DNA of 64,000 nucleotides from Parcubacteria group bacterium (GTDB taxonomy: Bacteria; Patescibacteriota; Minisyncoccia; Phycocordibacterales; CALRBT01), in NCBI GenBank assembly GCA_943354475.1, contig CALRBT010000001.1:23807-87806 (forward strand). Reading direction: 5' to 3'. Shown one piece after another: positions 1-64,000 of the stretch. Positions within the stretch are counted from its first letter, which is position 1. Every line of letters begins with the position of its first letter. The position numbers were made by a program, and so were the translations under genes. The notes beneath the pieces are model-generated. The model was not told where the DNA came from. It searched no databases and saw only the letters and a list, made by a program, of their open reading frames with translations.

Positions 1-17
1 CGCACTTGTTTTCATAT

Positions 18-92
18 CGCGGGATAGAGCAGCAGTAGCTCGTCAGGCTCATAACCTGAAGGTCGTTGGTGCAAATCCAACTCCCGCAACCA
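18..92 (+). tRNA. tRNA-fMet (initiator, anticodon CAT), CCA encoded
   Basis: Cloverleaf folded by hand: acceptor cgcggga/tcccgca with a C1:A72 mismatch, A11:U24 in the D-stem, anticodon loop ctCATaa, T-loop tgcaaat, discriminator A plus CCA. Confidence 0.8.
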
Positions 93-111
93 AATTGAAG
101 TTTTTTCCAAG

Positions 112-270
112 CGAAGCTGAATTCATATTTTTTGTAAGCGTAGCGATCCATGCAAAAAAGTATGAATTCATGTCGCGGATATCTCGACAGAGATACAAGA
201 CAAGAAGTTACAAAAAAGCTTAAATTTGCGTCGCGGGTGTCCCGATAAGGGATACCAAGACGTAAACTGG
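112..270. repeat. Cluster of degenerate ~55-bp repeats (caaaaaag-N13-gtcgc-hairpin); copy 0 is inverted, copies A and B are direct; a third direct copy lies at 916-975
   Basis: Copy A 152-205, copy B 210-265, copy C 916-975. Hairpin stems differ between copies but stay fully paired: tatctc/gagata, ggtgtccc/gggatacc, ctgtttctc/gagaaacag. Confidence 0.6.
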
Positions 271-281
271 TTTTATGATTG

Positions 282-316
282 AAAAACAAAAACCCCAATT
301 GGGGTTTTTGTTTTTC
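282..316. terminator. Bidirectional rho-independent terminator-like palindrome
   Basis: gaaaaacaaaaacccc-aatt-ggggtttttgttttt is a perfect palindrome with A/T tracts on both sides. Confidence 0.6.
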
Positions 317-670
317 GTGGTTGCGGGAGTAAGAGGATTAAAAACTTTTCATTTGGAATGTATGTTGTAACATTAAGATAAGCAAATAATCCTATTTGCT
401 TGGGTGGAGTCAAGAGAATGTTCGAAGATCCTCCTGTTGCACATGAGGGTGATGATCTGGATCCCTCCAAAGGTATCGTTTGGGCGATTGAAATGTCGCT
501 GGTATTGTACGGAGTACCTTTCTTGTTTTACAGGCTCATTGGAAGCATCCTTTGATGCTGGATCAAAAATAGGGTCGACCGAGGCTATTGCTGAGGTCGA
601 CCCATGTTGTTTCCATACGGGACTCTAGTCATTGAAGGGATTCATTTCTTATGGTATTGTGCACGGTATT

Positions 671-744
671 GTCGGTGTAGCTCAGGTAGTTAGAGCATGG
701 CACTCATAAAGCCAAGGTCGAAGGTGCAAGTCCTTCCACCGACA
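671..744 (+). tRNA. tRNA-Met elongator (anticodon CAT; could instead be tRNA-Ile2 lysidine type)
   Basis: Acceptor gtcggtg/caccgac, D-arm gctc-aggtagtta-gagc, anticodon loop ctCATaa, T-arm gaagg-tgcaagt-ccttc, Y11:R24 (elongator), no CCA encoded. Confidence 0.75.
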
Positions 745-867
745 CAAACGAAGTGCGTGGGGTGGAGCAGTGTGTCTGCACACACTGCACAAGGACTTGC
801 AGGCCGGAGCATGTCGCTTCAGCGACGGCGAGGTGGGGTCGCGACCAGCGAAGCTGAGTTGTGACCA

Positions 868-888
868 AGTCCTTCCACCGACACATGA
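868..888 (+). repeat. Partial direct duplicate of the 3' end of the 671-744 tRNA (T-loop/acceptor, 19-21 nt)
   Basis: caagtccttccaccgacaca occurs at both 726-745 and 869-888, with no matching 5' tRNA portion at the second site. Confidence 0.6.
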
Positions 889-1068
889 ATTTGAGTTTTT
901 TGTGAATGAAATGATCCTTACAAAAAAGCTCAAATTCACGTCGCTGTTTCTCGCATAGAGAAACAGCGACGTGAACTGAAGCGCGCGTGGTGGAGCAGTG
1001 TGTCTGCGCAGTAAGATTTATACACATTTTGGTTAGGTGAATACCCTGTCACGAGATATAATAAATTT

Positions 1069-1740
1069 GTGCCAGTATATAAAAAAGTAAATAAAAAGTT
1101 TTTTAAAATGTGGAGCCAGGAAATGGCATACGTACTTGGTTTTTTTGCTGCGGATGGATATATCACAGTGAACAGAAGGGGTGGACAATTTTGGTGCATA
1201 CAAATTGTTGATAAAACACTTCTCATGCAAATTAAAAAAAATATCGGTTCTGATCATAAAATTAGCGAGCGGAATCGTGGGGGAAACGAAAGCACGATAT
1301 ATCGGCTACAGATTGGCAGTATTGAGATGTGTGACGATTTACGAAAGTTAGGCTTTACCGAGAGAAAAACGAAGAGTCTGGCGGTTCCAAATGTTCCAGG
1401 GGAATATCTGGGAAGCTTCACTCGAGGATATTTTGATGGGGATGGAAATATTTGGCTTGGATATTTACACAAGGAAAGAGGTGTACCAACATTGTCTCTC
1501 CATGTAGCTTTCACTTCAGGTTCAGGAGATTTTTTAAGTACCTTACAGCTTAGATTAAGAGAGATAGGTGTACATGGTGGTAGTTTGGTGAGGCCTAAGG
1601 AAAACTACCATCGATTACAGTATGGTCTTCGTGACTCTTTGAAATTATACGAATTTATGTATAATGGCCTAGATACATCGAAATTATTCCTGAAAAGGAA
1701 AAAAGATGTATTTGAGAAGTATATACGTATGCGGCTGTAG
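1069..1740 (+). CDS. LAGLIDADG homing endonuclease (double-motif type)
   Basis: Two LAGLIDADG-like motifs, LGFFAADGYI and RGYFDGDGNI, separated by about 100 aa; the last 10 nt overlap the tRNA 5' exon at 1731. Confidence 0.8.
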   Translation: MPVYKKVNKKFFKMWSQEMAYVLGFFAADGYITVNRRGGQFWCIQIVDKTLLMQIKKNIGSDHKISERNRGGNESTIYRLQIGSIEMCDDLRKLGFTERKTKSLAVPNVPGEYLGSFTRGYFDGDGNIWLGYLHKERGVPTLSLHVAFTSGSGDFLSTLQLRLREIGVHGGSLVRPKENYHRLQYGLRDSLKLYEFMYNGLDTSKLFLKRKKDVFEKYIRMRL

Positions 1741-2023
1741 CTCAACGGTAGAGCACTCCCCTGTAGATATTGCAGCTTTCTGTCGAAAGGGCAGATTGAA
1801 ACTCTTTGGGATATCGGTGAAGGCTAAACTAGTCGCCAATCTGGTAACTGGCATGCGAATACCGAGGGAACCCCTCCTTACAGGGAGGGGGCGCCGTAGA
1901 GACTAGATACCGAAGCACCTACTTGTACATTCTGTACTTATGGTGAAGATATAGTCCACGCCATTATGAAAATAGTGGATAAGTGCACGGGAGAGGCCGT
2001 GGGGTCAGCACCCATCAGCCGCG
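1731..2023 (+). tRNA. Putative tRNA-Asp(GTC) interrupted in the anticodon loop by a group I intron (exons 1731-1764 and 1986-2023)
   Basis: 5' exon gcggctg-ta-gctc-aacggta-gagc-a-ctccc-ctgt has an ideal acceptor and D-arm. 3' exon cac-gggag-aggcc-gtggg-gtcagca-cccat-cagccgc-g has a 7/7 acceptor complement. The spliced anticodon loop ctGTCac equals the canonical tRNA-Asp loop. The T-loop is non-canonical (G54, G58), which lowers confidence; Ala(TGC) is the alternative splice solution. Confidence 0.45.
1765..1985 (+). ncRNA. Group I self-splicing intron (tRNA-type, IC3-like), no internal ORF
   Basis: R-element-like gtagagactaga and S-element aagatatagtcc (P7 strands) are present. P9 hairpin ccattat-GAAA-atagtgg, terminal omega-G at 1985, a P1 candidate ctgt|agatatt-gcag with a U.G pair at the splice site, and an aaaggg P4-like segment. 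Confidence 0.6.
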
Positions 2024-2330
2024 CAAAATTAAGCCCTTCAACTCAGTAGATCATTCTACTGAATGAGGGGTTTTAATTTTGCGCGGCTGAAGCGAGTAAA
2101 CTGCTTTACTCGCGTTGGGTGCTGACGGACGGAGCTATGTTTTGGTACCAACCAAAACGAGTGAGTCGGGGTAGCGAAATTTTCGAGCGGACGGCGAGAA
2201 AATATTCGTGACCAGCACCCATCAGCCGCGCCAAACAAAAATATCATAGCTTATGCTATGATATTTTTGTTTATGAGCTTGGCCAAAGAAAGTGAAATTT
2301 TTCACTTTCGTCCGATTTGAACAAGCGGAG
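2005..2330. repeat. Dense palindrome/hairpin cluster, including a nested cruciform built on the tRNA 3' acceptor strand and a second copy of cagcacccatcagccgcgc at 2212-2231
   Basis: tcagccgcgcaaaattaa...ttaattttgcgcggctga long-range stem with inner hairpins tcagtaga-tcat-tctactga and gcgagtaaa-ctgc-tttactcgc; also gttttggt-acc-aaccaaaac, the perfect palindrome aaacaaaaatatcatagc-ttat-gctatgatatttttgttt, and gaaagtgaaa-ttt-ttcactttc. Confidence 0.55.
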
Positions 2331-2435
2331 CCAAGTCGCTTTAGCGACAGGCGAGCTCGGGGAGGAAGTTCTTAATGAGCGAAGCGAATTTAGAAACTTG
2401 ACCCTCAAATCCGGTTGGCCGCGCATAGTTTTTAA

Positions 2436-2774
2436 GTGTTATTTAAAGGTACGAAATCCCTTATGGAGTTAGGGACGGAGAACTGGTATAATATATGTAT
2501 ATATATGTTACAAAAACTAGGATTAGAAAGAAACCACTTTTTATTAGCATTGATACCTTGGGCAGCTGGAATAATTTCATTTCCTGTAGTTCTTTTCTTT
2601 GCTTCTCATGTGATGCTGGTTGCAGGGATTATTGTTTTAGTCGTATGTTGGGCTAAAAAAGGAGTTGGATATGCTGGAAAAGTTTTTTTGGCATTTATAA
2701 TACTAAGCATTGTTTGGTACCTGCTTAGTTACATTTTTTCATTGTTAGGATTTGGTTGGAAGGCGCTAGTCTAA
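2436..2774 (+). CDS. Small integral membrane protein (hypothetical)
   Basis: 112-aa ORF with three hydrophobic helices; terminator follows. Confidence 0.5.
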   Translation: MLFKGTKSLMELGTENWYNICIYMLQKLGLERNHFLLALIPWAAGIISFPVVLFFASHVMLVAGIIVLVVCWAKKGVGYAGKVFLAFIILSIVWYLLSYIFSLLGFGWKALV

Positions 2775-2840
2775 TATACACACTAGTATTATTTCTTATC
2801 TCAAATCCAGTTCTAACGTCATCCACTAGTCCGCGCAAAT

Positions 2841-2867
2841 AAAAACCGCCATTGGGCGGTTTTTGTG
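2841..2867 (+). terminator. Rho-independent terminator
   Basis: aaaaaccgcc-attg-ggcggttttt. Confidence 0.7.
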
Positions 2868-3010
2868 TGGCTGAGAAAGGTGTGGGGCACTCTCAAGTTT
2901 TTTACTTGAAGAAATAATGAGTAAAACGTTTAAGTTTACTTTTCTTTCGATTACTGTATATTTCAGCCAGATAGGTATCAGATACTCGGGGAAAACAAGG
3001 AGGATACATA

Positions 3011-3547
3011 ATGTCTGCTCCAAAAGAACTTGCGTCAAATGTTGTAGAAGTAGAATTTTTCTTTATTGATCCATCAAATTTGTCGCTAAAGGAATTTTCT
3101 AGCCAAGCCGTAAACCGGTTAGAAGACGGTGCTCATTTGCAGAAGACGATCAGGTTCTACGATACGCATAGTCTTATTAGCCAACTTGTTGTTAAGTATA
3201 ATGAAGAAAATAACCGTCACGCCCAACTACTTGATAAAATTTTGGCAGTAGGTTTTTGGAGAAGAAAAATTATCTGTTGGCAAGCAGGTAAAAAATTGGA
3301 AGCATGTGTGCAGATACGTGAAAGGCTCCATCGTTTAATTGTATTCCAATTAATGACGGCAATTCGCATCTCGCCAGTCATTGCAATAGAGAGTAATACT
3401 GGTCGGTCGTTTCGGATGATCGAAGGAAATGAATTATACGAATTAGCCACTTCAGTAGAGAAGTCTGTAAGATGTTGGGTCTTTGTATTTCCACCAAACG
3501 ATACTTTACTGTTTGATGGAATTGAAATGCTGGGGTCTGTAATGTAG
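3011..3547 (+). CDS. Hypothetical protein
   Basis: 178-aa ORF preceded by the strong SD aaggagg 7 nt upstream; terminator downstream. Confidence 0.55.
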   Translation: MSAPKELASNVVEVEFFFIDPSNLSLKEFSSQAVNRLEDGAHLQKTIRFYDTHSLISQLVVKYNEENNRHAQLLDKILAVGFWRRKIICWQAGKKLEACVQIRERLHRLIVFQLMTAIRISPVIAIESNTGRSFRMIEGNELYELATSVEKSVRCWVFVFPPNDTLLFDGIEMLGSVM

Positions 3548-3557
3548 GTATTGGTCT

Positions 3558-3596
3558 GCCACCGTTCGCGTAAGCGAACGGTGGCATTGTGGTTTA
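3558..3596 (+). terminator. Rho-independent terminator
   Basis: gccaccgttcgc-gtaa-gcgaacggtggc followed by attgtggttt. Confidence 0.7.
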
Positions 3597-3659
3597 TGGG
3601 TTTAGGGGGGTAAAGAGAACTCGCAAAATATACATTTTTCTGATATTGTTTTTTGGCGA

Positions 3660-3800
3660 CATCCTTGGAGCTGAACTAGGATGCCGTGTGCCGAGTGTGG
3701 GTCGTGGCTAGAGCCAACAAACCCTTGCGGCCGTATCGGTCACCGGAACTCATCTCTCCCTTGACCGATCCCCACCACGACCCACACACCGTCAAACAGC
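3660..3800 (+). ncRNA. Candidate structured RNA (GC-rich ~60% segment with a long-range stem), unclassified
   Basis: gtgtgggtcgtgg ... ccacgacccacac long-range pairing encloses internal hairpins. GC content sits far above the ~38% background, there is no ORF of 60 aa or more, and it lies directly upstream of tRNA-Thr. Confidence 0.3.
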
Positions 3801-3853
3801 TTTTGATCTTTGTTCTAGTACCAGAGGATCATGATTTTTGATCCTCGAATTAG

Positions 3854-3926
3854 CCAATGTAGCTCAGTTGGTAGAGCACGTCCTTGGTAAGGACGAGGTC
3901 TCCGGTTCAATCCCGGACATTGGCTC
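3854..3926 (+). tRNA. tRNA-Thr (anticodon GGT)
   Basis: Acceptor gccaatg/cattggc, D-arm gctc-agttggta-gagc, anticodon stem cgtcc/ggacg with loop ttGGTaa, T-arm tccgg-ttcaatc-ccgga. Confidence 0.85.
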
Positions 3927-3969
3927 CGCAAAAACATACTTAATTTGATTCTGTAGTAGAATAGAGTAA

Positions 3970-5067
3970 ATGCAAACAAGACTTATTCTGTTAGTGATTT
4001 CGTTTGTCTCAATGGTGGTAATTCTGACCAGCGCTTCTTATTTACACGCACATCGTCTTGAAGCTACCTTGATAAACTATAGACAAGCTAATAAAGAAAT
4101 TACACAGCCTCAGCTAAAGAAAGAAAAAATTTCTCAAAACGAAGGGGATATCTCACTTATTGCGGTTGGGGATATTATGTTATCGAGAATTGTTGCAAGT
4201 AAGATAAAGACCAACAAAGATCCTTACTATCCTTTTTTAAACACCACAGATTATTTAAGAGATGCTGACATCACCTTTGGGAATCTTGAAAATCCCATAA
4301 CCGCAGGTCGAGCCATTGAAGTACATGAAATGGTTTTTCATGCCGATCCTGGTATGGAAAAGGTGCTTGGGGACGTTGGGTTTGACGTACTCTCGCTTGC
4401 CAACAACCATTCACCAAACTTTGGAGCAAAAGGATTGATTGATACTTTTAGCTATTTAGACCAGGTTGGTGTTCTGCACCCTGGTGCAGGCAAAACTTCC
4501 AAAGAGGCAAACTCGCCGGTGTACATTACTCGCAAAGGCAAGACCTTTGCATTTCTTGCATATAACGATCCTGATGTAGTACCAAAGGAATATGAAGCGA
4601 CTGAAAAAAGAGCGGGAACGGCTTTTATGAGAAGTGAGAAAATGATTGAATCGGTAAAAGAGGCAAAACAAAAAGCAGATTTTGTTATCGTCTCAATCCA
4701 CTCTGGTAAAGAGTACACAAAGATTCCAAATACATCGCAAACCAATTTTGCACACAAAGCAATCGATGCAGGGGCTGAAATGGTTATCGGACATCACCCT
4801 CACGTTATCCAATCGGTTGAGAAGTATAATGGAAAATATATTTTGTACAGTTTGGGCAATTTTGTTTTTGATCAGAGGTGGGAAGAAACCAAGCTTGGTT
4901 TATCTGCGAAAATATTTTTTAACGAACAAGGGGTTAGAGAGATTTCATTTTTTCCGATTATGATTCGAGATTTTTCTCAACCAGAAATACTGAAAGGGGA
5001 AATTGCAACCAAAACTCTAGAGCGACTAGGTGAGCCGTTTGCACAGGGCTCGATTATTGTTCAGTAA
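3970..5067 (+). CDS. CapA/PGA_cap family metallophosphatase-like protein (poly-gamma-glutamate biosynthesis CapA homolog), N-terminal membrane anchor
   Basis: IAVGDIMLSR, GNLENP, NNHSPNFG and SLGNFVFDQ motifs typical of the CapA/YwtB family. Confidence 0.7.
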   Translation: MQTRLILLVISFVSMVVILTSASYLHAHRLEATLINYRQANKEITQPQLKKEKISQNEGDISLIAVGDIMLSRIVASKIKTNKDPYYPFLNTTDYLRDADITFGNLENPITAGRAIEVHEMVFHADPGMEKVLGDVGFDVLSLANNHSPNFGAKGLIDTFSYLDQVGVLHPGAGKTSKEANSPVYITRKGKTFAFLAYNDPDVVPKEYEATEKRAGTAFMRSEKMIESVKEAKQKADFVIVSIHSGKEYTKIPNTSQTNFAHKAIDAGAEMVIGHHPHVIQSVEKYNGKYILYSLGNFVFDQRWEETKLGLSAKIFFNEQGVREISFFPIMIRDFSQPEILKGEIATKTLERLGEPFAQGSIIVQ

Positions 5068-5156
5068 TAGATTACATAGAAAAAACGAAAAGCACGGATT
5101 CGTTTTCGGCGCGCGCAGAGCGCGCGCCTGAAACGATACCGTGCTCCTAAGTAAAC

Positions 5157-5447
5157 TCAATCGGCGTCGGGAAGTTGATATGGTATGCGTGGTTCGCGCA
5201 TAGCCTGGTCATATTCATCCAATGGATCGGTTCTGCCCGTTTCGGGAGGAACTAGCAGTACCACCTTCTCGCCACCTGTTCCGAGAGAATCCCTCAGGTC
5301 ATCAGACCCGTCTCCACTTGGGCCAACTCCAATTCCACTTGGTGAGACAGGTGATTTTTTGAGAGAATCTCCTGGCTGTTTCCCGCAGACATCGAAACCA
5401 AAACGGTCCATCGTTCGTTTTCTCCACATAGAACTTATCCAGCCCAT
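5157..5447 (-). CDS. Hypothetical protein in a GC-rich island (alternative: the overlapping + strand ORF 5185-5505)
   Basis: GC ~55% segment in which both strands are open. The minus ORF is convergent with capA and shares a hairpin region at 5080-5130; the plus ORF is followed by a hairpin at 5551-5578. Real coding strand unresolved. Confidence 0.25.
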   Translation of the reverse strand: MGWISSMWRKRTMDRFGFDVCGKQPGDSLKKSPVSPSGIGVGPSGDGSDDLRDSLGTGGEKVVLLVPPETGRTDPLDEYDQAMREPRIPYQLPDAD

Positions 5448-5550
5448 CTTCGTCCAATTTGTCCACGACCGGTTCGTGCGACAGATTGTTCGGATGCTGG
5501 TGTAAGGAAACTAATTTTGAGTTTATTTCCTTATATCAGAACCTGAAACT

Positions 5551-5590
5551 AACAAGACCCCATTTTGGTGGGGTCTTGCGGTTTGTGGTG
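5551..5590 (+). terminator. Hairpin terminator candidate
   Basis: caagacccc-attttggt-ggggtcttg followed by cggtttgtggtg. Confidence 0.45.
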
Positions 5591-5800
5591 AAATTTAAGT
5601 TATAAGTTTACCAACGCGCAAGACCCCGACTAAAGTATCGGGTAATCCATACAAAGACGTATGAAATTTGCGCTTGATGTAACATATATATAACTTACTC
5701 TCAGTGTCCGTTGGTGTCAAGTAACCTATGGTGTGGAAAAAAAAGATCAATCTCACAGCTTCCTTTGGGGGTAGAATTTTGATAAGGTGTGTTGGTGTTA

Positions 5801-5873
5801 GCCAGAGTAGCTCAGTTGGCAGAGCATTTCACTCGTAACGAAAAGGTCGGCGGTCCGATTCCGCCCTCTGGCT
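5801..5873 (+). tRNA. tRNA-Thr (anticodon CGT)
   Basis: Acceptor gccagag/ctctggc (7/7), D-arm gctc-agttggca-gagc, anticodon loop ctCGTaa (A31.C39 mismatch), T-arm ggcgg-tccgatt-ccgcc. Confidence 0.75.
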
Positions 5874-5874
5874 C

Positions 5875-6759
5875 ATGGAAAAAGAAAAAATACAAAAACG
5901 AATTACAGAAATCGAGGCGATGATGTCGGAAGGGAATTTCTGGCAGGATAAAGTCTTGGCGCAATCTCTAGTTAGAGAAATCCAAGAACTCAAAGAGCTC
6001 GAATTAACTGGCGGTGAAGGTGGGAAGTATGACAGAGGCGACGCTATTATCACCATCTTCTCAGGCGCAGGTGGGGATGACTCCGAAGATTTTTCTCGCA
6101 TCCTTCTTGAGATGTATCAGAAATACTTTCGCAAGAAGAATTGGGATGTTCGGGTAATCCATAGCAACGAGAATGACCACGGTGGGTATCGCAACATTAC
6201 TATTGAAATCCACGGTCGCGGTGTCTACGGCACAATCAAACACGAGTCTGGAGTGCATCGTCTGGTGCGCATCTCACCCTTTAATGCTAAGAAGCTTCGA
6301 CACACTTCGTTCTCGATGGTCGAGGTTATTCCAAAATTTGAAAAAGTAGATGAGTTCGTTATTCCTGAAGATGAGATTGAGGTAACGATGGCACGCTCGA
6401 GTGGTCCTGGAGGACAAAATGTTAATAAACGCGAGACTGCTGTCCGTATGGTGCATTTGCCAACCAAACTCTCGGTTCATGTCGAATCAGAACGCTCGCA
6501 GGCACAGAACAAAGAGAAAGCGCTTGAAATCCTCGGTGCCAAAATATATCGACTTCAAGAGGACGAGCGAATTGCAAAAGAGAAAGGAATGTATATCAGT
6601 AAAACAACCGACGCAGCGTGGGGAAATCAGATACGCTCCTATGTAACCCATCCGTACAAAATGGTCAAAGATCACCGAACCAATGTTGAGGTGAACAACG
6701 TAGAGAAAGTGTTTGACGGAGAAATCGATGAATTCATCGAAGCAGAAAAAGCTTTATAA
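5875..6759 (+). CDS. prfB: Peptide chain release factor 2 (SPF and GGQ motifs); short N-terminus, no programmed +1 frameshift site
   Basis: SPFNAKK (RF2 tripeptide motif), SGPGGQNVN, and a 'HRLVRISPF' / 'TNVEV' core. The ATG lies 2 nt after the tRNA discriminator, and an in-frame TAA inside the tRNA prevents any upstream extension. Confidence 0.85.
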   Translation: MEKEKIQKRITEIEAMMSEGNFWQDKVLAQSLVREIQELKELELTGGEGGKYDRGDAIITIFSGAGGDDSEDFSRILLEMYQKYFRKKNWDVRVIHSNENDHGGYRNITIEIHGRGVYGTIKHESGVHRLVRISPFNAKKLRHTSFSMVEVIPKFEKVDEFVIPEDEIEVTMARSSGPGGQNVNKRETAVRMVHLPTKLSVHVESERSQAQNKEKALEILGAKIYRLQEDERIAKEKGMYISKTTDAAWGNQIRSYVTHPYKMVKDHRTNVEVNNVEKVFDGEIDEFIEAEKAL

Positions 6760-6813
6760 AGTAAGACAGAAATCAGCTTGTTTTAATGTACGTTACGCTA
6801 TAAAATATAAAGA

Positions 6814-7494
6814 ATGATTTATTATGACAATGTGTCAAAGATCTATAAGGATGACTCCGTTATTCTTGATTCAATCAGTTTTGGTATAGAGCCAAAAGAA
6901 TTTGTTTCAATTGTTGGTCCATCGGGCGCCGGCAAGACAACACTCCTTAAGATGCTCATTGCTGAAGAAAAGCCAACATCAGGTAAGGTGTTTTTTGAAT
7001 CGACCGATGTTCACAACCTTTCTCGCTCAGATATTCCCAGGTATCGTAGACGTGTTGGGATGATATTTCAGGACTTTAGATTGATCCCCAACAAGACGGC
7101 CTATGAGAACATTGCCTTTGCAATGGAGGCAGCTGGACGAAGTGATGAAGAGATTCAGTCTGATGTGCCACACGTTCTTGAGTTGGTTGACCTCGCTGAC
7201 AAGATTTGGCATTTTCCTCATCAGCTCTCGGGAGGTGAGAAACAGCGTGTCGCTATTGCTCGTGCAATCGTTAATCAGCCAGATGTACTCATTGCAGATG
7301 AACCAACGGGGAATCTTGATCCGTTTAATACCTATGACGTGGTTCAAATTTTGCGGAAGATTAACGACCTTGGAACCACAGTTATCCTGACAACACATAA
7401 CAAAGGCATTATCGACTCTCTCGGCAAACGTGTTATCACGATAGAAAAAGGGAGGGTCGTACGAGACGATGCTGAAGGAAAATACGTCTTGTAA
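6814..7494 (+). CDS. ftsE: Cell division ATP-binding protein FtsE (ABC ATPase)
   Basis: Walker A GPSGAGKTT, signature LSGGEKQR, Walker B VLIADEPTGNLD; followed by ftsX. Confidence 0.85.
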   Translation: MIYYDNVSKIYKDDSVILDSISFGIEPKEFVSIVGPSGAGKTTLLKMLIAEEKPTSGKVFFESTDVHNLSRSDIPRYRRRVGMIFQDFRLIPNKTAYENIAFAMEAAGRSDEEIQSDVPHVLELVDLADKIWHFPHQLSGGEKQRVAIARAIVNQPDVLIADEPTGNLDPFNTYDVVQILRKINDLGTTVILTTHNKGIIDSLGKRVITIEKGRVVRDDAEGKYVL

Positions 7495-7524
7495 ATTTAA
7501 TTTTTTATATAATCAAAACTATCC

Positions 7525-8463
7525 ATGTTTAAATTGAGCGCGCAGAGAGTACTAAAAGCAGGATTCGTTAACTTTTGGCGAAACGCCTTCGTCTCTGTTT
7601 CAGCAATGCTTGTGATGACCATAACCCTCTTTACGATGGGTTCTCTTATGTTTCTTGGGGCCGTGCTCAACTCCTCACTTCTCCAGATAAAAGAAAAGGT
7701 AGACATCAACATTTACTTTCTTACGAGTGCTTCTGAATCAAGAATTCTCTCACTTAAGGAAACAATCGATGCGCTTCCACAGGTTGAATCCACCACCTAT
7801 CGTTCAAGAGAAGAGGCTCTGGAGAATTTCAAGAAACGTAACCAAGACGATCAGCTCGTTCTCCAAGCACTCGATGAATTAGGGGGCAATCCACTTGAGG
7901 CGGTGCTTAACGTGAGAGCTAAGGACCCATCTCAGTACGAGGCGATTTATAATTTTCTAAAACCATACATTGTCGGCCCAACTAATGCCACTGAAATCCA
8001 GGGTCAAATCATCGAGAAAGCAAACTTTAACCAGAATAAAACATCAATCGAAACACTCACTAAGGTTATCAATTCATCTCGAACGCTCGGTACTGCAATC
8101 TCCATTATCCTTATCATTATCTCAACTCTAATTGCCTTCAACACCATCCGTTTGGCGATTTACAGCAGTAAAGATGAGATTGCTGTTATGAGGCTTGTCG
8201 GTGCCAGCAATATGTTCATTCGCGGGCCGTTCATTGTGGAGGGTTCGATGTACGGACTATTCTCGGCACTTTTTGTCCTCATCATTTTCTACCCATTACT
8301 CTACTGGATTGGTCCATATAGTGCAGGGTTCTTCGGAGGGCTCAACCTCTTTACCTACTATCTTCATAATTTCCTCGAGCTCTTCGTTATCCTCGTAGGT
8401 TCAGGAGTCATCATTGGTGCTATTTCGAGTTTCCTTGCTGTCCGCAAATACCTCTCTGCTTAA
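7525..8463 (+). CDS. ftsX: Cell division permease FtsX
   Basis: N-terminal TM helix, large periplasmic domain, three C-terminal TM helices with the typical FtsX 'AVMRLVGAS' motif region; adjacent to ftsE. Confidence 0.8.
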   Translation: MFKLSAQRVLKAGFVNFWRNAFVSVSAMLVMTITLFTMGSLMFLGAVLNSSLLQIKEKVDINIYFLTSASESRILSLKETIDALPQVESTTYRSREEALENFKKRNQDDQLVLQALDELGGNPLEAVLNVRAKDPSQYEAIYNFLKPYIVGPTNATEIQGQIIEKANFNQNKTSIETLTKVINSSRTLGTAISIILIIISTLIAFNTIRLAIYSSKDEIAVMRLVGASNMFIRGPFIVEGSMYGLFSALFVLIIFYPLLYWIGPYSAGFFGGLNLFTYYLHNFLELFVILVGSGVIIGAISSFLAVRKYLSA

Positions 8464-8634
8464 AACTGGTATAAGCGGCGCACTTTTTTGTCACTACGTT
8501 GTTCATTTTTTTCGCCGTACGTTTAGTACGTCTACAAAAATAAACTTCCTTGTTCCTCTTTCAGCAGAAAGACCTCTTTGTTAAAAGACCTACTTGGTAC
8601 TGGGTCGAGGTGCATCCACTTATACCAGTTTTAA
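8463..8634. repeat. Dispersed intergenic repeat, copy R1 (inside the terminator-like stem aaactggtataag/cttataccagttt)
   Basis: Shares ttgttcattt-ttcgccgtacgtttagtacgtctaca-aaataaacttcc and the 3' module acctac-tgggtcga-tgcatcca with copies at 47997-48119, 51188-51325 and 38475-38614. Confidence 0.75.
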
Positions 8635-8696
8635 CTAGAACTAAGGGTCGAAGTAATATAGATGGTACCCCCGCACGCTTCGCGTGCGGGGGTTGC

Positions 8697-8725
8697 TTGC
8701 CGAGTAACCCAATACCTCTTATAAT
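8697..8725 (+). promoter_or_regulatory. Sigma70-like promoter candidate for pyrG (TTGCCG-17 bp-TATAAT)
   Basis: -35 ttgccg at 8697-8702, 17-bp spacer, -10 tataat at 8720-8725; preceded by a GC hairpin cccccgcacgc-ttc-gcgtgcggggg. Confidence 0.5.
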
Positions 8726-8779
8726 GGTCTGAAGTTCGACAGTCTCTGTTTGGCGGATGCGCTAGTAATTAATTTTTAG

Positions 8780-10438
8780 ATGAAGAAAAAAAATCATAAA
8801 TATATTTTTGTTTTTGGTGGTGTTATGTCGGGCGTCGGCAAAGGGGTTGCCACCTCCTCAATCGGAAGAATTCTCCAAGCCAAAGGTTTCAAAGTAAATC
8901 CAATCAAAGTAGATCCGTATTTAAATGTTGATGCGGGAACCATGAACCCCACTGAGCACGGTGAGGTTTTTGTTTTACGTTCAGGACTTGAGACTGATCA
9001 AGATATGGGTAACTACGAGCGGTTCTTGGGTCTTGATCTCAAGAGTGAGAATTACATGACCTCCGGTATGGTCTACAAGAGTGTGATTGAACGAGAGAGA
9101 AATCTTGGCTATCGAGGCAAGTGTGTCGAGGCGATTCCACATGTCCGTGACGAGATTATCAGTCGTATCGAAAAATCAGCTGACATCAATGGTTCACAGA
9201 TCTCTGTGGTTGAGATTGGTGGAACCATTGGTGATTTTCAGAACGCACTCTTTATCGAAGCCGCTCGTGTGATGAAGATGAGTCACTTTGATGACGTGCT
9301 CTTCGTGATGGTCTCCTACTTACCAATTCCAAACAAGATTGGTGAAATGAAAACCAAGCCAACCCAAAACGCAGTCCGCCAGCTCAACTCATTTGGTATC
9401 CAACCAGACATTATCATTGCTCGCTCGGAGATTCCGCTCGATAAGAAACGTAAAGAGAAAATTGCTATTTCTTGTTCAGTCAGACCAGAGAATGTTATTT
9501 CGGCACCTGACATTGAGAGTATTTACGAAGTACCCCTTAATTTTGAGAAAGATAAATTAGGAGAAATCATTCTCGGATTCCTCAAATTAAAACCGCAAAC
9601 AAAGACAGATCTGGTCGCTTGGAAATCATTCGTCAATAAATTAAAGAATGCCAAAGAGGAGGTGAACATTGCCATTGTCGGTAAGTACTTTGACACAGGG
9701 GATTTTGTTTTATCGGACGCCTACCTTTCGGTGATTGAAGCGGTCAAGTTTTCAGCATTCCACCTCAATCGAAAACCAAAAATCAGTTGGATCAATTCCA
9801 AAGATTTTGAAAACGGTCATTCCAAAGAAATGCTTTTGGGCCTCAAGAAGTATGACGGCATTATTGTTCCAGGAGGATTTGGAGAGAGCGGTGTTGAAGG
9901 CAAGATTAAAGTCATTCAGTACGCACGTGAGCACAAGATTCCATATTTCGGACTTTGCTATGGAATGCAGCTTGCAACTATCGAGTATTCCCGTCACGTC
10001 CTAGGACTCAAAGACGCAAACACGGTTGAGATCAATCCAAATACAACCCACAAGATTATTGACGTAATACCCGACCAGAAGAAATTAATCGCTGAAGGAC
10101 GCTATGGTGGCACGATGCGTTTGGGTGCATATCTTGCGGTTCTCAAGAAAGGGACGATTGCACACAAAGCTTACGGTAAAGACATTGTCGAAGAACGACA
10201 TCGACATCGCTATGAGGTCAACCCAGAATACATTGAAAAATTGGAGGAAAATGGTATGGTATTCTCTGGTTGCTCGCCAGATGGCACCTTGATGGAAATT
10301 GCGGAATTGCCGCAAAATAAGCACCCATTCTTCTTGGGGGTACAATTTCATCCTGAGCTTCAGGCACGGCCACTTACACCACATCCGTTATTTACGGAAT
10401 TTCTCAAAGCAGCGATAGGACACAAGAAAAGGGGATAA
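8780..10438 (+). CDS. pyrG: CTP synthase
   Basis: N-terminal KYIFVFGGVMSGVGKG synthase domain and a C-terminal glutamine amidotransferase domain (GLCYGMQ, HRHRYEVN). Confidence 0.9.
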   Translation: MKKKNHKYIFVFGGVMSGVGKGVATSSIGRILQAKGFKVNPIKVDPYLNVDAGTMNPTEHGEVFVLRSGLETDQDMGNYERFLGLDLKSENYMTSGMVYKSVIERERNLGYRGKCVEAIPHVRDEIISRIEKSADINGSQISVVEIGGTIGDFQNALFIEAARVMKMSHFDDVLFVMVSYLPIPNKIGEMKTKPTQNAVRQLNSFGIQPDIIIARSEIPLDKKRKEKIAISCSVRPENVISAPDIESIYEVPLNFEKDKLGEIILGFLKLKPQTKTDLVAWKSFVNKLKNAKEEVNIAIVGKYFDTGDFVLSDAYLSVIEAVKFSAFHLNRKPKISWINSKDFENGHSKEMLLGLKKYDGIIVPGGFGESGVEGKIKVIQYAREHKIPYFGLCYGMQLATIEYSRHVLGLKDANTVEINPNTTHKIIDVIPDQKKLIAEGRYGGTMRLGAYLAVLKKGTIAHKAYGKDIVEERHRHRYEVNPEYIEKLEENGMVFSGCSPDGTLMEIAELPQNKHPFFLGVQFHPELQARPLTPHPLFTEFLKAAIGHKKRG

Positions 10439-10552
10439 AGAGAGGGTATAGGGTTTAGCTGATAGGGTATAGGTTTAAAATATTTTGGTTTATAGGCTCT
10501 GCTTTTGGTCTCCTTAACCCCTAAAAGCTATCACCTATAACCTAAATTGAAT

Positions 10553-10575
10553 TGCGGGATCGTCTAATGGTAGGA
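10553..10575 (+). pseudogene. tRNA-Gln 5' fragment (23 nt), followed by an unrelated hairpin
   Basis: tgcgggatcgtctaatggtagga is identical to the first 23 nt of the tRNA-Gln at 10649. Confidence 0.5.
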
Positions 10576-10648
10576 ATGAAAAGCAAACTGCTTTGCTTTT
10601 CATCCGATTACGCGAAGCAGTAAATTGTCGTTATTTTGCGAGTAGGGC

Positions 10649-10719
10649 TGCGGGATCGTCTAATGGTAGGACACATCCCTCTGGAGGATGGTATCTAGGT
10701 TCGAGTCCTAGTCCCGCAG
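10649..10719 (+). tRNA. tRNA-Gln (anticodon CTG)
   Basis: Acceptor tgcggga/tcccgca, 3-bp D-stem gtc/gac, anticodon stem catcc/ggatg with loop ctCTGga, T-arm ctagg-ttcgagt-cctag, discriminator G. Confidence 0.8.
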
Positions 10720-10745
10720 CCGTGGTCACAAAATAGACAATAGGT

Positions 10746-10788
10746 CCCTCTGGAGGATGGTATCTAGGTTCGAGTCCTAGTCCCGCAG
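10746..10788 (+). repeat. Direct duplicate of the tRNA-Gln 3' portion (anticodon loop to 3' end, 43 nt), only ~25 bp downstream of the intact gene
   Basis: ccctctggaggatggtatctaggttcgagtcctagtcccgcag is identical to tRNA positions ~31-72. Confidence 0.7.
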
Positions 10789-10871
10789 CCACCATATGCT
10801 AAGTCAGGAGACTGACACGCATAGGCATCTATTCCGAAAATGGCATACCTGCTGAGAGCAGTATTCAAGAC

Positions 10872-10904
10872 AAAAAAGTCGCCCCGAAATAGGCGACTTT
10901 TTTG
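10872..10904. terminator. Bidirectional terminator hairpin
   Basis: aaaaaagtcgcc-ccgaaatag-gcgactttttt. Confidence 0.6.
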
Positions 10905-11120
10905 TTATTCTATCGTTACCTTTTTATCCTTCAAAAATAGTTTGCTTTGTAAGCATCCCAGCAGTTCGCGCTTCTCAATCAGTGTCCCTTCTCTGAGTAA
11001 ATACTTTGTGTAATTTCTCACATCTACATCGATAGCGATTTTATCTTGCTTGTGTCCCAGAACTCCCGATCTAAGTTTGTTGAATAGTCTTATCTCCTTA
11101 TAAAAGCTACACTTGAGTGT

Positions 11121-11696
11121 ATGAGTCTAACGAGCTTGCGAAAAAGGATAATCAATGCAAAAGAAAATGCTCTTTTTTTGAAGAAAGGATGGCATCCTAT
11201 CTACTCAGTAGATACGTCAGCAAAGATTCTCATTATAGGACAAGCCCCTGGGCGCATCGCACAGGAAACAGGTATCCCATGGAATGATAAAAGTGGTGAT
11301 AATTTGCGTGAGTGGCTAGGAATGTCCAGAGAGCAATTTTATGATAAAAAAATGGTGGCACTAGTTCCAATGGATTTCTATTTTCCTGGTAGCCTTGAAC
11401 GAGGCGACGTACCACCAAGAAAGGGTTTTGCTGAGAAATGGCATCCATCTCTTTTAAAGCAAATGCCGGACATAAAGCTCGTAATTCTGATTGGACAATA
11501 TTCTCAAGAGTACTATTTGGGGACAAAGAGAAAAGCAACCTTGACCCAAACTGTTCGCGCGTTCAAAGAATATTTACCAAAATTTGTTCCCTTGGTACAT
11601 CCGTCTCCACGCAACAATATTTGGTTAAAAAAGAACCCTTGGTTTAAAAAGGAAGTTGTTCCAAAACTCCAGAGCTTGATTAGGGGGTTGCTATAA
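11121..11696 (+). CDS. Uracil-DNA glycosylase superfamily protein (family 4/5-like)
   Basis: Motif A IIGQAPG and motif B LVHPSPRN match the UDG-superfamily GxAPG and HPSP(L/R)N signatures. Confidence 0.55.
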   Translation: MSLTSLRKRIINAKENALFLKKGWHPIYSVDTSAKILIIGQAPGRIAQETGIPWNDKSGDNLREWLGMSREQFYDKKMVALVPMDFYFPGSLERGDVPPRKGFAEKWHPSLLKQMPDIKLVILIGQYSQEYYLGTKRKATLTQTVRAFKEYLPKFVPLVHPSPRNNIWLKKNPWFKKEVVPKLQSLIRGLL

Positions 11697-11890
11697 AAAT
11701 GACAAAGTTCCTAAAAGATAGGTCATTGGGGGAATGGAGGCTATGAGTTGAAATTTGAAGATGAATCCCAAATCGATGCAGTGATGAATCTTGTTCGTCA
11801 AAGTTACGAGTTCAATCGGTAGCCTCTGGTTCGAGTTCAGGTTTTACGACAGTCATATGAGAGGTTCTGGCAACCGAGAGTTAATAAATC

Positions 11891-12448
11891 ATGGACTATT
11901 TACAAATAATTACTTTAACTGGAGCGGGGTCTATACTAGGGACACTTATTACCTTGCTAGTTCAGTATTTGCTAAAGAAAGAGGAAGAAAAAGAAAAATT
12001 AATTCTTGAATCCAAGGGAAATATAAAAAGAAATCTATATCTACTCAGAATGGCATATTATGTACGTTATGAGTGTGAAGTGGTTGCTAATTACTATGAA
12101 GCACTGCATTCAGTTACCGAAGAAAAATTTTTCCACGATCAATTATCTGAGCGTGTAAGTAGGTTGCAAGATTACTCTGATAGAATTTATAAAATATACT
12201 CTGATTTACATTTTGATTGCTCAAAAATTGAAAGACACCTTTCTCCTAAAGACATCGTCGAACTTTCAAAAGTTTTTGATATTGATAATTATCAAACTTT
12301 GATAATCAAAGATTCAAACCTTGTAAAAAGCGAGGACGAAGCATCGGCATATAAGAATCAGGCTCTTGAAGCAGTTAAACATCATGTTAATGTTGAAATG
12401 AAAAATCAATTTGATAATTTTTATAAAAGGATTGCGTCTAAATTATAA
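11891..12448 (+). CDS. Hypothetical protein with an N-terminal TM helix
   Basis: 185-aa ORF, no recognisable motif. Confidence 0.4.
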   Translation: MDYLQIITLTGAGSILGTLITLLVQYLLKKEEEKEKLILESKGNIKRNLYLLRMAYYVRYECEVVANYYEALHSVTEEKFFHDQLSERVSRLQDYSDRIYKIYSDLHFDCSKIERHLSPKDIVELSKVFDIDNYQTLIIKDSNLVKSEDEASAYKNQALEAVKHHVNVEMKNQFDNFYKRIASKL

Positions 12449-12615
12449 TAAAGCAATATAAAGGATCAGGTACCTTCGATTTCTAAACTCTGATTTTGTA
12501 TAGATACTGACACGAAGAAAATAGGGCCAAACACAACTTATCTAAATTAAAATGTTAAACTAATCACATAGTTACATACAACTCGCTGTGGCTTTACCTT
12601 GGCGTCAAAAAGTAA

Positions 12616-13062
12616 TTGTTTATAAAATCTATGGAAGCAAAGAATCAAAACAAAACAGTACCAACAAAAGTTTCTGTAAAAAGTTTCCTTGAATCAGAAA
12701 ACTTTTCTCCAGAAGAGAAGAAATCAGCCAAAGTACTCGTTGAGCTTTTCGAAAAAGTGACCAAGAAAAAATGTGTCATGTGGGGCAAGATTTTTGGTTT
12801 TGGACTGTATCACTATAAAGGTAAAAGCAGGGAGGGTGACTGGATGGCCACAGGGTTTGCCTTGCGTAAAAACGCAATCACTATTTACATAATGTGTGGT
12901 TTGGCATATCAAAAAGATCTCCTGAAAGATTTGGGGAAATATAAACTAAGTGGTGGTTCTTGCCTGTACATTAAGAAATTAGAAGATGTAAAGCTAAACA
13001 TCTTGGAGAAAATTGTAAAAACAGGTCTACAAGAATTGAAGAAAAAAAGTAAAGTAAGTTAG
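12616..13062 (+). CDS. DUF1801 (YdhG/YdeI-like) domain protein
   Basis: KVSVKSFLES...VELFEKV...WGKIFGFG resembles the DUF1801 family. Confidence 0.5.
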   Translation: MFIKSMEAKNQNKTVPTKVSVKSFLESENFSPEEKKSAKVLVELFEKVTKKKCVMWGKIFGFGLYHYKGKSREGDWMATGFALRKNAITIYIMCGLAYQKDLLKDLGKYKLSGGSCLYIKKLEDVKLNILEKIVKTGLQELKKKSKVS

Positions 13063-13072
13063 AAAAAATGTT

Positions 13073-13513
13073 ATGAAAAAAGCTTTTGACCCGCGCTTTA
13101 AACCAGATGTAACGCCAAAAGAAATGCTGGAGCTTGGTGTGTTTGGTGGATTATATTTTTCGGATAAGCCAAAAGAATTCCCAAAGGATTGGTGGGGGAA
13201 TGCCAAATTGTCACCAGATGGAAAACGACACAAGGAGCTGAATTATTTTGGCGTAAACGCGAGTCAATCACTTGCAATGTGGCAAGCCAAGGGCTGGATT
13301 CGTCCACAAGACCCACGTGGATGGTTCGAGTGGTACTGCCGATACTATATGGGGCGCAGAACGAGCGATGACGAACGACAAATTAAAAGATGGTTAGCTA
13401 TGCATAGACACTTAACACAAGTTAAAAATAGTTGTCGGGCGGGTGATATTTTTTGCCGTCCTCGTCAAAGACAAGCACTATTACATTGGGCCTATGACTC
13501 GAGAAAGATTTAA
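13073..13513 (+). CDS. Hypothetical protein (Trp/Arg-rich, conserved-looking)
   Basis: 146-aa ORF with GWFEWYCRYYMGRR; no family recognised. Confidence 0.45.
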   Translation: MKKAFDPRFKPDVTPKEMLELGVFGGLYFSDKPKEFPKDWWGNAKLSPDGKRHKELNYFGVNASQSLAMWQAKGWIRPQDPRGWFEWYCRYYMGRRTSDDERQIKRWLAMHRHLTQVKNSCRAGDIFCRPRQRQALLHWAYDSRKI

Positions 13514-13697
13514 TCTGGGAGGCTCCCGCTCGCACCTCCATCCTTACCGTACAATAAAGACTACTTGTTTTGAGAATGAATTTTTGAGCCGGGGTCGACA
13601 AACACGTTCCTGAGTATATACTGTTCGTGGCAGTTCCGATCGTGGAAGTGCGCCGTTAACCATAGCCGATGCCGAGAGCTAGGCGATTGGAGGATAC

Positions 13698-14348
13698 ATG
13701 AACAATAATCTAGCAGACCGTTTGATGCGTACTTTGCGCACAAACGTCGTCATACGTAGCGCCACAGGTCTAAATGACGAAGGGAACCCCATAAGCCTTA
13801 TCGAACTATTGTGCGCGCAATTCCCCAACGAAAAGCGCGACTGCGTGCCGGCACTTTTACATGTGAGATATGGCATAAGGCTGACCCGACACTCTTCCGA
13901 AAAGGATCCCACAGCAGCCGGAGCCACGCATCTGAATTTTCGTTACACTCTGCATCTTCCACAAGACCCCCACGATGTTTCTTCCGACGTGAAAATAAGA
14001 GAGGGCTTGGAAGAAGCACTGGGTAGGTGGTCAGGCGACATGCCGGAGTTCATTCGCCTTTCCACAGTTAAGCATGTGCTTGAGTGGACCACTATGGCAA
14101 AGGACTTCGTTCACATTCATACATACGCGGACGGACGTTCCGTGCGCACATGGGACCAGGTTGGCGCGTCACTTCTGTTTTTGGGAATGGTCGGTAGCCA
14201 CTTGGGGGAGTTTGTTACGGACTGTCGGAATGTGGGGACGTCAACCGACGACCGATACGCAAAAACTCTTTGGAGTCGGGCGCTAGGGATGCACACCAGG
14301 TACGCGGCTTTCCTGCACAAAGTGGCACAAGGAGTTATTCACGTATAA
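13698..14348 (+). CDS. Hypothetical protein on a GC-rich (~52-55%) island
   Basis: 216-aa ORF; GC far above background; flanked by an AT-rich gap and a terminator at 14414-14445. Confidence 0.45.
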   Translation: MNNNLADRLMRTLRTNVVIRSATGLNDEGNPISLIELLCAQFPNEKRDCVPALLHVRYGIRLTRHSSEKDPTAAGATHLNFRYTLHLPQDPHDVSSDVKIREGLEEALGRWSGDMPEFIRLSTVKHVLEWTTMAKDFVHIHTYADGRSVRTWDQVGASLLFLGMVGSHLGEFVTDCRNVGTSTDDRYAKTLWSRALGMHTRYAAFLHKVAQGVIHV

Positions 14349-14413
14349 GGGGGGCAGGTCCCTAACTAAAACTAACAAGTGCTCCTTAGCTACGAAATAG
14401 ATACCCGACTTTT

Positions 14414-14445
14414 GGCCGCCCTCACTAGGCGGCCTCTTCTTTTAT
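14414..14445 (+). terminator. Rho-independent terminator
   Basis: ggccgcc-ctcacta-ggcggcc followed by tcttcttttat. Confidence 0.65.
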
Positions 14446-14659
14446 CAAAAAAACGATAAAGGATAAGGGGATCAGACACCTTTAACCTTTACCGCAAAGA
14501 AAATAAAGATGGTATATTTGTAATGAGAGTAACTATTAAAGATGAAACACTCTATCTGCTCATTCAAGATACTGATTACGGAAAGCATGCGCTTCGAATC
14601 GTGATACCAAGGGCTGGATTACAAGCATTTACTTTTACATTTGGATAAACAAAAAATAT

Positions 14660-15055
14660 ATGAACGACAACATACCTAAAAACGAAGAAGAGTTTAAGAA
14701 GAGGCTAACTCCAGAACAGTATGACGTCTTGCGACAAAAAGGTACGGAGGCCCCTTTCTCAGGAAAGCTTGTTCACCCTGATAAGGACGGTTTCTATAAA
14801 TGTGCTGCGTGTGGGAACCCACTCTTTAAGGCCGAGGCAAAGTTTGATTCTGGCACTGGTTGGCCGAGCTTTGATGAAGCCTTGCCTGGAGCTGTGAAGA
14901 ATATTGAGGACACATCGCATGGAATGAGGAGAACAGAAACCGTGTGTGGCGTCTGCAACTCTCATCTCGGTCACGTATTTGATGACGGCCCGACACAGAC
15001 AGGTAAAAGGTACTGTATGAACTCGGTGTGTTTTGAGGACTTTAGCGACAAATAA
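14660..15055 (+). CDS. msrB: Peptide-methionine (R)-S-oxide reductase MsrB
   Basis: CAACGNPLF and [16 protein letters not shown] zinc/catalytic motifs. Confidence 0.85.
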
Positions 15056-15057
15056 TT

Positions 15058-15546
15058 ATGAATAAGAAAATAATACTCGCAGGTGGGTGTTTCTGGGGAC
15101 TTGAGGATTTGATCAGGACTCAGCCAGGAGTAGTCGGTACGGAAGTCGGCTATACCGGTGGTAAAAACGATAATCCAACATATGATAACCATCCTGGCCA
15201 CGCTGAAGCTGTGGAGATTGAATACGATCCGACAAAAACGTCCTATAAAAAGCTTCTAGACTTTTTCTTTCAGATTCATAATCCAACTACACTCAATCAA
15301 CAAGGAAATGATCGAGGAACATCTTATCGTTCGGCTGTTTTTTACGGAAATGAGGATGAGAAAAAAGAAGCAGAAGCTTTTATTGAAATTGTGAATAAAT
15401 CAAAACGCTGGAAGGATCCTGTTGTGACAGTGCTTGAACCTCTCGGAATATTTTACAAGGCAGAGGCATACCATCAGGATTATCTTCAGAAAAATCCAAC
15501 AGGCTATACCTGCCACGCTATTTGGTTCGATAGTTATCTGGAGTAA
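15058..15546 (+). CDS. msrA: Peptide-methionine (S)-S-oxide reductase MsrA
   Basis: LAGGCFWG catalytic motif; AEAYHQDYL. Confidence 0.85.
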
Positions 15547-15638
15547 TGGCGGGTGTAACTCCTAGTTAAAAATATTTTTGATCTTGTATTAGGCAGCCAG
15601 TTCTGGTGTTTTTATGCTTTGTGTTGTAGAGTTTTTGC

Positions 15639-16382
15639 ATGTCTCCGTTACCCGCTAACACCTTTTTTGATATCAACAAGCTTCCTCAGGAGAAGGGGTT
15701 GCTTCTGTTTGGTTTGTCCATGAGTAAGCTCTCCAACAGACAAGATGCCGCCCACTGTATGGAGGATATCCATCATCTTGCAACGGACAAAATAAGTAAG
15801 CCTAATGTGGGTCTTAATTTTATCTACAGCGACTTCCTCTACTTGTATAGCGACAAACCAGCGCCAGAGCTAAAGCATTCCCTCATGAGTCAGGTGATAG
15901 ACCATCGGAACAGTATGCAAAAGCTGATTGAGAAAAATCACATGCAATTCCAAATTCAGCACGGCTTTAACTATATGGTCTGGAACCAACTTTATGTTGG
16001 CACAAAAGATTTCCACCGTCGATTTGAGGACCTTAAAAGGATCTATGCAGAGGATGAGAAATTCCAAAAATACCTTGCTGAGGATTGCGCTACATTTGGA
16101 AAAGAGATGGAAGATAATCAAGTTAACTTCTTTTTAGAAGAGGTGCTTATGATGTATTTGTTGAGCAAGAATCAGATTAAACTGCCAAACGAATATATCG
16201 AAGGTAACCAAAAATGGATCTTGTGGTGTTACCCTGGGCGACCCCTCAAAAGCGAAGTGTATATGCATCAACTCAATCCGTTTAAATTAGACTGGCCAGA
16301 AAACCCCTATCAAAACGCCCAATATGACTTAGAGGCAAAACAGCTTATTGATTTTACCAGAGTAGACTTAGAGACTTATTAG
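15639..16382 (+). CDS. Hypothetical protein
   Basis: 247-aa ORF, no recognisable family. Confidence 0.4.
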   Translation: MSPLPANTFFDINKLPQEKGLLLFGLSMSKLSNRQDAAHCMEDIHHLATDKISKPNVGLNFIYSDFLYLYSDKPAPELKHSLMSQVIDHRNSMQKLIEKNHMQFQIQHGFNYMVWNQLYVGTKDFHRRFEDLKRIYAEDEKFQKYLAEDCATFGKEMEDNQVNFFLEEVLMMYLLSKNQIKLPNEYIEGNQKWILWCYPGRPLKSEVYMHQLNPFKLDWPENPYQNAQYDLEAKQLIDFTRVDLETY

Positions 16383-16393
16383 TTAGTCGAGAC

Positions 16394-16891
16394 CTAAAAC
16401 AATCGGCCAATGATTGATCCGATGGCGATGGCACTACCACCGATGAGTACCATTCGCATCACACTCTTCCACACTCTTGTGCCAGAGATTTTTGCATTAA
16501 TCACTCCGAGTACAAATAAAACGAGTAGGGAAACGATCACTGAACCCCAGAATGCGATGTCTTGTGAAAAAATAATATAGGGAAGTAGGGGAATACATCC
16601 CGACAGGAGGTATGAGATGAACATAATGAGAGCATCAAGGTAAGAGCGATTGGTCGGTTTCTCCACATGATTTTCATATGTTTCTGCCGATGATTCAGAA
16701 AGAAAACTACCAGCCCCCATTGAGATTGCTTCAACAAAAATAAGAATAACTCCTGTGGCCAGTACAGTTTTACTATCAACTCCCGCTATAGTAATACCGG
16801 AGAGAAGCCCAACTGTTGAAACAAGACTATCTTCAACACCAAAAACAAAGTTGCGATAGTATGATGCCTTAGCTATTTTCGATGAAATCAT
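16394..16891 (-). CDS. VIT1/CCC1 family (DUF125) membrane protein, putative iron/manganese transporter
   Basis: GVEDSLVSTVGLLSG motif and five TM helices. Confidence 0.6.
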   Translation of the reverse strand: MISSKIAKASYYRNFVFGVEDSLVSTVGLLSGITIAGVDSKTVLATGVILIFVEAISMGAGSFLSESSAETYENHVEKPTNRSYLDALIMFISYLLSGCIPLLPYIIFSQDIAFWGSVIVSLLVLFVLGVINAKISGTRVWKSVMRMVLIGGSAIAIGSIIGRLF

Positions 16892-16964
16892 AGATTAATT
16901 ATACATCACTATCTAACCAAAAGTATCTTCGCCAGAATTTCCATCATTTAAATTACTTGTTATT

Positions 16965-17396
16965 ATGGGTCGTATGAAAAACTTTCTAAAGACAAAAACT
17001 TGGCCGGTGGTAGCGGGATTACTCGTCGCTTTTATTACCATGACTATTTTTGAATATATCAACTCATTCATCTATCCACTACCTATCGATTTGGACACAA
17101 GGAATCCAGAAGCGGTTTGGGCTTTCACTGCGTCACTTCCGTGGACTGCGTACATACTCGTTTTCTTGGGCTGGATAATTGGAGCATTCAAGGCCGGATG
17201 GGTCACTACGTATCTGACTAAGGAAAAGACCTACAAGCTTTCGTTTATGGTAGGAATCATCCTCACTATTCTTGGAGTCATTAATAACATACTGATCGGA
17301 CACCATCTCCTCTTTAATATAGTAGGGTTGCCAATGTTTATCCTGTTTACCTATCTAGGGCATAAATACCTCTCAAGTAGAACTAGAACTCAGTAG
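16965..17396 (+). CDS. Membrane protein (hypothetical, 4 TM helices)
   Basis: 143-aa hydrophobic ORF. Confidence 0.45.
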   Translation: MGRMKNFLKTKTWPVVAGLLVAFITMTIFEYINSFIYPLPIDLDTRNPEAVWAFTASLPWTAYILVFLGWIIGAFKAGWVTTYLTKEKTYKLSFMVGIILTILGVINNILIGHHLLFNIVGLPMFILFTYLGHKYLSSRTRTQ

Positions 17397-17420
17397 GATT
17401 TTAGATGGTATACTTACTTT

Positions 17421-17999
17421 ATGAATTTACGTCAATTTTTTGTAGGTAGGACTATTGGTTTTTTTGGTTTATTGGTAGTGGTGGGTATCGCTCTGGGAAT
17501 TTATTTTCTCATTGGAGGAAAACCTGCAGTAGCTCCCATAGCAGTTACTACTTTTGAAGAATGTGTGGCGGCAGGAAATCCTGTAATGGAGAGTTACCCA
17601 CGTCAGTGTACTTCTAAGGACGGAGCGCACTTTACTGAGAATATTGGCAATACACTTGAAAAAAATAATTTTATTCGTCTCACGAGTCCACTTCCAAATG
17701 CTGGTGTAACAAGTCCTTTGACTATCACCGGCGAGGCTCGTGGTAATTGGTATTTTGAAGCGAGCTTCCCCGTTTTCCTCACCGATTGGGACGGCAAGAT
17801 TATCGCACAGGGTATTGCAACAGCGGAGGGGGAATGGATGACTACCGAGTTTGTTCCATTTAAAGCAGTGCTCACGTTCTCTAAAACTGATATTTCTGGA
17901 CAATACTCAAATAGAGGAACATTAATTTTGAAAAAGGATAATCCATCAGGTTTGCCCGAAAACGACGATGCACTTGAAATTCCTGTAACACTTCGTTAA
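17421..17999 (+). CDS. Secreted/membrane-anchored protein with Gmad2-like Ig-like domain
   Basis: N-terminal TM anchor; TITGEARGNWYFEASFPV...GEW is typical of the Gmad2 Ig-like fold. Confidence 0.45.
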   Translation: MNLRQFFVGRTIGFFGLLVVVGIALGIYFLIGGKPAVAPIAVTTFEECVAAGNPVMESYPRQCTSKDGAHFTENIGNTLEKNNFIRLTSPLPNAGVTSPLTITGEARGNWYFEASFPVFLTDWDGKIIAQGIATAEGEWMTTEFVPFKAVLTFSKTDISGQYSNRGTLILKKDNPSGLPENDDALEIPVTLR

Positions 18000-18060
18000 T
18001 TACCCGATACGCTAAAAGACTTTTATCTAGAGTCTGGTTCGATGTTGCCAAAATGTTAGA

Positions 18061-18480
18061 ATGAAGAAAATGAAAATATTTATTATTTGTAGCAAGGTGT
18101 TTTACGACAAGATTCCCGATATCAAAAAAACCTTGGAAGCGGGTGGTCACCAAATAACACTCCCTAATAGTTATGATGATCCAGCTACTGAGGCAAGATA
18201 CAGAGATCTTGGGACACAAGAGCATGCAAAATGGAAAGCAGGAATGCTAAAGCGTAGTACTGATGTTATTGAAATTAATGATGGAGTACTTGTGTTAAAT
18301 TTTGAGAAAAATGGTATTAAGAATTATATTGGTGGAGCGACGTTTCTCGAGATGTATGACGCCTTTAGATTGAATAAGAAAATATTTTTATACAACGATA
18401 TTCCTGACGGTATTCTAAGGGATGAGATTGTTGGATTCAGTCCTTTAGTGGTTAATGGTGATTTAGATAAGGTCAATTAA
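18061..18480 (+). CDS. Hypothetical protein (possible nucleoside 2-deoxyribosyltransferase-like fold)
   Basis: 139-aa ORF; weak resemblance only. Confidence 0.35.
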   Translation: MKKMKIFIICSKVFYDKIPDIKKTLEAGGHQITLPNSYDDPATEARYRDLGTQEHAKWKAGMLKRSTDVIEINDGVLVLNFEKNGIKNYIGGATFLEMYDAFRLNKKIFLYNDIPDGILRDEIVGFSPLVVNGDLDKVN

Positions 18481-18579
18481 GGTATACTATCTACAATAAC
18501 TGTAGATTTCAAAAAATATTACATGAATATCTAAGCAACAATTTCGGCAGTAGCCCTGCGCTTATTATTAGGATGGTTT

Positions 18580-18990
18580 ATGTTTTTTGCCGGTATTGAG
18601 AAAGTGCTTGACCCAAGCTGGAGCGCAAAAGGATTTCTCTTGAGCGCAAAGACCTTCCCTGCCTTTTATGCGTGGTTTGCGGAGCCGATGAACACGTGGT
18701 GGGTTGATCCACTTAATTCATGGGGAATCACACTGGTTGGAGTCGCTCTACTTCTCGGTATTGCAGTTAGACCTGCATGTCTTGCTGGTGCTATGCTGAT
18801 GATACTTTATTACTTTCCACATAATGTATTTCCAACCGTTCCTCATGGTTTTATTGTCGAGGAACACATTATTTACGCGGCAGCCTTTCTTTTGATAGCG
18901 CTCTTGCCATCAGCACAACAGTTTGGTTTGGGTAGTATCATACGAAAAACATTTATCGGACATATTCCATTTATTGGTAAATTTATTTAA
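18580..18990 (+). CDS. DoxX family membrane protein
   Basis: FFAGIEKVLDP...W(x)F start and four TM helices typical of DoxX. Confidence 0.55.
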   Translation: MFFAGIEKVLDPSWSAKGFLLSAKTFPAFYAWFAEPMNTWWVDPLNSWGITLVGVALLLGIAVRPACLAGAMLMILYYFPHNVFPTVPHGFIVEEHIIYAAAFLLIALLPSAQQFGLGSIIRKTFIGHIPFIGKFI

Positions 18991-19002
18991 AAGTAAAACA
19001 AT

Positions 19003-19398
19003 ATGAAAGGATTCAGTAGTAATATAGAAAAAGAAACACAAGAGAACACAAATTTTCGGAAGGTGTTATATACAGCCAAACACTGCCAACTGGTTCTAAT
19101 GAGTTTAAAACCCGGTGAAGAAATCGGGCTTGAGACTCATAATGACAATGATCAATTTTTTAGGTTTGAATCGGGTAATGGAAAAGTTGTAATTGATGGC
19201 ACTGAACATCTCGTGACTGGTGGGGTGGCAGTTATTATCCCAGCGGGAACTAAGCATAACGTGATTAATACTGGAATTGATGATTTAAAGATGTACACGA
19301 TTTACGCTCCGGCACACCATAAGGACGGTATTATCCGCTCAACAAAAGATGAAGCGATAGCAAACGAAGCCGAGTTTGATGGAGTTACCACCGAATAG
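19003..19398 (+). CDS. Cupin domain protein
   Basis: LETHNDNDQFFRFESGNGKVVIDG...IPAGTKHNVIN cupin motifs. Confidence 0.6.
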   Translation: MKGFSSNIEKETQENTNFRKVLYTAKHCQLVLMSLKPGEEIGLETHNDNDQFFRFESGNGKVVIDGTEHLVTGGVAVIIPAGTKHNVINTGIDDLKMYTIYAPAHHKDGIIRSTKDEAIANEAEFDGVTTE

Positions 19399-19477
19399 GG
19401 TAGATAACAGTACCACACCTTTATCTTTTTGAAAGTTCGTGTTATGGTTTGGTCACCATGCTTTATGAAAGGAGACC

Positions 19478-20242
19478 ATGGTGACGTTCTTTCGAAGTTT
19501 CGTGGCACTGCTGACCTTGATGGTCAGCCTCGCCACACCCTCCGCGCTTCGTGCGGCGGAACCACTGTTACCGTTAATCTCAACGGTGATTCTCGTCCCC
19601 GGTGATCCGGTCGAAGCCAAAAAAGGGAACCATGCGTTAGGGCTCCCAGAATTTGCGCTTCGGACCGGGGCAACCGTGAGGTTGTTCGCAAACAACGACA
19701 ACTGCGCGGAGTACGTCCTCAATCCCGGGAACTATCCCGACGCCGGCTGGGTAATCCCCAATATGGGGCTCTACGGGGCCGACCCAGTCGCACTCTTCCC
19801 GGAAGGTGTTCACAGTCCGACCCGCGGGTCTCTCGTGGCTGGCGATCCTGCCAATCACATGGCCACATACAAGGAGGCAAAATTTGCCTTTGTCAGTATG
19901 GCCAACCGTGTGAAGTTCGAGGAGAATCCAGCCAAGTACGAACTTCCCCTCGGAGGCTACTGTGCCGGGGCGATGGCTCAGGACCGTGTCACCCCAGGTG
20001 ACCCCCGTAACCTGTACTACGTTGCCGAGGTTGGAACATGGGCGGTATTCGGCAGTCCGAATGGCCCCATTGCCTGGGCGGCGAAAACACAGGACCAGCG
20101 TCGCATCGACTTCGCCAAGGCACAAGCCAACTACCTCCGGCGAACAGGTCTCGACCAACAACCTCCCAAGGTTGCCGTGCTTGGAAAGCTCGGCGAACCA
20201 ACGAAGACTGTAAGAATCGCTCTCCGGGAGAAGGCCGGTTGA
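19478..20242 (+). CDS. Secreted hypothetical protein (two YHS-like repeats lacking Cys) on a GC-rich (~58%) island
   Basis: Signal peptide; FEENPAKY resembles the YHS-domain C-terminus; GC far above background; terminator at 20257-20290. Confidence 0.45.
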   Translation: MVTFFRSFVALLTLMVSLATPSALRAAEPLLPLISTVILVPGDPVEAKKGNHALGLPEFALRTGATVRLFANNDNCAEYVLNPGNYPDAGWVIPNMGLYGADPVALFPEGVHSPTRGSLVAGDPANHMATYKEAKFAFVSMANRVKFEENPAKYELPLGGYCAGAMAQDRVTPGDPRNLYYVAEVGTWAVFGSPNGPIAWAAKTQDQRRIDFAKAQANYLRRTGLDQQPPKVAVLGKLGEPTKTVRIALREKAG

Positions 20243-20256
20243 GCGAACAAGAAAGT

Positions 20257-20290
20257 AGGGCGGACCGAGCTGGTCCGCCCTATACTGCTT
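20257..20290 (+). terminator. Rho-independent terminator-like hairpin
   Basis: agggcggacc-gagc-tggtccgccct. Confidence 0.55.
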
Positions 20291-20403
20291 CCGGACTGCT
20301 TTCGGGCTACTTTTGGAGTACCTAACTTGTTGTAATTCTTGACACCTCTCTTTGTAGGACTATTATATAGATATATCCTGCTTTGAGTTAAATTTATCTC
20401 TAC

Positions 20404-23400
20404 ATGAAGTTTTACCCTACAAAGGGAAGTAGCGCAGGAAAACTAACAATGAGCCTCCTGCTCATTTCACTAGCTTTTTCTCCATGGGTAGGGGTATATG
20501 CAGAAGTAAATTCAGCCACTTCTACAACAATCATTGAGGAAGTTAAGTCCTCTAATACACCAGCTAACCCGACTCCAGAAGTAGTTACAGCCGAAACCTC
20601 GACCCCTGTTAGATTAATTGACCCAGTGGTAAGTACTTCAAGTCCAAGTACCCCCTCTCAAAAAGAATCTGAGCAAAAACTTTCACCTCCCGAAGAGTCA
20701 ACAGTAAATATCTCCACAACAACTCCCCAAAGAGAGGTTTTTAAAAAAGAAGTTGAGGAACCTAAAGAGCCAAAAGAAAAAGTAAAATTTAAAAAGGACG
20801 CCAGTAGATCACAAGAAGAAGAGTTGGGGTTGGTCCGTCAACATTTACTTGATCAGGGATTACCACAAACAATCGTTGATCGTTTGGATACTTACGAAAA
20901 AGAACAACGAGCAGGTCCTCCTCAAGAAGGAATCTTTAAAAAGATAGTCAATTTCGTCACGGGTAATACTGAAGCACAGAAAGAAGCACGAGAAGTCGAA
21001 GTTCTGGCCAAGAAACAACCTTTCAAGGTAGAAGGCTTTGAAGGGACTATTAATAAAATTGATGAATCAAGCTACAAGCAGCTTTTTCCTGATAAGAAAG
21101 AACAGACCAATGGATTTTTTGAAAAAGTAAAAACTTTCCTCAAGAGTGGTTCTTCTTTGAATTCAGATTTTGATGGAACTAAAAAAAGTACGCCACTCTC
21201 TTGGCTTTTTGGTGCAAAAGTGACTGCGCAAGTAAGCTCAAATCCAAATGATTATCTTGCTGCTGGAGGAGAGATAGTTTTCTCTAAGGCGATACAGGAT
21301 AAAGCCGTGACTCTCGGAGGTGATCCATTGGCTATGTTGAATTTTGTTCGCAATGATGTCGAATACACCCCTTACTTTGGTTCAAAGAAAGGATCCGATG
21401 CGACACTGGTAGAAAGTGCTGGTAATGACATGGACAAGGCTTCGCTTCTGGTTGCATTGCTACGCAATAGTGGTATTCCCGCAAGGTACAGACATGTCGA
21501 TGCCCAGATGGATATCAGGACAGTTACCGATTTGCTCGGAGTTGACTCTGCCATCGGTGCAGCACAAGTACTTTCTCTCCATAAAATACCTTACATACTC
21601 TATACACAGAACGATGAACCAGTTTTCTTTGTTGTTGAACATACCTATGTTGAAGCATATATGCCGTATGGATATAGTCGTGGTGCGAAATTAAATGACG
21701 GTGGATCCAAGCAATGGGTGCCGATGGACCCAACGATTACTGGGTATTATTACGAAAGACCTGTTGATCTCATCGACGAAATGAATAACTCAGGCTTTGA
21801 TGTTAAAGTATTTTTTGATAAATATCTAAAAGGGGATTATGGTTCTGCCATAGAACCACTTGAAGCTTTTAAAACCCTGGTACAGGGTCACTTGGCATCA
21901 AATCCGCCGGCGTCCTTTCCAGGACTAACCTACGATGATGCACTGATGCGCATGTATCCAAAAAATCAAGATACTGCTTTCATTCCAGCTACTTTGCCAT
22001 ACCAGATTTCTGCAGATCTTAATACGTATGATTACATTCCAGCTTCGCTACGCCATACACTTAAATTTACAGTAAAGAGTGATCAGGATGCCCAGGTACT
22101 TGGACATAGCGCATATCTCTCCGATCTCGCCAATAAAGAATTGCTCATCACCTTTGATGCCGCGACCCCAGTCGATCAGGCTACTATCGACTCCTTTGAC
22201 ACGATTTATGACGTTGTTCCGTTATCTTTGGTGTCGGTTACTACAAAAATAAAAGTAAACGGTGTGAATATTGCAGAAAGTGCGACACCCACCACTCTTG
22301 GAAAATCACAAAAGTATGTGATGGAGTTTGGAATACCAACTCGAGAGATTGGAGGCCCCGTTAACGCACTTGTTGAAGAGACTATCGACAAGAGTATTAT
22401 TGTAGGAAATACGGATGCAATCGGTCTTGATACTGGGCGTGTTGTACCTTCTGGACTTCGACCAAAGGAGGATATAGCAACTTCTAGTTTTGTTTCAGGC
22501 CAGATACTCTATGATACAGCTCAGGATTACCTCTACCGTCTCGAAAATACAGAAGGTGAATTGGCACGGATTATCGGAGCTGATTTTAGTGACGTTGCAA
22601 CGAGAGCAATTATTTTTAATGGAATTGCAGTGACTAATAAGAATGGCCAACCATATTCATTTGATTGGAAAGGACTTCGTATTGATGCATCCGCAAAGGT
22701 GAAGTACTTCAGTAGATTCCATGAAAGTGTTAAAACACACAAAAAAGAGTTCACTGCAGTATTTGGTCTACAAGCATCTCAAGATGAATCAGATGTCTTT
22801 GAAGATAATTTTGACGTCGAATCGGTTGCTACTGTCAAAGGATTAAAGTTGGTATCTGCGAATACTTTTAGTGGTATTACACTGAAAAAAATCAATCAGA
22901 CGAATGAAGGTGATATTGATGGACTTAACGTTACGGCGAGCACAAAAAACGTTTTCCATAGCGCTATTCAAGAAGGAAATACTATCTACACACCAACCGC
23001 TCCTATTACCTATGGTGCTTGGCACGGTCTCTTTTATATCAACATTGACTTTGATGGCGGAGAAGCCAGTTATAGTATCGGCGAAGGGCTCAATGGGGGA
23101 TATACCGTTTGTGGACTTCCAGGAATCACAAGTTTTTGTAATTGGGTTCAAGATCGGGTGGACTACTTAAGAAAAGATACCCCCATTACAAATGCCACAA
23201 TCATCTCTCCTACTAATAACCAAAATTACACAGTAGGCGATTCAATTAACTTTGAAGTTCAATACAAAACTATTGTTAACGGCGCGACCCTTAGTCAGTG
23301 GATAGAAAAGGAAACTATCAAGACTGATAATCTTGGACCAGGGACGAGGACTCTGATAACTAAATATGGAACTGGGGTGAAAGTAAACATCAAACTCAAT

Positions 23401-24192
23401 CCTAAGCCTGATCTGGGCTTGTCACTTAAGATAAACACAGCTACACAGAGTGCTGAGCAGAAATTTATCGAAGGGTTCATGGACGAGATCGCCACAGAAT
23501 ATGGTGTTGAAATCACTAATTTCCTAGCAGGTGTTGGTATCTCTGAAGGTATTCGTATGCTAACTCCTGCGATTGCAAAAAAAGTTGGCCCAACGGCTGC
23601 TGGTAAAATTGTAGCCAGGTTCATTCCAGGGGTTGGTTGGGTGTTGCTCGTCGGCTCTGCCGGAAGTATTGCATACAATGCAGGACCGACTGCTGGCAAA
23701 TGTTTTAGTTTTAGTAGTTCAATGGACGACCTGCTTTTGGAAACAAAATCTCCTTCATATTTCTGTGGCAAACTAACCGCTCAGTCTCTTTTTATTGCCG
23801 CTGGAGTGGGGACAGATAGGTTAGTGGGGAGTAAAATTAGCCATTATTTTGCAAGAAAAATTGGGATAAATACAATTATACGAAGCGCTCTTCAAACTGA
23901 GGTACGGTCATCGTTAGAATTGTACGAATTAAATAACTGGTCAAATGCTGGGAGGAGTAGTGGAACTCATGTTGGAGCGGAGTGGTTTAATAAGATAGAT
24001 TCAAATACAGGTAAAAACTATTTGCCAAACACCACAACTTATAAAGAATACGATGTATATGACAAAATCGAAGGGCAAAATAGAGGCCCACACAGATTTG
24101 TAAAAGGAGAAGATGGATCTATATATTTTACAGATAATCACTATGGTGATCCAACAGTTAATAATAGCCCCCCGTTCGTAAAAGTAGACTAA
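20404..24192 (+). CDS. Secreted polymorphic toxin: signal peptide, S/T/P/E/K-rich linker, transglutaminase-like domain (Cys replaced by Asp), C-terminal barnase-like ribonuclease domain
   Basis: TGase-like core GNDMDKASLLVALLRNSGIPARY, then His in VVEHTYVEAY and Asp in WVPMDPT. The C-terminus aligns to barnase: TYKEYDVYD~READINY, PHRFVKG~SDRIL, IYFTDNHYGDPT~IYKTTDHYQTFT. Confidence 0.7.
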   Translation: MKFYPTKGSSAGKLTMSLLLISLAFSPWVGVYAEVNSATSTTIIEEVKSSNTPANPTPEVVTAETSTPVRLIDPVVSTSSPSTPSQKESEQKLSPPEESTVNISTTTPQREVFKKEVEEPKEPKEKVKFKKDASRSQEEELGLVRQHLLDQGLPQTIVDRLDTYEKEQRAGPPQEGIFKKIVNFVTGNTEAQKEAREVEVLAKKQPFKVEGFEGTINKIDESSYKQLFPDKKEQTNGFFEKVKTFLKSGSSLNSDFDGTKKSTPLSWLFGAKVTAQVSSNPNDYLAAGGEIVFSKAIQDKAVTLGGDPLAMLNFVRNDVEYTPYFGSKKGSDATLVESAGNDMDKASLLVALLRNSGIPARYRHVDAQMDIRTVTDLLGVDSAIGAAQVLSLHKIPYILYTQNDEPVFFVVEHTYVEAYMPYGYSRGAKLNDGGSKQWVPMDPTITGYYYERPVDLIDEMNNSGFDVKVFFDKYLKGDYGSAIEPLEAFKTLVQGHLASNPPASFPGLTYDDALMRMYPKNQDTAFIPATLPYQISADLNTYDYIPASLRHTLKFTVKSDQDAQVLGHSAYLSDLANKELLITFDAATPVDQATIDSFDTIYDVVPLSLVSVTTKIKVNGVNIAESATPTTLGKSQKYVMEFGIPTREIGGPVNALVEETIDKSIIVGNTDAIGLDTGRVVPSGLRPKEDIATSSFVSGQILYDTAQDYLYRLENTEGELARIIGADFSDVATRAIIFNGIAVTNKNGQPYSFDWKGLRIDASAKVKYFSRFHESVKTHKKEFTAVFGLQASQDESDVFEDNFDVESVATVKGLKLVSANTFSGITLKKINQTNEGDIDGLNVTASTKNVFHSAIQEGNTIYTPTAPITYGAWHGLFYINIDFDGGEASYSIGEGLNGGYTVCGLPGITSFCNWVQDRVDYLRKDTPITNATIISPTNNQNYTVGDSINFEVQYKTIVNGATLSQWIEKETIKTDNLGPGTRTLITKYGTGVKVNIKLNPKPDLGLSLKINTATQSAEQKFIEGFMDEIATEYGVEITNFLAGVGISEGIRMLTPAIAKKVGPTAAGKIVARFIPGVGWVLLVGSAGSIAYNAGPTAGKCFSFSSSMDDLLLETKSPSYFCGKLTAQSLFIAAGVGTDRLVGSKISHYFARKIGINTIIRSALQTEVRSSLELYELNNWSNAGRSSGTHVGAEWFNKIDSNTGKNYLPNTTTYKEYDVYDKIEGQNRGPHRFVKGEDGSIYFTDNHYGDPTVNNSPPFVKVD

Positions 24193-24194
24193 AA

Positions 24195-24800
24195 ATGCTT
24201 GAATCAACTTCAAAAATAAAAAAATACCTTCTTGATTTCCAGATGTTGATGGATACTGGAGTAAGTGATGCTAGAATTAGTGAACTAGAAAGTTCTCTGA
24301 ATTTTAAATTTCCAAACGATTTAAGAGATATCCTTAGTAATTTTGTCCCTAGGGGTATAAAAGAGATTAATAATTCTTTCCCAGACTGGAACAATGAATC
24401 AATAGAAAGTCTCCAAAAAAGATTTGACTGGTTTACGGAAGGAGTGTTTTTTGATATAAAAAATAATGGTTTTTGGTATGGAAAATGGGGTGAAGAGCCA
24501 GAAAATATTTCAAAAAAAATTGAAATTGCTAAAGAGAAATTATTACTTGAGCCTAAGCCCATACCAATATGTGGACATAGATGTGTTTTAGGTATTGTAA
24601 ACTGCGACAGCTCTCCTGTCTTATCTATTTGGCAAACTGACATAATTTATTATGGAAGTGATATAATGGAATATTTTGTGAATGAATTTGAGGGATTTAA
24701 ACTAAAAGTTAACACGTCTGATTTAAGATTCAAAAAAGAAAATTTTTGGTCCGATGTTATTGAAGGCAAGGGACTCAAATACTCTGACCCTGTCCCATAA
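24195..24800 (+). CDS. SMI1/KNR4 (SUKH-1) family immunity protein
   Basis: ISELESSLNFKFPNDLRDILSNF and NG(F)WYG motifs typical of SUKH-1; starts 3 nt after the toxin stop. Confidence 0.65.
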   Translation: MLESTSKIKKYLLDFQMLMDTGVSDARISELESSLNFKFPNDLRDILSNFVPRGIKEINNSFPDWNNESIESLQKRFDWFTEGVFFDIKNNGFWYGKWGEEPENISKKIEIAKEKLLLEPKPIPICGHRCVLGIVNCDSSPVLSIWQTDIIYYGSDIMEYFVNEFEGFKLKVNTSDLRFKKENFWSDVIEGKGLKYSDPVP

Positions 24801-24893
24801 TTTATGGAAATGTGGTAAGAAAGGGGACGGCCACCATTGTTTGTTTACGAACTTATCTTTCACGGGTCAATAGCTTTCTGACTACTGGAAATA

Positions 24894-27800
24894 TTGTTAA
24901 TTAATTATATGAAACTAATCAAAGTACAGCAAAATATTTTCCCGAAGATTGTCGTTGTATTTCTAATGGTCAGTCTTTTGGTAACACCCCTAACACCACT
25001 CTCAGCTCAGGGTGTAGACCAATTGGAGCAAAACAAAGCTGTGCAGAGTCTGGTACAGAAACGTCCACTTGCTCAGGTGATAGATATTCCAGAAGTTATT
25101 ATTGGTACAAGCACTGTTGCTAATATTTCTCTGGTTGATTGGGATCAAAAAATAGAAGTTGGTGGAAAAAAAGTTTCGCTCAGTTCTGAAGAAGGACTTG
25201 CTTCAATTGAGCTTTCTCCAGTTATTCAAAAACTTGTAGAAGCATATCATGGAGACATCACTTCAATTGAGAGTGCACTTTTTGCACCCTCTTCTTTAAA
25301 GCTTGAGAAGAAGAAACATGCTACTGAAGCACTTCAGTATGGCATTGCACAGAGTCTTATTGAGGAAGGATTACTCCCTAATGATTACTTCGAGCTATTG
25401 GCACAAGGGTTTATTGAGCCTGCCGACAATCTTATAGACGCAAAGAAAGCTTTTATTAAAAAGCCAGGAGCGATAAAAGCAATGAAAGCCGAGGTTGTTC
25501 CCGAAGTAACTATTGTGGATATTACAACAGTGGAGGGGGGTCAGATTAACAAGAATAAGGAAAAGTCTTCACCTCTTGGATCATTATGGAATACAGTCAC
25601 AGGTATCGTTTCAGATATCGGAGGCTTTGTTGGTAATCAGTTTGCAAAATCCGGAACCGCTTCCAAGACGGCCGAGGTAAGTGGCACTTCTAATGGTATT
25701 ACAGAATCTTCTGCTGCACTGATCTCTGGTAACGCTTCAGCCCAGAGTGCTTTACAGTATCTTGTTAGTCATCAAAACACGGATGGTTCTTGGGGTAGTG
25801 GAAATTCTTTACTTACAACGACGAGTGCAGTACTTGATGCGCTCGACGTCTATGGCGAGATTGGGCCTGAATACCAAAAAGGAATCACTTGGATTGAATC
25901 GTACATTACTGATAACAACGACTATCGTGCTCAACAAGCTAAACGATTGGCACGAGCAGGTAGGACTATAAGTGAGTTGGAGTCGATTGCTAGTACCATA
26001 GACGATTCAACCGGAGGATTTTCATATGATGTTGGTTACCAAGCTGATCCAGCAACAACTGCTAAAGTGCTACAGGCACTCACTGAAGCAGGTTTTGAAG
26101 ATTCCGGGTCTAGTCCACGAGCCACGAGAACGCTTGCTCTCTATTATCTTACACAAACACAGCGGTTCGATAAGGGATGGAGTCTCTTTGATGATGGTGC
26201 TAGTTCTCTACCTGTAACAACGGATGTTATTAACGCACTTTTGCCCTACAAAGGTCAGTCGTTGCTCGGGGTTGGTTCTTCTAAAATCGTCATTGATTCC
26301 ACGATTAAACCTGCTCTGGATTCACTTAAGGCAACACAAATGTCCGATGGTAGCTGGGGTGGTGATCTGCTCAATACAGCAGTTGTTGTGCAGACGTTAA
26401 AGAAAGGAAAGACGGCCGCGACCTATGCACGTGAATCAATTTCGTATTTAGAAAATGCACAAGGGGTTGATGGAAGTTTTGGTGGGGGTGACATCTATCT
26501 AACAGCACAAGTGCTCAAGGCACTCGCCACGCCAGAACCCTCTGTTGGTAATCTCGCAGTTACCGACATTGCATCAACTAACCCCTTACAAACAAGAACT
26601 CCTGCGGGAATCAAGATTACGATAACAAACAGCGGTGACTTAGTGGCTAACAGCGGAATACTCCACCTTGTTGCTGACCACTATCTTATGGGGTCATTCA
26701 ATCTTGCAAGTAGTAGTCTCGTTATTAATCCACACACTTCGGCACAAATTACCGTTAATATTTCAAACACGGCTGGATATGTCGGGGATGTTGCCTTCGA
26801 TGCTTTCATTGAGGGAGTGGGGGATGTAATCTATGCTTCCTCGCGTTACCAGAAAACACTAACCTTTGCCGAAGACCCAACACACCTCCCAGGACTTCCA
26901 ATTTATTTTACTGCTCAGAAACATATTATTGACGGACAACCAGCTCTTAATGTTCGTTGGGGTAAGAAAAGTGATCCTAATCGACTTAATTACCTCATTA
27001 TGTGGCGAGTGGTAGGGGAAACGTCTTGGAATACTTATCCTATCGCCAATGATAAAAATGGTGCTTTCATTTCTCCTTATGTTGAGGATCAACTGTATGA
27101 AGTAACGGTTGGGGCCGTCACAGCGGATGGCACAAAGTATACTTACTATAGCTCTCCGGTTCAGGTAAGAGTAAGTGCTGATGCCAATAAATACACCTCA
27201 GGAACGGTCTCGGGTACGATGAGAGATGTTAATGGTCCGGTTGGAAATATAAGTCTCCTGGCTGGTGGTGATTTTGCAACCGTCGATGCGGATGGAAATT
27301 TCAATCTCACCCACGTTCCTTACGGAAAAGGTTGGGTCAGGGCGTCGAATTTTCGATACGAGGATTATGTTACGACGTTCAAAACTTCTGATAGTACTGT
27401 GATAAACCACAAAGCATACACGAACCTCGTACCGGATATCGCAACCCCAACGATTACTTATTTTGCCATGGCAAACGAAGCCGATTATAAAATGGAGAAT
27501 CTGGAAACGAAGTTCATTCATCTCGGAGTCGCTGACGATATTGGCATAACTGGCACAGGGATTGTTGCCAGTGCGAGTTTCTCCTATTATGATCCTCACG
27601 ATTCAACTTGGCACTCGATTGGGACAATGCAAGGTCCGCTCTCGAGCACTGTTGGATATTCGTGGAATGTTCCAGGCACTTTGTTTGGTCCAGGATACAA
27701 AATCAGAGCAACGATTCGAGATTATAGTGGTAAAGAGTCCGAGCCGACAGAATGGGGGCCATTTGAATTTACTCAAGGAAACGCAACACCAGAATTTGCT

Positions 27801-29534
27801 TTCGTAACCCCGCTATCAGCCACCACAACAGTCGCTGACCTTAGTCATACTATTGTCTGGACTGATAACGATAATGATGACAATGCCAGAATCTTACTTT
27901 CATATGACCCTGATGACACGCTAGATAATGTAAATCATACAAACATCACCACATTGTATGAAGACGATGTCGTTGATCAGTATATCTGGGACACATCAAA
28001 TATTCCCGAAGGCACTTATTATCTTTTCGCACTTGTTAGTGATAACCATAATGCCAATCAGGTGATCCATTCTCCTCAAAGGGTTACTATCACACACAGC
28101 GCACCAACTCCTCCATCCCTCTTACGTGCTGAAGGAAAAACAAATCCAACCAATATTACTGACCCAACTCCAGAATTCTCGGCAGTTTACAATGATCTCA
28201 ATGTAGGGGATGTGGCAAAGAAATATCGTATCCAGGTGGCAACATCGACCACGTTTACGTCAACAAAATGGGATTCAGGAATGGCCCTACTTGCGAGTTC
28301 AACCCCCCGAGGATTCCGTACCAAGGATATATCGTATACAGGTTCTTTGCTTGCGTCGAGTACACCATATTACTGGCGTATCAAGTTCTGGGATACAGCG
28401 GGTAGCGAAGGTTCGTGGAGTACTACGACAGCTTCTTTTTCACTTGCCCCATCAACTAATAGTTCTCCTACACCTCCAACATCACTACAAGTTGAAGGAA
28501 AAGCGAATCCAGTCACTATCACTAATCCACTACCAAAGTTTTCAGCAGTATATAACGATCTTAACTTAGGAGATCAAGCAAAGAAATATCAAATCCAAGT
28601 AGCAACCTCCACCACTTTTGTATCGACAAAATGGGATTCGGGAATGAAAGTTCTTGCAACCTCGACTCCTCGAGGTGGGCGTATTCAAAGCGTTACCTAC
28701 AATGGCTCGTCTCTCGCCTCAAGTACTCAGTATTATTGGCGTATAAAACTATGGGATGCAAATAGTAATGAAGGTGCGTGGAGTACTACGACAGCAAGCT
28801 TCTCTCTAGCTGCCTCTACGAGTAAGCCACCTCTTGCACCAACAGAGCTTCGCACTGAAGGCCTAGTAGACCCAATCAATGTTACCGACTCAACCCCAGA
28901 GTTCTCAGCTGTGTACAACGATCCAAATATTGGGGATATGGCAAAGAAATATCAAATCCAAGTAGCAACCTCTACAACTTTCACTTCTCTTGCATGGAAT
29001 TCAGGCACGGTATTACTTGCAACCTCAACCCCTCGAAGTGGTCGTACATACGCCATTGCATATACCGGATCAACACTTGCATCAAGCACAACCTATTATT
29101 GGCGAATAAGATTGTGGGATACTGCCGGTAACGAAGGTTTGTGGAGCACGACAACTGCTAGTTTCTTGTTATTGCCAAAAAACAATATTCCAACCGCTCC
29201 GACATCACTACAAACCGAAGGGTTGACTAATCCAACCAACATTATCGACTCAACCCCGGATTTCTCTGCAATATATAACGATGTTGATCTTGGTGACCTT
29301 GCAAAACGGTATCGTATCCAAGTATCGACCTCAACAACATTTTCGACTCTAAAATGGGATTCAGGAACCACTCTACTTGCAAGTTTAACGCCGATAGGTT
29401 CGCGTATTACGGACGTTTCCTACAGTGGCTCGTCTCTCGCCTCAAGCACAACCTATTATTGGCGTATTAGATTTTGGGATACTAGAGAGGGTGGTGGCGC
29501 TTGGAGTAGTAGATCGTCATTCTCTCTAAAATGA
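24894..29534 (+). CDS. Very large surface protein: signal/TM anchor, squalene-cyclase/prenyltransferase-like alpha-alpha toroid repeats, CARDB-like and carboxypeptidase-regulatory-like domains, five tandem FN3-like repeats
   Basis: QNTDGSWG, SDGSWGG and GVDGSFGG repeats; NSGDLVANSG (CARDB-like); five ~105-aa repeats each carrying YYWRI(K/R)(F/L)WD...G.WS. Confidence 0.7.
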   Translation: MLINYMKLIKVQQNIFPKIVVVFLMVSLLVTPLTPLSAQGVDQLEQNKAVQSLVQKRPLAQVIDIPEVIIGTSTVANISLVDWDQKIEVGGKKVSLSSEEGLASIELSPVIQKLVEAYHGDITSIESALFAPSSLKLEKKKHATEALQYGIAQSLIEEGLLPNDYFELLAQGFIEPADNLIDAKKAFIKKPGAIKAMKAEVVPEVTIVDITTVEGGQINKNKEKSSPLGSLWNTVTGIVSDIGGFVGNQFAKSGTASKTAEVSGTSNGITESSAALISGNASAQSALQYLVSHQNTDGSWGSGNSLLTTTSAVLDALDVYGEIGPEYQKGITWIESYITDNNDYRAQQAKRLARAGRTISELESIASTIDDSTGGFSYDVGYQADPATTAKVLQALTEAGFEDSGSSPRATRTLALYYLTQTQRFDKGWSLFDDGASSLPVTTDVINALLPYKGQSLLGVGSSKIVIDSTIKPALDSLKATQMSDGSWGGDLLNTAVVVQTLKKGKTAATYARESISYLENAQGVDGSFGGGDIYLTAQVLKALATPEPSVGNLAVTDIASTNPLQTRTPAGIKITITNSGDLVANSGILHLVADHYLMGSFNLASSSLVINPHTSAQITVNISNTAGYVGDVAFDAFIEGVGDVIYASSRYQKTLTFAEDPTHLPGLPIYFTAQKHIIDGQPALNVRWGKKSDPNRLNYLIMWRVVGETSWNTYPIANDKNGAFISPYVEDQLYEVTVGAVTADGTKYTYYSSPVQVRVSADANKYTSGTVSGTMRDVNGPVGNISLLAGGDFATVDADGNFNLTHVPYGKGWVRASNFRYEDYVTTFKTSDSTVINHKAYTNLVPDIATPTITYFAMANEADYKMENLETKFIHLGVADDIGITGTGIVASASFSYYDPHDSTWHSIGTMQGPLSSTVGYSWNVPGTLFGPGYKIRATIRDYSGKESEPTEWGPFEFTQGNATPEFAFVTPLSATTTVADLSHTIVWTDNDNDDNARILLSYDPDDTLDNVNHTNITTLYEDDVVDQYIWDTSNIPEGTYYLFALVSDNHNANQVIHSPQRVTITHSAPTPPSLLRAEGKTNPTNITDPTPEFSAVYNDLNVGDVAKKYRIQVATSTTFTSTKWDSGMALLASSTPRGFRTKDISYTGSLLASSTPYYWRIKFWDTAGSEGSWSTTTASFSLAPSTNSSPTPPTSLQVEGKANPVTITNPLPKFSAVYNDLNLGDQAKKYQIQVATSTTFVSTKWDSGMKVLATSTPRGGRIQSVTYNGSSLASSTQYYWRIKLWDANSNEGAWSTTTASFSLAASTSKPPLAPTELRTEGLVDPINVTDSTPEFSAVYNDPNIGDMAKKYQIQVATSTTFTSLAWNSGTVLLATSTPRSGRTYAIAYTGSTLASSTTYYWRIRLWDTAGNEGLWSTTTASFLLLPKNNIPTAPTSLQTEGLTNPTNIIDSTPDFSAIYNDVDLGDLAKRYRIQVSTSTTFSTLKWDSGTTLLASLTPIGSRITDVSYSGSSLASSTTYYWRIRFWDTREGGGAWSSRSSFSLK
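28090..29530 (+). repeat. Coding tandem repeat (~315-bp unit x ~4.5) encoding the FN3-like modules
   Basis: Recurrent caatccaac...acccc(a/g)gaattctc(g/a)gc...tattggcgtat segments. Confidence 0.7.
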
Positions 29535-29602
29535 GTTACAGGGTACCTATAGAAACAAGGCTGTTTTAAAGTTGCGTTGAATTAAGTTATAATTGAGGCA
29601 CT

Positions 29603-30154
29603 ATGAAAATAAAAAATTTACCATTAGTGGTTGGAATGGCGTTACCACTTGTTTTTATTATTGTTATTTCTATTGTTATCTTTACTCCGTCACTTTTTAT
29701 TAGACCAATGCATGACTTTGTCTATACCGAAGAGCGTGGGGATTATTACAATCGGCAATACCAGAACACCTACAAAGTAGAAAATGATCGCATTGCTTTG
29801 GACCCGATTCCCGTAACGACCAAAGAAGTGATCGTATACGAAAATGGCTCACCAAAAAAGGAGTTAGCGCCAAAACTTTATCGGTATACGGTTAAAACAA
29901 ACTCAGTGCGTCAAATTGATTTTGATGAAGCTAAAAATCTAATGCTCGACCCAGGTCCGTCATCTCCTGATGGCTACACTATCTCGTATCAGTATGGACA
30001 TAGTGGAATATTTGAGTTGTTTGGCTCAAATGGTAACGATAACGGCTATTTTATTTCTAAGGGTAGTGGAAAAAAACGACTGAGCGGTTTAGTAGGTGAT
30101 AACTATCGATACTCCTATCAAGGCAACTTTAAGCTTATTGGTTGGATAAAATAA
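29603..30154 (+). CDS. Membrane-anchored hypothetical protein
   Basis: 183 aa, N-terminal TM helix. Confidence 0.45.
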   Translation: MKIKNLPLVVGMALPLVFIIVISIVIFTPSLFIRPMHDFVYTEERGDYYNRQYQNTYKVENDRIALDPIPVTTKEVIVYENGSPKKELAPKLYRYTVKTNSVRQIDFDEAKNLMLDPGPSSPDGYTISYQYGHSGIFELFGSNGNDNGYFISKGSGKKRLSGLVGDNYRYSYQGNFKLIGWIK

Positions 30155-31167
30155 TTTTTATGGACAAACAACAAATAACTACTTTTATTAAGGAACAAAT
30201 TTCGTCTGGCAAGATCTCCAAAGAAGATTTGCAGATGCTTGTAAACGAAAGCGAGTCCTCTTCAGAGGTAATCCAACCAACCCCTATTAGTAAAGTTCCT
30301 TCAAAAGAAGAATCCTCAAAGCAACTCATTAACACGTTTTATGTTATCGGTGCAATCATTGTTCTTGTTGGCGTGATTATTCTTATTGCCCAAAATTGGA
30401 ATGAGATAGGGTTTATTGGAAGGATGTTGGTTACACTCGGTATTTCTGTTGGTGCGTACCTTTTTGGTTTATCGCTTAGGGGCCCTGAGCATAGAATAAT
30501 CTCTCAAGTAATGTTTGTTGTCTCCGCACTCCTTGCCCCCCTCGGTTCTTTTGTTTTACTCACTGAAGCTAGTGTAACCATTACTTGGGAGGTACAAATA
30601 CTTCTCTCAAGTGTTTTGTTTATTATTTTTGGTTCAGCACTTCTTATTAGTAAAAGGAACGTCTTGAGTTTAATTACGATTGGTTTTGCTACATGGACTT
30701 ACTACACACTTGGTATTAAACTTTTTGGATCAAATTTCTTTGACACAGAGTTTCTAAAATGGGCAACAATGCTTCTAGGAGCCTCTTATATTCTGATTGG
30801 CTATGGATATCAATCGGTTTTGGGAATTTCTGATACACCAGATGGAAAAGAAAAAAGAAGAGTCCAAGAAGTTTTATATCGTTTTGGTGTACTCGCTATT
30901 TTAGGAGCTGGGATATCAATAGGGGGTATTTTCGACCTGTTCTTTATCGCATTCATTTTTGCAGCATTTTATGGAAGTGTGTACCTCAAGAGTAGGACTG
31001 TTCTCGTATTAGGAGCACTCTTTCTTATGGCACACATCATAAAACTAACATCAATATACTTTGCACAATCTATCGGATGGCCAATTGCACTTATTATCGT
31101 CGGATTTTTGGTAATCGCTGTTGGTTATATGACGCTCTATCTTAATAAAAAATACATCTCTTCTTAA
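30142..31167 (+). CDS. Polytopic membrane protein (hypothetical, ~8 TM)
   Basis: 341 aa: hydrophilic N-domain, then multiple TM helices. Confidence 0.5.
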   Translation: MDKIIFMDKQQITTFIKEQISSGKISKEDLQMLVNESESSSEVIQPTPISKVPSKEESSKQLINTFYVIGAIIVLVGVIILIAQNWNEIGFIGRMLVTLGISVGAYLFGLSLRGPEHRIISQVMFVVSALLAPLGSFVLLTEASVTITWEVQILLSSVLFIIFGSALLISKRNVLSLITIGFATWTYYTLGIKLFGSNFFDTEFLKWATMLLGASYILIGYGYQSVLGISDTPDGKEKRRVQEVLYRFGVLAILGAGISIGGIFDLFFIAFIFAAFYGSVYLKSRTVLVLGALFLMAHIIKLTSIYFAQSIGWPIALIIVGFLVIAVGYMTLYLNKKYISS

Positions 31168-31179
31168 CAATTTCCCTTA

Positions 31180-31695
31180 ATGAAAAAGATACTCGGAGTC
31201 GCTTTACTTATTTGTGCAGGAATTTTAATTTTCTGGTTTGTCTCTGGGAATAAAGAGATTTCTCAAGTAAGCGAAGTTGATTATAAAGACATTTCGTACT
31301 CTATTCAGGGGACTCCTACAATGCTTGTAAAAAGCCAGTCAGGGACGGTCACTGCTCCCGGTTCAACCATTACTCAATATTTTGGTAACGAGGTTGCGGG
31401 AGATGTAAACGAAGATGGTTTGCCCGATATTGCATTTTTGATTACTCAAAGCGGGAGTGGTACCGGGACGTTTTATTATGCAGTGGTGGCTCTAAAAACA
31501 GCACAAGGATACAGTGGTAGTAACGGAGTATTTCTCGGTGATAGAATCGCCCCACAAACTATTGAAATAAAGGATGGACAGATTATTGTCAATTACGCTG
31601 ATCGCAAAGCAGGTGAGCCGATGACGACTAACCCATCGGTTGGCGTGAGTAAGTACTTAGAGATGATAGGGGGTGTTTTGGTTGAGATACGCTAG
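31180..31695 (+). CDS. Secreted hypothetical protein
   Basis: 171 aa with an N-terminal TM/signal. Confidence 0.45.
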   Translation: MKKILGVALLICAGILIFWFVSGNKEISQVSEVDYKDISYSIQGTPTMLVKSQSGTVTAPGSTITQYFGNEVAGDVNEDGLPDIAFLITQSGSGTGTFYYAVVALKTAQGYSGSNGVFLGDRIAPQTIEIKDGQIIVNYADRKAGEPMTTNPSVGVSKYLEMIGGVLVEIR

Positions 31696-31743
31696 TCTGG
31701 TATCAATAATAGAATTAATTCGCGAGAATTTTTCCAGGTAAAA

Positions 31744-32190
31744 GTGTTTATGCAAATTAAGGAACTTGGACATGTCGTTTTGTACGTAACGAATCTGACG
31801 CAATCAGCTGATTTTTATGCAGGTACGCTTGGTTTCAAAGAAATTGCACGAGAAAAAGGAGTTGCTGTATTTTCTTCCGGCCGCACCCACCATGAGTTGT
31901 TACTGATAGAGATTGGTGGAAAAGCAGAGAAAGAATCTTTTCCTAAGGCAGGCCTCTATCACATTGGATTTAAAATAGGGGACGGGCCAGAAGCGCTCCA
32001 AGAGGTGTATCGTGAATTGAAAAGCAAGGAAGTCACTATTATCGGCGCGAGCGATCATGGAGTAACCCACAGTCTTTACATCCTTGATCCTGATGGAAAT
32101 GAGCTTGAACTTTATGCCGATATTTCAGATGGATGGAAAACGAACCCGGGGGCAATACTCTCGCAGACCAAGTCACTCAAGTTGGAATAG
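31744..32190 (+). CDS. VOC/glyoxalase family protein
   Basis: LGHVVLYVTNL...FY...LGF...HHELLL...YHIGFKI pattern of the vicinal-oxygen-chelate fold. Confidence 0.6.
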   Translation: MFMQIKELGHVVLYVTNLTQSADFYAGTLGFKEIAREKGVAVFSSGRTHHELLLIEIGGKAEKESFPKAGLYHIGFKIGDGPEALQEVYRELKSKEVTIIGASDHGVTHSLYILDPDGNELELYADISDGWKTNPGAILSQTKSLKLE

Positions 32191-32275
32191 TTTTTTAGGT
32201 GGAACTCTGCTTTATAAAATTATGGCTATATTGTGGTAGAATGAGATACAAGTTAAAACTTAGCAAAGAGTATTC

Positions 32276-33388
32276 ATGTCACAGAAATTGCTACACAGAT
32301 ATACCGAACGCTTTCTAAAGAGGAAAGCTTCTTCTTTTGTCTTAGGCGGTGGCATCGCCTTATTTGTTTTTCTCATGTTTTTTTATATTGTTGCTGGTAA
32401 AGATATTTTTGCAAAACCGTACATCGCAGGTATGGCTAATCTGGAAGAGTCGATCAAGATAAATCCACTAAAACAGATTGATACACTCGGGCCCCTCGAC
32501 ACTGCTCTGTACGATAAAAAAATGATAATCCTTGCTAACTATCCAAGTACGACACCTACGACCACTCCTAGAATTTGGCCAGCTAAAGCGGTCTATCCAA
32601 ATCCAGGCGCCATCCTGCCTTTCAACCGTATTATTGCGTATTATGGAAATTTCTACTCAAAAGCTATGGGGGTTTTGGGAGAATATCCTGAAGATGTGAT
32701 GTTGGCCAAACTCGCAGCTGAAGTAAAAAAGTGGAATCTGGCTGATCCTGAGACTCCCGTTGTCCCCGCTATTAACTATATCGCAGTGACAGCTCAGGGA
32801 TATGCAGGCGACGGTAAGTACCGACTTCGTATGCCAGATAGTCAGATTGATAATGCGGTTCGGTTGGCCAAGCAAATAAATGGTATTGTCATTCTTGATG
32901 TTCAAGTTGGACTCAGTACGCTTCAAATTGAAATCCCACTTCTTGAGAAGTATCTCAAAATGCCAGAAGTCCATTTAGGAATTGATCCAGAGTTCTCTAT
33001 GAAAACTGGGGCAAAGCCAGGTACAGTGATTGGTAGTGTTAACGCAGAGGATGTCAATTTTACGACAAGATATTTAGCAAAATTAGTACAAGAAAATAAT
33101 CTACCACCAAAAGTTTTAATCATACATCGATTTACGGGCAATATGGTTAAGGGGTATCGAGAAATGAAACCACTTCCTGAAGTTCAGATTGTCATGGATA
33201 TGGATGGATGGGGGCCTCCTGCTAAGAAAATAGGGACATACAGGCAAGTGATTATTCCAGAGCCAGTACAGTTTACAGGGTTTAAAATTTTCTATAAAAA
33301 TGACTTGCGTGCTCCAAGTACCAGGATTATGACACCAGCAGAGTTATTATCGCTTAGCCCTAGACCAAGTTTCATTCAGTTTCAATAG
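32276..33388 (+). CDS. Membrane-anchored hypothetical protein
   Basis: 370 aa, N-terminal TM helix. Confidence 0.45.
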   Translation: MSQKLLHRYTERFLKRKASSFVLGGGIALFVFLMFFYIVAGKDIFAKPYIAGMANLEESIKINPLKQIDTLGPLDTALYDKKMIILANYPSTTPTTTPRIWPAKAVYPNPGAILPFNRIIAYYGNFYSKAMGVLGEYPEDVMLAKLAAEVKKWNLADPETPVVPAINYIAVTAQGYAGDGKYRLRMPDSQIDNAVRLAKQINGIVILDVQVGLSTLQIEIPLLEKYLKMPEVHLGIDPEFSMKTGAKPGTVIGSVNAEDVNFTTRYLAKLVQENNLPPKVLIIHRFTGNMVKGYREMKPLPEVQIVMDMDGWGPPAKKIGTYRQVIIPEPVQFTGFKIFYKNDLRAPSTRIMTPAELLSLSPRPSFIQFQ

Positions 33389-33405
33389 ACTATATTTTTT
33401 CGAAT

Positions 33406-33951
33406 ATGTTCGTATTATTTTTAAAGAAAAATTTTCTTTGGATAATCCTTGCGCTTCTTATTGTGTATGTTGTAACCGAGCAACCGACACTCATCTCTGA
33501 CTTGCAGTACAAATATTTTCCCTCGAAAGCCTGTAGTGAGCCTATTGAGTACACTATCGGCACATTTGACACCAGGTTTGGAATCAGTGAAGAAGATTTC
33601 AAAGAGGTAATTAACTCGTCAGCCACTATCTGGGGTAAGGGGATTGGCAAAACCCTCTTTCGCTATAATTCGGAGAATACATCTAGGTCGCTCACCATTA
33701 ATCTCATTTACGACGAACGTCAACGATCAACTCAACAAAACGCACTTCTTCAAGCTAATGTCGATAAAGTGAGCGCGTTGGCAGCTTCAGTAAGGGCTCA
33801 GTACACAACACTCCAAAGCCAGTATCGAATAAGTGAACAGACATATAAAGATCAACTCTCTGCAATTAAGGATATTCAAAGAAAGTATAACGCTGAAGTT
33901 TCTTATTGGAATAGCCGAGGAGGGGCTCCTCGAAGCGAAGATTTGTCCTGA
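33406..33951 (+). CDS. Membrane-anchored hypothetical protein (possibly the 5' part of a frameshifted gene continuing in 33833-34339)
   Basis: 181 aa; 3' end overlaps the next ORF by ~120 nt in another frame. Confidence 0.4.
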   Translation: MFVLFLKKNFLWIILALLIVYVVTEQPTLISDLQYKYFPSKACSEPIEYTIGTFDTRFGISEEDFKEVINSSATIWGKGIGKTLFRYNSENTSRSLTINLIYDERQRSTQQNALLQANVDKVSALAASVRAQYTTLQSQYRISEQTYKDQLSAIKDIQRKYNAEVSYWNSRGGAPRSEDLS

Positions 33952-34339
33952 CGGAAGGGCTATTGGACGCTCTGGCCCCAATTGCGAATTCCCAGCTTGT
34001 CCGGATATTGTAACTGCTCCAAATGAGGAGGTTTCAAAAGATGTTGTCTTTAAGGTGGGGGATCGTGTTGATATTGCCAATCTCACTGTAACACTTAATA
34101 AGGTACTGCAAGATAGTCGTTGCCCGATTGATGTTGTTTGTATCCAAGCCGGATCCGTTACTGTAGAAGTAGTACTCACAAACTCAACTCGAAGGGAGAC
34201 GATAACCTTATCGACTGATGCAACCCCACATCTATTTGATGGTTACTATATTTCAATCTTATCAGTTACTCCATCTCCAATGAGTAAAAAAGAAATCAAA
34301 CCAAGTGACTATCGGGTCACGCTCCATGTTGTAAAATAG
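33833..34339 (+). CDS. Cys-rich hypothetical protein (conserved part likely begins ~33900)
   Basis: ICPDGRAIGRSGPNCEFPACPD...CPIDVVC; overlaps the previous ORF. Confidence 0.35.
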   Translation: MNRHIKINSLQLRIFKESITLKFLIGIAEEGLLEAKICPDGRAIGRSGPNCEFPACPDIVTAPNEEVSKDVVFKVGDRVDIANLTVTLNKVLQDSRCPIDVVCIQAGSVTVEVVLTNSTRRETITLSTDATPHLFDGYYISILSVTPSPMSKKEIKPSDYRVTLHVVK

Positions 34340-34344
34340 TTCGA

Positions 34345-34650
34345 GTGTCACTCATGCAAAACAGAAATCAATTTTCATTTTCTGCAGATGTTTGGCGATG
34401 GCCAGGCGCTAGTGGATGGCACTTTGTGAACATAGACAAAGCCTTGTCGGAGAAGGTTCGTAAGCAAAGTAAACCCTACGGAGCCGGATTTGTAAAAGTA
34501 AGGGTGACTTTAGGGAGCAGTACTTGGATTACGGCACTCTTTCCACAAAAAATTTCATCGTCATACATTTTGTCGATAAAAAAGAGTATTCGTCAGAAAG
34601 AGGATGTTTGGGAAGGTAATCATACTAAGCTCTCATTTACCTTGGTTTAA
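34345..34650 (+). CDS. DUF1905 domain protein
   Basis: FSADVWRWPGASGWHFVNI resembles DUF1905. Confidence 0.45.
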   Translation: MSLMQNRNQFSFSADVWRWPGASGWHFVNIDKALSEKVRKQSKPYGAGFVKVRVTLGSSTWITALFPQKISSSYILSIKKSIRQKEDVWEGNHTKLSFTLV

Positions 34651-34680
34651 GGAACGATCTCAGTTAACTGTGATAAAATA

Positions 34681-35568
34681 GTGAACATGGATAATAAACT
34701 AAAAATAGCAGTAATACTTCTTGCAGCAGGTGGGTTAGTACTTTCTCTACTCATTACTAATAACGTACGAAATCTTTCGAACACGAACGCCACAACAACG
34801 CCTACTATTGTACAAAGCAATGTTCCATACTTTTGCCGTGAAGGAAAAAGTCTAACTGTTACCTATACGGAAAATCAGGTCGCGTTATCGCTGTCTGACG
34901 GACGATCGATAAAATTACCACAAGCAATCTCTGCATCCGGTACTCGTTATGCTGAGGGTGATATAGAGTTCTGGAATAAGGGTCTCGACGCATTCATTGT
35001 TGAGAAGGGGAAAAACACATACGATAATTGCACAACTGGTTCTATAACAGGAGACACCACATTACAAACATTTACCGATGGTGGTAAGTTGTTCAGTTTC
35101 AGCTACCCAACCGAGCTACTTATTTCAGGTGGCGGGGTTGGATTCTCGGATAATTGGCTAAACAATGCAACAACCTCAGGTAAGGTTCTCGTGACACTTT
35201 TAGTACCCAAGACGATAGAGCCAAACACTAACTTCTCTGAAAGTAAATTTATCGTTGGTGCCAGTGACCACCCAGAAGCGGTTGTTTCCTGTCTAACCCC
35301 ACCTATAGGTAACGGCGTTGCTAAGAAAGAAACGATTATTAATGGAGTTCCCTTTACGATGATCACCTATAGTGATGCAGGTGCTGGTAACTTCTATGAG
35401 ACGACAAGTTATCGAACGGTTAAGAACAATCAGTGTTATGCACTTGAGTACACAACCCACTCAACTAATATTGGCAACTACTCACCTAGTCAAGGAATTA
35501 AAGAGTTTAACAGGATTAAGATTCAAAAGATTCTTGATGAAGTGGTCAACAGTTTCAAATTTCTCTAA
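34681..35568 (+). CDS. Secreted/lipoprotein-like hypothetical protein
   Basis: 295 aa, N-terminal TM/signal. Confidence 0.45.
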   Translation: MNMDNKLKIAVILLAAGGLVLSLLITNNVRNLSNTNATTTPTIVQSNVPYFCREGKSLTVTYTENQVALSLSDGRSIKLPQAISASGTRYAEGDIEFWNKGLDAFIVEKGKNTYDNCTTGSITGDTTLQTFTDGGKLFSFSYPTELLISGGGVGFSDNWLNNATTSGKVLVTLLVPKTIEPNTNFSESKFIVGASDHPEAVVSCLTPPIGNGVAKKETIINGVPFTMITYSDAGAGNFYETTSYRTVKNNQCYALEYTTHSTNIGNYSPSQGIKEFNRIKIQKILDEVVNSFKFL

Positions 35569-35583
35569 AAACTGACGATCAAA

Positions 35584-36294
35584 ATGAGCAAGGTTGTTCA
35601 TAGAGCAAGTGAGCGAGGGGTAGGGCAGTATGGTTGGTTAACAACCAGGTACAGTTTTAGCTTTGCTGATTGGTTCGAGCCGAGCAGAATGGGTTTTAGA
35701 AAACTCCGAGTAATCAATGACGACATTGTTGCTCCAGCTTCAGGGTTTGGCGAACATAGTCACTGTGATATGGAGATTATCACTATTGTTATGAAAGGTG
35801 CGGTGACCCACCGCGATAGCGTCGGTGGTGAAGGCATCGTCCGTGCAGGCGAAGTACAAGTAATGTCAGCAGGCTCTGGCGTGACACACTCCGAATATAA
35901 TAAATCAAAAACAGAACCGCTTGAGTTGTTCCAAATTTGGATTGAAACGAGGGATCGTGGCATCACTCCTCGCTATGGACAACGCTCGTTCTCCGAGTGC
36001 CAAGATAACAACAAGTTACAGTATTTGGTTAGTCCAGATGTGGAGAATCTAGATGGAACACTCACGATCGCACAGGACGCCTACATTGCGCGCGCTAACC
36101 TTGCAGGAGAGAATCTTCGTTATGTTGTAAAACATCAAAATAATGGCGTGTATATTTTTATTATCGATGGTGAGGCTGAGGTCTTGGGTGAGACTTTGGG
36201 TAAACGCGATGCGATTGGTGTTACTAAAACTGATGAAATTGTAATTTCGACTAAAAAAGAAGGGAGCGTCTTGATTATCGAGGTTTCTGCGTAA
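35584..36294 (+). CDS. Pirin family protein
   Basis: GFGEHSHCDMEIITIVMKG, cupin His ligands and two-cupin architecture. Confidence 0.75.
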   Translation: MSKVVHRASERGVGQYGWLTTRYSFSFADWFEPSRMGFRKLRVINDDIVAPASGFGEHSHCDMEIITIVMKGAVTHRDSVGGEGIVRAGEVQVMSAGSGVTHSEYNKSKTEPLELFQIWIETRDRGITPRYGQRSFSECQDNNKLQYLVSPDVENLDGTLTIAQDAYIARANLAGENLRYVVKHQNNGVYIFIIDGEAEVLGETLGKRDAIGVTKTDEIVISTKKEGSVLIIEVSA

Positions 36295-36342
36295 TAAAGA
36301 CTGAATTACTACTCGTGATTTTAGAATGGAAATCATAATGCT

Positions 36343-36978
36343 ATGAAAAGTAAAAAACACATTATATTTGATTTTGATGGGGTAATCATTGATTCATTTC
36401 AAACAGCGCTTTCAGTTGAGCAGATTACTGTGCCAGAGTTAGATGATGAGACCTATCGAATATTATTTGAGGGAAATATCAACAAAGTTGAAGGTTACCA
36501 GAATGAGTCTCTCAAGAAAATTAAACACGATGAAGTGTTTTGGAGTGAGTATACAAAAAGAGTTTTAAGAGATGCCCAACTGTTTCCGAAGATGCAGGAC
36601 GTCATAACTCAATTATCGAACCAATATTCCTTATCTGTAATTTCATCGAGTATTTCAAGTTTGATTTCAGATATGTTGAGTAGGGAACATTTGGAGCAGT
36701 ATTTTGAGGAAATTTTAGGTAATGATGTTCACCCAAGTAAGATAGAAAAAATAAAAATGATATTTGATAAATACGATCTTTCACCAGAGGATTGCGTTTT
36801 TGTTACCGACACTCTCGGTGATATACGGGAGGGAAACCAGGTTGGCGTTGGTAGCATTGGGGTGACGTGGGGATTTCATTCCGTGGAGGTTTTGGCACAA
36901 GGTAATCCGTTTAGGCTCATAAATCACCCAGACCAACTCATTGAGACCATCTCTGACTATTTTGTGGTCAAAAAGTAA
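36343..36978 (+). CDS. HAD family hydrolase
   Basis: N-terminal IIFDFDGVIIDS (DxD motif) and C-terminal TDTLGDI. Confidence 0.7.
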   Translation: MKSKKHIIFDFDGVIIDSFQTALSVEQITVPELDDETYRILFEGNINKVEGYQNESLKKIKHDEVFWSEYTKRVLRDAQLFPKMQDVITQLSNQYSLSVISSSISSLISDMLSREHLEQYFEEILGNDVHPSKIEKIKMIFDKYDLSPEDCVFVTDTLGDIREGNQVGVGSIGVTWGFHSVEVLAQGNPFRLINHPDQLIETISDYFVVKK

Positions 36979-37027
36979 TCTTGTGGGTAAATTTTAATCA
37001 AAAGGTTCTTTCTGCTATACTATTTTT

Positions 37028-37873
37028 ATGAATTGGTACGACGATAAGATAAAGACAAATCCAAACTATCTCTCTAAAGGCAAGATTTCTAGCCTAGATC
37101 TCCTCTATCCAGGTTTTGTTTTTCCACTTCTTAAATTATTTGTCCAGGCTCGCAAAGAAAATCTGTCCATCTATGTCTTTGAAACCTATCGGTCACAAGA
37201 ACGCCAGCTTGAGCTTTTTAACAAAGGAACAAGTATGCTAAAGAAAAATGGTATGCACCATTTTGGTATCGCTTCTGACGTTGTCTTTCTCGACGGGGCG
37301 GGAAACCCTAGTTGGTCTGGAAGTTTCAATTGGGCACGTCTCGGGGCTATCGGCCTATCGCATGGGCTTGAGTGGGGTGGAAATTGGAAAAACTTTGTAG
37401 ACAAGCCACATTTCCAGCTCATTCCTGCAACATTTAGTGATCAGGCAAAAATTGTCGCCAAAAATTATCCTCCTTACGATAGTGCTATCGACGGAAAACT
37501 TTCTAAGGCCATAACTTGTTTTGAAAGTGCCAAAGCCGCTCACTTCTCAAGTCCTACTATCACAGCACTCGATCAAGCACTTTCAGATCAAGCGCCACAG
37601 CCAAAACCACCACTGTTTACCAGAGATCTACTACTCAACTCCACTGGTCCTGATGTGAAGTTATTACAGCAGTTATTGAATACAGACAATGCTACCAAGA
37701 TTGCGGTGAGTGGAGTTGGCTCTCCTGGACATGAGACTGGGTATTTTGGTGAAATGACAAAATTGGCAGTAGGGAAATTTCAGCTCAAACACGGTGTCAC
37801 GACACCAATTGGTCCTGGATATGGTAGAGTTGGGCCTAAGACTCGCGCCAAACTGCAAGAATTATTTGGATAG
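37028..37873 (+). CDS. Peptidase M15 family (D-Ala-D-Ala carboxypeptidase/endolysin-like) with C-terminal peptidoglycan-binding domain
   Basis: HHFGIASDVVF (zinc-binding) and HGLEWGGNW; the C-terminus matches the PG_binding_1-like LLQQLLNTDN...GYFGEMTKLAVGKFQ. Confidence 0.65.
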   Translation: MNWYDDKIKTNPNYLSKGKISSLDLLYPGFVFPLLKLFVQARKENLSIYVFETYRSQERQLELFNKGTSMLKKNGMHHFGIASDVVFLDGAGNPSWSGSFNWARLGAIGLSHGLEWGGNWKNFVDKPHFQLIPATFSDQAKIVAKNYPPYDSAIDGKLSKAITCFESAKAAHFSSPTITALDQALSDQAPQPKPPLFTRDLLLNSTGPDVKLLQQLLNTDNATKIAVSGVGSPGHETGYFGEMTKLAVGKFQLKHGVTTPIGPGYGRVGPKTRAKLQELFG

Positions 37874-37874
37874 T

Positions 37875-38474
37875 ATGATGAGATTAAAAGAACTATATCG
37901 GCTCATCTTGCCTCAAACACATCTCAATCGTAGTTTGCGTATTTTGATTAGTGTTAATACAGGGATGGTGTTTGTCGTTGGAATATTCGCTCCATTCTAC
38001 GCCGTGTTTGTTCAAAACATTGGGGGGAGTATTGCTTGGATTGGATTTTCTTGGGCACTCCTTTCGATTGTCTCTGGTGTATTGATATTACTCTTCACGA
38101 ACCTTGAGATGAAAGTGAGAGAACAGGAGTTACTCTTAGCTCTGGGTTATTTTTTACGCGGAATCGTATTTCTTAGCTATGCTTTTATGACCAACCTCAC
38201 CGAACTCATTTTTGCTCAAATACTTTGGGGTATAGCTGCTGCTATCGGTGTGCCCGCTTTCGATGCAGTCTATCAAGCGCATACAACAAATGAGGATGCT
38301 ATCGTTCAGTGGGGTGGGTGGGAAGGAATCGCATCGATTGCAACAGGAGTCGCTGCTCTTATTGGAGGATTCGTAATTGAAGGATTTGGCTACCAAGCCG
38401 TCTTCTTGATTATGTCGGCGATTTGTTTTGGGTTGGGTTTCTATGTCTGGCGATTACCACGAGAAGTATTATAA
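37875..38474 (+). CDS. Half-size MFS-like membrane protein (C-terminal 6-TM half only); possible truncated transporter
   Basis: 199 aa from MMRLKEL with 6 TM helices; the ORF-track start 37794 overlaps the upstream gene, and ATG 37875 follows its stop. Confidence 0.4.
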   Translation: MMRLKELYRLILPQTHLNRSLRILISVNTGMVFVVGIFAPFYAVFVQNIGGSIAWIGFSWALLSIVSGVLILLFTNLEMKVREQELLLALGYFLRGIVFLSYAFMTNLTELIFAQILWGIAAAIGVPAFDAVYQAHTTNEDAIVQWGGWEGIASIATGVAALIGGFVIEGFGYQAVFLIMSAICFGLGFYVWRLPREVL

Positions 38475-38614
38475 CTTATATATTTGGTGAACTTCTTTGT
38501 TGAAATCGTCGGTTTCTCCTTCATCATACGTTCAAGTATGACTCAGTCGCAACCTCGATTTCGCCTCATTGAGCACAATGACCTACTGGGTCGAACTCCA
38601 CTCAAATCTATAAG
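38475..38614. repeat. Dispersed intergenic repeat, diverged copy R4 (flanked by cttatatatttgg/caaatctataag)
   Basis: Contains acttctttgttg, catcatacgttcaagtatgactcag and tcgcctcattgagcacaatgacctactgggtcgaa, all shared with copy R3. Confidence 0.65.
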
Positions 38615-38637
38615 TTCTAAGCAGAAGTAAAAATTAT

Positions 38638-39279
38638 ATGAAAATCACAAAATTAGGGCACTGCTGTCTACTCATTGAAACGAAGAATAAAAGGATTTTG
38701 ACCGATCCGGGAACCTTCTCAACCGTGCAGGATGGTTTGAAGGATATTGATATTGTACTGATTACTCACGAACACGCTGATCATTTCCACCTTGATTCTC
38801 TAAACCGAATACTTACCTTAAACCCACAAGTGGCGATTGTAACCAACAGCGCTGTTGGCGCGCTACTCACCAAAGAAGAAATACCGTTTATTCTGCTAGA
38901 GGGAATAGATTCGGCAATCGTTTCTGAACTTCCTTTTGAAGCATTCGACTCTAAGCATGAGGAGATATTTGAAGAGATTGGTCAGGTTCAGAATACTGGT
39001 TATTTTATTGACGGACGTTTGTTTTATCCAGGAGATTCGTTTGCTGATCCCAAAAAGCAGGTAGAAATTCTAGCGCTTCCTATTGCGGGGCCATGGTGCA
39101 AACTCGCAGATAGTATTCGCTATGCGCTCAAGATAAAACCCACCAAGGCATTCCCTGTCCATGATGGGATGATTCAAGAAGATAAACTGAGCTCAAGTCA
39201 TGGAATTGCAGGGATGGTTCTGGGACAAAGGAATACAGAATTTACACAACTCAAGGCCGGAGAAACTGTTGAATACTAA
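38638..39279 (+). CDS. MBL-fold metallo-hydrolase
   Basis: ITHEHADH motif. Confidence 0.65.
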   Translation: MKITKLGHCCLLIETKNKRILTDPGTFSTVQDGLKDIDIVLITHEHADHFHLDSLNRILTLNPQVAIVTNSAVGALLTKEEIPFILLEGIDSAIVSELPFEAFDSKHEEIFEEIGQVQNTGYFIDGRLFYPGDSFADPKKQVEILALPIAGPWCKLADSIRYALKIKPTKAFPVHDGMIQEDKLSSSHGIAGMVLGQRNTEFTQLKAGETVEY

Positions 39280-39348
39280 GGTTTTTTGTTACTATTACTG
39301 AGACCAGTTTTGTGATTTAATAGGGGGGAATTAATTTAATTAACATTT

Positions 39349-40077
39349 ATGGACGAGAAACCAATTTCAAAAAGTAATTTACTCATTCCGTTCTCAATCA
39401 TTTTTGCTGGGTTGATTATCGGCGGTGCTGTGTACTTTAGTAACAATCGTAGTGGTGGAGCAGCGGTTCCTGGGGCCAAGGTTCCAGCTGTTGCTGCGGA
39501 CATCTCAAAGGTGGTTACTGACGGAAGGCCGTTTATAGGAAATCCAAATGCAAAAGTTACTATTGCGTATTGGTTTGATTATCAATGTCCGTACTGTAAA
39601 CTCAATGAGCAAAAGAATATCTCACAGATTGTTGCACAGTACGTACAGACAGGAAAAGTAAAAATCGTATTCAAGGACTATCAGTTCTTGGGCATGTATT
39701 CAAAAGATCAGGGAAGGGATGACTCAATGTCCGCAGCACTTATGGCAAGGGCTGTTTGGGAGGTATCCCCTGAAAAATTCTACGATTGGCATAGTGCGGT
39801 AATGAATAAGCAAGATGATGAAAATGCTGGTTGGGGGAGTGAAGCAGATCTCCTTGCGCTGACCAAGACAATTCCTGGAGTTGATGCGGTCAAAGTCCAA
39901 GGGTTGATGGTTTCTAAGAAGGCTGTCTATGAGAAAATGATTAATGAAGACAGGACCGAGGGTGCTTCGTTTGGTATTGAAGGCACTCCAGCGATGATTG
40001 TTGGTAAAGAGGTTCTTGGAGGCTATATTCAAGATTTTCCAAAGATTTCAGGACCAATTGATGCATTACTAAAATAG
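39349..40077 (+). CDS. DsbA-family thiol:disulfide oxidoreductase (CPYC)
   Basis: N-terminal TM anchor; WFDYQCPYCK. Confidence 0.7.
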   Translation: MDEKPISKSNLLIPFSIIFAGLIIGGAVYFSNNRSGGAAVPGAKVPAVAADISKVVTDGRPFIGNPNAKVTIAYWFDYQCPYCKLNEQKNISQIVAQYVQTGKVKIVFKDYQFLGMYSKDQGRDDSMSAALMARAVWEVSPEKFYDWHSAVMNKQDDENAGWGSEADLLALTKTIPGVDAVKVQGLMVSKKAVYEKMINEDRTEGASFGIEGTPAMIVGKEVLGGYIQDFPKISGPIDALLK

Positions 40078-40086
40078 AGGTTAGTT

Positions 40087-40136
40087 ACAAAAACAAAACA
40101 CCGGCAAGCTTTGCTTGCCGGTGTTTTGTTTTTGTA
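40087..40136 (+). terminator. Rho-independent terminator (long palindrome)
   Basis: acaaaaacaaaacaccggcaagc-tttg-cttgccggtgttttgtttttgt. Confidence 0.7.
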
Positions 40137-40536
40137 ATTTATCAATAGTTCACCCTATAAATCAACAACACCCCAAACCGGAGTGCGATTAAGGGTGGAA
40201 TGGTGTAGCACAAAATGTGCTTAGTATAAAAAAGAACAAAAGCGATGTTCGTCGCCGTCGGGACAGGCCCGACGGCTTCGAATTCGATGACCTCGAACCA
40301 GGTCAGCCGACGGCACCGACGTAGCCACTGGCCGTGGTCGAGTCGTGCGCCGTGACGAGGCGCCGATGAACCGTTGCCAGGTGACGGGCCATTGCGATCG
40401 TCGCGGCGTCTTGATCGATACTGAACCGTTTTTTTGTCAACTAATTAAACTGTTGATAATCGCAGTGCGTTTTTCGGATCCTGGAAGCATAAACATGTTT
40501 GTTTTGTTCGCCTAAAACTTTGTTATACTCAACACA

Positions 40537-41124
40537 ATGAAAGAAGCTCCGATTACAAAACTACTAATGATTGATGATAAACAGATTGAGTATTCACTGC
40601 GCCCGAGCCGTAAGGCTCGGGCGCTACGCCTTAGCGTCTATCCAGATAAGAGAATTGTAGTGAGTGCGTCTCTTGGATACTCAATTTCGACAATTGAGAA
40701 TTTTATCAAAAGTAAATCAGAGTGGATTCTCGATAAGCTCAGATATTTTAGTAAGTTTGCAGAGGTCACTACTTTACGTGGAGGCAGGCGTGAGTATTTA
40801 AAATACAAAGAAGTGGCGAGGAGTATTGTTCATGAACGTTTAAGACACTTTAATCAATTTTATAATTTTGATTATGGAAATATTACCATTCGTAACCAAA
40901 AGAGTCGGTGGGGAAGTTGTTCAAAGCGAGGTAACCTTAACTTCAATTTTAAAATAGCTCAGATTGATGCTGAACTAGCTGACTACATTATTGTCCACGA
41001 ACTTTGCCACACTAAAGAATTCAATCACGGTAAAGCCTTTTGGCAGTTAGTAGAGAAAACCATTCCAAATTACAAAGATTTGCGAGGTAGATTAAAGAGA
41101 GGGGCATTAGTCACTGCTCAATAG
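40537..41124 (+). CDS. YgjP-like (DUF45/M48-related) metallopeptidase
   Basis: HELCHTKE (HExxH) near the C-terminus and overall DUF45 layout. Confidence 0.6.
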   Translation: MKEAPITKLLMIDDKQIEYSLRPSRKARALRLSVYPDKRIVVSASLGYSISTIENFIKSKSEWILDKLRYFSKFAEVTTLRGGRREYLKYKEVARSIVHERLRHFNQFYNFDYGNITIRNQKSRWGSCSKRGNLNFNFKIAQIDAELADYIIVHELCHTKEFNHGKAFWQLVEKTIPNYKDLRGRLKRGALVTAQ

Positions 41125-41298
41125 AGAATTAGGAGAGGTGGAGCATAAGTGTTCGTTTCAACCCCCTTACCGGACCCAGACCAGGAGGGTATACTCAAGA
41201 GTATGAGTGTTCCCTCAAGTGTTCACTTCGTTCCCTATACCCACAGGGCATAAGGTACACTCCTTATCCTCCAGAGGATAAGTGTTCACTTCGTTCCC

Positions 41299-43020
41299 TT
41301 ACATCTTCTCAAGGGTCGTGATTCCAAGTAGGTGAAGACCGTTTTTCATAACGGTAGTGAAGTTTGAAGTAAGTTGTAGGCGATAACCCGATTCTGGATT
41401 CTCTTTGTCGATAATTTTATTTTGCGCGTAGAAAGAATTGAATACTGAGGCAAGTTCAATAAGATAGGTGACGATATAACTCGGTGCAAGTTCATTATAG
41501 GAGAGCGTCACCACTTCTGGGAAACGATAGAGTAGTTTTTCCAAATCATAGATGCTCTCTTCGTGGGTTACTCCACTTAGCTTTATTCCCTCTGTCTTTG
41601 CTTTCTCTAGTACCGAGAGCGCTCTGGTATAGGAATATTGGAGATAGGGGCCAGAGTCACCTTCAAACGAAATTGATTTTTCTGGATCAAAGATAATGTC
41701 TTTACCAGGGGATTGTCTGAGGATGGTGTACTTGATGGCACCGACCGCAACCACCTCGGCAATCGTTTTCTTATCTCCCTCATCCAATTCTCGGTTACTA
41801 ATTTTCTCTAGCGCCAATTCTTCGGTGCTGGTGAGGAGTGATTCACCAGTAATAACGTTACCCAGACGCGAGGACATTTTGCCCGTGGTGAGACGCAAGA
41901 ATCCATGACTCACATTAACCGTTTTTTTGGCTTCAGGACGAATTAGGCTAAATGCCTTATGGACTACTTTGAAATACTCTTTTGTTTCAACTGCCGTAGT
42001 GATAATTGATTGGTCAAAATCTTTTACGGTTTCAATTTTAAGTTCGCACAGACCAAGATCTTTCGCCTCATAAGTGGTAAGTCCTTCTGAGTTTATAAAG
42101 ACGCGAGTGTGGAGACCGTGTTTTTCACCAGCAAAAACGATAGCCCCATCACTTTTTTCAAAAATGCCATCTGCAATATGATTTTCTACAAGTGCTTTTC
42201 CCGCTCTCCACGTTTGGCTTTCAAAAAAGTAATAGTCAAATTTGGTCCCTAATTTTTTGTAGATTGTTTCAAAATGATCGAGCGATAACTTCCTCCCGAT
42301 CACATAGATTTTGTTCACCCGCTCGTCAGACTCTTCGTATACCTGTTTATTTATCAACACGATTTCTTTTTTTGAAGACTCGTCTTCTTCATAAGCGGCA
42401 TTTCCGGCAACATAGCACTCTCCCATGAATTTTATAGACTCCTCTAGAGAGTGTGAGTCATCAAATAGATATTCCGAATCTTTGTGTAAGATGCCCCAGA
42501 TACATTTTGCAACATGTAATCCAACATCTCCTTGATAGTTTGCTCGAACGACCTCTGCTCCAGAGAATTCAATAACTCTAGAGAGTGATTCGCCAACTGC
42601 ATTACTCATCAAATGCCCTATGTGGAATTGTTTGAACGGGTTTGGTTGGGTGTACTCAATGAGAACTTTGGTCCCTTTTAGCAGCTTTGATTTCCCAAAA
42701 TCTTCTTCTTCGTTATCAATAATTTCTGTACTCTGCGAGAAAAACTTTTTTGAAAGGTGAAAATTAATAAAGCCAGGTTTTACTGCTTCAACCCGCTCTA
42801 TCTCTTCTTCTAAATCCTTAGATATTTCATGAGCAATAACCTCTGCCAACTCGAGAGGATTTTTGCCTGCCCCTTTGGCGAGCGCCATAGCAACATTACT
42901 TGAGTAATCACCAAAAACGAGCTCTGTTGGGTGTTCAAGTTTAATCTCCCCAGCTGGTAGCCCTAAGGTTTGGAGCGTAGAGGCAATCTTTATTTTGATG
43001 GTTTCAGTAATTGGTAGCAT
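41299..43020 (-). CDS. argS: Arginine--tRNA ligase
   Basis: Class I HIGH motif (FHIGHLMSNAVGES) and a KMSSR-like motif (GKMSSRLGNVI); length 573 aa. Confidence 0.9.
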   Translation of the reverse strand: MLPITETIKIKIASTLQTLGLPAGEIKLEHPTELVFGDYSSNVAMALAKGAGKNPLELAEVIAHEISKDLEEEIERVEAVKPGFINFHLSKKFFSQSTEIIDNEEEDFGKSKLLKGTKVLIEYTQPNPFKQFHIGHLMSNAVGESLSRVIEFSGAEVVRANYQGDVGLHVAKCIWGILHKDSEYLFDDSHSLEESIKFMGECYVAGNAAYEEDESSKKEIVLINKQVYEESDERVNKIYVIGRKLSLDHFETIYKKLGTKFDYYFFESQTWRAGKALVENHIADGIFEKSDGAIVFAGEKHGLHTRVFINSEGLTTYEAKDLGLCELKIETVKDFDQSIITTAVETKEYFKVVHKAFSLIRPEAKKTVNVSHGFLRLTTGKMSSRLGNVITGESLLTSTEELALEKISNRELDEGDKKTIAEVVAVGAIKYTILRQSPGKDIIFDPEKSISFEGDSGPYLQYSYTRALSVLEKAKTEGIKLSGVTHEESIYDLEKLLYRFPEVVTLSYNELAPSYIVTYLIELASVFNSFYAQNKIIDKENPESGYRLQLTSNFTTVMKNGLHLLGITTLEKM

Positions 43021-43111
43021 TACAGACTAATAGTACTGAAAATAGAGTGAATTACAAATATAAGGAGCTGTGATAAAATACAAGGAACGTTACTAATACC
43101 TAACTTTATTT

Positions 43112-43837
43112 ATGGAAATAGAAAAACATAGAAATCTGTATGCTTCAGGAGCCTTAGGTATAGCGATTGTTCTCTCAACAATCATTGGCGCCTGGACACA
43201 TTATTCGGTTCGGGCTCTTGACTTTGCGCTGAGTGTTACAGGCTCGGCCAAACAGCAAGTCACTTCAGATCAAGCTAAGTGGGTGACAACTACTTCTCGT
43301 ACAACTAGGGAGTCGCAAGTTAAGGCTGGTTACCAACAGATGAGTCAGGACCTTGCGATCGTTAAGAAGTTTTTTAAGGCAGAAGGAATTGATGAAAAAG
43401 ATCTCACCATTTCTCCCATCTTTATGGATCAAGTCTACAAGCAAAATGATGGAGGTGAAAAAGAGTTCAGTCTACGTCAAACTATTGAATATAATAGTAC
43501 TGACGTAGCCAAGGTAACCGCCATGAGTAAATTAGTTTCAAACATTATTGATCAAGGAGTTCTTATTTCAACGCAGTCGCTTGAGTACTCATACTCTAAA
43601 TTAGCCGAGCTCAGAGTCAGCCTTCTCTCTAATGCAGTGAAGGATGCTAAAGAACGTGCGCAGTCAATCGCCAAAGAGACGGGGCGTGGTGTCGGAGCAT
43701 TGCGTTCAGCCGCCAGTGGAGTGGTGCAAGTATTACCACTTAACTCGGTTGATGTATCCGACTATGGTATGTATGACACAGGGAGTATAGAGAAGGTAGT
43801 GATGGTCACCGTCAAAGCTTCTTTTGCAGTAAAATAA
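43112..43837 (+). CDS. SIMPL (DUF541) domain protein
   Basis: N-terminal TM helix; the C-terminal VKASFAV is typical of SIMPL / 26-kDa periplasmic immunogenic protein. Confidence 0.55.
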   Translation: MEIEKHRNLYASGALGIAIVLSTIIGAWTHYSVRALDFALSVTGSAKQQVTSDQAKWVTTTSRTTRESQVKAGYQQMSQDLAIVKKFFKAEGIDEKDLTISPIFMDQVYKQNDGGEKEFSLRQTIEYNSTDVAKVTAMSKLVSNIIDQGVLISTQSLEYSYSKLAELRVSLLSNAVKDAKERAQSIAKETGRGVGALRSAASGVVQVLPLNSVDVSDYGMYDTGSIEKVVMVTVKASFAVK

Positions 43838-43840
43838 ATT

Positions 43841-44665
43841 ATGACAATACTCCTTGATGGTAAAAAAGCGGCAGAGGAACTCGAGGAACACTGCAGGAAG
43901 GCGCTCGGACAGTTATCCTATAAACCGATATTGGTTATTATCCAAGTTGGCAATCGCGAAGAGTCTTCGGTGTATGTAAAACAAAAAATGAAAGCAGGTG
44001 AGCGTATTGGGATTGAAGTTCGTCATGTGACATTACCTGAAGACGTTTCAATGGCCGATGCACTGAAAGCAATTGCTGAGAGTAATGAAGACGTATCTAT
44101 TTCAGGAATTATTTTACAATTACCTGTCCCAGAGCACTTGGATAGCGACTTTCTCATTGATGCAATTCTTCCTGCTAAAGATGTTGATGGGATGACTGCG
44201 GTTAACGTGAAGCTTTTGGTTAACGGTACTCATCTGGGAGTTTTGCCAGCAACGACAAGAGGGATCATGTTCCTGCTCAATTTTTACCGAATCACCATTG
44301 AAAGTAAGCGCGTACTTATCGTTGGTCGTTCAAAGTTGGTTGGCAAACCAACAGCGCTGGAGTTTTTAAGCCATGGGGCTACGGTGACGATTGCACATAG
44401 GAGTACTCAAGACTTGCTTGAAGAGGTAAAACGAGCAGATATTGTTGTTACTGCCATAGGCGCGCCACACTTTTTTACCAGAGATTACTTTAGAGAAGGA
44501 CAGGTGGTCATCGATGTCGGTATTAATCGACAAGCTGGTAAACTTGTTGGTGATGTTGATTTTCCAAATGTTCAGGACTTGGTCGCGGCAATCACGCCAG
44601 TTCCTGGAGGTGTTGGACCGATGACGGTAGCGGCATTGTTCGCTAATCTTGTCGATACATTATAA
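43841..44665 (+). CDS. folD: Bifunctional methylenetetrahydrofolate dehydrogenase/cyclohydrolase FolD
   Basis: ILDGKK N-terminus, YVKQKMKA, ILQLPVP, GVGPMTVA. Confidence 0.85.
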   Translation: MTILLDGKKAAEELEEHCRKALGQLSYKPILVIIQVGNREESSVYVKQKMKAGERIGIEVRHVTLPEDVSMADALKAIAESNEDVSISGIILQLPVPEHLDSDFLIDAILPAKDVDGMTAVNVKLLVNGTHLGVLPATTRGIMFLLNFYRITIESKRVLIVGRSKLVGKPTALEFLSHGATVTIAHRSTQDLLEEVKRADIVVTAIGAPHFFTRDYFREGQVVIDVGINRQAGKLVGDVDFPNVQDLVAAITPVPGGVGPMTVAALFANLVDTL

Positions 44666-44690
44666 ACGCTAAAAATCATAACTTTCAGAT

Positions 44691-45863
44691 ATGAATTACG
44701 ACCAAAGAGCGATAGCGATGCATAAGAAGTTTAAAGGCAAACTCGAAGTACGCAGTAAGGTATTGGTGAGGAATAAAGAAGATCTCTCACTTGCTTACAC
44801 ACCAGGTGTTGCCGCAGTATCAAAATTGATTGCCAAGGACAAACGAAACGTTTTTACTCATACACTTCGTGGTAATACTGTTGCTGTCGTCTCTGATGGC
44901 TCCGCCATTTTAGGATTAGGGAACCTCGGTCCAGAAGCTGCGATGCCAGTAATGGAAGGGAAGGCCGTACTCTTCAAAGAATTTGGTAATGTTGATGCCT
45001 TTCCAATCTGTCTGGCAACGCAGAACACCGAGGAAATAATACAGGCAGTGAAAATGATTGCACCAAGTTTTGGTGGAATTAATCTTGAAGATATTGCCGC
45101 TCCTCGTTGTTTTGAAATTGAAGAGAGATTAAAGAAAGAGCTCGATATCCCTGTCTTTCATGATGATCAACATGGAACAGCGATCGTGGTGCTCGCCGCG
45201 CTTATCAACGCGCTCAAGGTTGTAAAGAAAGATATCGCAAAAATAAAAGTGGTGATCAATGGTGCGGGGGCCGCCGCCACCGCCACAGCAAAACTATTTA
45301 TAAAGGCTGGTGTAAAACGTGGTTCGATATTAATCCTTGATAGTAGGGGAATCATCACGGTCGACCGGAAGGATTTAAATGAAGCAAAAGCAGAACTTGC
45401 ACTCCTTACTAATAGTAAGAAAGTAGGTGGTAATTTGGGTGAAGCACTTATCGATGCTGATGTATTCGTCGGTGTTTCAGCACCGAATGTACTAAAAGGA
45501 GAGTGGGTGAAGTTGATGGCAAATGACCCAATTGTTTTTGCGATGGCAAATCCGAATCCTGAGATTACCTATGAGGACGCAAAAAAAACAAAAATCAAAG
45601 TGTTTGGTACAGGACGCTCTGACTATCCAAATCAAATCAATAACGTACTTGTGTTTCCAGGAATTTTCCGTGGTGCGCTCGACGCAGGTGCAAAAGCGAT
45701 AACTGATGAAATGAAACTTGAAGCTGCTAAGGCGATTGCATCAATTGTGACTAAAAAGGAACTAAAACCAGAGTACGTTATACCGCGACCATTTGATAAG
45801 CGAGTAGCGAAGGTTGTTGCAAATGCAGTGAGGAAAGCGGTGAAAAAGGGGGCTAGGAAGTAG
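44691..45863 (+). CDS. NAD(P)-dependent malic enzyme (short bacterial type)
   Basis: LSLAYTPGVA, VSDGSAILGLGNLG, FHDDQHGTAIV, NGAGAAA. Confidence 0.85.
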   Translation: MNYDQRAIAMHKKFKGKLEVRSKVLVRNKEDLSLAYTPGVAAVSKLIAKDKRNVFTHTLRGNTVAVVSDGSAILGLGNLGPEAAMPVMEGKAVLFKEFGNVDAFPICLATQNTEEIIQAVKMIAPSFGGINLEDIAAPRCFEIEERLKKELDIPVFHDDQHGTAIVVLAALINALKVVKKDIAKIKVVINGAGAAATATAKLFIKAGVKRGSILILDSRGIITVDRKDLNEAKAELALLTNSKKVGGNLGEALIDADVFVGVSAPNVLKGEWVKLMANDPIVFAMANPNPEITYEDAKKTKIKVFGTGRSDYPNQINNVLVFPGIFRGALDAGAKAITDEMKLEAAKAIASIVTKKELKPEYVIPRPFDKRVAKVVANAVRKAVKKGARK

Positions 45864-45895
45864 TAATTTAAGAACAAATTAGGATGAAAATGTGA

Positions 45896-45928
45896 AGCCC
45901 CCGCCGACTACGTCGGCGGGGTGCTCTG
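45896..45928 (+). terminator. GC-rich hairpin terminator candidate
   Basis: gcccccgccgac-tac-gtcggcggggtgc with a weak U-tract. Confidence 0.45.
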
Positions 45929-46292
45929 CTTCAGTGCAGTAACCCTCTCATTCTGGGTGGAATCGTCAGAACGCATCCACATGTTCGGCAACTCCAACTC
46001 CCGGGAAGATTTCCCAGATGTCCTGCCTTTGCGCAGGCTGCTTGGATTGCGATATAGTCTGTTACGCTAATAGAGGTTGGGGAATCCGGATCCCCCTCTT
46101 CGAATTCCATCGTGATGATTCCACCAGATTCTCGCATGTTCAACCCCTTCATTTGAGTAACGTCATCGCCAACGCGATGATGACCTGTTTCAATAATGAC
46201 ATTTTAAATAGATATAGTCAATGTCGTTCCTGTTTGCTGAAAAAAAGGTATACTTTACTTAAATATTTTTAGATAAAGAAAATTTATTCATC

Positions 46293-47330
46293 ATGAAAAA
46301 AATTAAAGTCGGAATTAATGGATTTGGACGAATCGGCAGAGCCTTTCTTAAGGTCGCTGAAAGTAGACCTGAACTTGAGGTTGTTGCGGTCAATGACTTA
46401 GGTGACGTTGATAATCTGGCATATCTTCTCAAATACGACACTGCCTATGGACACAGTGATTTTGAAATCGGAGTAAAGAAGGATTCATCGCCAACACTCG
46501 TTGTTAATGGACGTGATATTGCATTCCTCAGCGAAAAGGAGCCTGCTCATCTGCCTTGGGGTACGATGGGTGTTGATGTTGTTGTTGAGTCGACAGGGTT
46601 TTTTGAAACGTACGAAAAAGCTAAACTTCATATCGAAGGCGGTGCTAAACGTGTGGTGATCTCAGCACCAATGAAAGGGGATGAAGTAAATGGAGATGGG
46701 GTGACCGTACTTCTTGGTATTAACGAAGAAAAACTTGAACATTCTCAGGTAAGTTCAAATGCGTCTTGTACGACAAATGCAGGCTCACCACTTATGGCAA
46801 TTCTGCACGAAGCAATCGGTATTGAGAAAGCTCTCCTTAGTACGGTACATGGCTACACTGCAACACAGAGTATTGTGGATTCGCCCGCAAAAGGTGATTG
46901 GCGCCGTGGCCGTGCCGCAGCGCAGAACATCGTACCATCTTCTACCGGTGCTGCCATTGCGGTAACCAAAGCCCTCCCAGATCTCGCTGGACTCTTTGAT
47001 GGTATTGCTATCCGTGTACCTGTTATTACAGGATCTCTTGTGGACGTCACCTTTATTGCAAAGCGTGACACTTCGGTTGAGGAGATTAATGCAACGCTTA
47101 GACAAGCGGCACTTAATCCAAGATGGTCTGAAACGTTTGCAGTAACCGAGGAGCAACTTGTTTCTTCGGACATTATTGGGGATTCGCATGCATCGATTGC
47201 AGACCTTGCCATGACTCGTGTCGTTGGTGGTAATCTGGTTAAAGTTCTTGCTTGGTACGATAACGAAATGGGATACACACATGCGCTAGTGGGACATGTG
47301 ATTAAGGCAGGGAATTATATTGAGCGATAA
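46293..47330 (+). CDS. gap: Glyceraldehyde-3-phosphate dehydrogenase (type I)
   Basis: NGFGRIGR Rossmann motif and catalytic SNASCTTN. Confidence 0.9.
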   Translation: MKKIKVGINGFGRIGRAFLKVAESRPELEVVAVNDLGDVDNLAYLLKYDTAYGHSDFEIGVKKDSSPTLVVNGRDIAFLSEKEPAHLPWGTMGVDVVVESTGFFETYEKAKLHIEGGAKRVVISAPMKGDEVNGDGVTVLLGINEEKLEHSQVSSNASCTTNAGSPLMAILHEAIGIEKALLSTVHGYTATQSIVDSPAKGDWRRGRAAAQNIVPSSTGAAIAVTKALPDLAGLFDGIAIRVPVITGSLVDVTFIAKRDTSVEEINATLRQAALNPRWSETFAVTEEQLVSSDIIGDSHASIADLAMTRVVGGNLVKVLAWYDNEMGYTHALVGHVIKAGNYIER

Positions 47331-47536
47331 TGAATTTAGTTATAAAAATAGTTTCTATAATTGTTTTTGTTTATGTATTGATCGGGATATTTCAAGCGGT
47401 TACTTGGTCAGTCTCATATGATCCAGCTAGAGAGTCAGCTCCGAACAATCTCTCATCCTTCATACTAAACACTTTGTTGTGGCCGATGTAGTTAGTCTAC
47501 TATTATTTTGGAAGCGTTAATTATTGAAAAGAATGT

Positions 47537-47995
47537 ATGAAAATATTTCTCGCGTCAGATCACGCAGGGCTCGAACTTAAAGGAAAGGTTGTTGAGTATT
47601 TGAAAGGACTTCATTTTGAAGTTGAAGATTTAGGCGCACATGTCTTAAATGAAGAGGATGATTATCCAGACTACATCTCACTCGTTGCTGCCGAAGTCTT
47701 TGTCAATCCAAGTGAGAACCGAGGAATCATCTTTGGTGGTTCAGGACAAGGTGAAGCAATTACCGCCAATCGCTTTAAACACGTTAGAGCTTGTCTCTAT
47801 TATGGTGGTGATATTGAGATTGTTAGACTTGCCCGTGAACACAATGACTCCAACGTTCTCTCGATTGGTGCACGCTTTGTTGGCCCTAAAGAAGCGCTAC
47901 AAGCTGTTGATTTATGGATCACAACACAATTTTCAAATGAAGAGAGGCATAAGCGTCGTATTGCCAAGATTGACCACTTAAATACTAACCAATGA
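47537..47995 (+). CDS. rpiB: Ribose-5-phosphate isomerase B
   Basis: MKIFLASDHAG...GGSGQGEAI...ANRF pattern; uses TGA as its stop codon. Confidence 0.85.
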   Translation: MKIFLASDHAGLELKGKVVEYLKGLHFEVEDLGAHVLNEEDDYPDYISLVAAEVFVNPSENRGIIFGGSGQGEAITANRFKHVRACLYYGGDIEIVRLAREHNDSNVLSIGARFVGPKEALQAVDLWITTQFSNEERHKRRIAKIDHLNTNQ

Positions 47996-47996
47996 G

Positions 47997-48119
47997 AAAA
48001 CTTCCAAAGTTAGCGAATTTCTTTGTTGTGTCGTTGCTGATTTCTTTCGTCGTACGTTCAGTACGTCTACAGAAATCAGCTTCCTAACGCCGCGAACTTC
48101 ATCTAGCTTTGAAAGTTTT
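47997..48119. repeat. Dispersed intergenic repeat, copy R2 (inside stem aaaacttccaaag/ctttgaaagtttt); lacks the 3' module
   Basis: ctttgttg...ttcgtcgtacgttcagtacgtctacagaaatcagcttcc is homologous to R1 and R3. Confidence 0.7.
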
Positions 48120-48130
48120 AACAAAAAATT

Positions 48131-48847
48131 ATGAGAGAATTAGAAATTGAAATTATTCCAGCAATTGGACCAAAGAATTTTGAAGATCTCAAAGCGCATC
48201 TTTCACGTCTCCGAGATATTGTTCGAATGGTGCAGATTGATGTCTGTGACGGTATTTTTGTCTCATCAAAAACCTGGCCTTATGGTAAGGATGGAGACAC
48301 TGTCTTTAAAAGCATTCTCGCGGGCGATGTCGGTTTGCCGTTTTGGGAGGATTTTGATTTTGAAGTTGACCTTATGGTTTCAAATCCGGTTGAGGCGATT
48401 GAGGATTGGATTACGGTCGGGGCATCCCGGATTATTATTCACGAAGCGAGTATTGAAGATAAAGATGAATTGGCGCACCTTATTTCAAAGATGAAAACAG
48501 AAGGGAGGGTGGATGTTGGGCTGGCAGTCACTTCAGAGACCGACCTTGATACTCTCGACCCATACGTCTCTGACCTCGACTTTATTCAGTGTATGGGTAT
48601 TAAACGTATTGGATTTTCAGGAGAGCCGTTTGATCAAGCCATCTTATCAACCATTTCAAAGTTGAGAGAACGATATCCAGAGCTTATACTAAGTGTTGAT
48701 GGTGGAGTAACGCTTGAGTCCGCGCCCCATCTCATTAATGCAGGAGCTAGTCGACTTGCTTCGACTTCAACCATTTTCAAATCAAATGACATTTCTGAAA
48801 CGATTGAGCTACTGAAGGGTGGCGTTGATTATGATTACGACGAATAA
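48131..48847 (+). CDS. rpe: Ribulose-phosphate 3-epimerase-like (RPE family TIM barrel)
   Basis: VQIDVCDG, MVSNP, VDGGV motifs in RPE order; located between rpiB and transketolase. Confidence 0.65.
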   Translation: MRELEIEIIPAIGPKNFEDLKAHLSRLRDIVRMVQIDVCDGIFVSSKTWPYGKDGDTVFKSILAGDVGLPFWEDFDFEVDLMVSNPVEAIEDWITVGASRIIIHEASIEDKDELAHLISKMKTEGRVDVGLAVTSETDLDTLDPYVSDLDFIQCMGIKRIGFSGEPFDQAILSTISKLRERYPELILSVDGGVTLESAPHLINAGASRLASTSTIFKSNDISETIELLKGGVDYDYDE

Positions 48848-48907
48848 ATTTTCAAACCTGAACTCAAAGTCAATTCTTACTCCAAATTCAAAGATATATT
48901 TAATGTA

Positions 48908-49780
48908 ATGATTGATATAAATAGAACAAATGAACTAGCGCAGGTTGCTAATAACATAAGGCAGTCAATTATTGAGATGCTTCTTCAAGCTGGTTCAGGA
49001 CACACGGCAGGACCACTTGGAATGGCGGATGTATTCACTGCGCTCTACTTTGAAATTCTACACCATGACCCAAAGCGACCTGATTGGACGGATCGAGATA
49101 GATTGGTCCTCTCCAATGGACACATCAACCCAGTTCTTTATGCGACAATGGCACACGCAGGCTATTTTCCAGTTGAGGAGTTGAAGACTCTTCGTAAATT
49201 TGGCTCTAGGCTCCAAGGTCACCCGCATCGTGAATGGCTTCCAGTTCTCGAGAATAGTTCGGGACCACTTGGCTCTGGGTTATCTCAAGCAGTTGGTATG
49301 ACACTCGCTGATAGAATGGATAAGAGTGTTACTTCAAATAGGTTTTTCTATTGTTTGCTTGGTGATGGGGAACTTGATGAAGGGCAAAACTGGGAGGCGA
49401 TGATGCTTGCCGGTAAAGAGCGGTTGCACAACCTGATTGCAATCGTTGATCGCAACAACATTCAGATTGATGGCTACACTGAGGATGTGATGCCACTTGA
49501 GTCACTCCGGGCAAAATGGGAAGCATTCAACTGGCATGTAATGGAGATTGATGGACATAATTTTAGTGAAATTATTTCAGCAGTTGAACAGGGGAAAGCG
49601 GTGTTTAATAAACCGTCAGTGATTATTGCTCACACAATCCCTGGTAAAGGTGTTGCTGAATTTGAACGAAAGTTTGAGTGGCACGGCAAGGCACCAAATA
49701 AAGAGGAAGCCGCAATGGCGCTTTCTGAACTAAGGAATCTAAGAACTTTCGGTGGTAAGATAACAGGTGAGCATGAATAA
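48908..49780 (+). CDS. Transketolase, N-terminal (TPP-binding) subunit
   Basis: GSGHTAGPLGMADVF, SNGH, GDGELDEGQNWEA. Confidence 0.85.
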   Translation: MIDINRTNELAQVANNIRQSIIEMLLQAGSGHTAGPLGMADVFTALYFEILHHDPKRPDWTDRDRLVLSNGHINPVLYATMAHAGYFPVEELKTLRKFGSRLQGHPHREWLPVLENSSGPLGSGLSQAVGMTLADRMDKSVTSNRFFYCLLGDGELDEGQNWEAMMLAGKERLHNLIAIVDRNNIQIDGYTEDVMPLESLRAKWEAFNWHVMEIDGHNFSEIISAVEQGKAVFNKPSVIIAHTIPGKGVAEFERKFEWHGKAPNKEEAAMALSELRNLRTFGGKITGEHE

Positions 49781-50204
49781 AATTATATTTAAAAAAATTT
49801 ATCACGCATTTGTTGTTATCTACTTATTCCTTTTATGGGTACCACTTTTTGGTAACAAACTTTTTTATAGTTGTGGTTTTGTCTATCCATATGGAGCTGA
49901 CACGGATCGTATATATTCCTTAAAAGAAATGTTTGACGCGAGGGTGTGTACTTTTCGATTTGGTTCAGGACTTGAGAATATATACGATACCTTTTTCAGA
50001 TCTCTTTTTGGAGTTGGGAATTTTTATATTTTCGTCAGTATCCTCTCTGGAGTACTCGTGATTTCCAGTATTCTTTTGATAAAAAGTAGGTACATATTAC
50101 CGACAAAACCGTTTTATAGGTCGTTAGATTTTTATCTGATCGTTGTCTCGTCTGTGTTACTCGTTTTCGTCCTGCTAGGTTATTTTTTAATTTTGAAAAA
50201 ATGA
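49767..50204 (+). CDS. Small membrane protein (hypothetical) wedged between the two transketolase subunit genes
   Basis: 145 aa, 3-4 TM helices; overlaps the tkt-N stop by 14 nt and the tkt-C start by 4 nt. Confidence 0.45.
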   Translation: MSMNKIIFKKIYHAFVVIYLFLLWVPLFGNKLFYSCGFVYPYGADTDRIYSLKEMFDARVCTFRFGSGLENIYDTFFRSLFGVGNFYIFVSILSGVLVISSILLIKSRYILPTKPFYRSLDFYLIVVSSVLLVFVLLGYFLILKK

Positions 50205-51184
50205 TCCCTCTAAACCCAAAACTTTTTGATAAAGACGTGGAGCAAGTACCAATCCGTAAAGGATTTGGTGAAGGATTAGTGCTTGCGGCAGAAAACGATG
50301 AGAGGGTTGTTGGACTTTGTGCCGACCTTACTGATTCAACTGTAATGAACCTCTTTAAGAGTAAGTTTCCAGATCGATTTATTCAGATGGGAGTTGCGGA
50401 ACAAAATCTTGCTTCCGTTGCATCGGGAATGGCAGCAATGGGTAAGATTCCATTTATAACCTCCTACGCAATGTTTTCCCCTGGGCGGAACTGGGAGCAG
50501 ATTCGTACCACTATTTGTTATAACGATAGACCGGTCAAGATTGCAGGTTCACACGCTGGTGTTTCGGTTGGTCCTGATGGCGGCACACACCAAGCAATAG
50601 AGGATATTGCACTAACACGAGTAATTCCGAGAATGGTAGTGCTCTCACCTTGTGATGCAATCGAAGCCAAAAAAGCGACTAGACTTGCAGCACTCACAAA
50701 TACCCCTGTTTATATTCGGCTTGCTCGAGAGAAAACTCCGGTAATAACTACAGATGAGACCCCTTTCCAAATTGGCAAAGCACAAATCTTTTATGAACCT
50801 AAAAAAGGCAAGGTGCAAGTTGGAATCATTGCAACAGGCGCACTCGTCTACAATGCAATTGTGGCAGCCAAGGAGTTAGAAGAGGAGGGGATTAAGGTCA
50901 AAGTGATGAACCTCGCGACGATTAAACCACTCGATAATGAGGCGATTATTGAGTTAGCAAAAGAATGTAAACGAATCGTTGCTGTAGAGGAACATCAAAT
51001 TGCAGGTGGAATGGGTTCTGCGGTGGCGGAGTGTTTAGCACAGCAATATCCAGTTCCCCAAGAATTTATCGGAGTTCGGGATGAGTTTGGTCAGTCAGGA
51101 ACACCATCTGAGCTTATCGAACATTATGGGATGGGAATCCGTTCAATTAAAGAAGCTGTCAAAAAAGTTTTAGCAAGAAAGTAG
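50201..51184 (+). CDS. Transketolase, C-terminal (pyrimidine-binding) subunit
   Basis: GEGLVLAAEND, MGVAEQN, GPDGGTHQAIEDIA. Confidence 0.85.
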   Translation: MIPLNPKLFDKDVEQVPIRKGFGEGLVLAAENDERVVGLCADLTDSTVMNLFKSKFPDRFIQMGVAEQNLASVASGMAAMGKIPFITSYAMFSPGRNWEQIRTTICYNDRPVKIAGSHAGVSVGPDGGTHQAIEDIALTRVIPRMVVLSPCDAIEAKKATRLAALTNTPVYIRLAREKTPVITTDETPFQIGKAQIFYEPKKGKVQVGIIATGALVYNAIVAAKELEEEGIKVKVMNLATIKPLDNEAIIELAKECKRIVAVEEHQIAGGMGSAVAECLAQQYPVPQEFIGVRDEFGQSGTPSELIEHYGMGIRSIKEAVKKVLARK

Positions 51185-51187
51185 AAC

Positions 51188-51325
51188 CAACGTTTTCGGC
51201 ACACTTCTTTGTTGCTTCGTTGTTCATTTCTTCCGCCGTACGTTTAGTACGTCTACAGAAATAAACTTCCTCGCACCTCATTGAGCACAATGACCTACTG
51301 GGTCGAATTGCATCCAAAAACGTTG
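51188..51325. repeat. Dispersed intergenic repeat, copy R3 (inside stem caacgttttcgg/ccaaaaacgttg), full length
   Basis: cacttctttgttgcttcgttgttcatttcttccgccgtacgtttagtacgtctacagaaataaacttcctcgcacctcattgagcacaatgacctactgggtcgaattgcatcca. Confidence 0.75.
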
Positions 51326-51343
51326 ATTCCAGTAATATATATT

Positions 51344-51568
51344 ATGGATATTAAAATAGGGGGAATATACGAACACGTTAAGACAGGAAATAAGTACAAG
51401 ATTATTGCTCTTGCCAAGGACTCCAAAACACTTGAGGACCTCGTGGTCTACGAGGCACTTTATCAAAATGATGTTTCTAAAATCTGGGTTAGACCCAAGG
51501 CGAGTTTTCTTGGATCCGCACTGAGCCCCGACGGTACCAAACATCCACGATTTCGAATCTGTGTATAA
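51344..51568 (+). CDS. DUF1653 domain protein
   Basis: GGIYEHVKTGNKYKI...LVVYEALY...IWVRP matches DUF1653. The ORF-track start (51281, TTG) lies inside repeat R3; ATG 51344 is preferred. Confidence 0.55.
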   Translation: MDIKIGGIYEHVKTGNKYKIIALAKDSKTLEDLVVYEALYQNDVSKIWVRPKASFLGSALSPDGTKHPRFRICV

Positions 51569-51668
51569 CACCCTTGCACTCATGTGTTTTACATTGTATC
51601 GTTAATTCATTATCAAAATGTCGTAATATAAAGCGTGTTTTACGCGTGGGATTCTCTATATATTATCT

Positions 51669-54600
51669 ATGAAATTACTCAAATCACTTGGTTTTACATT
51701 AGTCTTTACACTCGCTGTTTCTTTTGGAACCGGGACTTCCTTGGTTCACGCGGAAAATACTGATGCCGTAAGCCAGCTCAAGGCACAAATTCAAGAGCTG
51801 ATGCTCAAATTACAGGCGATGCAGAGTGGGGGTGGTAATCAGAATACCGGAGGATCAGGTAAACCGGATACTTCTGTAACAAAAAGTTACTACTGCCCAT
51901 CTTTGAATTCGGTTTCACTTTCTCGTGGACCAAGGGATGGAGGTGAGAGGGGGGGAAGTGAGGTTAGTGAGTTACAGAAATTCCTCGCAAGTTACTTTAA
52001 TCTCGACCAGGAAGAAATTGTCACTGGTTACTTTGGTACGATTACCAAAGGATATGTTGCCAGATTTCAGAAAGAAAATAACGTTAAGGCAACAGGTACT
52101 ATCGGTGAACTTACTCGAGCTGCAATTGCAAAGCACTGTGGTGGAACGCAGGGTAGTGGATTGCTTAAATTCATCTATCCAAATCCTAATGTAAAAGACG
52201 CCACTATATCATTATCCTCACTTCCAGTTACTGTAAAGTGGTCATCAATTAGTCAAGAAGTTCAGAATAAGTTTCCAAATGGTTGGATTGAGCTTTCAAT
52301 CGTTGATTATAATGGAGTGACTGTGGCCAATTTTGCTAAAGGATATCGTCTATATGAGACATCAGCAACTATAAATTCAATTGCTGACTTAACTCTTGCA
52401 CAGCCAGTATCATATAGACCTACTCCTGGAATGAAGTACAAGATTCGAGCGATACTGGAGAGTGAGTCTACAGGCGAAGCTAAAAGAGAGGTAAGTGAAA
52501 GCCAGTGGGTAACCTATATTGCTGGCGTGATTCCATCTACGACTTCTTTCTCCGCAACACCAACTTCAGGTAGTGCGCCACTTACGGTAACCTTCAAGAT
52601 CTCTACGGCGAGTGCTGGTGGCGATAACTTTGATTTTGGCGATGGATTTAATGCTTGTAGTATCCAAGGTGCTGTAATGGATGAAGGCGGTTGTACGGCA
52701 CCAATAAGTACACCATTTACACACACATATACAAAGCCTGGCACTTACAAAGTGACACATTCAAGAAGTCTGCCGTCAACAATATTGGGCACTTCACTTA
52801 TTACAGTTACTGACAACTCAGCTCCGTATCTAACCGAGCAAGTTAAATGTGTTTTCGGTGGAGCAACAACAGAGCAGAGATGCTATGCAGTTGTTGCGCC
52901 AGGTAGCACGAGTGGTGAATACGGATGTTCAGGAGTTGGGTCATGTACAATGACGGTTGGTGGCCAAAAAGGCAAAACAATTGAGTGGAAAAGTAGCTGT
53001 GGTACAAACGCCCGTACTATGGTTGACGGCACTGACAAATACGCAAACTTTAGTTGTTCAACACAAAACACAGGAAATGTATCACTGTCGTTTACAACCG
53101 ACAAAACGACTTATAGTTCTGGCGACAATATAATCTTCAATGTTAATGTAAAAAATAACACAAGCAGTAACATAACCTATCAAGTAAGTAGTTGTGGAGC
53201 CACCAATCCATTTTACGTTTACTTTAACAATGGCAATTATAAACTTTCTTTCCAACAACCTGGTTGTACAAATGTTATCCAAAAAACAGTTTCTTTGGTC
53301 CCTTCGCAATCCGCAACTTACGGCTTCACTGGAAAAGTTTTGGATTATAGTAATTCTTTAAACTCAAATTCCGTCTCTCTCGGTATGGACTTGGAAACCA
53401 GTGTTGGTAAGATTACGGCAACTAAAAATGTATTGATTAAATCGTCTACAGTCAATGCAACCCCAACCGCCACTATTGACCAGAGTTCGCTCAAAGACTT
53501 TGCTACCTACCCAACTTTCACTGGCTCGGCAACAGGAGTGACAAGTATTCGACTCGAGATTAGTCAAATATCAGGTACAACCTTGATTCAACCTAGGTCT
53601 GTTCCTGTCATTAACGGAAAATGGTCATTCAAAGCTGGAACAGAAGCACCAAGGGGAAGCTATAGGGTTATTGTGTTCGAGGATATCGGGCCTCACGATA
53701 ATATGTTGGCGCAAGCTGTCTATACCGCCACAACCCCAACCGCCACCATAGATCAGAGTTCGCTTGTTGCATACACACATCATCCAATTATCACCGGAAC
53801 CTCAAAAAATGGCACTGTTGCTGTTGCGGTTAAGTCAAACGGAGTAATTCGTTGCGGAGATCAACTCAATGGTGTCAATGTGGTAAATGGTCGCTGGTCA
53901 TTTGACGCATGTCCTGCCCCCGCCTTTGAAGGTCTAGGAAACGGCGAATATCAAGTGGTTGTACACGATGCATACCGGGGAGATTTAATAGTATCTGGTT
54001 CGTTAACCGTGAAAGAAGCTCCAACACAGACTCCAACCGCCATCATTGACCAGAGTTCACTCTATCAATCAAAAGGATTGTTCAATGTCACCGGCTCTGC
54101 TTCGAACGCAAAATCTTTGCAGATAATCATGGTGACTGGAAACTACAGTGGCGCAACGGATTGGAATAGTGCAAACGCTGCAGTAAAGGCAAACTCTATA
54201 TATAACGTAAACTCTACTGCGCGAGTAGAAAATGGTCGCTGGAGTGGAGTATTTGGTAACTCAAATGCCACTGGAGGAGTGCCAAACGGAACATATACAC
54301 TTTTGGTGTACGATTTATCAAATGATACGGTTACACCAAGGATCTTGCCAAAACTTCTAACCAGAGCAACACTGACTGTAAAGAAACCCGCTCCTGCAAT
54401 ATTTAGCATCACTCCATCTTCAGGTCCCGTCGGTACAGAGGTGATTATTCGTGGCATAGGGTTCACGGGACAGGATATCATTCGTTTCGGTAGTGGCGGC
54501 AAGCGGATAGCCAACACGAGCGGCGATGGTACGACTATTAGATACACTATTCCGTATTATGTTTCGTCATGTGACCTCTGGGACAGTATTACGACACCCT

Positions 54601-54818
54601 GCCCACAAGGATTAGGTGCCACCCTAGTGTGGCCGTCGTCTTACTCCATTTCTGTCTCGAATACAAATGGGACGAGTGCCGAAGCGGTATTTGTTGTTAC
54701 GGCGTCAACGACTACAAGCACCAGCACTCCAGTATCAGCACTTGATCAGCAGAGAATCGATCAGCTGAGCTCGGCAATCAGTGCGCTTAAGAAATTGATT
54801 GATAATTTTGGAAGATAA
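51669..54818 (+). CDS. Large secreted protein: signal peptide, peptidoglycan-binding domain, Ig-like repeats with three TPTATIDQSSL modules, C-terminal IPT/TIG-like domain
   Basis: PG_binding_1-like LQKFLASYFNL...GYFGTITKGYVARFQ; repeated (A/T)TPTA(T/I)IDQSSL; FSITPSSGPVGTEVIIRGIGF. Confidence 0.6.
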   Translation: MKLLKSLGFTLVFTLAVSFGTGTSLVHAENTDAVSQLKAQIQELMLKLQAMQSGGGNQNTGGSGKPDTSVTKSYYCPSLNSVSLSRGPRDGGERGGSEVSELQKFLASYFNLDQEEIVTGYFGTITKGYVARFQKENNVKATGTIGELTRAAIAKHCGGTQGSGLLKFIYPNPNVKDATISLSSLPVTVKWSSISQEVQNKFPNGWIELSIVDYNGVTVANFAKGYRLYETSATINSIADLTLAQPVSYRPTPGMKYKIRAILESESTGEAKREVSESQWVTYIAGVIPSTTSFSATPTSGSAPLTVTFKISTASAGGDNFDFGDGFNACSIQGAVMDEGGCTAPISTPFTHTYTKPGTYKVTHSRSLPSTILGTSLITVTDNSAPYLTEQVKCVFGGATTEQRCYAVVAPGSTSGEYGCSGVGSCTMTVGGQKGKTIEWKSSCGTNARTMVDGTDKYANFSCSTQNTGNVSLSFTTDKTTYSSGDNIIFNVNVKNNTSSNITYQVSSCGATNPFYVYFNNGNYKLSFQQPGCTNVIQKTVSLVPSQSATYGFTGKVLDYSNSLNSNSVSLGMDLETSVGKITATKNVLIKSSTVNATPTATIDQSSLKDFATYPTFTGSATGVTSIRLEISQISGTTLIQPRSVPVINGKWSFKAGTEAPRGSYRVIVFEDIGPHDNMLAQAVYTATTPTATIDQSSLVAYTHHPIITGTSKNGTVAVAVKSNGVIRCGDQLNGVNVVNGRWSFDACPAPAFEGLGNGEYQVVVHDAYRGDLIVSGSLTVKEAPTQTPTAIIDQSSLYQSKGLFNVTGSASNAKSLQIIMVTGNYSGATDWNSANAAVKANSIYNVNSTARVENGRWSGVFGNSNATGGVPNGTYTLLVYDLSNDTVTPRILPKLLTRATLTVKKPAPAIFSITPSSGPVGTEVIIRGIGFTGQDIIRFGSGGKRIANTSGDGTTIRYTIPYYVSSCDLWDSITTPCPQGLGATLVWPSSYSISVSNTNGTSAEAVFVVTASTTTSTSTPVSALDQQRIDQLSSAISALKKLIDNFGR

Positions 54819-54837
54819 TAAATTTCCACAGGTAGAT

Positions 54838-54872
54838 TAAACAAACGGCTCCTTACGGAGCCGTTTGTTGTG
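54838..54872. terminator. Bidirectional terminator between convergent genes
   Basis: aaacaaacggctcc-ttac-ggagccgtttgtt. Confidence 0.7.
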
Positions 54873-54887
54873 TGTAATCCAGATCAA

Positions 54888-55898
54888 TTAGATTTCCATC
54901 GTGCTCACCTTATAACCTTCAGGCGCTTCGTTTAAATACTTTTCAAGTGAGGCTCGATCAAGGAGACCTTTTTGAGCACCTACATATTGGACTACAGACA
55001 TTGAGTTGATTGGTCCCCAAAGGAGAGCTTCAGCGAGGCTTTTACCGAGTGCTAACGCTACTGTAACAGTTGAAGCAAAGGCATCCCCGGCACCAGTTCT
55101 TTCATAGGGCGGTTTTGGATCATGGTAAATTGGTACTTGTAAACCAACCACTCCGTCGTAAGCATAAGCACCTTTTGGACCATCAGTAATAACAACAATT
55201 TTTGGACCAAGATCGCGTACCGCCTTAAGAAGGAGGCCAACATTCTGTTCAGTACTATCGAGGATTCTTCGTGCCTCATCAGTATTACAGAAAAAGATTT
55301 CGGTGCGCTCATAAAGTTCTTTCAGTTGATCATATCCTTGCTTCATTTGAAAGGTTCCTGGCTGGAAAGCTAGTTTTATTTCTGGATTTGCTTTTAGATA
55401 AGCAACCAAGTCATCGCGTTGATAGTGTAGTGAGTTTTCAGCAAGCGAGCTGAGGTACATCCATTTTGGAGCTTCTGCGATGGCTGGTAACTTGTATTCG
55501 TACAATTGGTGTTTGACCAATATGGTCCGTTCATCTTCATACCAAAGGACGTAGTGGTAGTTAGTTTCCCTACCATCGTTTACTTCCATGAATTGTGTTC
55601 CTACATTATTTTTCTCAAGTGTCTCGAGGCATTCTTTACCATTTATGTCACTTCCAACATTAGCGATGAGCGCGCTTTTTAGCCCTAATCTTGCTGCAGA
55701 GACAGTAGCATTTGCACTATTACCAACGGCACGAATTACCTCAACGAATTCGTAGGGGATTTTGTCGCCAAATTTTACGCAGAGCTGGCAACTCTCATGA
55801 TTCATATCGCAGGTTACCTTGGCCTCTTTGATGCGAATGAATGCATCAGTGGTGATGTCGCCGATACCGATGAAGTCTAACTTGTTTGAATCTTCCAT
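54888..55898 (-). CDS. PfkB-family carbohydrate/nucleoside kinase (ribokinase-like)
   Basis: The C-terminal TGAGDAF motif and overall ribokinase-fold order. Confidence 0.7.
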   Translation of the reverse strand: MEDSNKLDFIGIGDITTDAFIRIKEAKVTCDMNHESCQLCVKFGDKIPYEFVEVIRAVGNSANATVSAARLGLKSALIANVGSDINGKECLETLEKNNVGTQFMEVNDGRETNYHYVLWYEDERTILVKHQLYEYKLPAIAEAPKWMYLSSLAENSLHYQRDDLVAYLKANPEIKLAFQPGTFQMKQGYDQLKELYERTEIFFCNTDEARRILDSTEQNVGLLLKAVRDLGPKIVVITDGPKGAYAYDGVVGLQVPIYHDPKPPYERTGAGDAFASTVTVALALGKSLAEALLWGPINSMSVVQYVGAQKGLLDRASLEKYLNEAPEGYKVSTMEI

Positions 55899-55976
55899 AT
55901 CTTTTCAGACTTATATTTTAGGAATAATAGTATGCTAGAATAATACCATACATAATCGTAATTATAATCAGCTACT

Positions 55977-56843
55977 ATGAAGAAATTGATTGAATACGTT
56001 CGCGAAGCGGAAGAGAAAAAGGTAGCTATTGGACACTTTAATATTTCAAACCTTGAAGGCTTGTGGGGGATTTTTAATGCAGCACGAAAGCTTAATGTTC
56101 CGGTGATTATTGGTGTTTCAGAAGGGGAGCGTGATTTTATTGGGATTAAGCAAGTTCGGGCGCTCGTGACCAGTCTTCAACAGGAATTTGATTACCCAAT
56201 TTTCCTCAACGCAGATCATTCGTACTCACTCGATCGAGTGAAAACTGTTGTGGATGCGGGTTTTGATGCGGCCATCTTTGATGGGGCTAAGCTTGGAACT
56301 GAGGAGAATATCGCGATTACTAAACAATGTGTGGAGTACGCCAAGTCTAAGAACCCAGAAATTCTAATAGAAGCAGAACTCGGTTATATTGGCACCTCGT
56401 CTAAAATCCTCGACAAGCTCCCCGAAGGAGTGACCCTCGATCCTGAGAGTCTTACCAAGCCTGAACAAGCCAAACACTTTGTGGAAGAGACAGGTGTCGA
56501 CTTATTTGCGCCGTCAGTTGGAAATGTGCACGGTATGTTCGTTGGAGGTGATCCAAATCTCGACATTCCTCGTATTAAAGCAATTCGCGAGGCTTGTGGC
56601 GTGCCGATGGTTCTCCATGGTGGCTCAGGTACCTCGGACGCTGACTTCCGCGCTGCAATTGAAGCCGGAATCGCTATTGTCCATATCAACACTGAGATTC
56701 GTGTCGCGTTTAGAGATGGAGTAAAGCAAGCCCTTGCTGAGCATCCAGACGAAGTAGCACCCTACAAGCTGATGAAGCCCGCACTCGAAGCTGTCGAAGC
56801 ACAGGTTTTGAAGCGTCTAAAATTGTTTAGTGGAATGGAATAA
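55977..56843 (+). CDS. fba: Class II fructose-bisphosphate aldolase (FBA/tagatose-BP aldolase family)
   Basis: VAIGHFN, NADHS, VLHGGSGTSD. Confidence 0.8.
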   Translation: MKKLIEYVREAEEKKVAIGHFNISNLEGLWGIFNAARKLNVPVIIGVSEGERDFIGIKQVRALVTSLQQEFDYPIFLNADHSYSLDRVKTVVDAGFDAAIFDGAKLGTEENIAITKQCVEYAKSKNPEILIEAELGYIGTSSKILDKLPEGVTLDPESLTKPEQAKHFVEETGVDLFAPSVGNVHGMFVGGDPNLDIPRIKAIREACGVPMVLHGGSGTSDADFRAAIEAGIAIVHINTEIRVAFRDGVKQALAEHPDEVAPYKLMKPALEAVEAQVLKRLKLFSGME

Positions 56844-56913
56844 GAATGTGATTTTATATACAAATATAAACAAAGTTGACCGTAATTTATGAAATCAAAG
56901 AAGAAAGGATTAT

Positions 56914-57810
56914 TTGATTATTAGAATTAAAATATTTAGAAATAAAAATAGTTTTATGGAAGAGTCAACGTACAGAGAAAAATTCAACCTTTTAAACCTG
57001 ATTCTAATTGCTGTTGTAAGTGTTGTTGTGGGAAATCTTATCTTCGCGTCAATTTTTGGTCACTATTTTAACCGTAGTCTCCCAGAAGATTCCACTCTGG
57101 AAGAGCTTGAAGATTGCTCAGTTATTGGTATTAGTTTACGTGGAGTATTGCTAACCTACATTCCCGATCATAGTGAAAATGATTCATCCTTTGATCATAA
57201 TGTTGTGGCGAGTGAAAGTATCATTCAGTCGATAAAACAAGCAAATCAAGATGAGAAAATTAAGGCAATTGTTGTTGAAGTAGATTCAAGCGGAGGACTT
57301 CCTGTGGCAGGAGAAGAAATAGCCACCGCCATAGGCAACAGCGATAAGCCAGTTGTGGCGCTTATAAGACAGATAGGGGCTTCTGCCTCATATTGGGCAA
57401 TAAGTAGTGCAGACAGAATATTTGCATCAAAAAATTCTGACGTAGGGAGTATTGGGGTAACAAGCTCTTACTTAAGTGGTGAAGAGAAGAATAAAAAAGA
57501 TGGATATACTTACGAACAACTAAGCGTTGGGAAATTCAAAGATTCAGGAAGTCCTGACAAGACCCTCACAAAAGAAGAAAAATCCTTGTTTTTAAGAGAT
57601 ATTAATATTGTCTACAATAATTTTATTGAAACAGTTTCAAAGAACCGTAGAATTTCAATAGATGAGGTTAAGAGTTTTGCTGACGGATCAACCGTTCTTG
57701 GGGAAAGAGCAAAATCACTTGGTTTGATTGATGAAATTGGTGGAATAGGTGACGTTGAAAGGTATATTGAGGGGAAAATAGGAGAAAAACCTGAAATCTG
57801 TTGGTACTAG
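56914..57810 (+). CDS. sppA: Signal peptide peptidase SppA (S49, 36K type); an alternative start is ATG 56956
   Basis: VVEVDSSGG, ASGGYWIS-like GASASYWAISSADRIFA, and an N-terminal TM helix. Confidence 0.7.
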   Translation: MIIRIKIFRNKNSFMEESTYREKFNLLNLILIAVVSVVVGNLIFASIFGHYFNRSLPEDSTLEELEDCSVIGISLRGVLLTYIPDHSENDSSFDHNVVASESIIQSIKQANQDEKIKAIVVEVDSSGGLPVAGEEIATAIGNSDKPVVALIRQIGASASYWAISSADRIFASKNSDVGSIGVTSSYLSGEEKNKKDGYTYEQLSVGKFKDSGSPDKTLTKEEKSLFLRDINIVYNNFIETVSKNRRISIDEVKSFADGSTVLGERAKSLGLIDEIGGIGDVERYIEGKIGEKPEICWY

Positions 57811-57876
57811 TCCTTATGAGTTAGCACTTAGAGTAAGTTTTGACTCAAAACTCCATCTGAGCTATACTACGTACCT

Positions 57877-58518
57877 ATGTTAGAACTTGTTATTGAAAAG
57901 CGAGAAGTTGGGGTAAACCTTAATCAGATGCGAAAGGAGGGTAAAATCCCTGCTGTTTTCTATGGTCCAAAGGAAGCATCTACTCCTATTTGGGTTACCA
58001 CCAGTGATTTTACCCGTCTTTGGAAAAAAGCAGGTGAATCTTCAATGGTTACCCTGAAGGGTGTCGGAGAGACACTCGATGCTCTTATCCAAGATGTTGA
58101 TTTTGACCCAATCACCAATGTTATCCGTCATGCTGATTTTTATGTGGTGGAAAAAGGTAAGAAAGTACAGGTTAATGTACCGATTGAGTTCGAAGGTGTC
58201 TCAGGGGCAGTTAAAAACCTCGGCGCTATTCTTGTGAAAGTGCTCCACGAAGTAGAAATTGAAGCGATGCCAAAAGATCTTCCTCATGAGATTATCGTGG
58301 ATATTAGCGCTCTTGAGAATTTTGACTCACAAATCCTAGCTTCCGACCTCAAGCTTCCACAGGGTGTCGTTCTGCTTTCCAATCCTGAAGAAGTGATTGT
58401 CCTTGTGACAGAGCCAAGGGATGAAGAGGTTGAAGATGGAAGCCCTACTGACATTAGCGCCATTGAACTTTCAACCAAGAAAGGAAAGAAAGAGGAGGAA
58501 CCTGAGTCGGCTGAGTAA
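57877..58518 (+). CDS. rplY: 50S ribosomal protein L25 / general stress protein Ctc
   Basis: RKEGKIPAVFYG, HADFY, and a C-terminal acidic extension. Confidence 0.8.
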   Translation: MLELVIEKREVGVNLNQMRKEGKIPAVFYGPKEASTPIWVTTSDFTRLWKKAGESSMVTLKGVGETLDALIQDVDFDPITNVIRHADFYVVEKGKKVQVNVPIEFEGVSGAVKNLGAILVKVLHEVEIEAMPKDLPHEIIVDISALENFDSQILASDLKLPQGVVLLSNPEEVIVLVTEPRDEEVEDGSPTDISAIELSTKKGKKEEEPESAE

Positions 58519-58632
58519 AACTCCTCCATCTAATCTTCAAGTTACATCTTGGCCTAAGAGCCCCATAGAGATTCTCCGATTTGCACCGATAGATAGAGAT
58601 TCTCCGTAGTAATACTGTCAGGTTTTTGTATT

Positions 58633-60069
58633 ATGCACCTCTCATTTTTAAAAAAAATACCACAAAAACAAAAAGATTTTCCCCATCTACCCACTACGAT
58701 TCTATCTTCAATCTTTTCATATAAACTAGTCGTTTTTGCGACCTTATTTTTTGTAGCCTCGCTTCTGTTTTTGAGTGCCCCCTTCCAAACTCTGGCGCAA
58801 TCCCTTACTCCAGAACGTAGAGCACAGCTTGAACAAGAATTGGCACAAACAGAGGCCGAAATAAATGCCCAGAAAATAATACTCAGTGACCGACAAAAGC
58901 AGTCAGTGTCGCTCGAGCGTGATATTGCTATTCTGAACGCAAATATAAGCAAATCAAAACTCAATATCAAGGCCAAAGACACTCAAATTGCCATTCTTAA
59001 TGATGATATTGGGGGCAAGGTAAAAACCATCGGTTCACTTTCAGAGAAAATCAATCGTGAACGAGAATCTATTGCACAACTCCTACGAAAGTCAGAGCAA
59101 ATTTCATCAACCTCTCTTCCTGAAGTTTTGTTCTCGGGTAAAAACCTTTCAGAGTTTTTGGTTGATGTTGACGCATACAGTTCTATCCAAGTATCTCTTC
59201 AAAACTCAACAAAAATAGTTAAAGATGCACGCTCTGATACAGAGGATCAGAAGCTATCCCTCGAGGGAAAGCGTGACAAAGTTATCGACTTACGAAAACA
59301 ACAAGAGGTACTCAAACGTAGTATTGAACAGCAAGAACGCGATAAACAAAAAATCCTAACACAATCGCGAGGTCTTGAGAAAGAGTATAAGAAAGTTTTG
59401 GCTGAAAAAGAAAAACGCGTTGGTGCGATTCGAGCTGAACTCTTCCCGCTACGTGACTCAGGGGAGATTAAGTTTGGTCAAGCACTTGATTATGCAAACA
59501 AGGTGTCGGCCCAAACAGGAATTCGTCCTGCGTTCCTTCTCGCTATTTTTATGCAAGAATCAAGTTTTGGTAAAAATCAAGGCTCCTGTTTACTTAAGGA
59601 TGGTAGTACAGGCTCAGGTATTTCCAAACGTACCGGTAATAGCATTGCTCGGATAATGAAGCCGGATCGTGACGTCGTGCCATTCCTTCGAATCACCGCG
59701 GCGGTTGGTAGAGATCCTTACAATACCCTCGTTTCTTGTCCGCAAGAAGTTGGATGGGGAGGGGCTATGGGTGCTGCACAATTTATTCCATCAACTTGGG
59801 TGCTCTATGAAGCAAGACTTGAATCAGCCCTCGGAGTTAAGGCAGCCGATCCGTGGCGTCCATCGGACGCATTTATGGCCGCAGGACTTTACCTAGCTGA
59901 CCTTGGTGCAGGCTCTCAATCTTATTCAAACGAGCGAAACGCAGCCTGTCGTTACTTCTCTGGTTCAAAGTGTGCCAACTCAACTTGGGCGACAACCTAT
60001 GGGGATCAGGTTATGAAAAAGGCAGCCTCAATCCAGGAAACGATGATTAACCCCATCGAGAATCGCTAA
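58633..60069 (+). CDS. Coiled-coil protein with C-terminal MltB-like lytic transglycosylase domain
   Basis: N-terminal TM helix plus a long coiled coil; the C-terminal GAMGAAQFIPSTW and QESSFG resemble the MltB/Slt35 catalytic domain. Confidence 0.6.
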   Translation: MHLSFLKKIPQKQKDFPHLPTTILSSIFSYKLVVFATLFFVASLLFLSAPFQTLAQSLTPERRAQLEQELAQTEAEINAQKIILSDRQKQSVSLERDIAILNANISKSKLNIKAKDTQIAILNDDIGGKVKTIGSLSEKINRERESIAQLLRKSEQISSTSLPEVLFSGKNLSEFLVDVDAYSSIQVSLQNSTKIVKDARSDTEDQKLSLEGKRDKVIDLRKQQEVLKRSIEQQERDKQKILTQSRGLEKEYKKVLAEKEKRVGAIRAELFPLRDSGEIKFGQALDYANKVSAQTGIRPAFLLAIFMQESSFGKNQGSCLLKDGSTGSGISKRTGNSIARIMKPDRDVVPFLRITAAVGRDPYNTLVSCPQEVGWGGAMGAAQFIPSTWVLYEARLESALGVKAADPWRPSDAFMAAGLYLADLGAGSQSYSNERNAACRYFSGSKCANSTWATTYGDQVMKKAASIQETMINPIENR

Positions 60070-60091
60070 CCCAAGACTTGATTTAAGGTAT

Positions 60092-60119
60092 TTGCAATAC
60101 CCATAATTTCTGGTAGAAT
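60092..60119 (+). promoter_or_regulatory. Sigma70-like promoter candidate for rpmE (TTGCAA-16 bp-TAGAAT), giving a ~4-nt leader
   Basis: -35 at 60092-60097, -10 at 60114-60119, ATG at 60130. Confidence 0.45.
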
Positions 60120-60129
60120 GTCTCCATCT

Positions 60130-60360
60130 ATGAAAATTGATATTCACCCCCAATACAATACCGAAGCCAAGGTTACGTGTGCTTGTGGCAACACCTTCAC
60201 AACAGGCTCAACCAGGAAGGAACTTTCTGTTGAAATTTGTAGTGTTTGCCATCCATTTTATACTGGTGCTACCAGAACACTCGACACTGCCGGACGAGTG
60301 GAGAAATTCAAAGCTCGCGCCTCAAAGGTGGTAGCTCCAAAAGAGAAATCAAAGAAATAA
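60130..60360 (+). CDS. rpmE: 50S ribosomal protein L31
   Basis: [10 protein letters not shown]-terminus, CxCG...CxxCHPFYTG zinc ribbon. Confidence 0.85.
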
Positions 60361-60372
60361 CGGTACAGCAAA

Positions 60373-60412
60373 GCAAAGCCTGAAATCCTCTGATTTTAGG
60401 CTTTGCTTTTTG
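60373..60412 (+). terminator. Rho-independent terminator
   Basis: gcaaagcctgaaatc-ctct-gattttaggctttgc followed by tttttg. Confidence 0.75.
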
Positions 60413-60456
60413 CTTGTCACTGTATTTTTCGTTAAGCTTACTATGTATCCAATTTT

Positions 60457-61437
60457 ATGGCTGTTATCGACTTAGAAATTTACAAAAAAAATCACAAGAC
60501 GCAGTATTTAGCCGAAAGTTTTGAGCGTCTGCTTAAAGAGCGCGTCCAGATAGAAACTGAACTTGCCAAAGATCCTGAATTCAAAGAATTAGCCGAAGAA
60601 GAATTTAAAAATATTGACGCACAACTAACAGCTCTTGAGGGTCAGATGGCTAAGATTATTGAAGAAGACAAAGAGGAAGAGGACTTTCCAAATGAAATTG
60701 TCCTTGAAGTCAGGGCTGGTACTGGTGGAGAAGAAGCGGCCTTTTTTGCTGAGAAATTGGCGGAGATGTACCAACGTTTCGCTGAATCCAAGGGTTGGCA
60801 ATGGAAGACGATGTATGAATCACGCAGTGCCCTTGGAGGATTCAAGGAGGCATCCTTTGAGTTTCGTGGCAAAGACATTTATCGCAAACTCCGCTTTGAG
60901 ACAGGGGTGCATCGTATCCAACGAATTCCCGCAACCGAGAAATCTGGCAGAGTTCACACGTCGACCGCTTCAGTTGCTATTTTGCCCATTAGGATAAAAA
61001 GCAAAATTGAGATTAATCCATCAGACATTGAAATGGAGTTTTCTCGCTCAGGTGGTGCTGGCGGACAGAATGTGAACAAGGTTGAAACTGCAGTACGTCT
61101 CATTCACAAACCGACAGGAATTGATGTTCGTTCGACCGCAGAGCGTAGCCAGCAGAAGAACCGGGAAAAGGCGATGGGAATTTTGATAGCAAAGCTAGAA
61201 GTTCTTAAAGAGGAAGAAGAAGCCAAAAAACACGCCTCAAATCGGAAAAGTCAGATTGGTACTGCAGATCGATCAGAGAAAATCCGCACCTATAATGTAT
61301 TGCAAGACCGCGTCACCGATCACCGCATTAGAGAATCTTGGCATAACATCGAAGGTATTTTTGCAGGGGATATTGAAGATATTGTCGAGAAACTGAACAG
61401 TGCCGATGAATTCAGCGAAGAGTCTTCAGAGGAGTAA
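60457..61437 (+). CDS. prfA: Peptide chain release factor 1
   Basis: PAT tripeptide motif (RIPATE), GGQ ([10 protein letters not shown]), RSQQKN. Confidence 0.85.
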
Positions 61438-61503
61438 TTTTCACCTCTAAAAATCAGAGATAATGATTAATTGAGCGGTAGTGGAAGGGGTACTCCCGTA
61501 GGG

Positions 61504-61532
61504 TTGCCTAGTTTGGCTTAATTTGCTATGCT
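61504..61532 (+). promoter_or_regulatory. Sigma70-like promoter candidate for rpsB (TTGCCT-17 bp-TATGCT), near-leaderless
   Basis: -35 at 61504-61509, -10 at 61527-61532, ATG at 61542. Confidence 0.4.
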
Positions 61533-61541
61533 CTTTAGGTC

Positions 61542-62279
61542 ATGCAAAACACAGAAAATCTATTAGAAAATCAGGTTATTAGCAAAAATCTTGAAGAACT
61601 GTTCAAGGTTGGTGCTCATTATGCTTATGGTAAGAGCCGTCGCCACGCCTCAGCAAAACCCTTTATATTCGGCACCAAAAATCGAACCGAAATATTTGAT
61701 CTTGAGAAGACAAGTCAGTCACTAGAGATTGCACTTGATTTCGTTCGAACACTTGCCGGTGAAGGCAAAACAATCCTCCTCGCTTCTAGTAAGCCAGAAG
61801 CCAAGGAAACTATCACTATGGCGGGTGAATCACTCGGTCTCCCTTATGTTGCTGGTCGCTGGATTGGTGGAACTTTCACCAATACATCAGAGATAAAAAA
61901 ACGCGTTGCAATCCTTGTTGATTTAACTGATAAGAAGGCTAAGGGAGAATTGGTAAAGTACACTAAAAAGGAACGTCTCTTGATCGATCGAAAAATTGCC
62001 AAGCTTGAGAAGATGTACTCAGGGCTTCTAGAAATGAAAGTTCCGCCAGCAGCACTGTTTGTGGTTGATTCAAGAGAAGAGTCTATCGCAGTTGTTGAGG
62101 CTCATCAGATGAATATTCCAGTTATCAGTCTTTCAAACTCTGACTGTAACCTTAAGGAGTTGGATTATGCAATCCCAGGAAACGACAGTGCTAAGGCAAG
62201 TATTACTTTTTTTGTTGGTAAGATTGCAGATGCTTATCGAGAAGGTTTGAAATTGCGAGTAGAAAAAGCAGCTCTCTAA
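61542..62279 (+). CDS. rpsB: 30S ribosomal protein S2
   Basis: VGAHYAYG...KPFIFG...EIFDLEKT and LFVVD motifs; followed by tsf. Confidence 0.85.
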   Translation: MQNTENLLENQVISKNLEELFKVGAHYAYGKSRRHASAKPFIFGTKNRTEIFDLEKTSQSLEIALDFVRTLAGEGKTILLASSKPEAKETITMAGESLGLPYVAGRWIGGTFTNTSEIKKRVAILVDLTDKKAKGELVKYTKKERLLIDRKIAKLEKMYSGLLEMKVPPAALFVVDSREESIAVVEAHQMNIPVISLSNSDCNLKELDYAIPGNDSAKASITFFVGKIADAYREGLKLRVEKAAL

Positions 62280-62346
62280 AGCAATAAGGATTGGTTTTGG
62301 TATCTAGTGTTTTTGATTTTTACATAAGCTTAAATTTTACTTTTAT

Positions 62347-62934
62347 ATGGCATCAATGGATCAAATTAAAGAACTTCGAGACCGAACGGGTATCTCTGTT
62401 ATGCAGTGCGGTAAGGCGCTTGAGGAAGCAGGTGGAGACATGGAGAAGGCTATTATCATTTTGCAAAAAAAAGGGTCAGAAGCTGCTTCTAAAAAACAAG
62501 ATCGAGAATTGGGTGCTGGTGTCGTGAAGTCTTATGTGCACAGTACAGGTACCGTCGGAACACTCGTAGAACTCCACTGTGAGACCGATTTTGTGTCTAA
62601 GAATCCAGAATTTGCCACACTAGCCTATGACATCGCAATGCATATTGCCGCTGCTAGACCAACGTTCCTACAAAAAGGAGATATTTCAGAGGAAGCCAAA
62701 AATCTAGCAAAAGAAGTGTTTATTAAGGAGGTAGAAGGTAAACCAGAAGAGATGAAGGAGAAAATCCTCCAAGGTAAGCTTGACTCATACTTTGCAGACA
62801 AGGTTCTTCTTGATCAGGCTTTTATTAAAAATCCTGACATGACGATTCAGAATCTTATTGATGCTGCAATCCAGAAATTTGGCGAGAAGATTCAGGTAGG
62901 GAAGTTCGTTCGCTTTGATGTCGGTGGTAAATAA
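62347..62934 (+). CDS. tsf: Elongation factor Ts
   Basis: IKELRDRTGISVMQCGKAL N-terminal UBA-like motif and VELHCETDFV. Confidence 0.85.
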   Translation: MASMDQIKELRDRTGISVMQCGKALEEAGGDMEKAIIILQKKGSEAASKKQDRELGAGVVKSYVHSTGTVGTLVELHCETDFVSKNPEFATLAYDIAMHIAAARPTFLQKGDISEEAKNLAKEVFIKEVEGKPEEMKEKILQGKLDSYFADKVLLDQAFIKNPDMTIQNLIDAAIQKFGEKIQVGKFVRFDVGGK

Positions 62935-62937
62935 TAT

Positions 62938-63342
62938 ATGTTAATTGTATTTTTTGTAACACTTTTTTACGTCTCACTTGTTGGGATTTTCTTGTTATTT
63001 TTATTAAAGTATCTTGAGCTAAAGACGGGAAAGAGTATTGTTCCAGAGAATTTTGTTTTAGTAATGGAGAAATTAGCTTTACGGTTTTTCTTAAAGGTTG
63101 CACACCTTAGATTATATCTAACTAAGGAAAATTTGGTACGTGTAACGGGGCCACTACGACAAAAAATAGTAAGGGTTCTTTTGGTTCTGCAGGTCAAGTT
63201 CAATCTTTATTTTTCAAAGATTGTCGACATGGTTCGTGGACAAGGTACGTTAATTAAGCGAGGTAAGTCTTCTAATTTCCTCAACAATGTTGGAGAGTAC
63301 AAGAATCTCGACAAAGGTGAGGGTAGTCACAAGTTTCTTTAA
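62938..63342 (+). CDS. Hypothetical small membrane protein
   Basis: 134-aa ORF with one TM helix, Lys/Arg-rich. Confidence 0.35.
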   Translation: MLIVFFVTLFYVSLVGIFLLFLLKYLELKTGKSIVPENFVLVMEKLALRFFLKVAHLRLYLTKENLVRVTGPLRQKIVRVLLVLQVKFNLYFSKIVDMVRGQGTLIKRGKSSNFLNNVGEYKNLDKGEGSHKFL

Positions 63343-63384
63343 TCACTTTTGTTTTTTAGGATTTTAATGTATGTTGTTTTAGTT

Positions 63385-63457
63385 GCCGCCTTAGCTCAGT
63401 TGGTAGAGCAACGGTTTTGTAAACCGTAGGTCCCCAGTTCAAGCCTGGGAGGCGGCT
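63385..63457 (+). tRNA. tRNA-Thr (anticodon TGT)
   Basis: Acceptor gccgcct/aggcggc, D-arm gctc-agttggta-gagc, anticodon stem acggt/accgt with loop ttTGTaa, T-arm cccag-ttcaagc-ctggg. Confidence 0.85.
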
Positions 63458-63469
63458 CCGTAATAAGGG

Positions 63470-63525
63470 GAAAAATAGAAAACACCCTTGATGTTAGTGT
63501 TCAACATCAAGGGTGTTTTCTATTG
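63470..63525. terminator. Bidirectional terminator (long palindrome)
   Basis: aaatagaaaacacccttgatgtt-agtg-ttcaacatcaagggtgttttctatt. Confidence 0.75.
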
Positions 63526-63528
63526 AGC

Positions 63529-63990
63529 TTAGTTCACATTCTTTTTTGTGGTTGTTGATTTAGTACTGGTGGCACTTTCAAGCAAGGCTTTTTCTTTTTT
63601 GAACTTAGCTATCTCTGGAATGAGCTTTTCCATATCCTCAATACTCTTGAAGCCATAGGTCGCCTTACCACCTATGATGAGGGCAGGTAGGTCAGATTTA
63701 AGGCTGTAGATTGATGCCAGTGTTTTAACGGCAGAGAGGTCAATTTGACTATCAAATGAGTAAATCCTGAGTTGTGGATATTCTGCTCGTAGATAAGTGA
63801 GTACATAGCCTTCTTTTTCACAGAGTGGACAATCACCGGAATTAGAATAGAAGTAAAAGATGACTACAGGTTTCAGGCCGCACTGCTCACTTATTTTCTT
63901 AGTCAAAAGATAGTCTTTGATTTCAAGAAGAGAATAGTAGCGCTTGAGGAAGAGAAGTTCACTGTCATTCTGAGGACGCTCCTTTTCCAT
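63529..63990 (-). CDS. Thioredoxin-fold protein (CPLC motif), hypothetical
   Basis: 153-aa ORF with a CPLC redox-type motif; starts 10 nt from the window edge. Confidence 0.45.
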   Translation of the reverse strand: MEKERPQNDSELLFLKRYYSLLEIKDYLLTKKISEQCGLKPVVIFYFYSNSGDCPLCEKEGYVLTYLRAEYPQLRIYSFDSQIDLSAVKTLASIYSLKSDLPALIIGGKATYGFKSIEDMEKLIPEIAKFKKEKALLESATSTKSTTTKKNVN

Positions 63991-64000
63991 GTAGGTGAGC

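Follow-up and report, generated by a model that had tools for sequence, protein, structure and literature searches.

A family of modular hairpin repeats with a hypervariable closing helix behind genes of a Paceibacteria-like CPR bacterium

Introduction

Repeats that fold into hairpins are a familiar kind of bacterial sequence. Bacterial MITEs, such as Correia/NEMIS, ERIC and RUP, are small, non-coding, multicopy and intergenic, form a long hairpin, have no transposase of their own, are co-transcribed with their neighbors and leave empty sites in relatives. The pneumococcal BOX repeats (boxA-boxB-boxC) lie near gene ends and are modular: their ends pair, and modules may be present, missing or exchanged. 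Integron attC sites are imperfect palindromes at the 3' ends of genes, variable in sequence, that keep AAC and GTT triplets at the base of the stem. REP/REPIN sequences and the IS200/IS605-derived PATEs are structure-dependent hairpin repeats without classical TIRs or TSDs, with a short conserved sequence on one side.

The repeat family described here has all of these likenesses, co-transcription presumably among them. Its size range is similar to that of attC, the short conserved sequence on one side is AAC, and its full copies have one orientation on the replichore. It lies in a 64-kb stretch of DNA (the window), whose rpiB and ftsX homologues place the host, an uncultured and ultra-small bacterium, among CPR bacteria (Patescibacteria) of the Paceibacteria/Parcubacteria type. 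In the literature on its sequence motifs and on CPR repeats we met with no account of the family, nor of any dispersed repeats in CPR bacteria.

Results

Copies and anatomy of the repeat

The window contains at least four full copies of a modular hairpin repeat, all on the + strand and all sense to the gene upstream. Copy 1 (8462-8632) follows ftsX and runs from AAAAC (8462-8466) through the arm TGGTATAAG (8467-8475), a core of 143 nt (8476-8618) and the arm CTTATACCA (8619-8627) to GTTTT (8628-8632), after which comes AAC (8633-8635). Copy 2 (47997-48119), a short form without the 3' module described below, lies between rpiB and rpe, with AAAAC at 47997-48001, the arm TTCCAAAGT at 48002-48010, a 95-nt core at 48011-48105, the arm GCTTTGAAA at 48106-48114 and GTTTT at 48115-48119, followed by AAC. 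Copy 3 (51183-51330) stands after the gene for the transketolase C-terminal subunit and comprises AGAAC (51183-51187), CAACGTTTT (51188-51196), a core of 120 nt (51197-51316), AAAACGTTG (51317-51325) and ATTCC (51326-51330). Copy 4 (38471-38618), after an MFS-transporter gene, begins with ATAAC (38471-38475), which overlaps the TAA stop codon, and continues with TTATATATT (38476-38484), the core (38485-38604), AATCTATAA (38605-38613) and GTTCT (38614-38618). The neighboring genes are ordinary (prfB-ftsE-ftsX-pyrG; gap-rpiB-rpe-tktN-tktC-DUF1653; MFS-lactamase-dsbA).

Four copies at these places had been reported in a preliminary description of this DNA, and both their number and their positions are borne out. 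A 26-mer core probe has three matches at up to one mismatch in the window, where shuffles give an expectation of zero; an nhmmer profile of the four copies returns them with E values of 1e-24 to 1e-40; and a repeat finder lists the family independently (entries D2, D8 and D10). No conserved ORF is present in the element, and the spurious ORFs derived from the core (FFRRTFSTSTEI), used as a search query, returned only the 55-aa call of the window itself. Other assemblies of the host population are 100% identical to the window and reveal no strain polymorphism. Two of the assemblies from this population end inside or adjoining a copy, as is expected of a multicopy repeat.

The frame is common to all four copies: ANAAC, nine variable nucleotides, the core, the complementary nine nucleotides and a GTTYT-type end, with the left and right forms listed above for each copy. 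The arms pair at 9/9, 7/9, 9/9 and 8/9 positions in copies 1 to 4, respectively, and the unit as a whole, 123-171 bp in length, forms a single long, imperfect palindrome. Bracketing inverted repeats that differ from copy to copy had been recognized in the preliminary description, and complementary arms of differing sequence are indeed present in all four. Their extent had been given as 12-13 bp and specific to the locus; they are 14-bp helices with a conserved outer AAC/GTT. Nor do all of the stems end in a T-run, as had been stated, since TTTT follows only two of the four.

In the outer closing helix only the pairing and the AAC/GTT ends are kept. The core, 95-143 nt in length, starts with YRGYRMAMTTYTTTGT and ends with GARNTNCAYYYA. 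It has a conserved base helix (YGGYRMAC/GYGCAYCCA), a 5' box (CTTCTTTGTTG), a central hairpin whose 10-bp covarying helix leads through an internal loop to the tip CGTAC-GTTYA-GTACG, and a 3' module made up of CCT, a 5-bp covarying stem with an AGCA loop, and then ACCTACTGGGTCGA. The tip is found at 51237-51251 in copy 3, at 8516-8530 in copy 1 and at 48051-48065 in copy 2, and conservation of the internal hairpin, as described earlier, holds for these three; copy 4 has the compensated variant CATAC-GTTCAA-GTATG (38525-38540). The 3' module lies at 51267-51318 in copy 3, at 38555-38606 in copy 4 and at 8546-8620 in copy 1, where it carries a 23-nt internal insertion, and is missing from copy 2. 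Copies 1 and 3 share the central domain and have a core identity of 86%. Copies 3 and 4 have 3' modules that are 91% identical and do not share the central domain, that of copy 4 being a different, structurally equivalent hairpin. Modules have been mixed between copies. The description of copy 4 as diverged is accurate for this central hairpin, replaced by the compensated variant, and not for the 5' box and 3' module, which are almost unchanged.

Conserved terminal inverted repeats are not found in the four copies: only AAC/GTT and the inner YGG/CCA are constant. Core divergence among the copies is 14-45%, and across the four full copies on which the comparison of the arms is based, 1-5 of the 9 arm positions are common between copies. 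Arm similarity does not track core similarity; copies 1 and 3 have one of nine arm positions in common despite their 86% core identity, and both arm pairs are perfect. The GC fraction of the arms is 0-0.33. We found no recurrent matches of the 9-bp arms elsewhere that would mark them as guides or as copies of other loci. There is one apparent arm match at the ftsX flank, which is not repeated at the other loci.

Each copy begins at the stop codon of the upstream gene, which adjoins or overlaps AAC (TAA/AAC, TGAgaa/AAC, TAG/AAC and TA[AAC]). Copies 1 and 2 have AAC as the flanking triplet on both sides; in copies 3 and 4 the left triplet is also AAC and the right one is AGT and AAG, respectively. 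A possible ATGAGA repeat is seen at rpiB/rpe. In copies 1 and 4 the pairing does not end at AAC and extends into the region of the stop codon.

Folding and covariation

Every copy folds into one long hairpin closed by its copy-specific arms, with fold z-scores of -3.6 to -5.6 for the + strand and of -4.9 to -6.6 for the reverse complement. The reverse-complement alignment A4 has standard pairs in 91.5% of pair cells, compared with 77% in shuffles and ~40% when the partner is slid, and 20 of its 49 pairs are changed on both sides. The stem of the 3' module illustrates this copy by copy: CATTG/CAATG, CTTTC/GAAAG, CATTC/GAATG and GATTC/GAATC. The helices are maintained by compensated changes. This covariation and the better-than-shuffle folding indicate that a folded single strand is under selection, be it RNA or DNA and the one strand or the other. 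The copies contain no more promoters or terminators than shuffles do. A search of Rfam 15, proposed as a check in the preliminary description, gave no family at or near its gathering score for the element, only tRNAs and noise. Two likenesses seen by eye were dropped: CUGUAGA...GAA resembles a hammerhead core without A6, and GGGTCGAA...CCA resembles a T-arm, neither with support from Rfam.

One function for such a strand would be that of a selected cis-acting RNA module (a 3'-UTR or intercistronic stabilizer, a processing or attenuation element, or a protein-binding site) that spread by duplication to several operons and is kept by purifying selection, with a closing helix that varies since only its pairing matters. 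The covariation of all helices and the invariance of the loops agree with it, as do the sense orientation of all four full copies, each starting at the upstream stop codon. Copy 1 lies upstream of the real ftsX terminator and should therefore be in the mRNA, and in copies 2-4 P1 brings the stop codon and the next start codon together. We consider this reading unlikely all the same. The strand that folds better is the reverse complement, by minimum free energy in three of the four copies and by consensus energy (-39.5 versus -26.7 kcal/mol for the + strand), and no Rfam family matches. The host genes (ftsX, rpiB, tkt and MFS) are functionally unrelated, and the orthologous sites of all relatives lack the element. 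Furthermore, as described below, the 3' module is found in the opposite orientation in two other contexts (a group I intron and a DGR), and the tip is common to a bona fide MITE.

Empty sites in relatives

We compared the window with the nearest relatives on record, which are syntenic with it at 76-86% protein identity. At all four orthologous sites the whole unit, its stem included, is missing. The rpiB/rpe junction reads ccaaTAATGagagaa in L013, where the genes overlap (TAATG), and the spacing is 2 nt in L009 and 10 nt in L014 (0-10 bp across the relatives). The tkt/DUF1653 spacers of relatives are 39 and 88 nt long, that of L013 with an unrelated hairpin, and the MFS/lactamase spacer of a relative is 59 nt long, without the element. 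At ftsX/pyrG, L037 and L039 have a GC-rich terminator hairpin and then a conserved TTGCC...TATAAT promoter. The window retains the same ftsX terminator, intact at 8664-8695, and the same pyrG promoter, both downstream of copy 1; the copy with its own stem is positioned between the ftsX stop codon and the native terminator, and the sequence on its right, AACTAGAACTAAG, has AACAAGAACTAAG as its ortholog in L037. The host lineage gained the units directly after stop codons. This agrees with the part of the preliminary description that saw a dispersed, hairpin-forming element of mobile type: it is non-coding, it was gained, and its four orthologous sites are empty in relatives. Judged by eye, the flanks line up with the empty sites of L037 and L014 once {N9-core-N9'-GTTTT-AAC} is taken out. 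An insertion at AAC with a 3-bp duplication is at most suggested by a pattern that is clean in two of the four copies and not in copies 3 and 4.

The empty sites bear directly on the origin of the stems. The preliminary description placed the core in the loops of pre-existing terminators, and a small mobile element could have targeted the apical loops of hairpins or terminators native to each locus. Gene ends in this genome carry many long hairpins with A- and T-tracts, for which AAAAC is a frequent start; such gene-end hairpins turn over quickly between relatives, and the tkt spacer of L013 with its unrelated hairpin is a case in point. Also in keeping with this idea, the solitary 3' module sits at unrelated stem tips in two more places (see below). 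However, there was no hairpin to invade at rpiB/rpe because the genes of the relatives are 0-10 bp apart there, and none is found in three relatives. The conserved ftsX terminator stands intact beside copy 1, not around it, and two events would be needed at each site where one suffices. Native terminator hairpins of the genome are GC-rich in the core and carry A/T tracts; their stems vary in length and their loops span 0-6 nt. The stems of the element have AT-rich arms, an invariant 9 bp with AAC/GTT, a "loop" of 95-143 nt and a following TTTT in only two copies, and a terminator scan called none of them. We regard loop invasion as very unlikely. The stems are the fast-evolving closing helix of the element itself and arrived with it, given that their arms are AT-rich, always 9 bp and unlike native hairpins; they are not invaded terminators. 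An empty terminator, which the preliminary description suggested looking for in relatives, is absent from the four sites together with the rest of the unit. It had also made its reading depend on whether the inverted repeats belong to the repeat: in architecture they do, in sequence they do not.

Solitary 3' modules

A fifth, partial copy on the minus strand (2026-2077) consists of the 3' module only and occupies the tip of an unrelated hairpin with 36-nt arms (2015-2090). A LAGLIDADG ORF is followed by a match to group I introns (1769-1978) that scores 40.9 bits, below threshold, and is probably such an intron; the partial copy comes ~50 nt 3' of this match. Another solitary 3' module, in the relative L039, is located between the VR and TR of a DGR (bAvd, RVT_1), also at the tip of an unrelated stem. 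With the neighboring intron (in the window) or the DGR repeats and RT (in L039) as the strand reference, both solitary modules are opposite in orientation to the full copies, which argues for a DNA-level, orientation-free origin of the 3' module. Only the solitary module of L039 has the location of a DGR accessory RNA; the full copies do not. We keep open a link of the element to reverse transcription through this DGR spacer. The 3'-module model found no match in the DGR spacer of L035/L036, and the window has no DGR. Searches with nhmmer for the whole element and with a covariance model for the 3' module detected no additional copies in ~290 kb of relatives and other loci.

The annotation of ~75 kb of home DNA contains no transposase, recombinase/integrase or reverse transcriptase, and RAYT, TnpA and TnpB genes were likewise not seen there. 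The 143-aa ORF between the tkt genes was considered as a small transposase and set aside as a hydrophobic membrane protein.

A MITE with the same hairpin tip

Scans of GTDB genomes and JGI metagenomes with an exact 21-mer of the core, which by design register exact matches, returned a MITE of Syntrophorhabdaceae as the only match, without additional copies from CPR bacteria; in viral contigs there were either no matches or chance ones in coding sequence. This MITE is ~363 bp long and occurs in MAG CAZHHX01 and in JGI metagenome contigs (L001-L005 and L015-L023). It has conserved 14-16-bp TIRs (GGKWTTGTCAAAAG) and ~8-bp direct target duplications, features by which it differs from the CPR element; it is also twice as long, belongs to a different phylum and has no 3' module. 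The likeness is in the interior. Both carry CTTCCGnCGTACGTTYAGTACGTCTACAG (29 nt) at the tip of a long covarying hairpin. In both, a CTTTG box stands upstream of this sequence and CATCCA lies on its 3' side, the better-folding strand is the same, and evolution is fastest in the stem beyond the core, where the changes are compensated. For a 21-mer our own calculation gives ~0.5 chance matches per collection, a figure to be read with the loci having been selected by that 21-mer; beyond it, 8 of 9 further bases match at the same structural position. Judged from these sequences, the shared tip is unlikely to be a chance match.

Between copies of the MITE, identity is 98% in the core and falls to 86%, with compensated changes, in the stem arms that directly adjoin it. 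The cores of the CPR copies diverge by 14-45%, and at that level a 9-bp arm is therefore expected to be saturated. The arms could instead be made by the insertion itself, for example through snap-back self-primed synthesis across the base helix, or spread could be RT-based, with the 3' module as the recognition element of the enzyme. The uncoupling of arm from core similarity in copies 1 and 3 and the pairing past AAC in copies 1 and 4 fit arms made at insertion, and the module in the VR-TR spacer of L039 fits an RT. We find both variants highly improbable. The empty sites of relatives contain neither arm, which also removes the arms as inverted or direct duplications of the local flank; the faster drift that the Syntrophorhabdaceae MITE shows in its pairing-only helices accounts for these observations with no need for new chemistry; and the window has neither RT nor DGR, while the L035/L036 spacer gave no match to the module. 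We prefer the reading in which the arms belong to the element and would drift under a pairing-only constraint, since the stem of this MITE gives a precedent.

Discussion

The repeat is a new family of an already familiar kind (MITE/BOX/ERIC-type). It is short and non-coding, has several dispersed copies and leaves empty sites in relatives, as MITEs do; unlike them, it has no conserved TIRs, its terminal helix is hypervariable except for AAC/GTT, its duplication is at most AAC and clean in two of four copies, and no parent IS is known. BOX repeats have end modules that are conserved in sequence, whereas the outermost helix here is not conserved, and we found no relationship in sequence between the two. 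The attC comparison ends at the boxes: RYYYAAC/GTTRRRY are not matched, the CPR element having TTAAAAC/GTTTTAA and similar. Its neighbors are syntenic housekeeping genes, present element-free in relatives, and not cassettes, and its conserved interior and variable stem are the reverse of most attC. With the R''/R' boxes unmatched, no cassette array, and no integrase domain among the Pfam hits of the called genes, we rejected an assignment to attC. REPs are 20-40-nt GC-rich hairpins with conserved stems, in contrast to the 123-171 bp and the variable, AT-rich outer stem of this element, which has no short conserved GC-rich palindrome with a GTAG head and was not assigned to REP/REPIN; its solitary 3' module in the opposite orientation sets it apart from PATEs as well.

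Our favored explanation, which we hold at about even confidence, is that of a family of self-contained, non-autonomous mobile hairpin elements, MITE/BOX-like in behavior. We envisage copying by an enzyme acting in trans that would recognize the element in its single-stranded, folded form and probably make contact with the conserved tip and loops. The closing helix would be structural only: with pairing alone selected, it would diverge ~10 times faster than the core and so look "locus-specific". New copies would land next to AAC, with a possible 3-bp AAC duplication, where stop and start codons leave a few nucleotides open to insertion, and would be tolerated because of that position. After insertion, they would be transcribed passively with the upstream gene, at the 3' end of its mRNA or between cistrons. 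Several observations count against this explanation. No mobilizing gene was found in ~75 kb, conserved TIRs are lacking and the AAC duplication is clean in only two of four copies; the sense position of all copies behind genes, together with the covarying helices, fits a selected RNA equally; and the single arm position shared by copies 1 and 3 fits arms made anew at each insertion.

A bolder proposal, which we think quite unlikely, treats the tip and the 3' module as portable single-strand recognition modules of a putative enzyme (a DGR-type RT, a structure-specific nuclease or a recombinase) that places them at hairpin tips or builds a fresh 9-bp inverted repeat at each insertion, the modules being common to CPR and Desulfobacterota. 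If this is true, the family would move in a way that has not been described in bacterial repeats.

In genomes as extremely compact as those of CPR/Patescibacteria, a multicopy structured element set precisely between stop and start codons, even those of rpiB and rpe, which adjoin or overlap in relatives, bears on how selfish DNA is tolerated and on where metagenome assemblies of CPR organisms break. It bears equally on how operon expression survives a 130-nt hairpin. Most interesting would be the combination of a hypervariable helix of fixed length with modules shared across contexts and phyla, if these reflect a common structure-reading enzyme.

A probable group I intron, and a retroelement in the closest relatives

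The region of the window at 1123–1978 is probably an ORF-bearing group I intron. A LAGLIDADG_3 ORF occupies positions 1123–1740, and on its 3′ side, at 1769–1978, lies an Rfam group I intron match that scored 40.9 bits (E 2.4e-8) and is sub-threshold. The 19-nt sequence CAGCACCCATCAGCCGCGC is found as a direct repeat at positions 2007–2025 and 2214–2232, and the two copies flank a highly structured non-coding stretch.

The ftsEX cluster of the closest relatives has a diversity-generating retroelement (DGR) upstream (L039, 1693–3717; L035, 1937–4059). This element comprises a divergent bAvd gene, an RVT_1 gene and VR/TR pairs whose differences are adenine-specific. At the corresponding place upstream of the ftsEX cluster, the window has no DGR.

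Duplications and gene arrangement

The 3′ half of the tRNA gene at 10649–10719 is present as an exact 46-nt duplication (10676–10721 and 10745–10790). An integrase that inserted an element at a tRNA, or excised one from it, could have left this duplication behind. Within the 1546-aa ORF at 24894–29534, four tandem repeats of approximately 363 nt each (28129–29514), with 67–72% identity, constitute a repeated protein domain. A hydrophobic ORF of 143 amino acids, with no Pfam hits on record for the gene call, is located between the genes for the transketolase N- and C-subunits (49773–50204); these two genes adjoin or overlap in the syntenic relatives L009 and L013.

Hairpin evolution in the MITE and at dsbA

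Loci of a Syntrophorhabdaceae MAG and of JGI metagenomes (L001–L005 and L015–L023) carry a MITE of approximately 363 bp (for example, L005 7270–7570), with the TIR GGKWTTGTCAAAAG and direct duplications of approximately 8 bp (TAAACATT in L005, GAATGGT in L021). Its central long hairpin evolves through compensated changes, and the fold of the reverse-complement strand is better by 2–25 kcal/mol.

The spacer between dsbA and ygjP contains a G+C-rich island of approximately 180 bp (40240–40420) within otherwise AT-rich sequence. The island looks foreign: an organism of high G+C content could have contributed it as a piece of a gene, or the assembly could be chimeric here. A terminator hairpin stands 3′ of dsbA at the orthologous position in three species (window, 40072–40150; L009, 2084–2136; L013, 1576–1616). 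Among these, the hairpin tip CAAGC-nnn-GCTTG is conserved, and the outer stem has been completely re-written via compensated changes. This comparison shows a rapid turnover of long hairpins in this lineage.

What the first reader, a model, noticed from the sequence alone, without database searches (positions are those of the whole stretch)
21300..21760. Transglutaminase-like core in which the catalytic Cys is replaced by Asp
GNDMDKASLLVALLRNSGIPARY aligns position-for-position to the TGase-like cysteine-protease motif G-x-C-x-D-F-x-x-L-x-x-A-L-x-R-x-x-G-IPAR. His (VVEHTYVEAY) and Asp (WVPMDPT) are retained downstream. Codon 21427-21429 encodes Asp where Cys is expected. This is either a pseudo-enzyme scaffold or adhesion module, or an unusual Asp-His-Asp variant. 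The toxin therefore combines a degenerate TGase-like module with an RNase tip.
Basis: partly seen in the sequence, partly recalled or inferred. Interest (0 to 1): 0.6.

Follow-up and report, generated by a model that had tools for sequence, protein, structure and literature searches.

The report
Cysteine-less transglutaminase-like head of a toxin
The Cys-to-Asp change is real, but it is the normal signature of a very large, already described family of "inactive transglutaminase" head domains on secreted bacterial polymorphic toxins, of which this gene is an ordinary new member from a Patescibacteria-like genome.

Summary
Observation confirmed. ORF 20404-24192 (+, 1262 aa) has a Pfam Transglut_core match (E 6e-10). 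Profile alignment to PDB 3ISR puts Asp342 (GAC, 21427-21429) on the catalytic Cys. His413 and Asp442 are retained. The protein has no Cys before residue 903.

This is not peculiar to the gene. The domain belongs to a family of at least 1,323 50%-identity clusters across many bacterial phyla. Its signature is YxGSxKG...G-N-D-x-D-x-A-S-L-L. The ex-Cys position is Asp in about 90% of members, Ala/Ser/Gly/Pro in the rest, and never Cys.

His413 is Arg in 13% of members and hydrophobic in 8%. It co-varies with Asp442, not with Asp342. That argues against an Asp-His-Asp catalytic triad.

The domain sits in a conserved ~670-aa head. Behind it the C-terminus is hypervariable (RHS, lytic transglycosylase, amidase, nucleases). 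Here the tip is a probable RNase Sa/barnase-like domain, followed 3 nt later by a SUKH-1 immunity gene.

Zhang et al. [quoted passage not shown]

Verdict: new member of a known kind, low interest. The head's ligand and the role of the conserved Asn-Asp-x-Asp remain untested.

The parts
20404..24192 (+). Polymorphic toxin gene, 1262 aa. An alternative start at Met16 (20449) gives the 1247-aa form held in public databases.
   Evidence: ORF list and translation. The 100%-identical database proteins are P0153 (1247 aa) and P0198 (1262 aa). Identity to 21 close relatives is 55-71% over aa 250-900 and about 10% after aa 1000.
20404..20502 (+). Predicted Sec signal peptide, aa 1-33. It has a basic n-region and the hydrophobic stretch LTMSLLLISLAFSPWVGV, and ends in VYA before E34.
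   Evidence: Read directly from the translation. No signal-peptide predictor was available, so this is an inference.
20503..20988 (+). Poorly conserved region, aa 34-195. It is a Ser/Thr/Pro-rich and then Lys/Glu-rich linker.
   Evidence: Composition is visible in the translation. Identity to relatives is 18-46%.
20989..23118 (+). Conserved head module, aa 196-905. It comprises the transglutaminase-like core and about 450 aa of uncharacterised, mostly beta-rich domains.
   Evidence: The full module is present in 110 of 153 family sequences. The AF2 model has pLDDT 88.4 and pTM 0.89. The part after aa 445 has no Pfam or PDB sequence match.
21328..21732 (+). Transglutaminase-like core, aa 309-443 (PF01841).
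   Evidence: Pfam E 6.1e-10, 39.8 bits. Foldseek matches 3ISR with E 1.8e-4; TgpA 6G4H, TglA 9CRN and CPR-C4 7PJO also match. This is the most conserved part of the protein, about 70% identity to close relatives.
21373..21393 (+). Family-specific motif Y-x-G-S-x-K-G, aa 324-330.
   Evidence: Y324, G326, S327 and G330 are each conserved in 94-99% of 199 aligned sequences. K329 is conserved in 86%.
21421..21489 (+). Signature helix G-N-D-x-D-x-A-S-L-L-x-A-L-L-R-x-x-G-I-P-A-R-Y, aa 340-362. Asp342 (21427-21429) stands in place of the catalytic Cys. Asn341 and Asp344 are near-invariant.
   Evidence: Register against 3ISR. Among 171 distinct sequences, position 342 is D 154, A 11, S 3, P 2, G 1 and Cys 0. 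N341 is present in 167 of 171 and D344 in 171 of 171.
21640..21642 (+). His413, the counterpart of the catalytic His.
   Evidence: It lies inside model strand 210-226. In the family the position is H 134, R 23 and other 14 of 171.
21727..21729 (+). Asp442, the counterpart of the catalytic Asp.
   Evidence: The Pfam match ends at aa 443, which is profile position 108 of 108. The position is D or E in 153 of 171 sequences and is coupled to position 413, Fisher p 1.6e-10 without correction for phylogeny.
23146..23403 (+). Ig-like spacer, aa about 915-1000, preceded by the Cys903/Cys912 pair.
   Evidence: Weak Big_7 match at aa 931-957, E 0.011. The region is conserved in the short cassettes P0199 and P0200. 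The assignment is tentative.
23455..23853 (+). Gly/Ala-rich hydrophobic pre-toxin domain, aa about 1018-1150.
   Evidence: It is about 70-80% identical in P0199 and also in P0200, although P0200 carries a different tip. It has no family match. A role in entry or translocation is inference only.
23866..24189 (+). C-terminal toxin tip, aa 1155-1262. It is a probable RNase Sa/barnase-type ribonuclease with candidate catalytic residues Glu1215, Arg1227, Arg1231 and His1246.
   Evidence: PF00545 E 4e-4, 21.3 bits, below the cut-off of 24. A profile search against PDB hits RNase Sa3 (1MGR, E 0.2) and RNase Sa2 (1PY3, E 0.38), with 'ykEYdV', 'tRGleRf' and 'yyTdnHY' aligned to the catalytic motifs. 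The homologue P0199 is named 'ribonuclease domain-containing protein' by NCBI.
24195..24800 (+). Putative immunity gene of the SUKH-1 (SMI1/KNR4) family. Its ATG lies 3 nt after the toxin stop codon. A public gene call starts at 24243.
   Evidence: PF09346 E 1.1e-5, 26.5 bits against a cut-off of 25.4. Junction sequence. Alternative gene call in L004.

Best explanation
The gene encodes a Sec-secreted polymorphic toxin of a Patescibacteria-like bacterium. Its parts, in order, are a signal peptide, a low-complexity linker, a conserved ~670-aa head, an Ig-like spacer, a hydrophobic pre-toxin domain, an exchangeable RNase tip, and a cognate SUKH-1 immunity gene immediately downstream.

The transglutaminase-like core inside the head has the papain/transglutaminase fold but no thiol nucleophile. 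It therefore cannot act as a cysteine protease or transglutaminase.

Asp342 sits at the N-terminus of the central helix. It belongs to a family-wide G-N-D-x-D motif. I infer that this motif caps and stabilises that helix and lines the former active-site cleft.

The most likely function of the domain is non-catalytic. It would act as a binding or scaffold module that holds the toxin on the producer's surface or engages a surface ligand, with a peptide or cell-wall component as the leading candidate. The C-terminal tip does the killing.

Shown here: the fold, the register, the absence of Cys, conservation across the family, the modular architecture, and the immunity gene.

Inferred: non-catalytic binding, the nature of the ligand, and the helix-capping role of Asp342.
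For: - Register and fold.
- There is no Cys anywhere in aa 1-902.
- Family size: 8,108 representative clusters at E<=1e-3, 4,662 at E<=1e-10 and 1,323 at E<=1e-30.
- The ex-Cys position is D 154, A 11, S 3, P 2, G 1 and never Cys in 171 distinct sequences.
- In 80 loci from species-representative genomes of many phyla it is D 61, A 13, S 3, G 2, P 1. The scan pattern used there did not include this position.
- More distant giant surface proteins carry G-N-[SAG]-x-D.
- His413 is Arg in 23 sequences and hydrophobic or other in 14. All 37 of those sequences keep Asp342.
- Positions 413 and 442 change together, from H/R with D/E to hydrophobic with hydrophobic. This behaviour fits a buried structural pair rather than a charge relay serving residue 342.
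- Asn341, Asp344, Arg354, Tyr362 and the YxGSxKG motif are all more conserved than Asp342.
- Polymorphic-toxin behaviour: close relatives are 55-71% identical through aa 900 and about 10% after aa 1000.
- Homologues end in RHS, SLT, amidase, CdiA-type RNase A, AHH nuclease, NlpC/P60, phospholipase or PT-TG domains.
- The same pre-toxin domain and tip occur as short cassettes. One of them lies three genes downstream of a full-length head toxin in a related genome.
- A SUKH-1 gene is adjacent.
- Literature: Zhang et al. 2012 describe exactly this class and propose surface anchoring by peptide binding. Iyer et al. 2011 also mention it.
Against: - Asp342 is 90% conserved, and the core is the most conserved segment of the whole protein. 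The cleft is therefore under strong selection, and a chemical role cannot be excluded.
- 58% of the top 153 sequences keep the full D-H-D set.
- No sequence has lost both Asp342 and His413.
- No binding partner is known, and no experiment or solved structure exists for any family member that I could find.
- The window protein lacks the RHS repeats that Zhang et al. list for the class.
- The co-variation statistics are not corrected for phylogeny.
Confidence: 0.7

Rival explanations
1. The domain is a repurposed enzyme. Asp342, with His413 and Asp442 or with Asn341 and Asp344, forms a carboxylate-based active site. It might be an amidase, an esterase, or an autoprocessing or cross-linking centre acting on cell-wall peptides. 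The head would then be catalytically active despite lacking Cys.
For: - Asp342 is 90% conserved.
- Asn341 and Asp344 are 98-100% conserved.
- The core is the best-conserved part of the protein.
- D-H-D is retained in the window protein and in most relatives.
- No sequence has lost both Asp342 and His413.
- Many close relatives carry peptidoglycan-degrading tips, so cell wall is a plausible substrate environment.
Against: - About 10% of members have Ala, Ser, Gly or Pro at position 342.
- 22% lack His. This includes an Asp-Arg-Asp clade, which cannot act as a relay.
- Distant relatives with the same motif frame carry Ser, Ala or Gly.
- A review of active-site variation in the papain-like superfamily lists no Asp nucleophile.
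- Asp and Asn are favoured helix N-cap residues (general knowledge). Structural conservation alone can therefore explain the pattern.
Confidence: 0.1
2. The transglutaminase-like core has no ligand of its own. It is a purely structural building block of the ~670-aa head, and its conservation reflects folding and inter-domain packing only. Binding or anchoring would be done by the uncharacterised domains downstream or by the Ig-like region.
For: - The AF2 model folds the core and the following ~450 aa as one confident unit, pTM 0.89.
- The most conserved residues are largely Gly, Leu, Ala, Pro and Tyr of a core-packing type.
- The His-Asp pair can be swapped for hydrophobic residues.
Against: Polar surface-type residues (N341, D342, D344, S327, K329, R354) are among the most conserved columns. 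That pattern is more typical of a functional site than of packing. Other dead transglutaminase-fold domains are known to be binding modules.
Confidence: 0.15
3. The protein is not a toxin. It would be a surface adhesin or enzyme whose C-terminus only resembles an RNase by chance, and the downstream SUKH-like gene would be unrelated.
For: - The RNase match is below Pfam's threshold.
- PDB profile E-values are 0.2-0.4.
- The AF2 model of the C-terminus is unusable, pLDDT 41.6.
- The gene after the homologous tip in L001 is not similar to the window's SUKH gene.
Against: - The four catalytic positions of RNase Sa-type enzymes align.
- The identity profile shows the head/tail break typical of polymorphic toxins.
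- Relatives carry recognised toxin tips above Pfam thresholds.
- The SUKH-1 match passes its cut-off, and the gene is separated from the toxin stop codon by only 2 nt.
Confidence: 0.05

Closest known systems
[quoted passage not shown]
   Same: - The transglutaminase-fold domain lies N-terminal, behind a signal peptide.
- One or more triad residues are lost.
- Bacterial Ig domains are sometimes adjacent.
- The C-terminal toxin domains are diverse and exchangeable.
- An immunity gene lies next to the toxin.
- Export is the default Sec route.
- RHS-bearing members (P0172-P0176) belong to the same head family and carry the same G-N-D-x-D motif.
   Different: - The window protein and its Patescibacteria relatives have no RHS repeats.
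- About 250 aa of linker separate the signal peptide from the domain.
- The conserved unit is a ~670-aa head, not the transglutaminase core alone.
- I could not see the paper's Figure 5D alignment. Identity of the two families is therefore inferred from architecture, not from shared accessions.
Canonical bacterial transglutaminase-like cysteine proteases, PF01841 (e.g. PDB 3ISR from Cytophaga hutchinsonii; TgpA periplasmic domain, 6G4H)
   Same: The fold is the same, and so is the motif frame G-x-[C]-x-D-x-A-x-L-x-x-A-L-x-R-x-x-x-IPARY. The His and Asp positions also correspond.
   Different: The nucleophile Cys is replaced by Asp. The preceding residue is an invariant Asn. An extra YxGSxKG motif is present. 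The domain is embedded in a giant secreted toxin.
Other catalytically dead transglutaminase-fold modules (Rad4/XPC, erythrocyte band 4.2/EPB42, yeast Cyk3, FBXO21)
   Same: The transglutaminase fold is retained after loss of the catalytic Cys and reused as a binding or scaffold module (established knowledge).
   Different: These are eukaryotic and intracellular, belong to unrelated sub-families and have different replacement residues. None sits in a toxin.
CdiA/Rhs-type polymorphic toxins with orphan C-terminal cassettes
   Same: A conserved N-terminal delivery part is joined to a hypervariable tip and an immunity gene. Truncated cassettes that begin within the end of the conserved part lie downstream of a full-length gene (P0199 in L001).
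   Different: There is no TPS domain, FHA repeat, PAAR or VgrG, and no VENN or PxxxxDPxGL demarcation motif. The producer is presumably monoderm.
RNase Sa / barnase family (PF00545, microbial N1/T1 ribonucleases) with SUKH immunity
   Same: The Glu, Arg, Arg and His catalytic positions and the Y-Y-T-x-x-H-Y motif align. SUKH proteins are common immunity partners of polymorphic toxins.
   Different: The match is below the Pfam threshold. The classical inhibitor of this RNase family is barstar, not SUKH (established knowledge).

Membership tests
Transglutaminase-like superfamily (Pfam PF01841, Transglut_core) | Profile match above the curated gathering score | tested here: met
   39.8 bits against a cut-off of 23, E 6.1e-10, covering aa 309-443 and profile positions 19-108 of 108. 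All 35 family members scanned also match.
Transglutaminase-like superfamily (Pfam PF01841, Transglut_core) | Papain/transglutaminase fold: nucleophile position at the N-terminus of a helix, with His and Asp on following beta-strands | tested here: met
   In the AF2 model (pLDDT 88.4), residue 342 is the first residue of helix 147-160, His413 is in strand 210-226 and Asp442 lies just after strand 241-246. Foldseek matches 3ISR with E 1.8e-4 and probability 1.0.
Transglutaminase-like superfamily (Pfam PF01841, Transglut_core) | Catalytic Cys nucleophile, required for membership as an active cysteine protease or transglutaminase | tested here: not met
   Asp342 aligns with the Cys of 3ISR. There is no Cys in aa 1-902. 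The domain is a fold member but not an active thiol enzyme.
Transglutaminase-like superfamily (Pfam PF01841, Transglut_core) | Catalytic His and Asp retained | tested here: met
   His413 (E-H-T-Y-V-E-A) and Asp442 (W-V-P-M-D-P) lie at the expected profile and secondary-structure positions. Side-chain geometry was not inspected.
Inactive-transglutaminase polymorphic toxins (Zhang et al. 2012) | Transglutaminase domain with loss of at least one triad residue | tested here: met
   Cys is replaced by Asp here, and no Cys occurs at this position in 171 family sequences.
Inactive-transglutaminase polymorphic toxins (Zhang et al. 2012) | Domain located N-terminally, after a signal peptide or TM helix | tested here: met
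   A hydrophobic signal-like segment spans aa 14-33, and the domain starts at about aa 290 of 1262. In homologues the domain starts at about aa 200-350. The paper says 'immediately after'; here a linker intervenes. No signal-peptide predictor was run.
Inactive-transglutaminase polymorphic toxins (Zhang et al. 2012) | Followed by an array of RHS repeats | tested here: not met
   The window protein has no RHS or YD match. RHS is present in 3 of 35 scanned members and in P0172-P0177. The window represents an RHS-less architecture of the same head family.
Inactive-transglutaminase polymorphic toxins (Zhang et al. 2012) | Diverse, exchangeable C-terminal toxin domains on a conserved N-terminal part | tested here: met
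   Identity drops from about 60-70% to about 10% at aa 900-1000. Tips seen in homologues are SLT, amidase, RNase A-like, AHH, NlpC/P60, PLA2 and PT-TG. Stand-alone cassettes also exist.
Inactive-transglutaminase polymorphic toxins (Zhang et al. 2012) | Adjacent immunity gene | tested here: met
   A SUKH-1 match (PF09346, 26.5 bits against a cut-off of 25.4) in the ORF starting 3 nt after the toxin stop. Protection was not tested.
Microbial ribonuclease N1/T1/Sa/barnase family (PF00545), for the toxin tip | Profile match above the gathering score | tested here: inconclusive
   21.3 bits against a cut-off of 24, E 4e-4, covering aa 1155-1248 and profile positions 10-92 of 98. PDB profile hits to RNase Sa3 and Sa2 have E 0.2 and 0.38.
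Microbial ribonuclease N1/T1/Sa/barnase family (PF00545), for the toxin tip | Catalytic Glu, Arg, Arg and His in register | tested here: met
   Glu1215, Arg1227, Arg1231 and His1246 align with 'HEY', 'TRGARR' and 'DHY' of RNase Sa3.
Microbial ribonuclease N1/T1/Sa/barnase family (PF00545), for the toxin tip | Alpha+beta RNase fold | tested here: inconclusive
   The AF2 model of aa 1001-1262, built from a 3-sequence alignment, reached only pLDDT 41.6 and was not searched.

The most novel reading that the evidence does not exclude
The near-invariant constellation Y324-x-G-S-x-K330 ... G340-N-D-x-D344, with His413 and Asp442, may be a living site rather than a dead one. It could be a carboxylate-based catalytic or covalent-attachment centre, or a highly specific pocket for an amine or cation ligand such as a peptidoglycan stem peptide. 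Such a site would have evolved from the thiol active site of the transglutaminase fold. It would underlie surface attachment or target recognition for thousands of secreted toxins across bacterial phyla, including the episymbiotic Patescibacteria.
Probability: 0.1. Interest if true: 0.6.

Novelty: new member of a known kind. Interest (0 to 1): 0.2.

Why it matters
As found, it matters little. It is a correctly spotted but typical feature of a widespread toxin family that comparative genomics described in 2012.

Three points have modest value.
- It documents that family in Patescibacteria-type genomes, in an RHS-less architecture with cell-wall-degrading or nuclease tips. This may bear on how these epibionts attack or feed on neighbours.
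- It shows that the conserved unit is a ~670-aa head. Two thirds of that head has no known homologue, yet it folds with high confidence.
- It shows that the ex-nucleophile is not random but Asp in about 90% of members. Asn341 and Asp344 are even more conserved. This gives a clear, cheap target for mutagenesis, because no member of the family appears to have been studied experimentally.

Tried and rejected
- **Full-length phmmer against PDB.** Only a chance hit to glycine oxidase.
- **NCBIfam.** Nothing meaningful for the toxin or the immunity protein.
- **phmmer of the C-terminal 112 aa against PDB.** It gave spurious repeat hits from beta-propeller proteins through the 'DGSIYFT' motif. These were rejected as chance.
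- E 0.002. It serves only as a supporting hint, because the reference sequence is recalled and not fetched.
- **Supplement of Zhang et al. 2012.** It holds no alignment or accessions for the inactive transglutaminase set.
- **Exact look-ups of the window protein.** They gave no name and no organism.
- **The 149-aa gene after the homologous tip in L001.** It shows no similarity to the window's SUKH gene.
- **An alternative nucleophile elsewhere.** Considered and rejected: the domain has no Cys.
- **A 'migrated' Cys at position 411.** It occurs almost only in the His-to-Arg subclade. The window has Val there.
- **Paralogues or extra cassettes in the window.** None were found among 313 six-frame ORFs.
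- **Literature searches for experimental work on this family.** Nothing relevant was found.
Full report
**1. What is in the sequence**

The finding lies inside one long ORF, 20404-24192 on the + strand, of 1262 aa. The motif GNDMDKASLLVALLRNSGIPARY is aa 340-362 (nt 21421-21489). VVEHTYVEAY holds His413 (21640-21642), and WVPMDPT holds Asp442 (21727-21729).

Pfam's Transglut_core model (PF01841) matches aa 309-443 to profile positions 19-108 of 108. The E-value is 6.1e-10 and the score is 39.8 bits against a curated cut-off of 23. The resemblance is therefore not chance.

**2. Is Asp342 really in the catalytic Cys register?**

I built profiles of the domain from its homologues and searched the sequences of solved structures. 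Both profiles hit PDB 3ISR, a transglutaminase-like putative cysteine protease of Cytophaga hutchinsonii. They align 'eraGNDmDkASLLvALLRasgIPARY' over '[26 protein letters not shown]' without gaps. Asp342 therefore stands on the Cys of the G-x-C-x-D-F-A motif.

That test fails outright: the protein has four Cys (903, 912, 1100, 1121) and none is in the first 902 residues.

An AlphaFold2 model of aa 196-905, built on a 34-sequence alignment, is confident (pLDDT 88.4, pTM 0.89).
- Asp342 is the first residue of the long central helix.
- His413 lies inside the following long beta-strand.
- Asp442 lies directly after the next strand.

This is the papain/transglutaminase arrangement.

Foldseek against the PDB returns 3ISR first (E 1.8e-4, probability 1.0). 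It also returns TgpA, TglA, CPR-C4 and the animal transglutaminases.

**3. The substitution is a family signature, not a peculiarity of this gene**

A profile search of 1.84 billion cluster representatives found 8,108 clusters at E<=1e-3, 4,662 at E<=1e-10 and 1,323 at E<=1e-30. I aligned the best 150 hits together with the hits of the word-indexed searches. That gave 171 distinct domain sequences with all key positions aligned.

| Position | Residues observed (of 171) |
|---|---|
| 342 (ex-Cys) | Asp 154, Ala 11, Ser 3, Pro 2, Gly 1, Cys 0 |
| 341 | Asn 167 |
| 344 | Asp 171 |
| 413 | His 134, Arg 23, other (Leu, Val, Tyr, Ile, Trp, Gln) 14 |
| 442 | Asp or Glu 153 |

An independent scan of one genome per GTDB species used a peptide pattern that starts after position 342. 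It returned 80 loci from the following groups:
- Patescibacteria and Nitrospirota
- Gamma-, Beta- and Deltaproteobacteria, including the cultured Methylomonas methanica, Thiobacillus thioparus DSM 505 and Geotalea toluenoxydans
- Verrucomicrobiota, Bacillota and Chloroflexota
- Acidobacteriota, Actinomycetota and Bacteroidales

In those loci the position is Asp 61, Ala 13, Ser 3, Gly 2, Pro 1, and again never Cys.

More distant giant surface proteins of Planctomycetota and Chloroflexota keep the frame G-N-x-x-D-x-A-S-L but carry Ser, Ala or Gly at the ex-Cys position.

The most conserved columns are Asp344, Tyr362, Gly326, Leu348, Arg354, Gly330, Tyr324, Asn341 and Gly340. An upstream motif Y-x-G-S-x-K-G (aa 324-330) is part of the signature. 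Asp342 itself ranks only about 37th.

**4. Catalytic triad or not?**

Position 413 is coupled to position 442. When 413 is His or Arg, 442 is Asp or Glu in 150 of 157 sequences. When 413 is hydrophobic or other, 442 is acidic in only 3 of 14 (Fisher p 1.6e-10). The sequences are related, so this number is indicative only.

All 37 sequences without His keep Asp342. They include a 23-member clade with Asp-Arg-Asp. All 17 sequences without Asp342 keep His.

His-Asp therefore behaves as a buried interacting pair that can become Arg-Asp or hydrophobic-hydrophobic. Asp342 is conserved independently of it. That is not the behaviour of a relay serving a nucleophile at 342.

Asp and Asn are the preferred N-cap residues of helices (general knowledge). 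A G-N-D-x-D start to the central helix is thus a plausible structural replacement for the thiol.

On the other side, the transglutaminase-like core is the most conserved stretch of the whole protein, about 70% identity to 21 close relatives. Several of the best-conserved columns are polar. The former cleft is therefore very likely still used for something.

I conclude that thiol chemistry is impossible. An Asp-based enzyme is unlikely, at about 0.1. A binding or scaffold role is the best reading.

**5. The protein around the domain**

The N-terminus has a basic segment, the hydrophobic stretch LTMSLLLISLAFSPWVGV and VYA before Glu34. I read this as a Sec signal peptide, an inference from sequence. 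A Ser/Thr/Pro-rich and then Lys/Glu-rich linker follows.

From about aa 196 to 905 runs a conserved head. It is present in full in 110 of the 153 family sequences. The transglutaminase-like core is its first third. The other ~450 aa fold confidently but match no Pfam family and no PDB sequence.

Identity to close relatives along the protein is as follows.

| Region (aa) | Identity to close relatives |
|---|---|
| 250-900 | 55-71% |
| 901-1000 | about 30% |
| after 1000 | about 10% (noise) |

Homologues with the same head end in a range of domains:
- RHS/YD shells
- SLT lytic transglycosylase
- N-acetylmuramoyl-L-alanine amidase
- CdiA-type RNase A
- AHH nuclease
- NlpC/P60
- phospholipase A2-like domains
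- PT-TG domains

This is the defining pattern of polymorphic toxins.

The closest relatives are annotated as Patescibacteria, specifically Minisyncoccia and Candidatus Taylorbacteria. The window has about 42% GC and ordinary chromosomal genes around the locus.

**6. The tip and the immunity gene**

The last ~110 aa match Pfam Ribonuclease (PF00545) at E 4e-4 with 21.3 bits, just under the cut-off of 24.

A two-sequence profile of the tip hits RNase Sa3 (1MGR, E 0.2) and RNase Sa2 (1PY3, E 0.38). The alignment puts 'ykEYdV', 'tRGleRf' and 'yyTdnHY' on the catalytic Glu, Arg, Arg and His motifs. These residues are Glu1215, Arg1227, Arg1231 and His1246. The RNase assignment is probable, not proven.

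The next ORF (24195-24800) begins 3 nt after the stop codon and matches SUKH-1/SMI1-KNR4 above threshold, 26.5 against 25.4 bits. SUKH is a classic immunity family for such toxins.

The C-terminal 262 aa have two database relatives.
- P0199 (429 aa, Patescibacteria, named 'ribonuclease domain-containing protein') is 63% identical to the C-terminal 262 aa (best BLASTP alignment, 94% of the query covered).
- P0200 shares the Ig-like and hydrophobic pre-toxin parts but has a different tip.

Both begin within the last ~40 aa of the head, like orphan cassettes. In a groundwater Patescibacteria contig, P0199 lies three genes downstream of a full-length head toxin (P0163). It is followed by a small ORF and by a large SQHop_cyclase-like protein, which mirrors the window's gene order.

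**7. Comparison with what is known**

Zhang et al. [quoted passage not shown] It describes the following features:
- N-terminal transglutaminase domains in which one or more of Cys, His and Asp are lost
- placement directly after a signal peptide or TM helix
- RHS repeats following the domain, sometimes with bacterial Ig domains
- several kinds of C-terminal toxin

[quoted passage not shown] Their Table 1 lists 'Inactive transglutaminase' among the N-terminal domains of Sec-exported toxins. An earlier paper mentions the same association.

RHS-bearing members of the family found here carry the same head and the same G-N-D-x-D motif. I therefore take the two families to be the same. I could not check shared accessions.

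The window protein differs in three ways. It lacks RHS repeats. It has a long linker before the domain. It comes from a Patescibacteria-type genome.

Dead transglutaminase-fold modules that act as binders are also well known elsewhere, for example Rad4/XPC, band 4.2, Cyk3 and FBXO21. I found no experimental or structural study of this toxin-head family.

**8. Verdict**

The pseudo-enzyme and toxin interpretation is supported.

The feature is the ordinary hallmark of a very large, already described family. This is a new member of a known kind, and interest is low, about 0.2.

Three questions remain open and cheaply testable:
- what the conserved Asn-Asp-x-Asp / YxGSxKG cleft binds
- what the uncharacterised two thirds of the head do
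- whether the tip is an active RNase neutralised by the SUKH protein

Noticed in passing
window 21733-23118 (aa 444-905 of the toxin): About 450 aa downstream of the transglutaminase-like core are conserved across the family. Invariant or near-invariant residues include D761, S792 and E795. The region folds with pLDDT above 90 into beta-sandwiches, a 28-residue helix and a ~20-residue-per-strand beta-hairpin. It matches no Pfam family and no PDB sequence.
   Followed up: partly
window 23455-23853 (aa ~1018-1150): A Gly/Ala-rich hydrophobic 'pre-toxin' domain (GVGISEGIRMLTPAIAKKVG...GWVLLVGSAGSIAYNAGP, with a Cys1100/Cys1121 pair) is strongly conserved in P0199 and in P0200. P0200 carries a different tip. 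The domain may be a membrane-entry or translocation module. It has no family match.
   Followed up: partly
L001 1559-14217 (ENA ERZ1292632 contig, groundwater Patescibacteria): The related locus has this gene order: a 1170-aa transglutaminase-head toxin (P0163), three small genes, the 429-aa RNase-tip cassette P0199 (which starts inside the end of the head module), a 149-aa ORF, a DKNYY protein, and a 965-aa SQHop_cyclase-like protein. It resembles an orphan-cassette array and is partly syntenic with the window. The 149-aa ORF is not similar to the window's SUKH gene.
   Followed up: partly
window 24894-29534 (+): The 1546-aa neighbour has four Rha78A-like N-terminal Ig domains (PF25788, E 1e-62). 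It also has weak squalene-hopene-cyclase/terpenoid-cyclase-like alpha/alpha-toroid matches and a CarboxypepD_reg-like domain. It is probably a large surface protein. A counterpart follows the toxin locus in L001.
   Followed up: no
family alignment, position equivalent to window aa 411 (nt 21634-21636): A subclade that has Arg in place of His413 almost always has Cys two residues upstream, at position 411: 18 of the 21 sequences with Cys411 carry Arg413. By beta-strand periodicity this residue would lie on the same strand face (not checked in a structure). The window has Val there. Whether this is a hydrophobic substitution or a re-invented thiol site is unknown.
   Followed up: partly
window 20404 vs 20449: Public databases hold the protein both as 1262 aa (start 20404) and as 1247 aa (start at Met16, 20449). 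The shorter form starts directly at the hydrophobic segment, so the true start and the n-region of the signal peptide are uncertain.
   Followed up: no
window 19478-20242 (+): The 254-aa ORF just upstream of the toxin has only sub-threshold matches, to YHS (E 0.002) and FAP206. It is conserved in position in L004. Its function is unknown.
   Followed up: no
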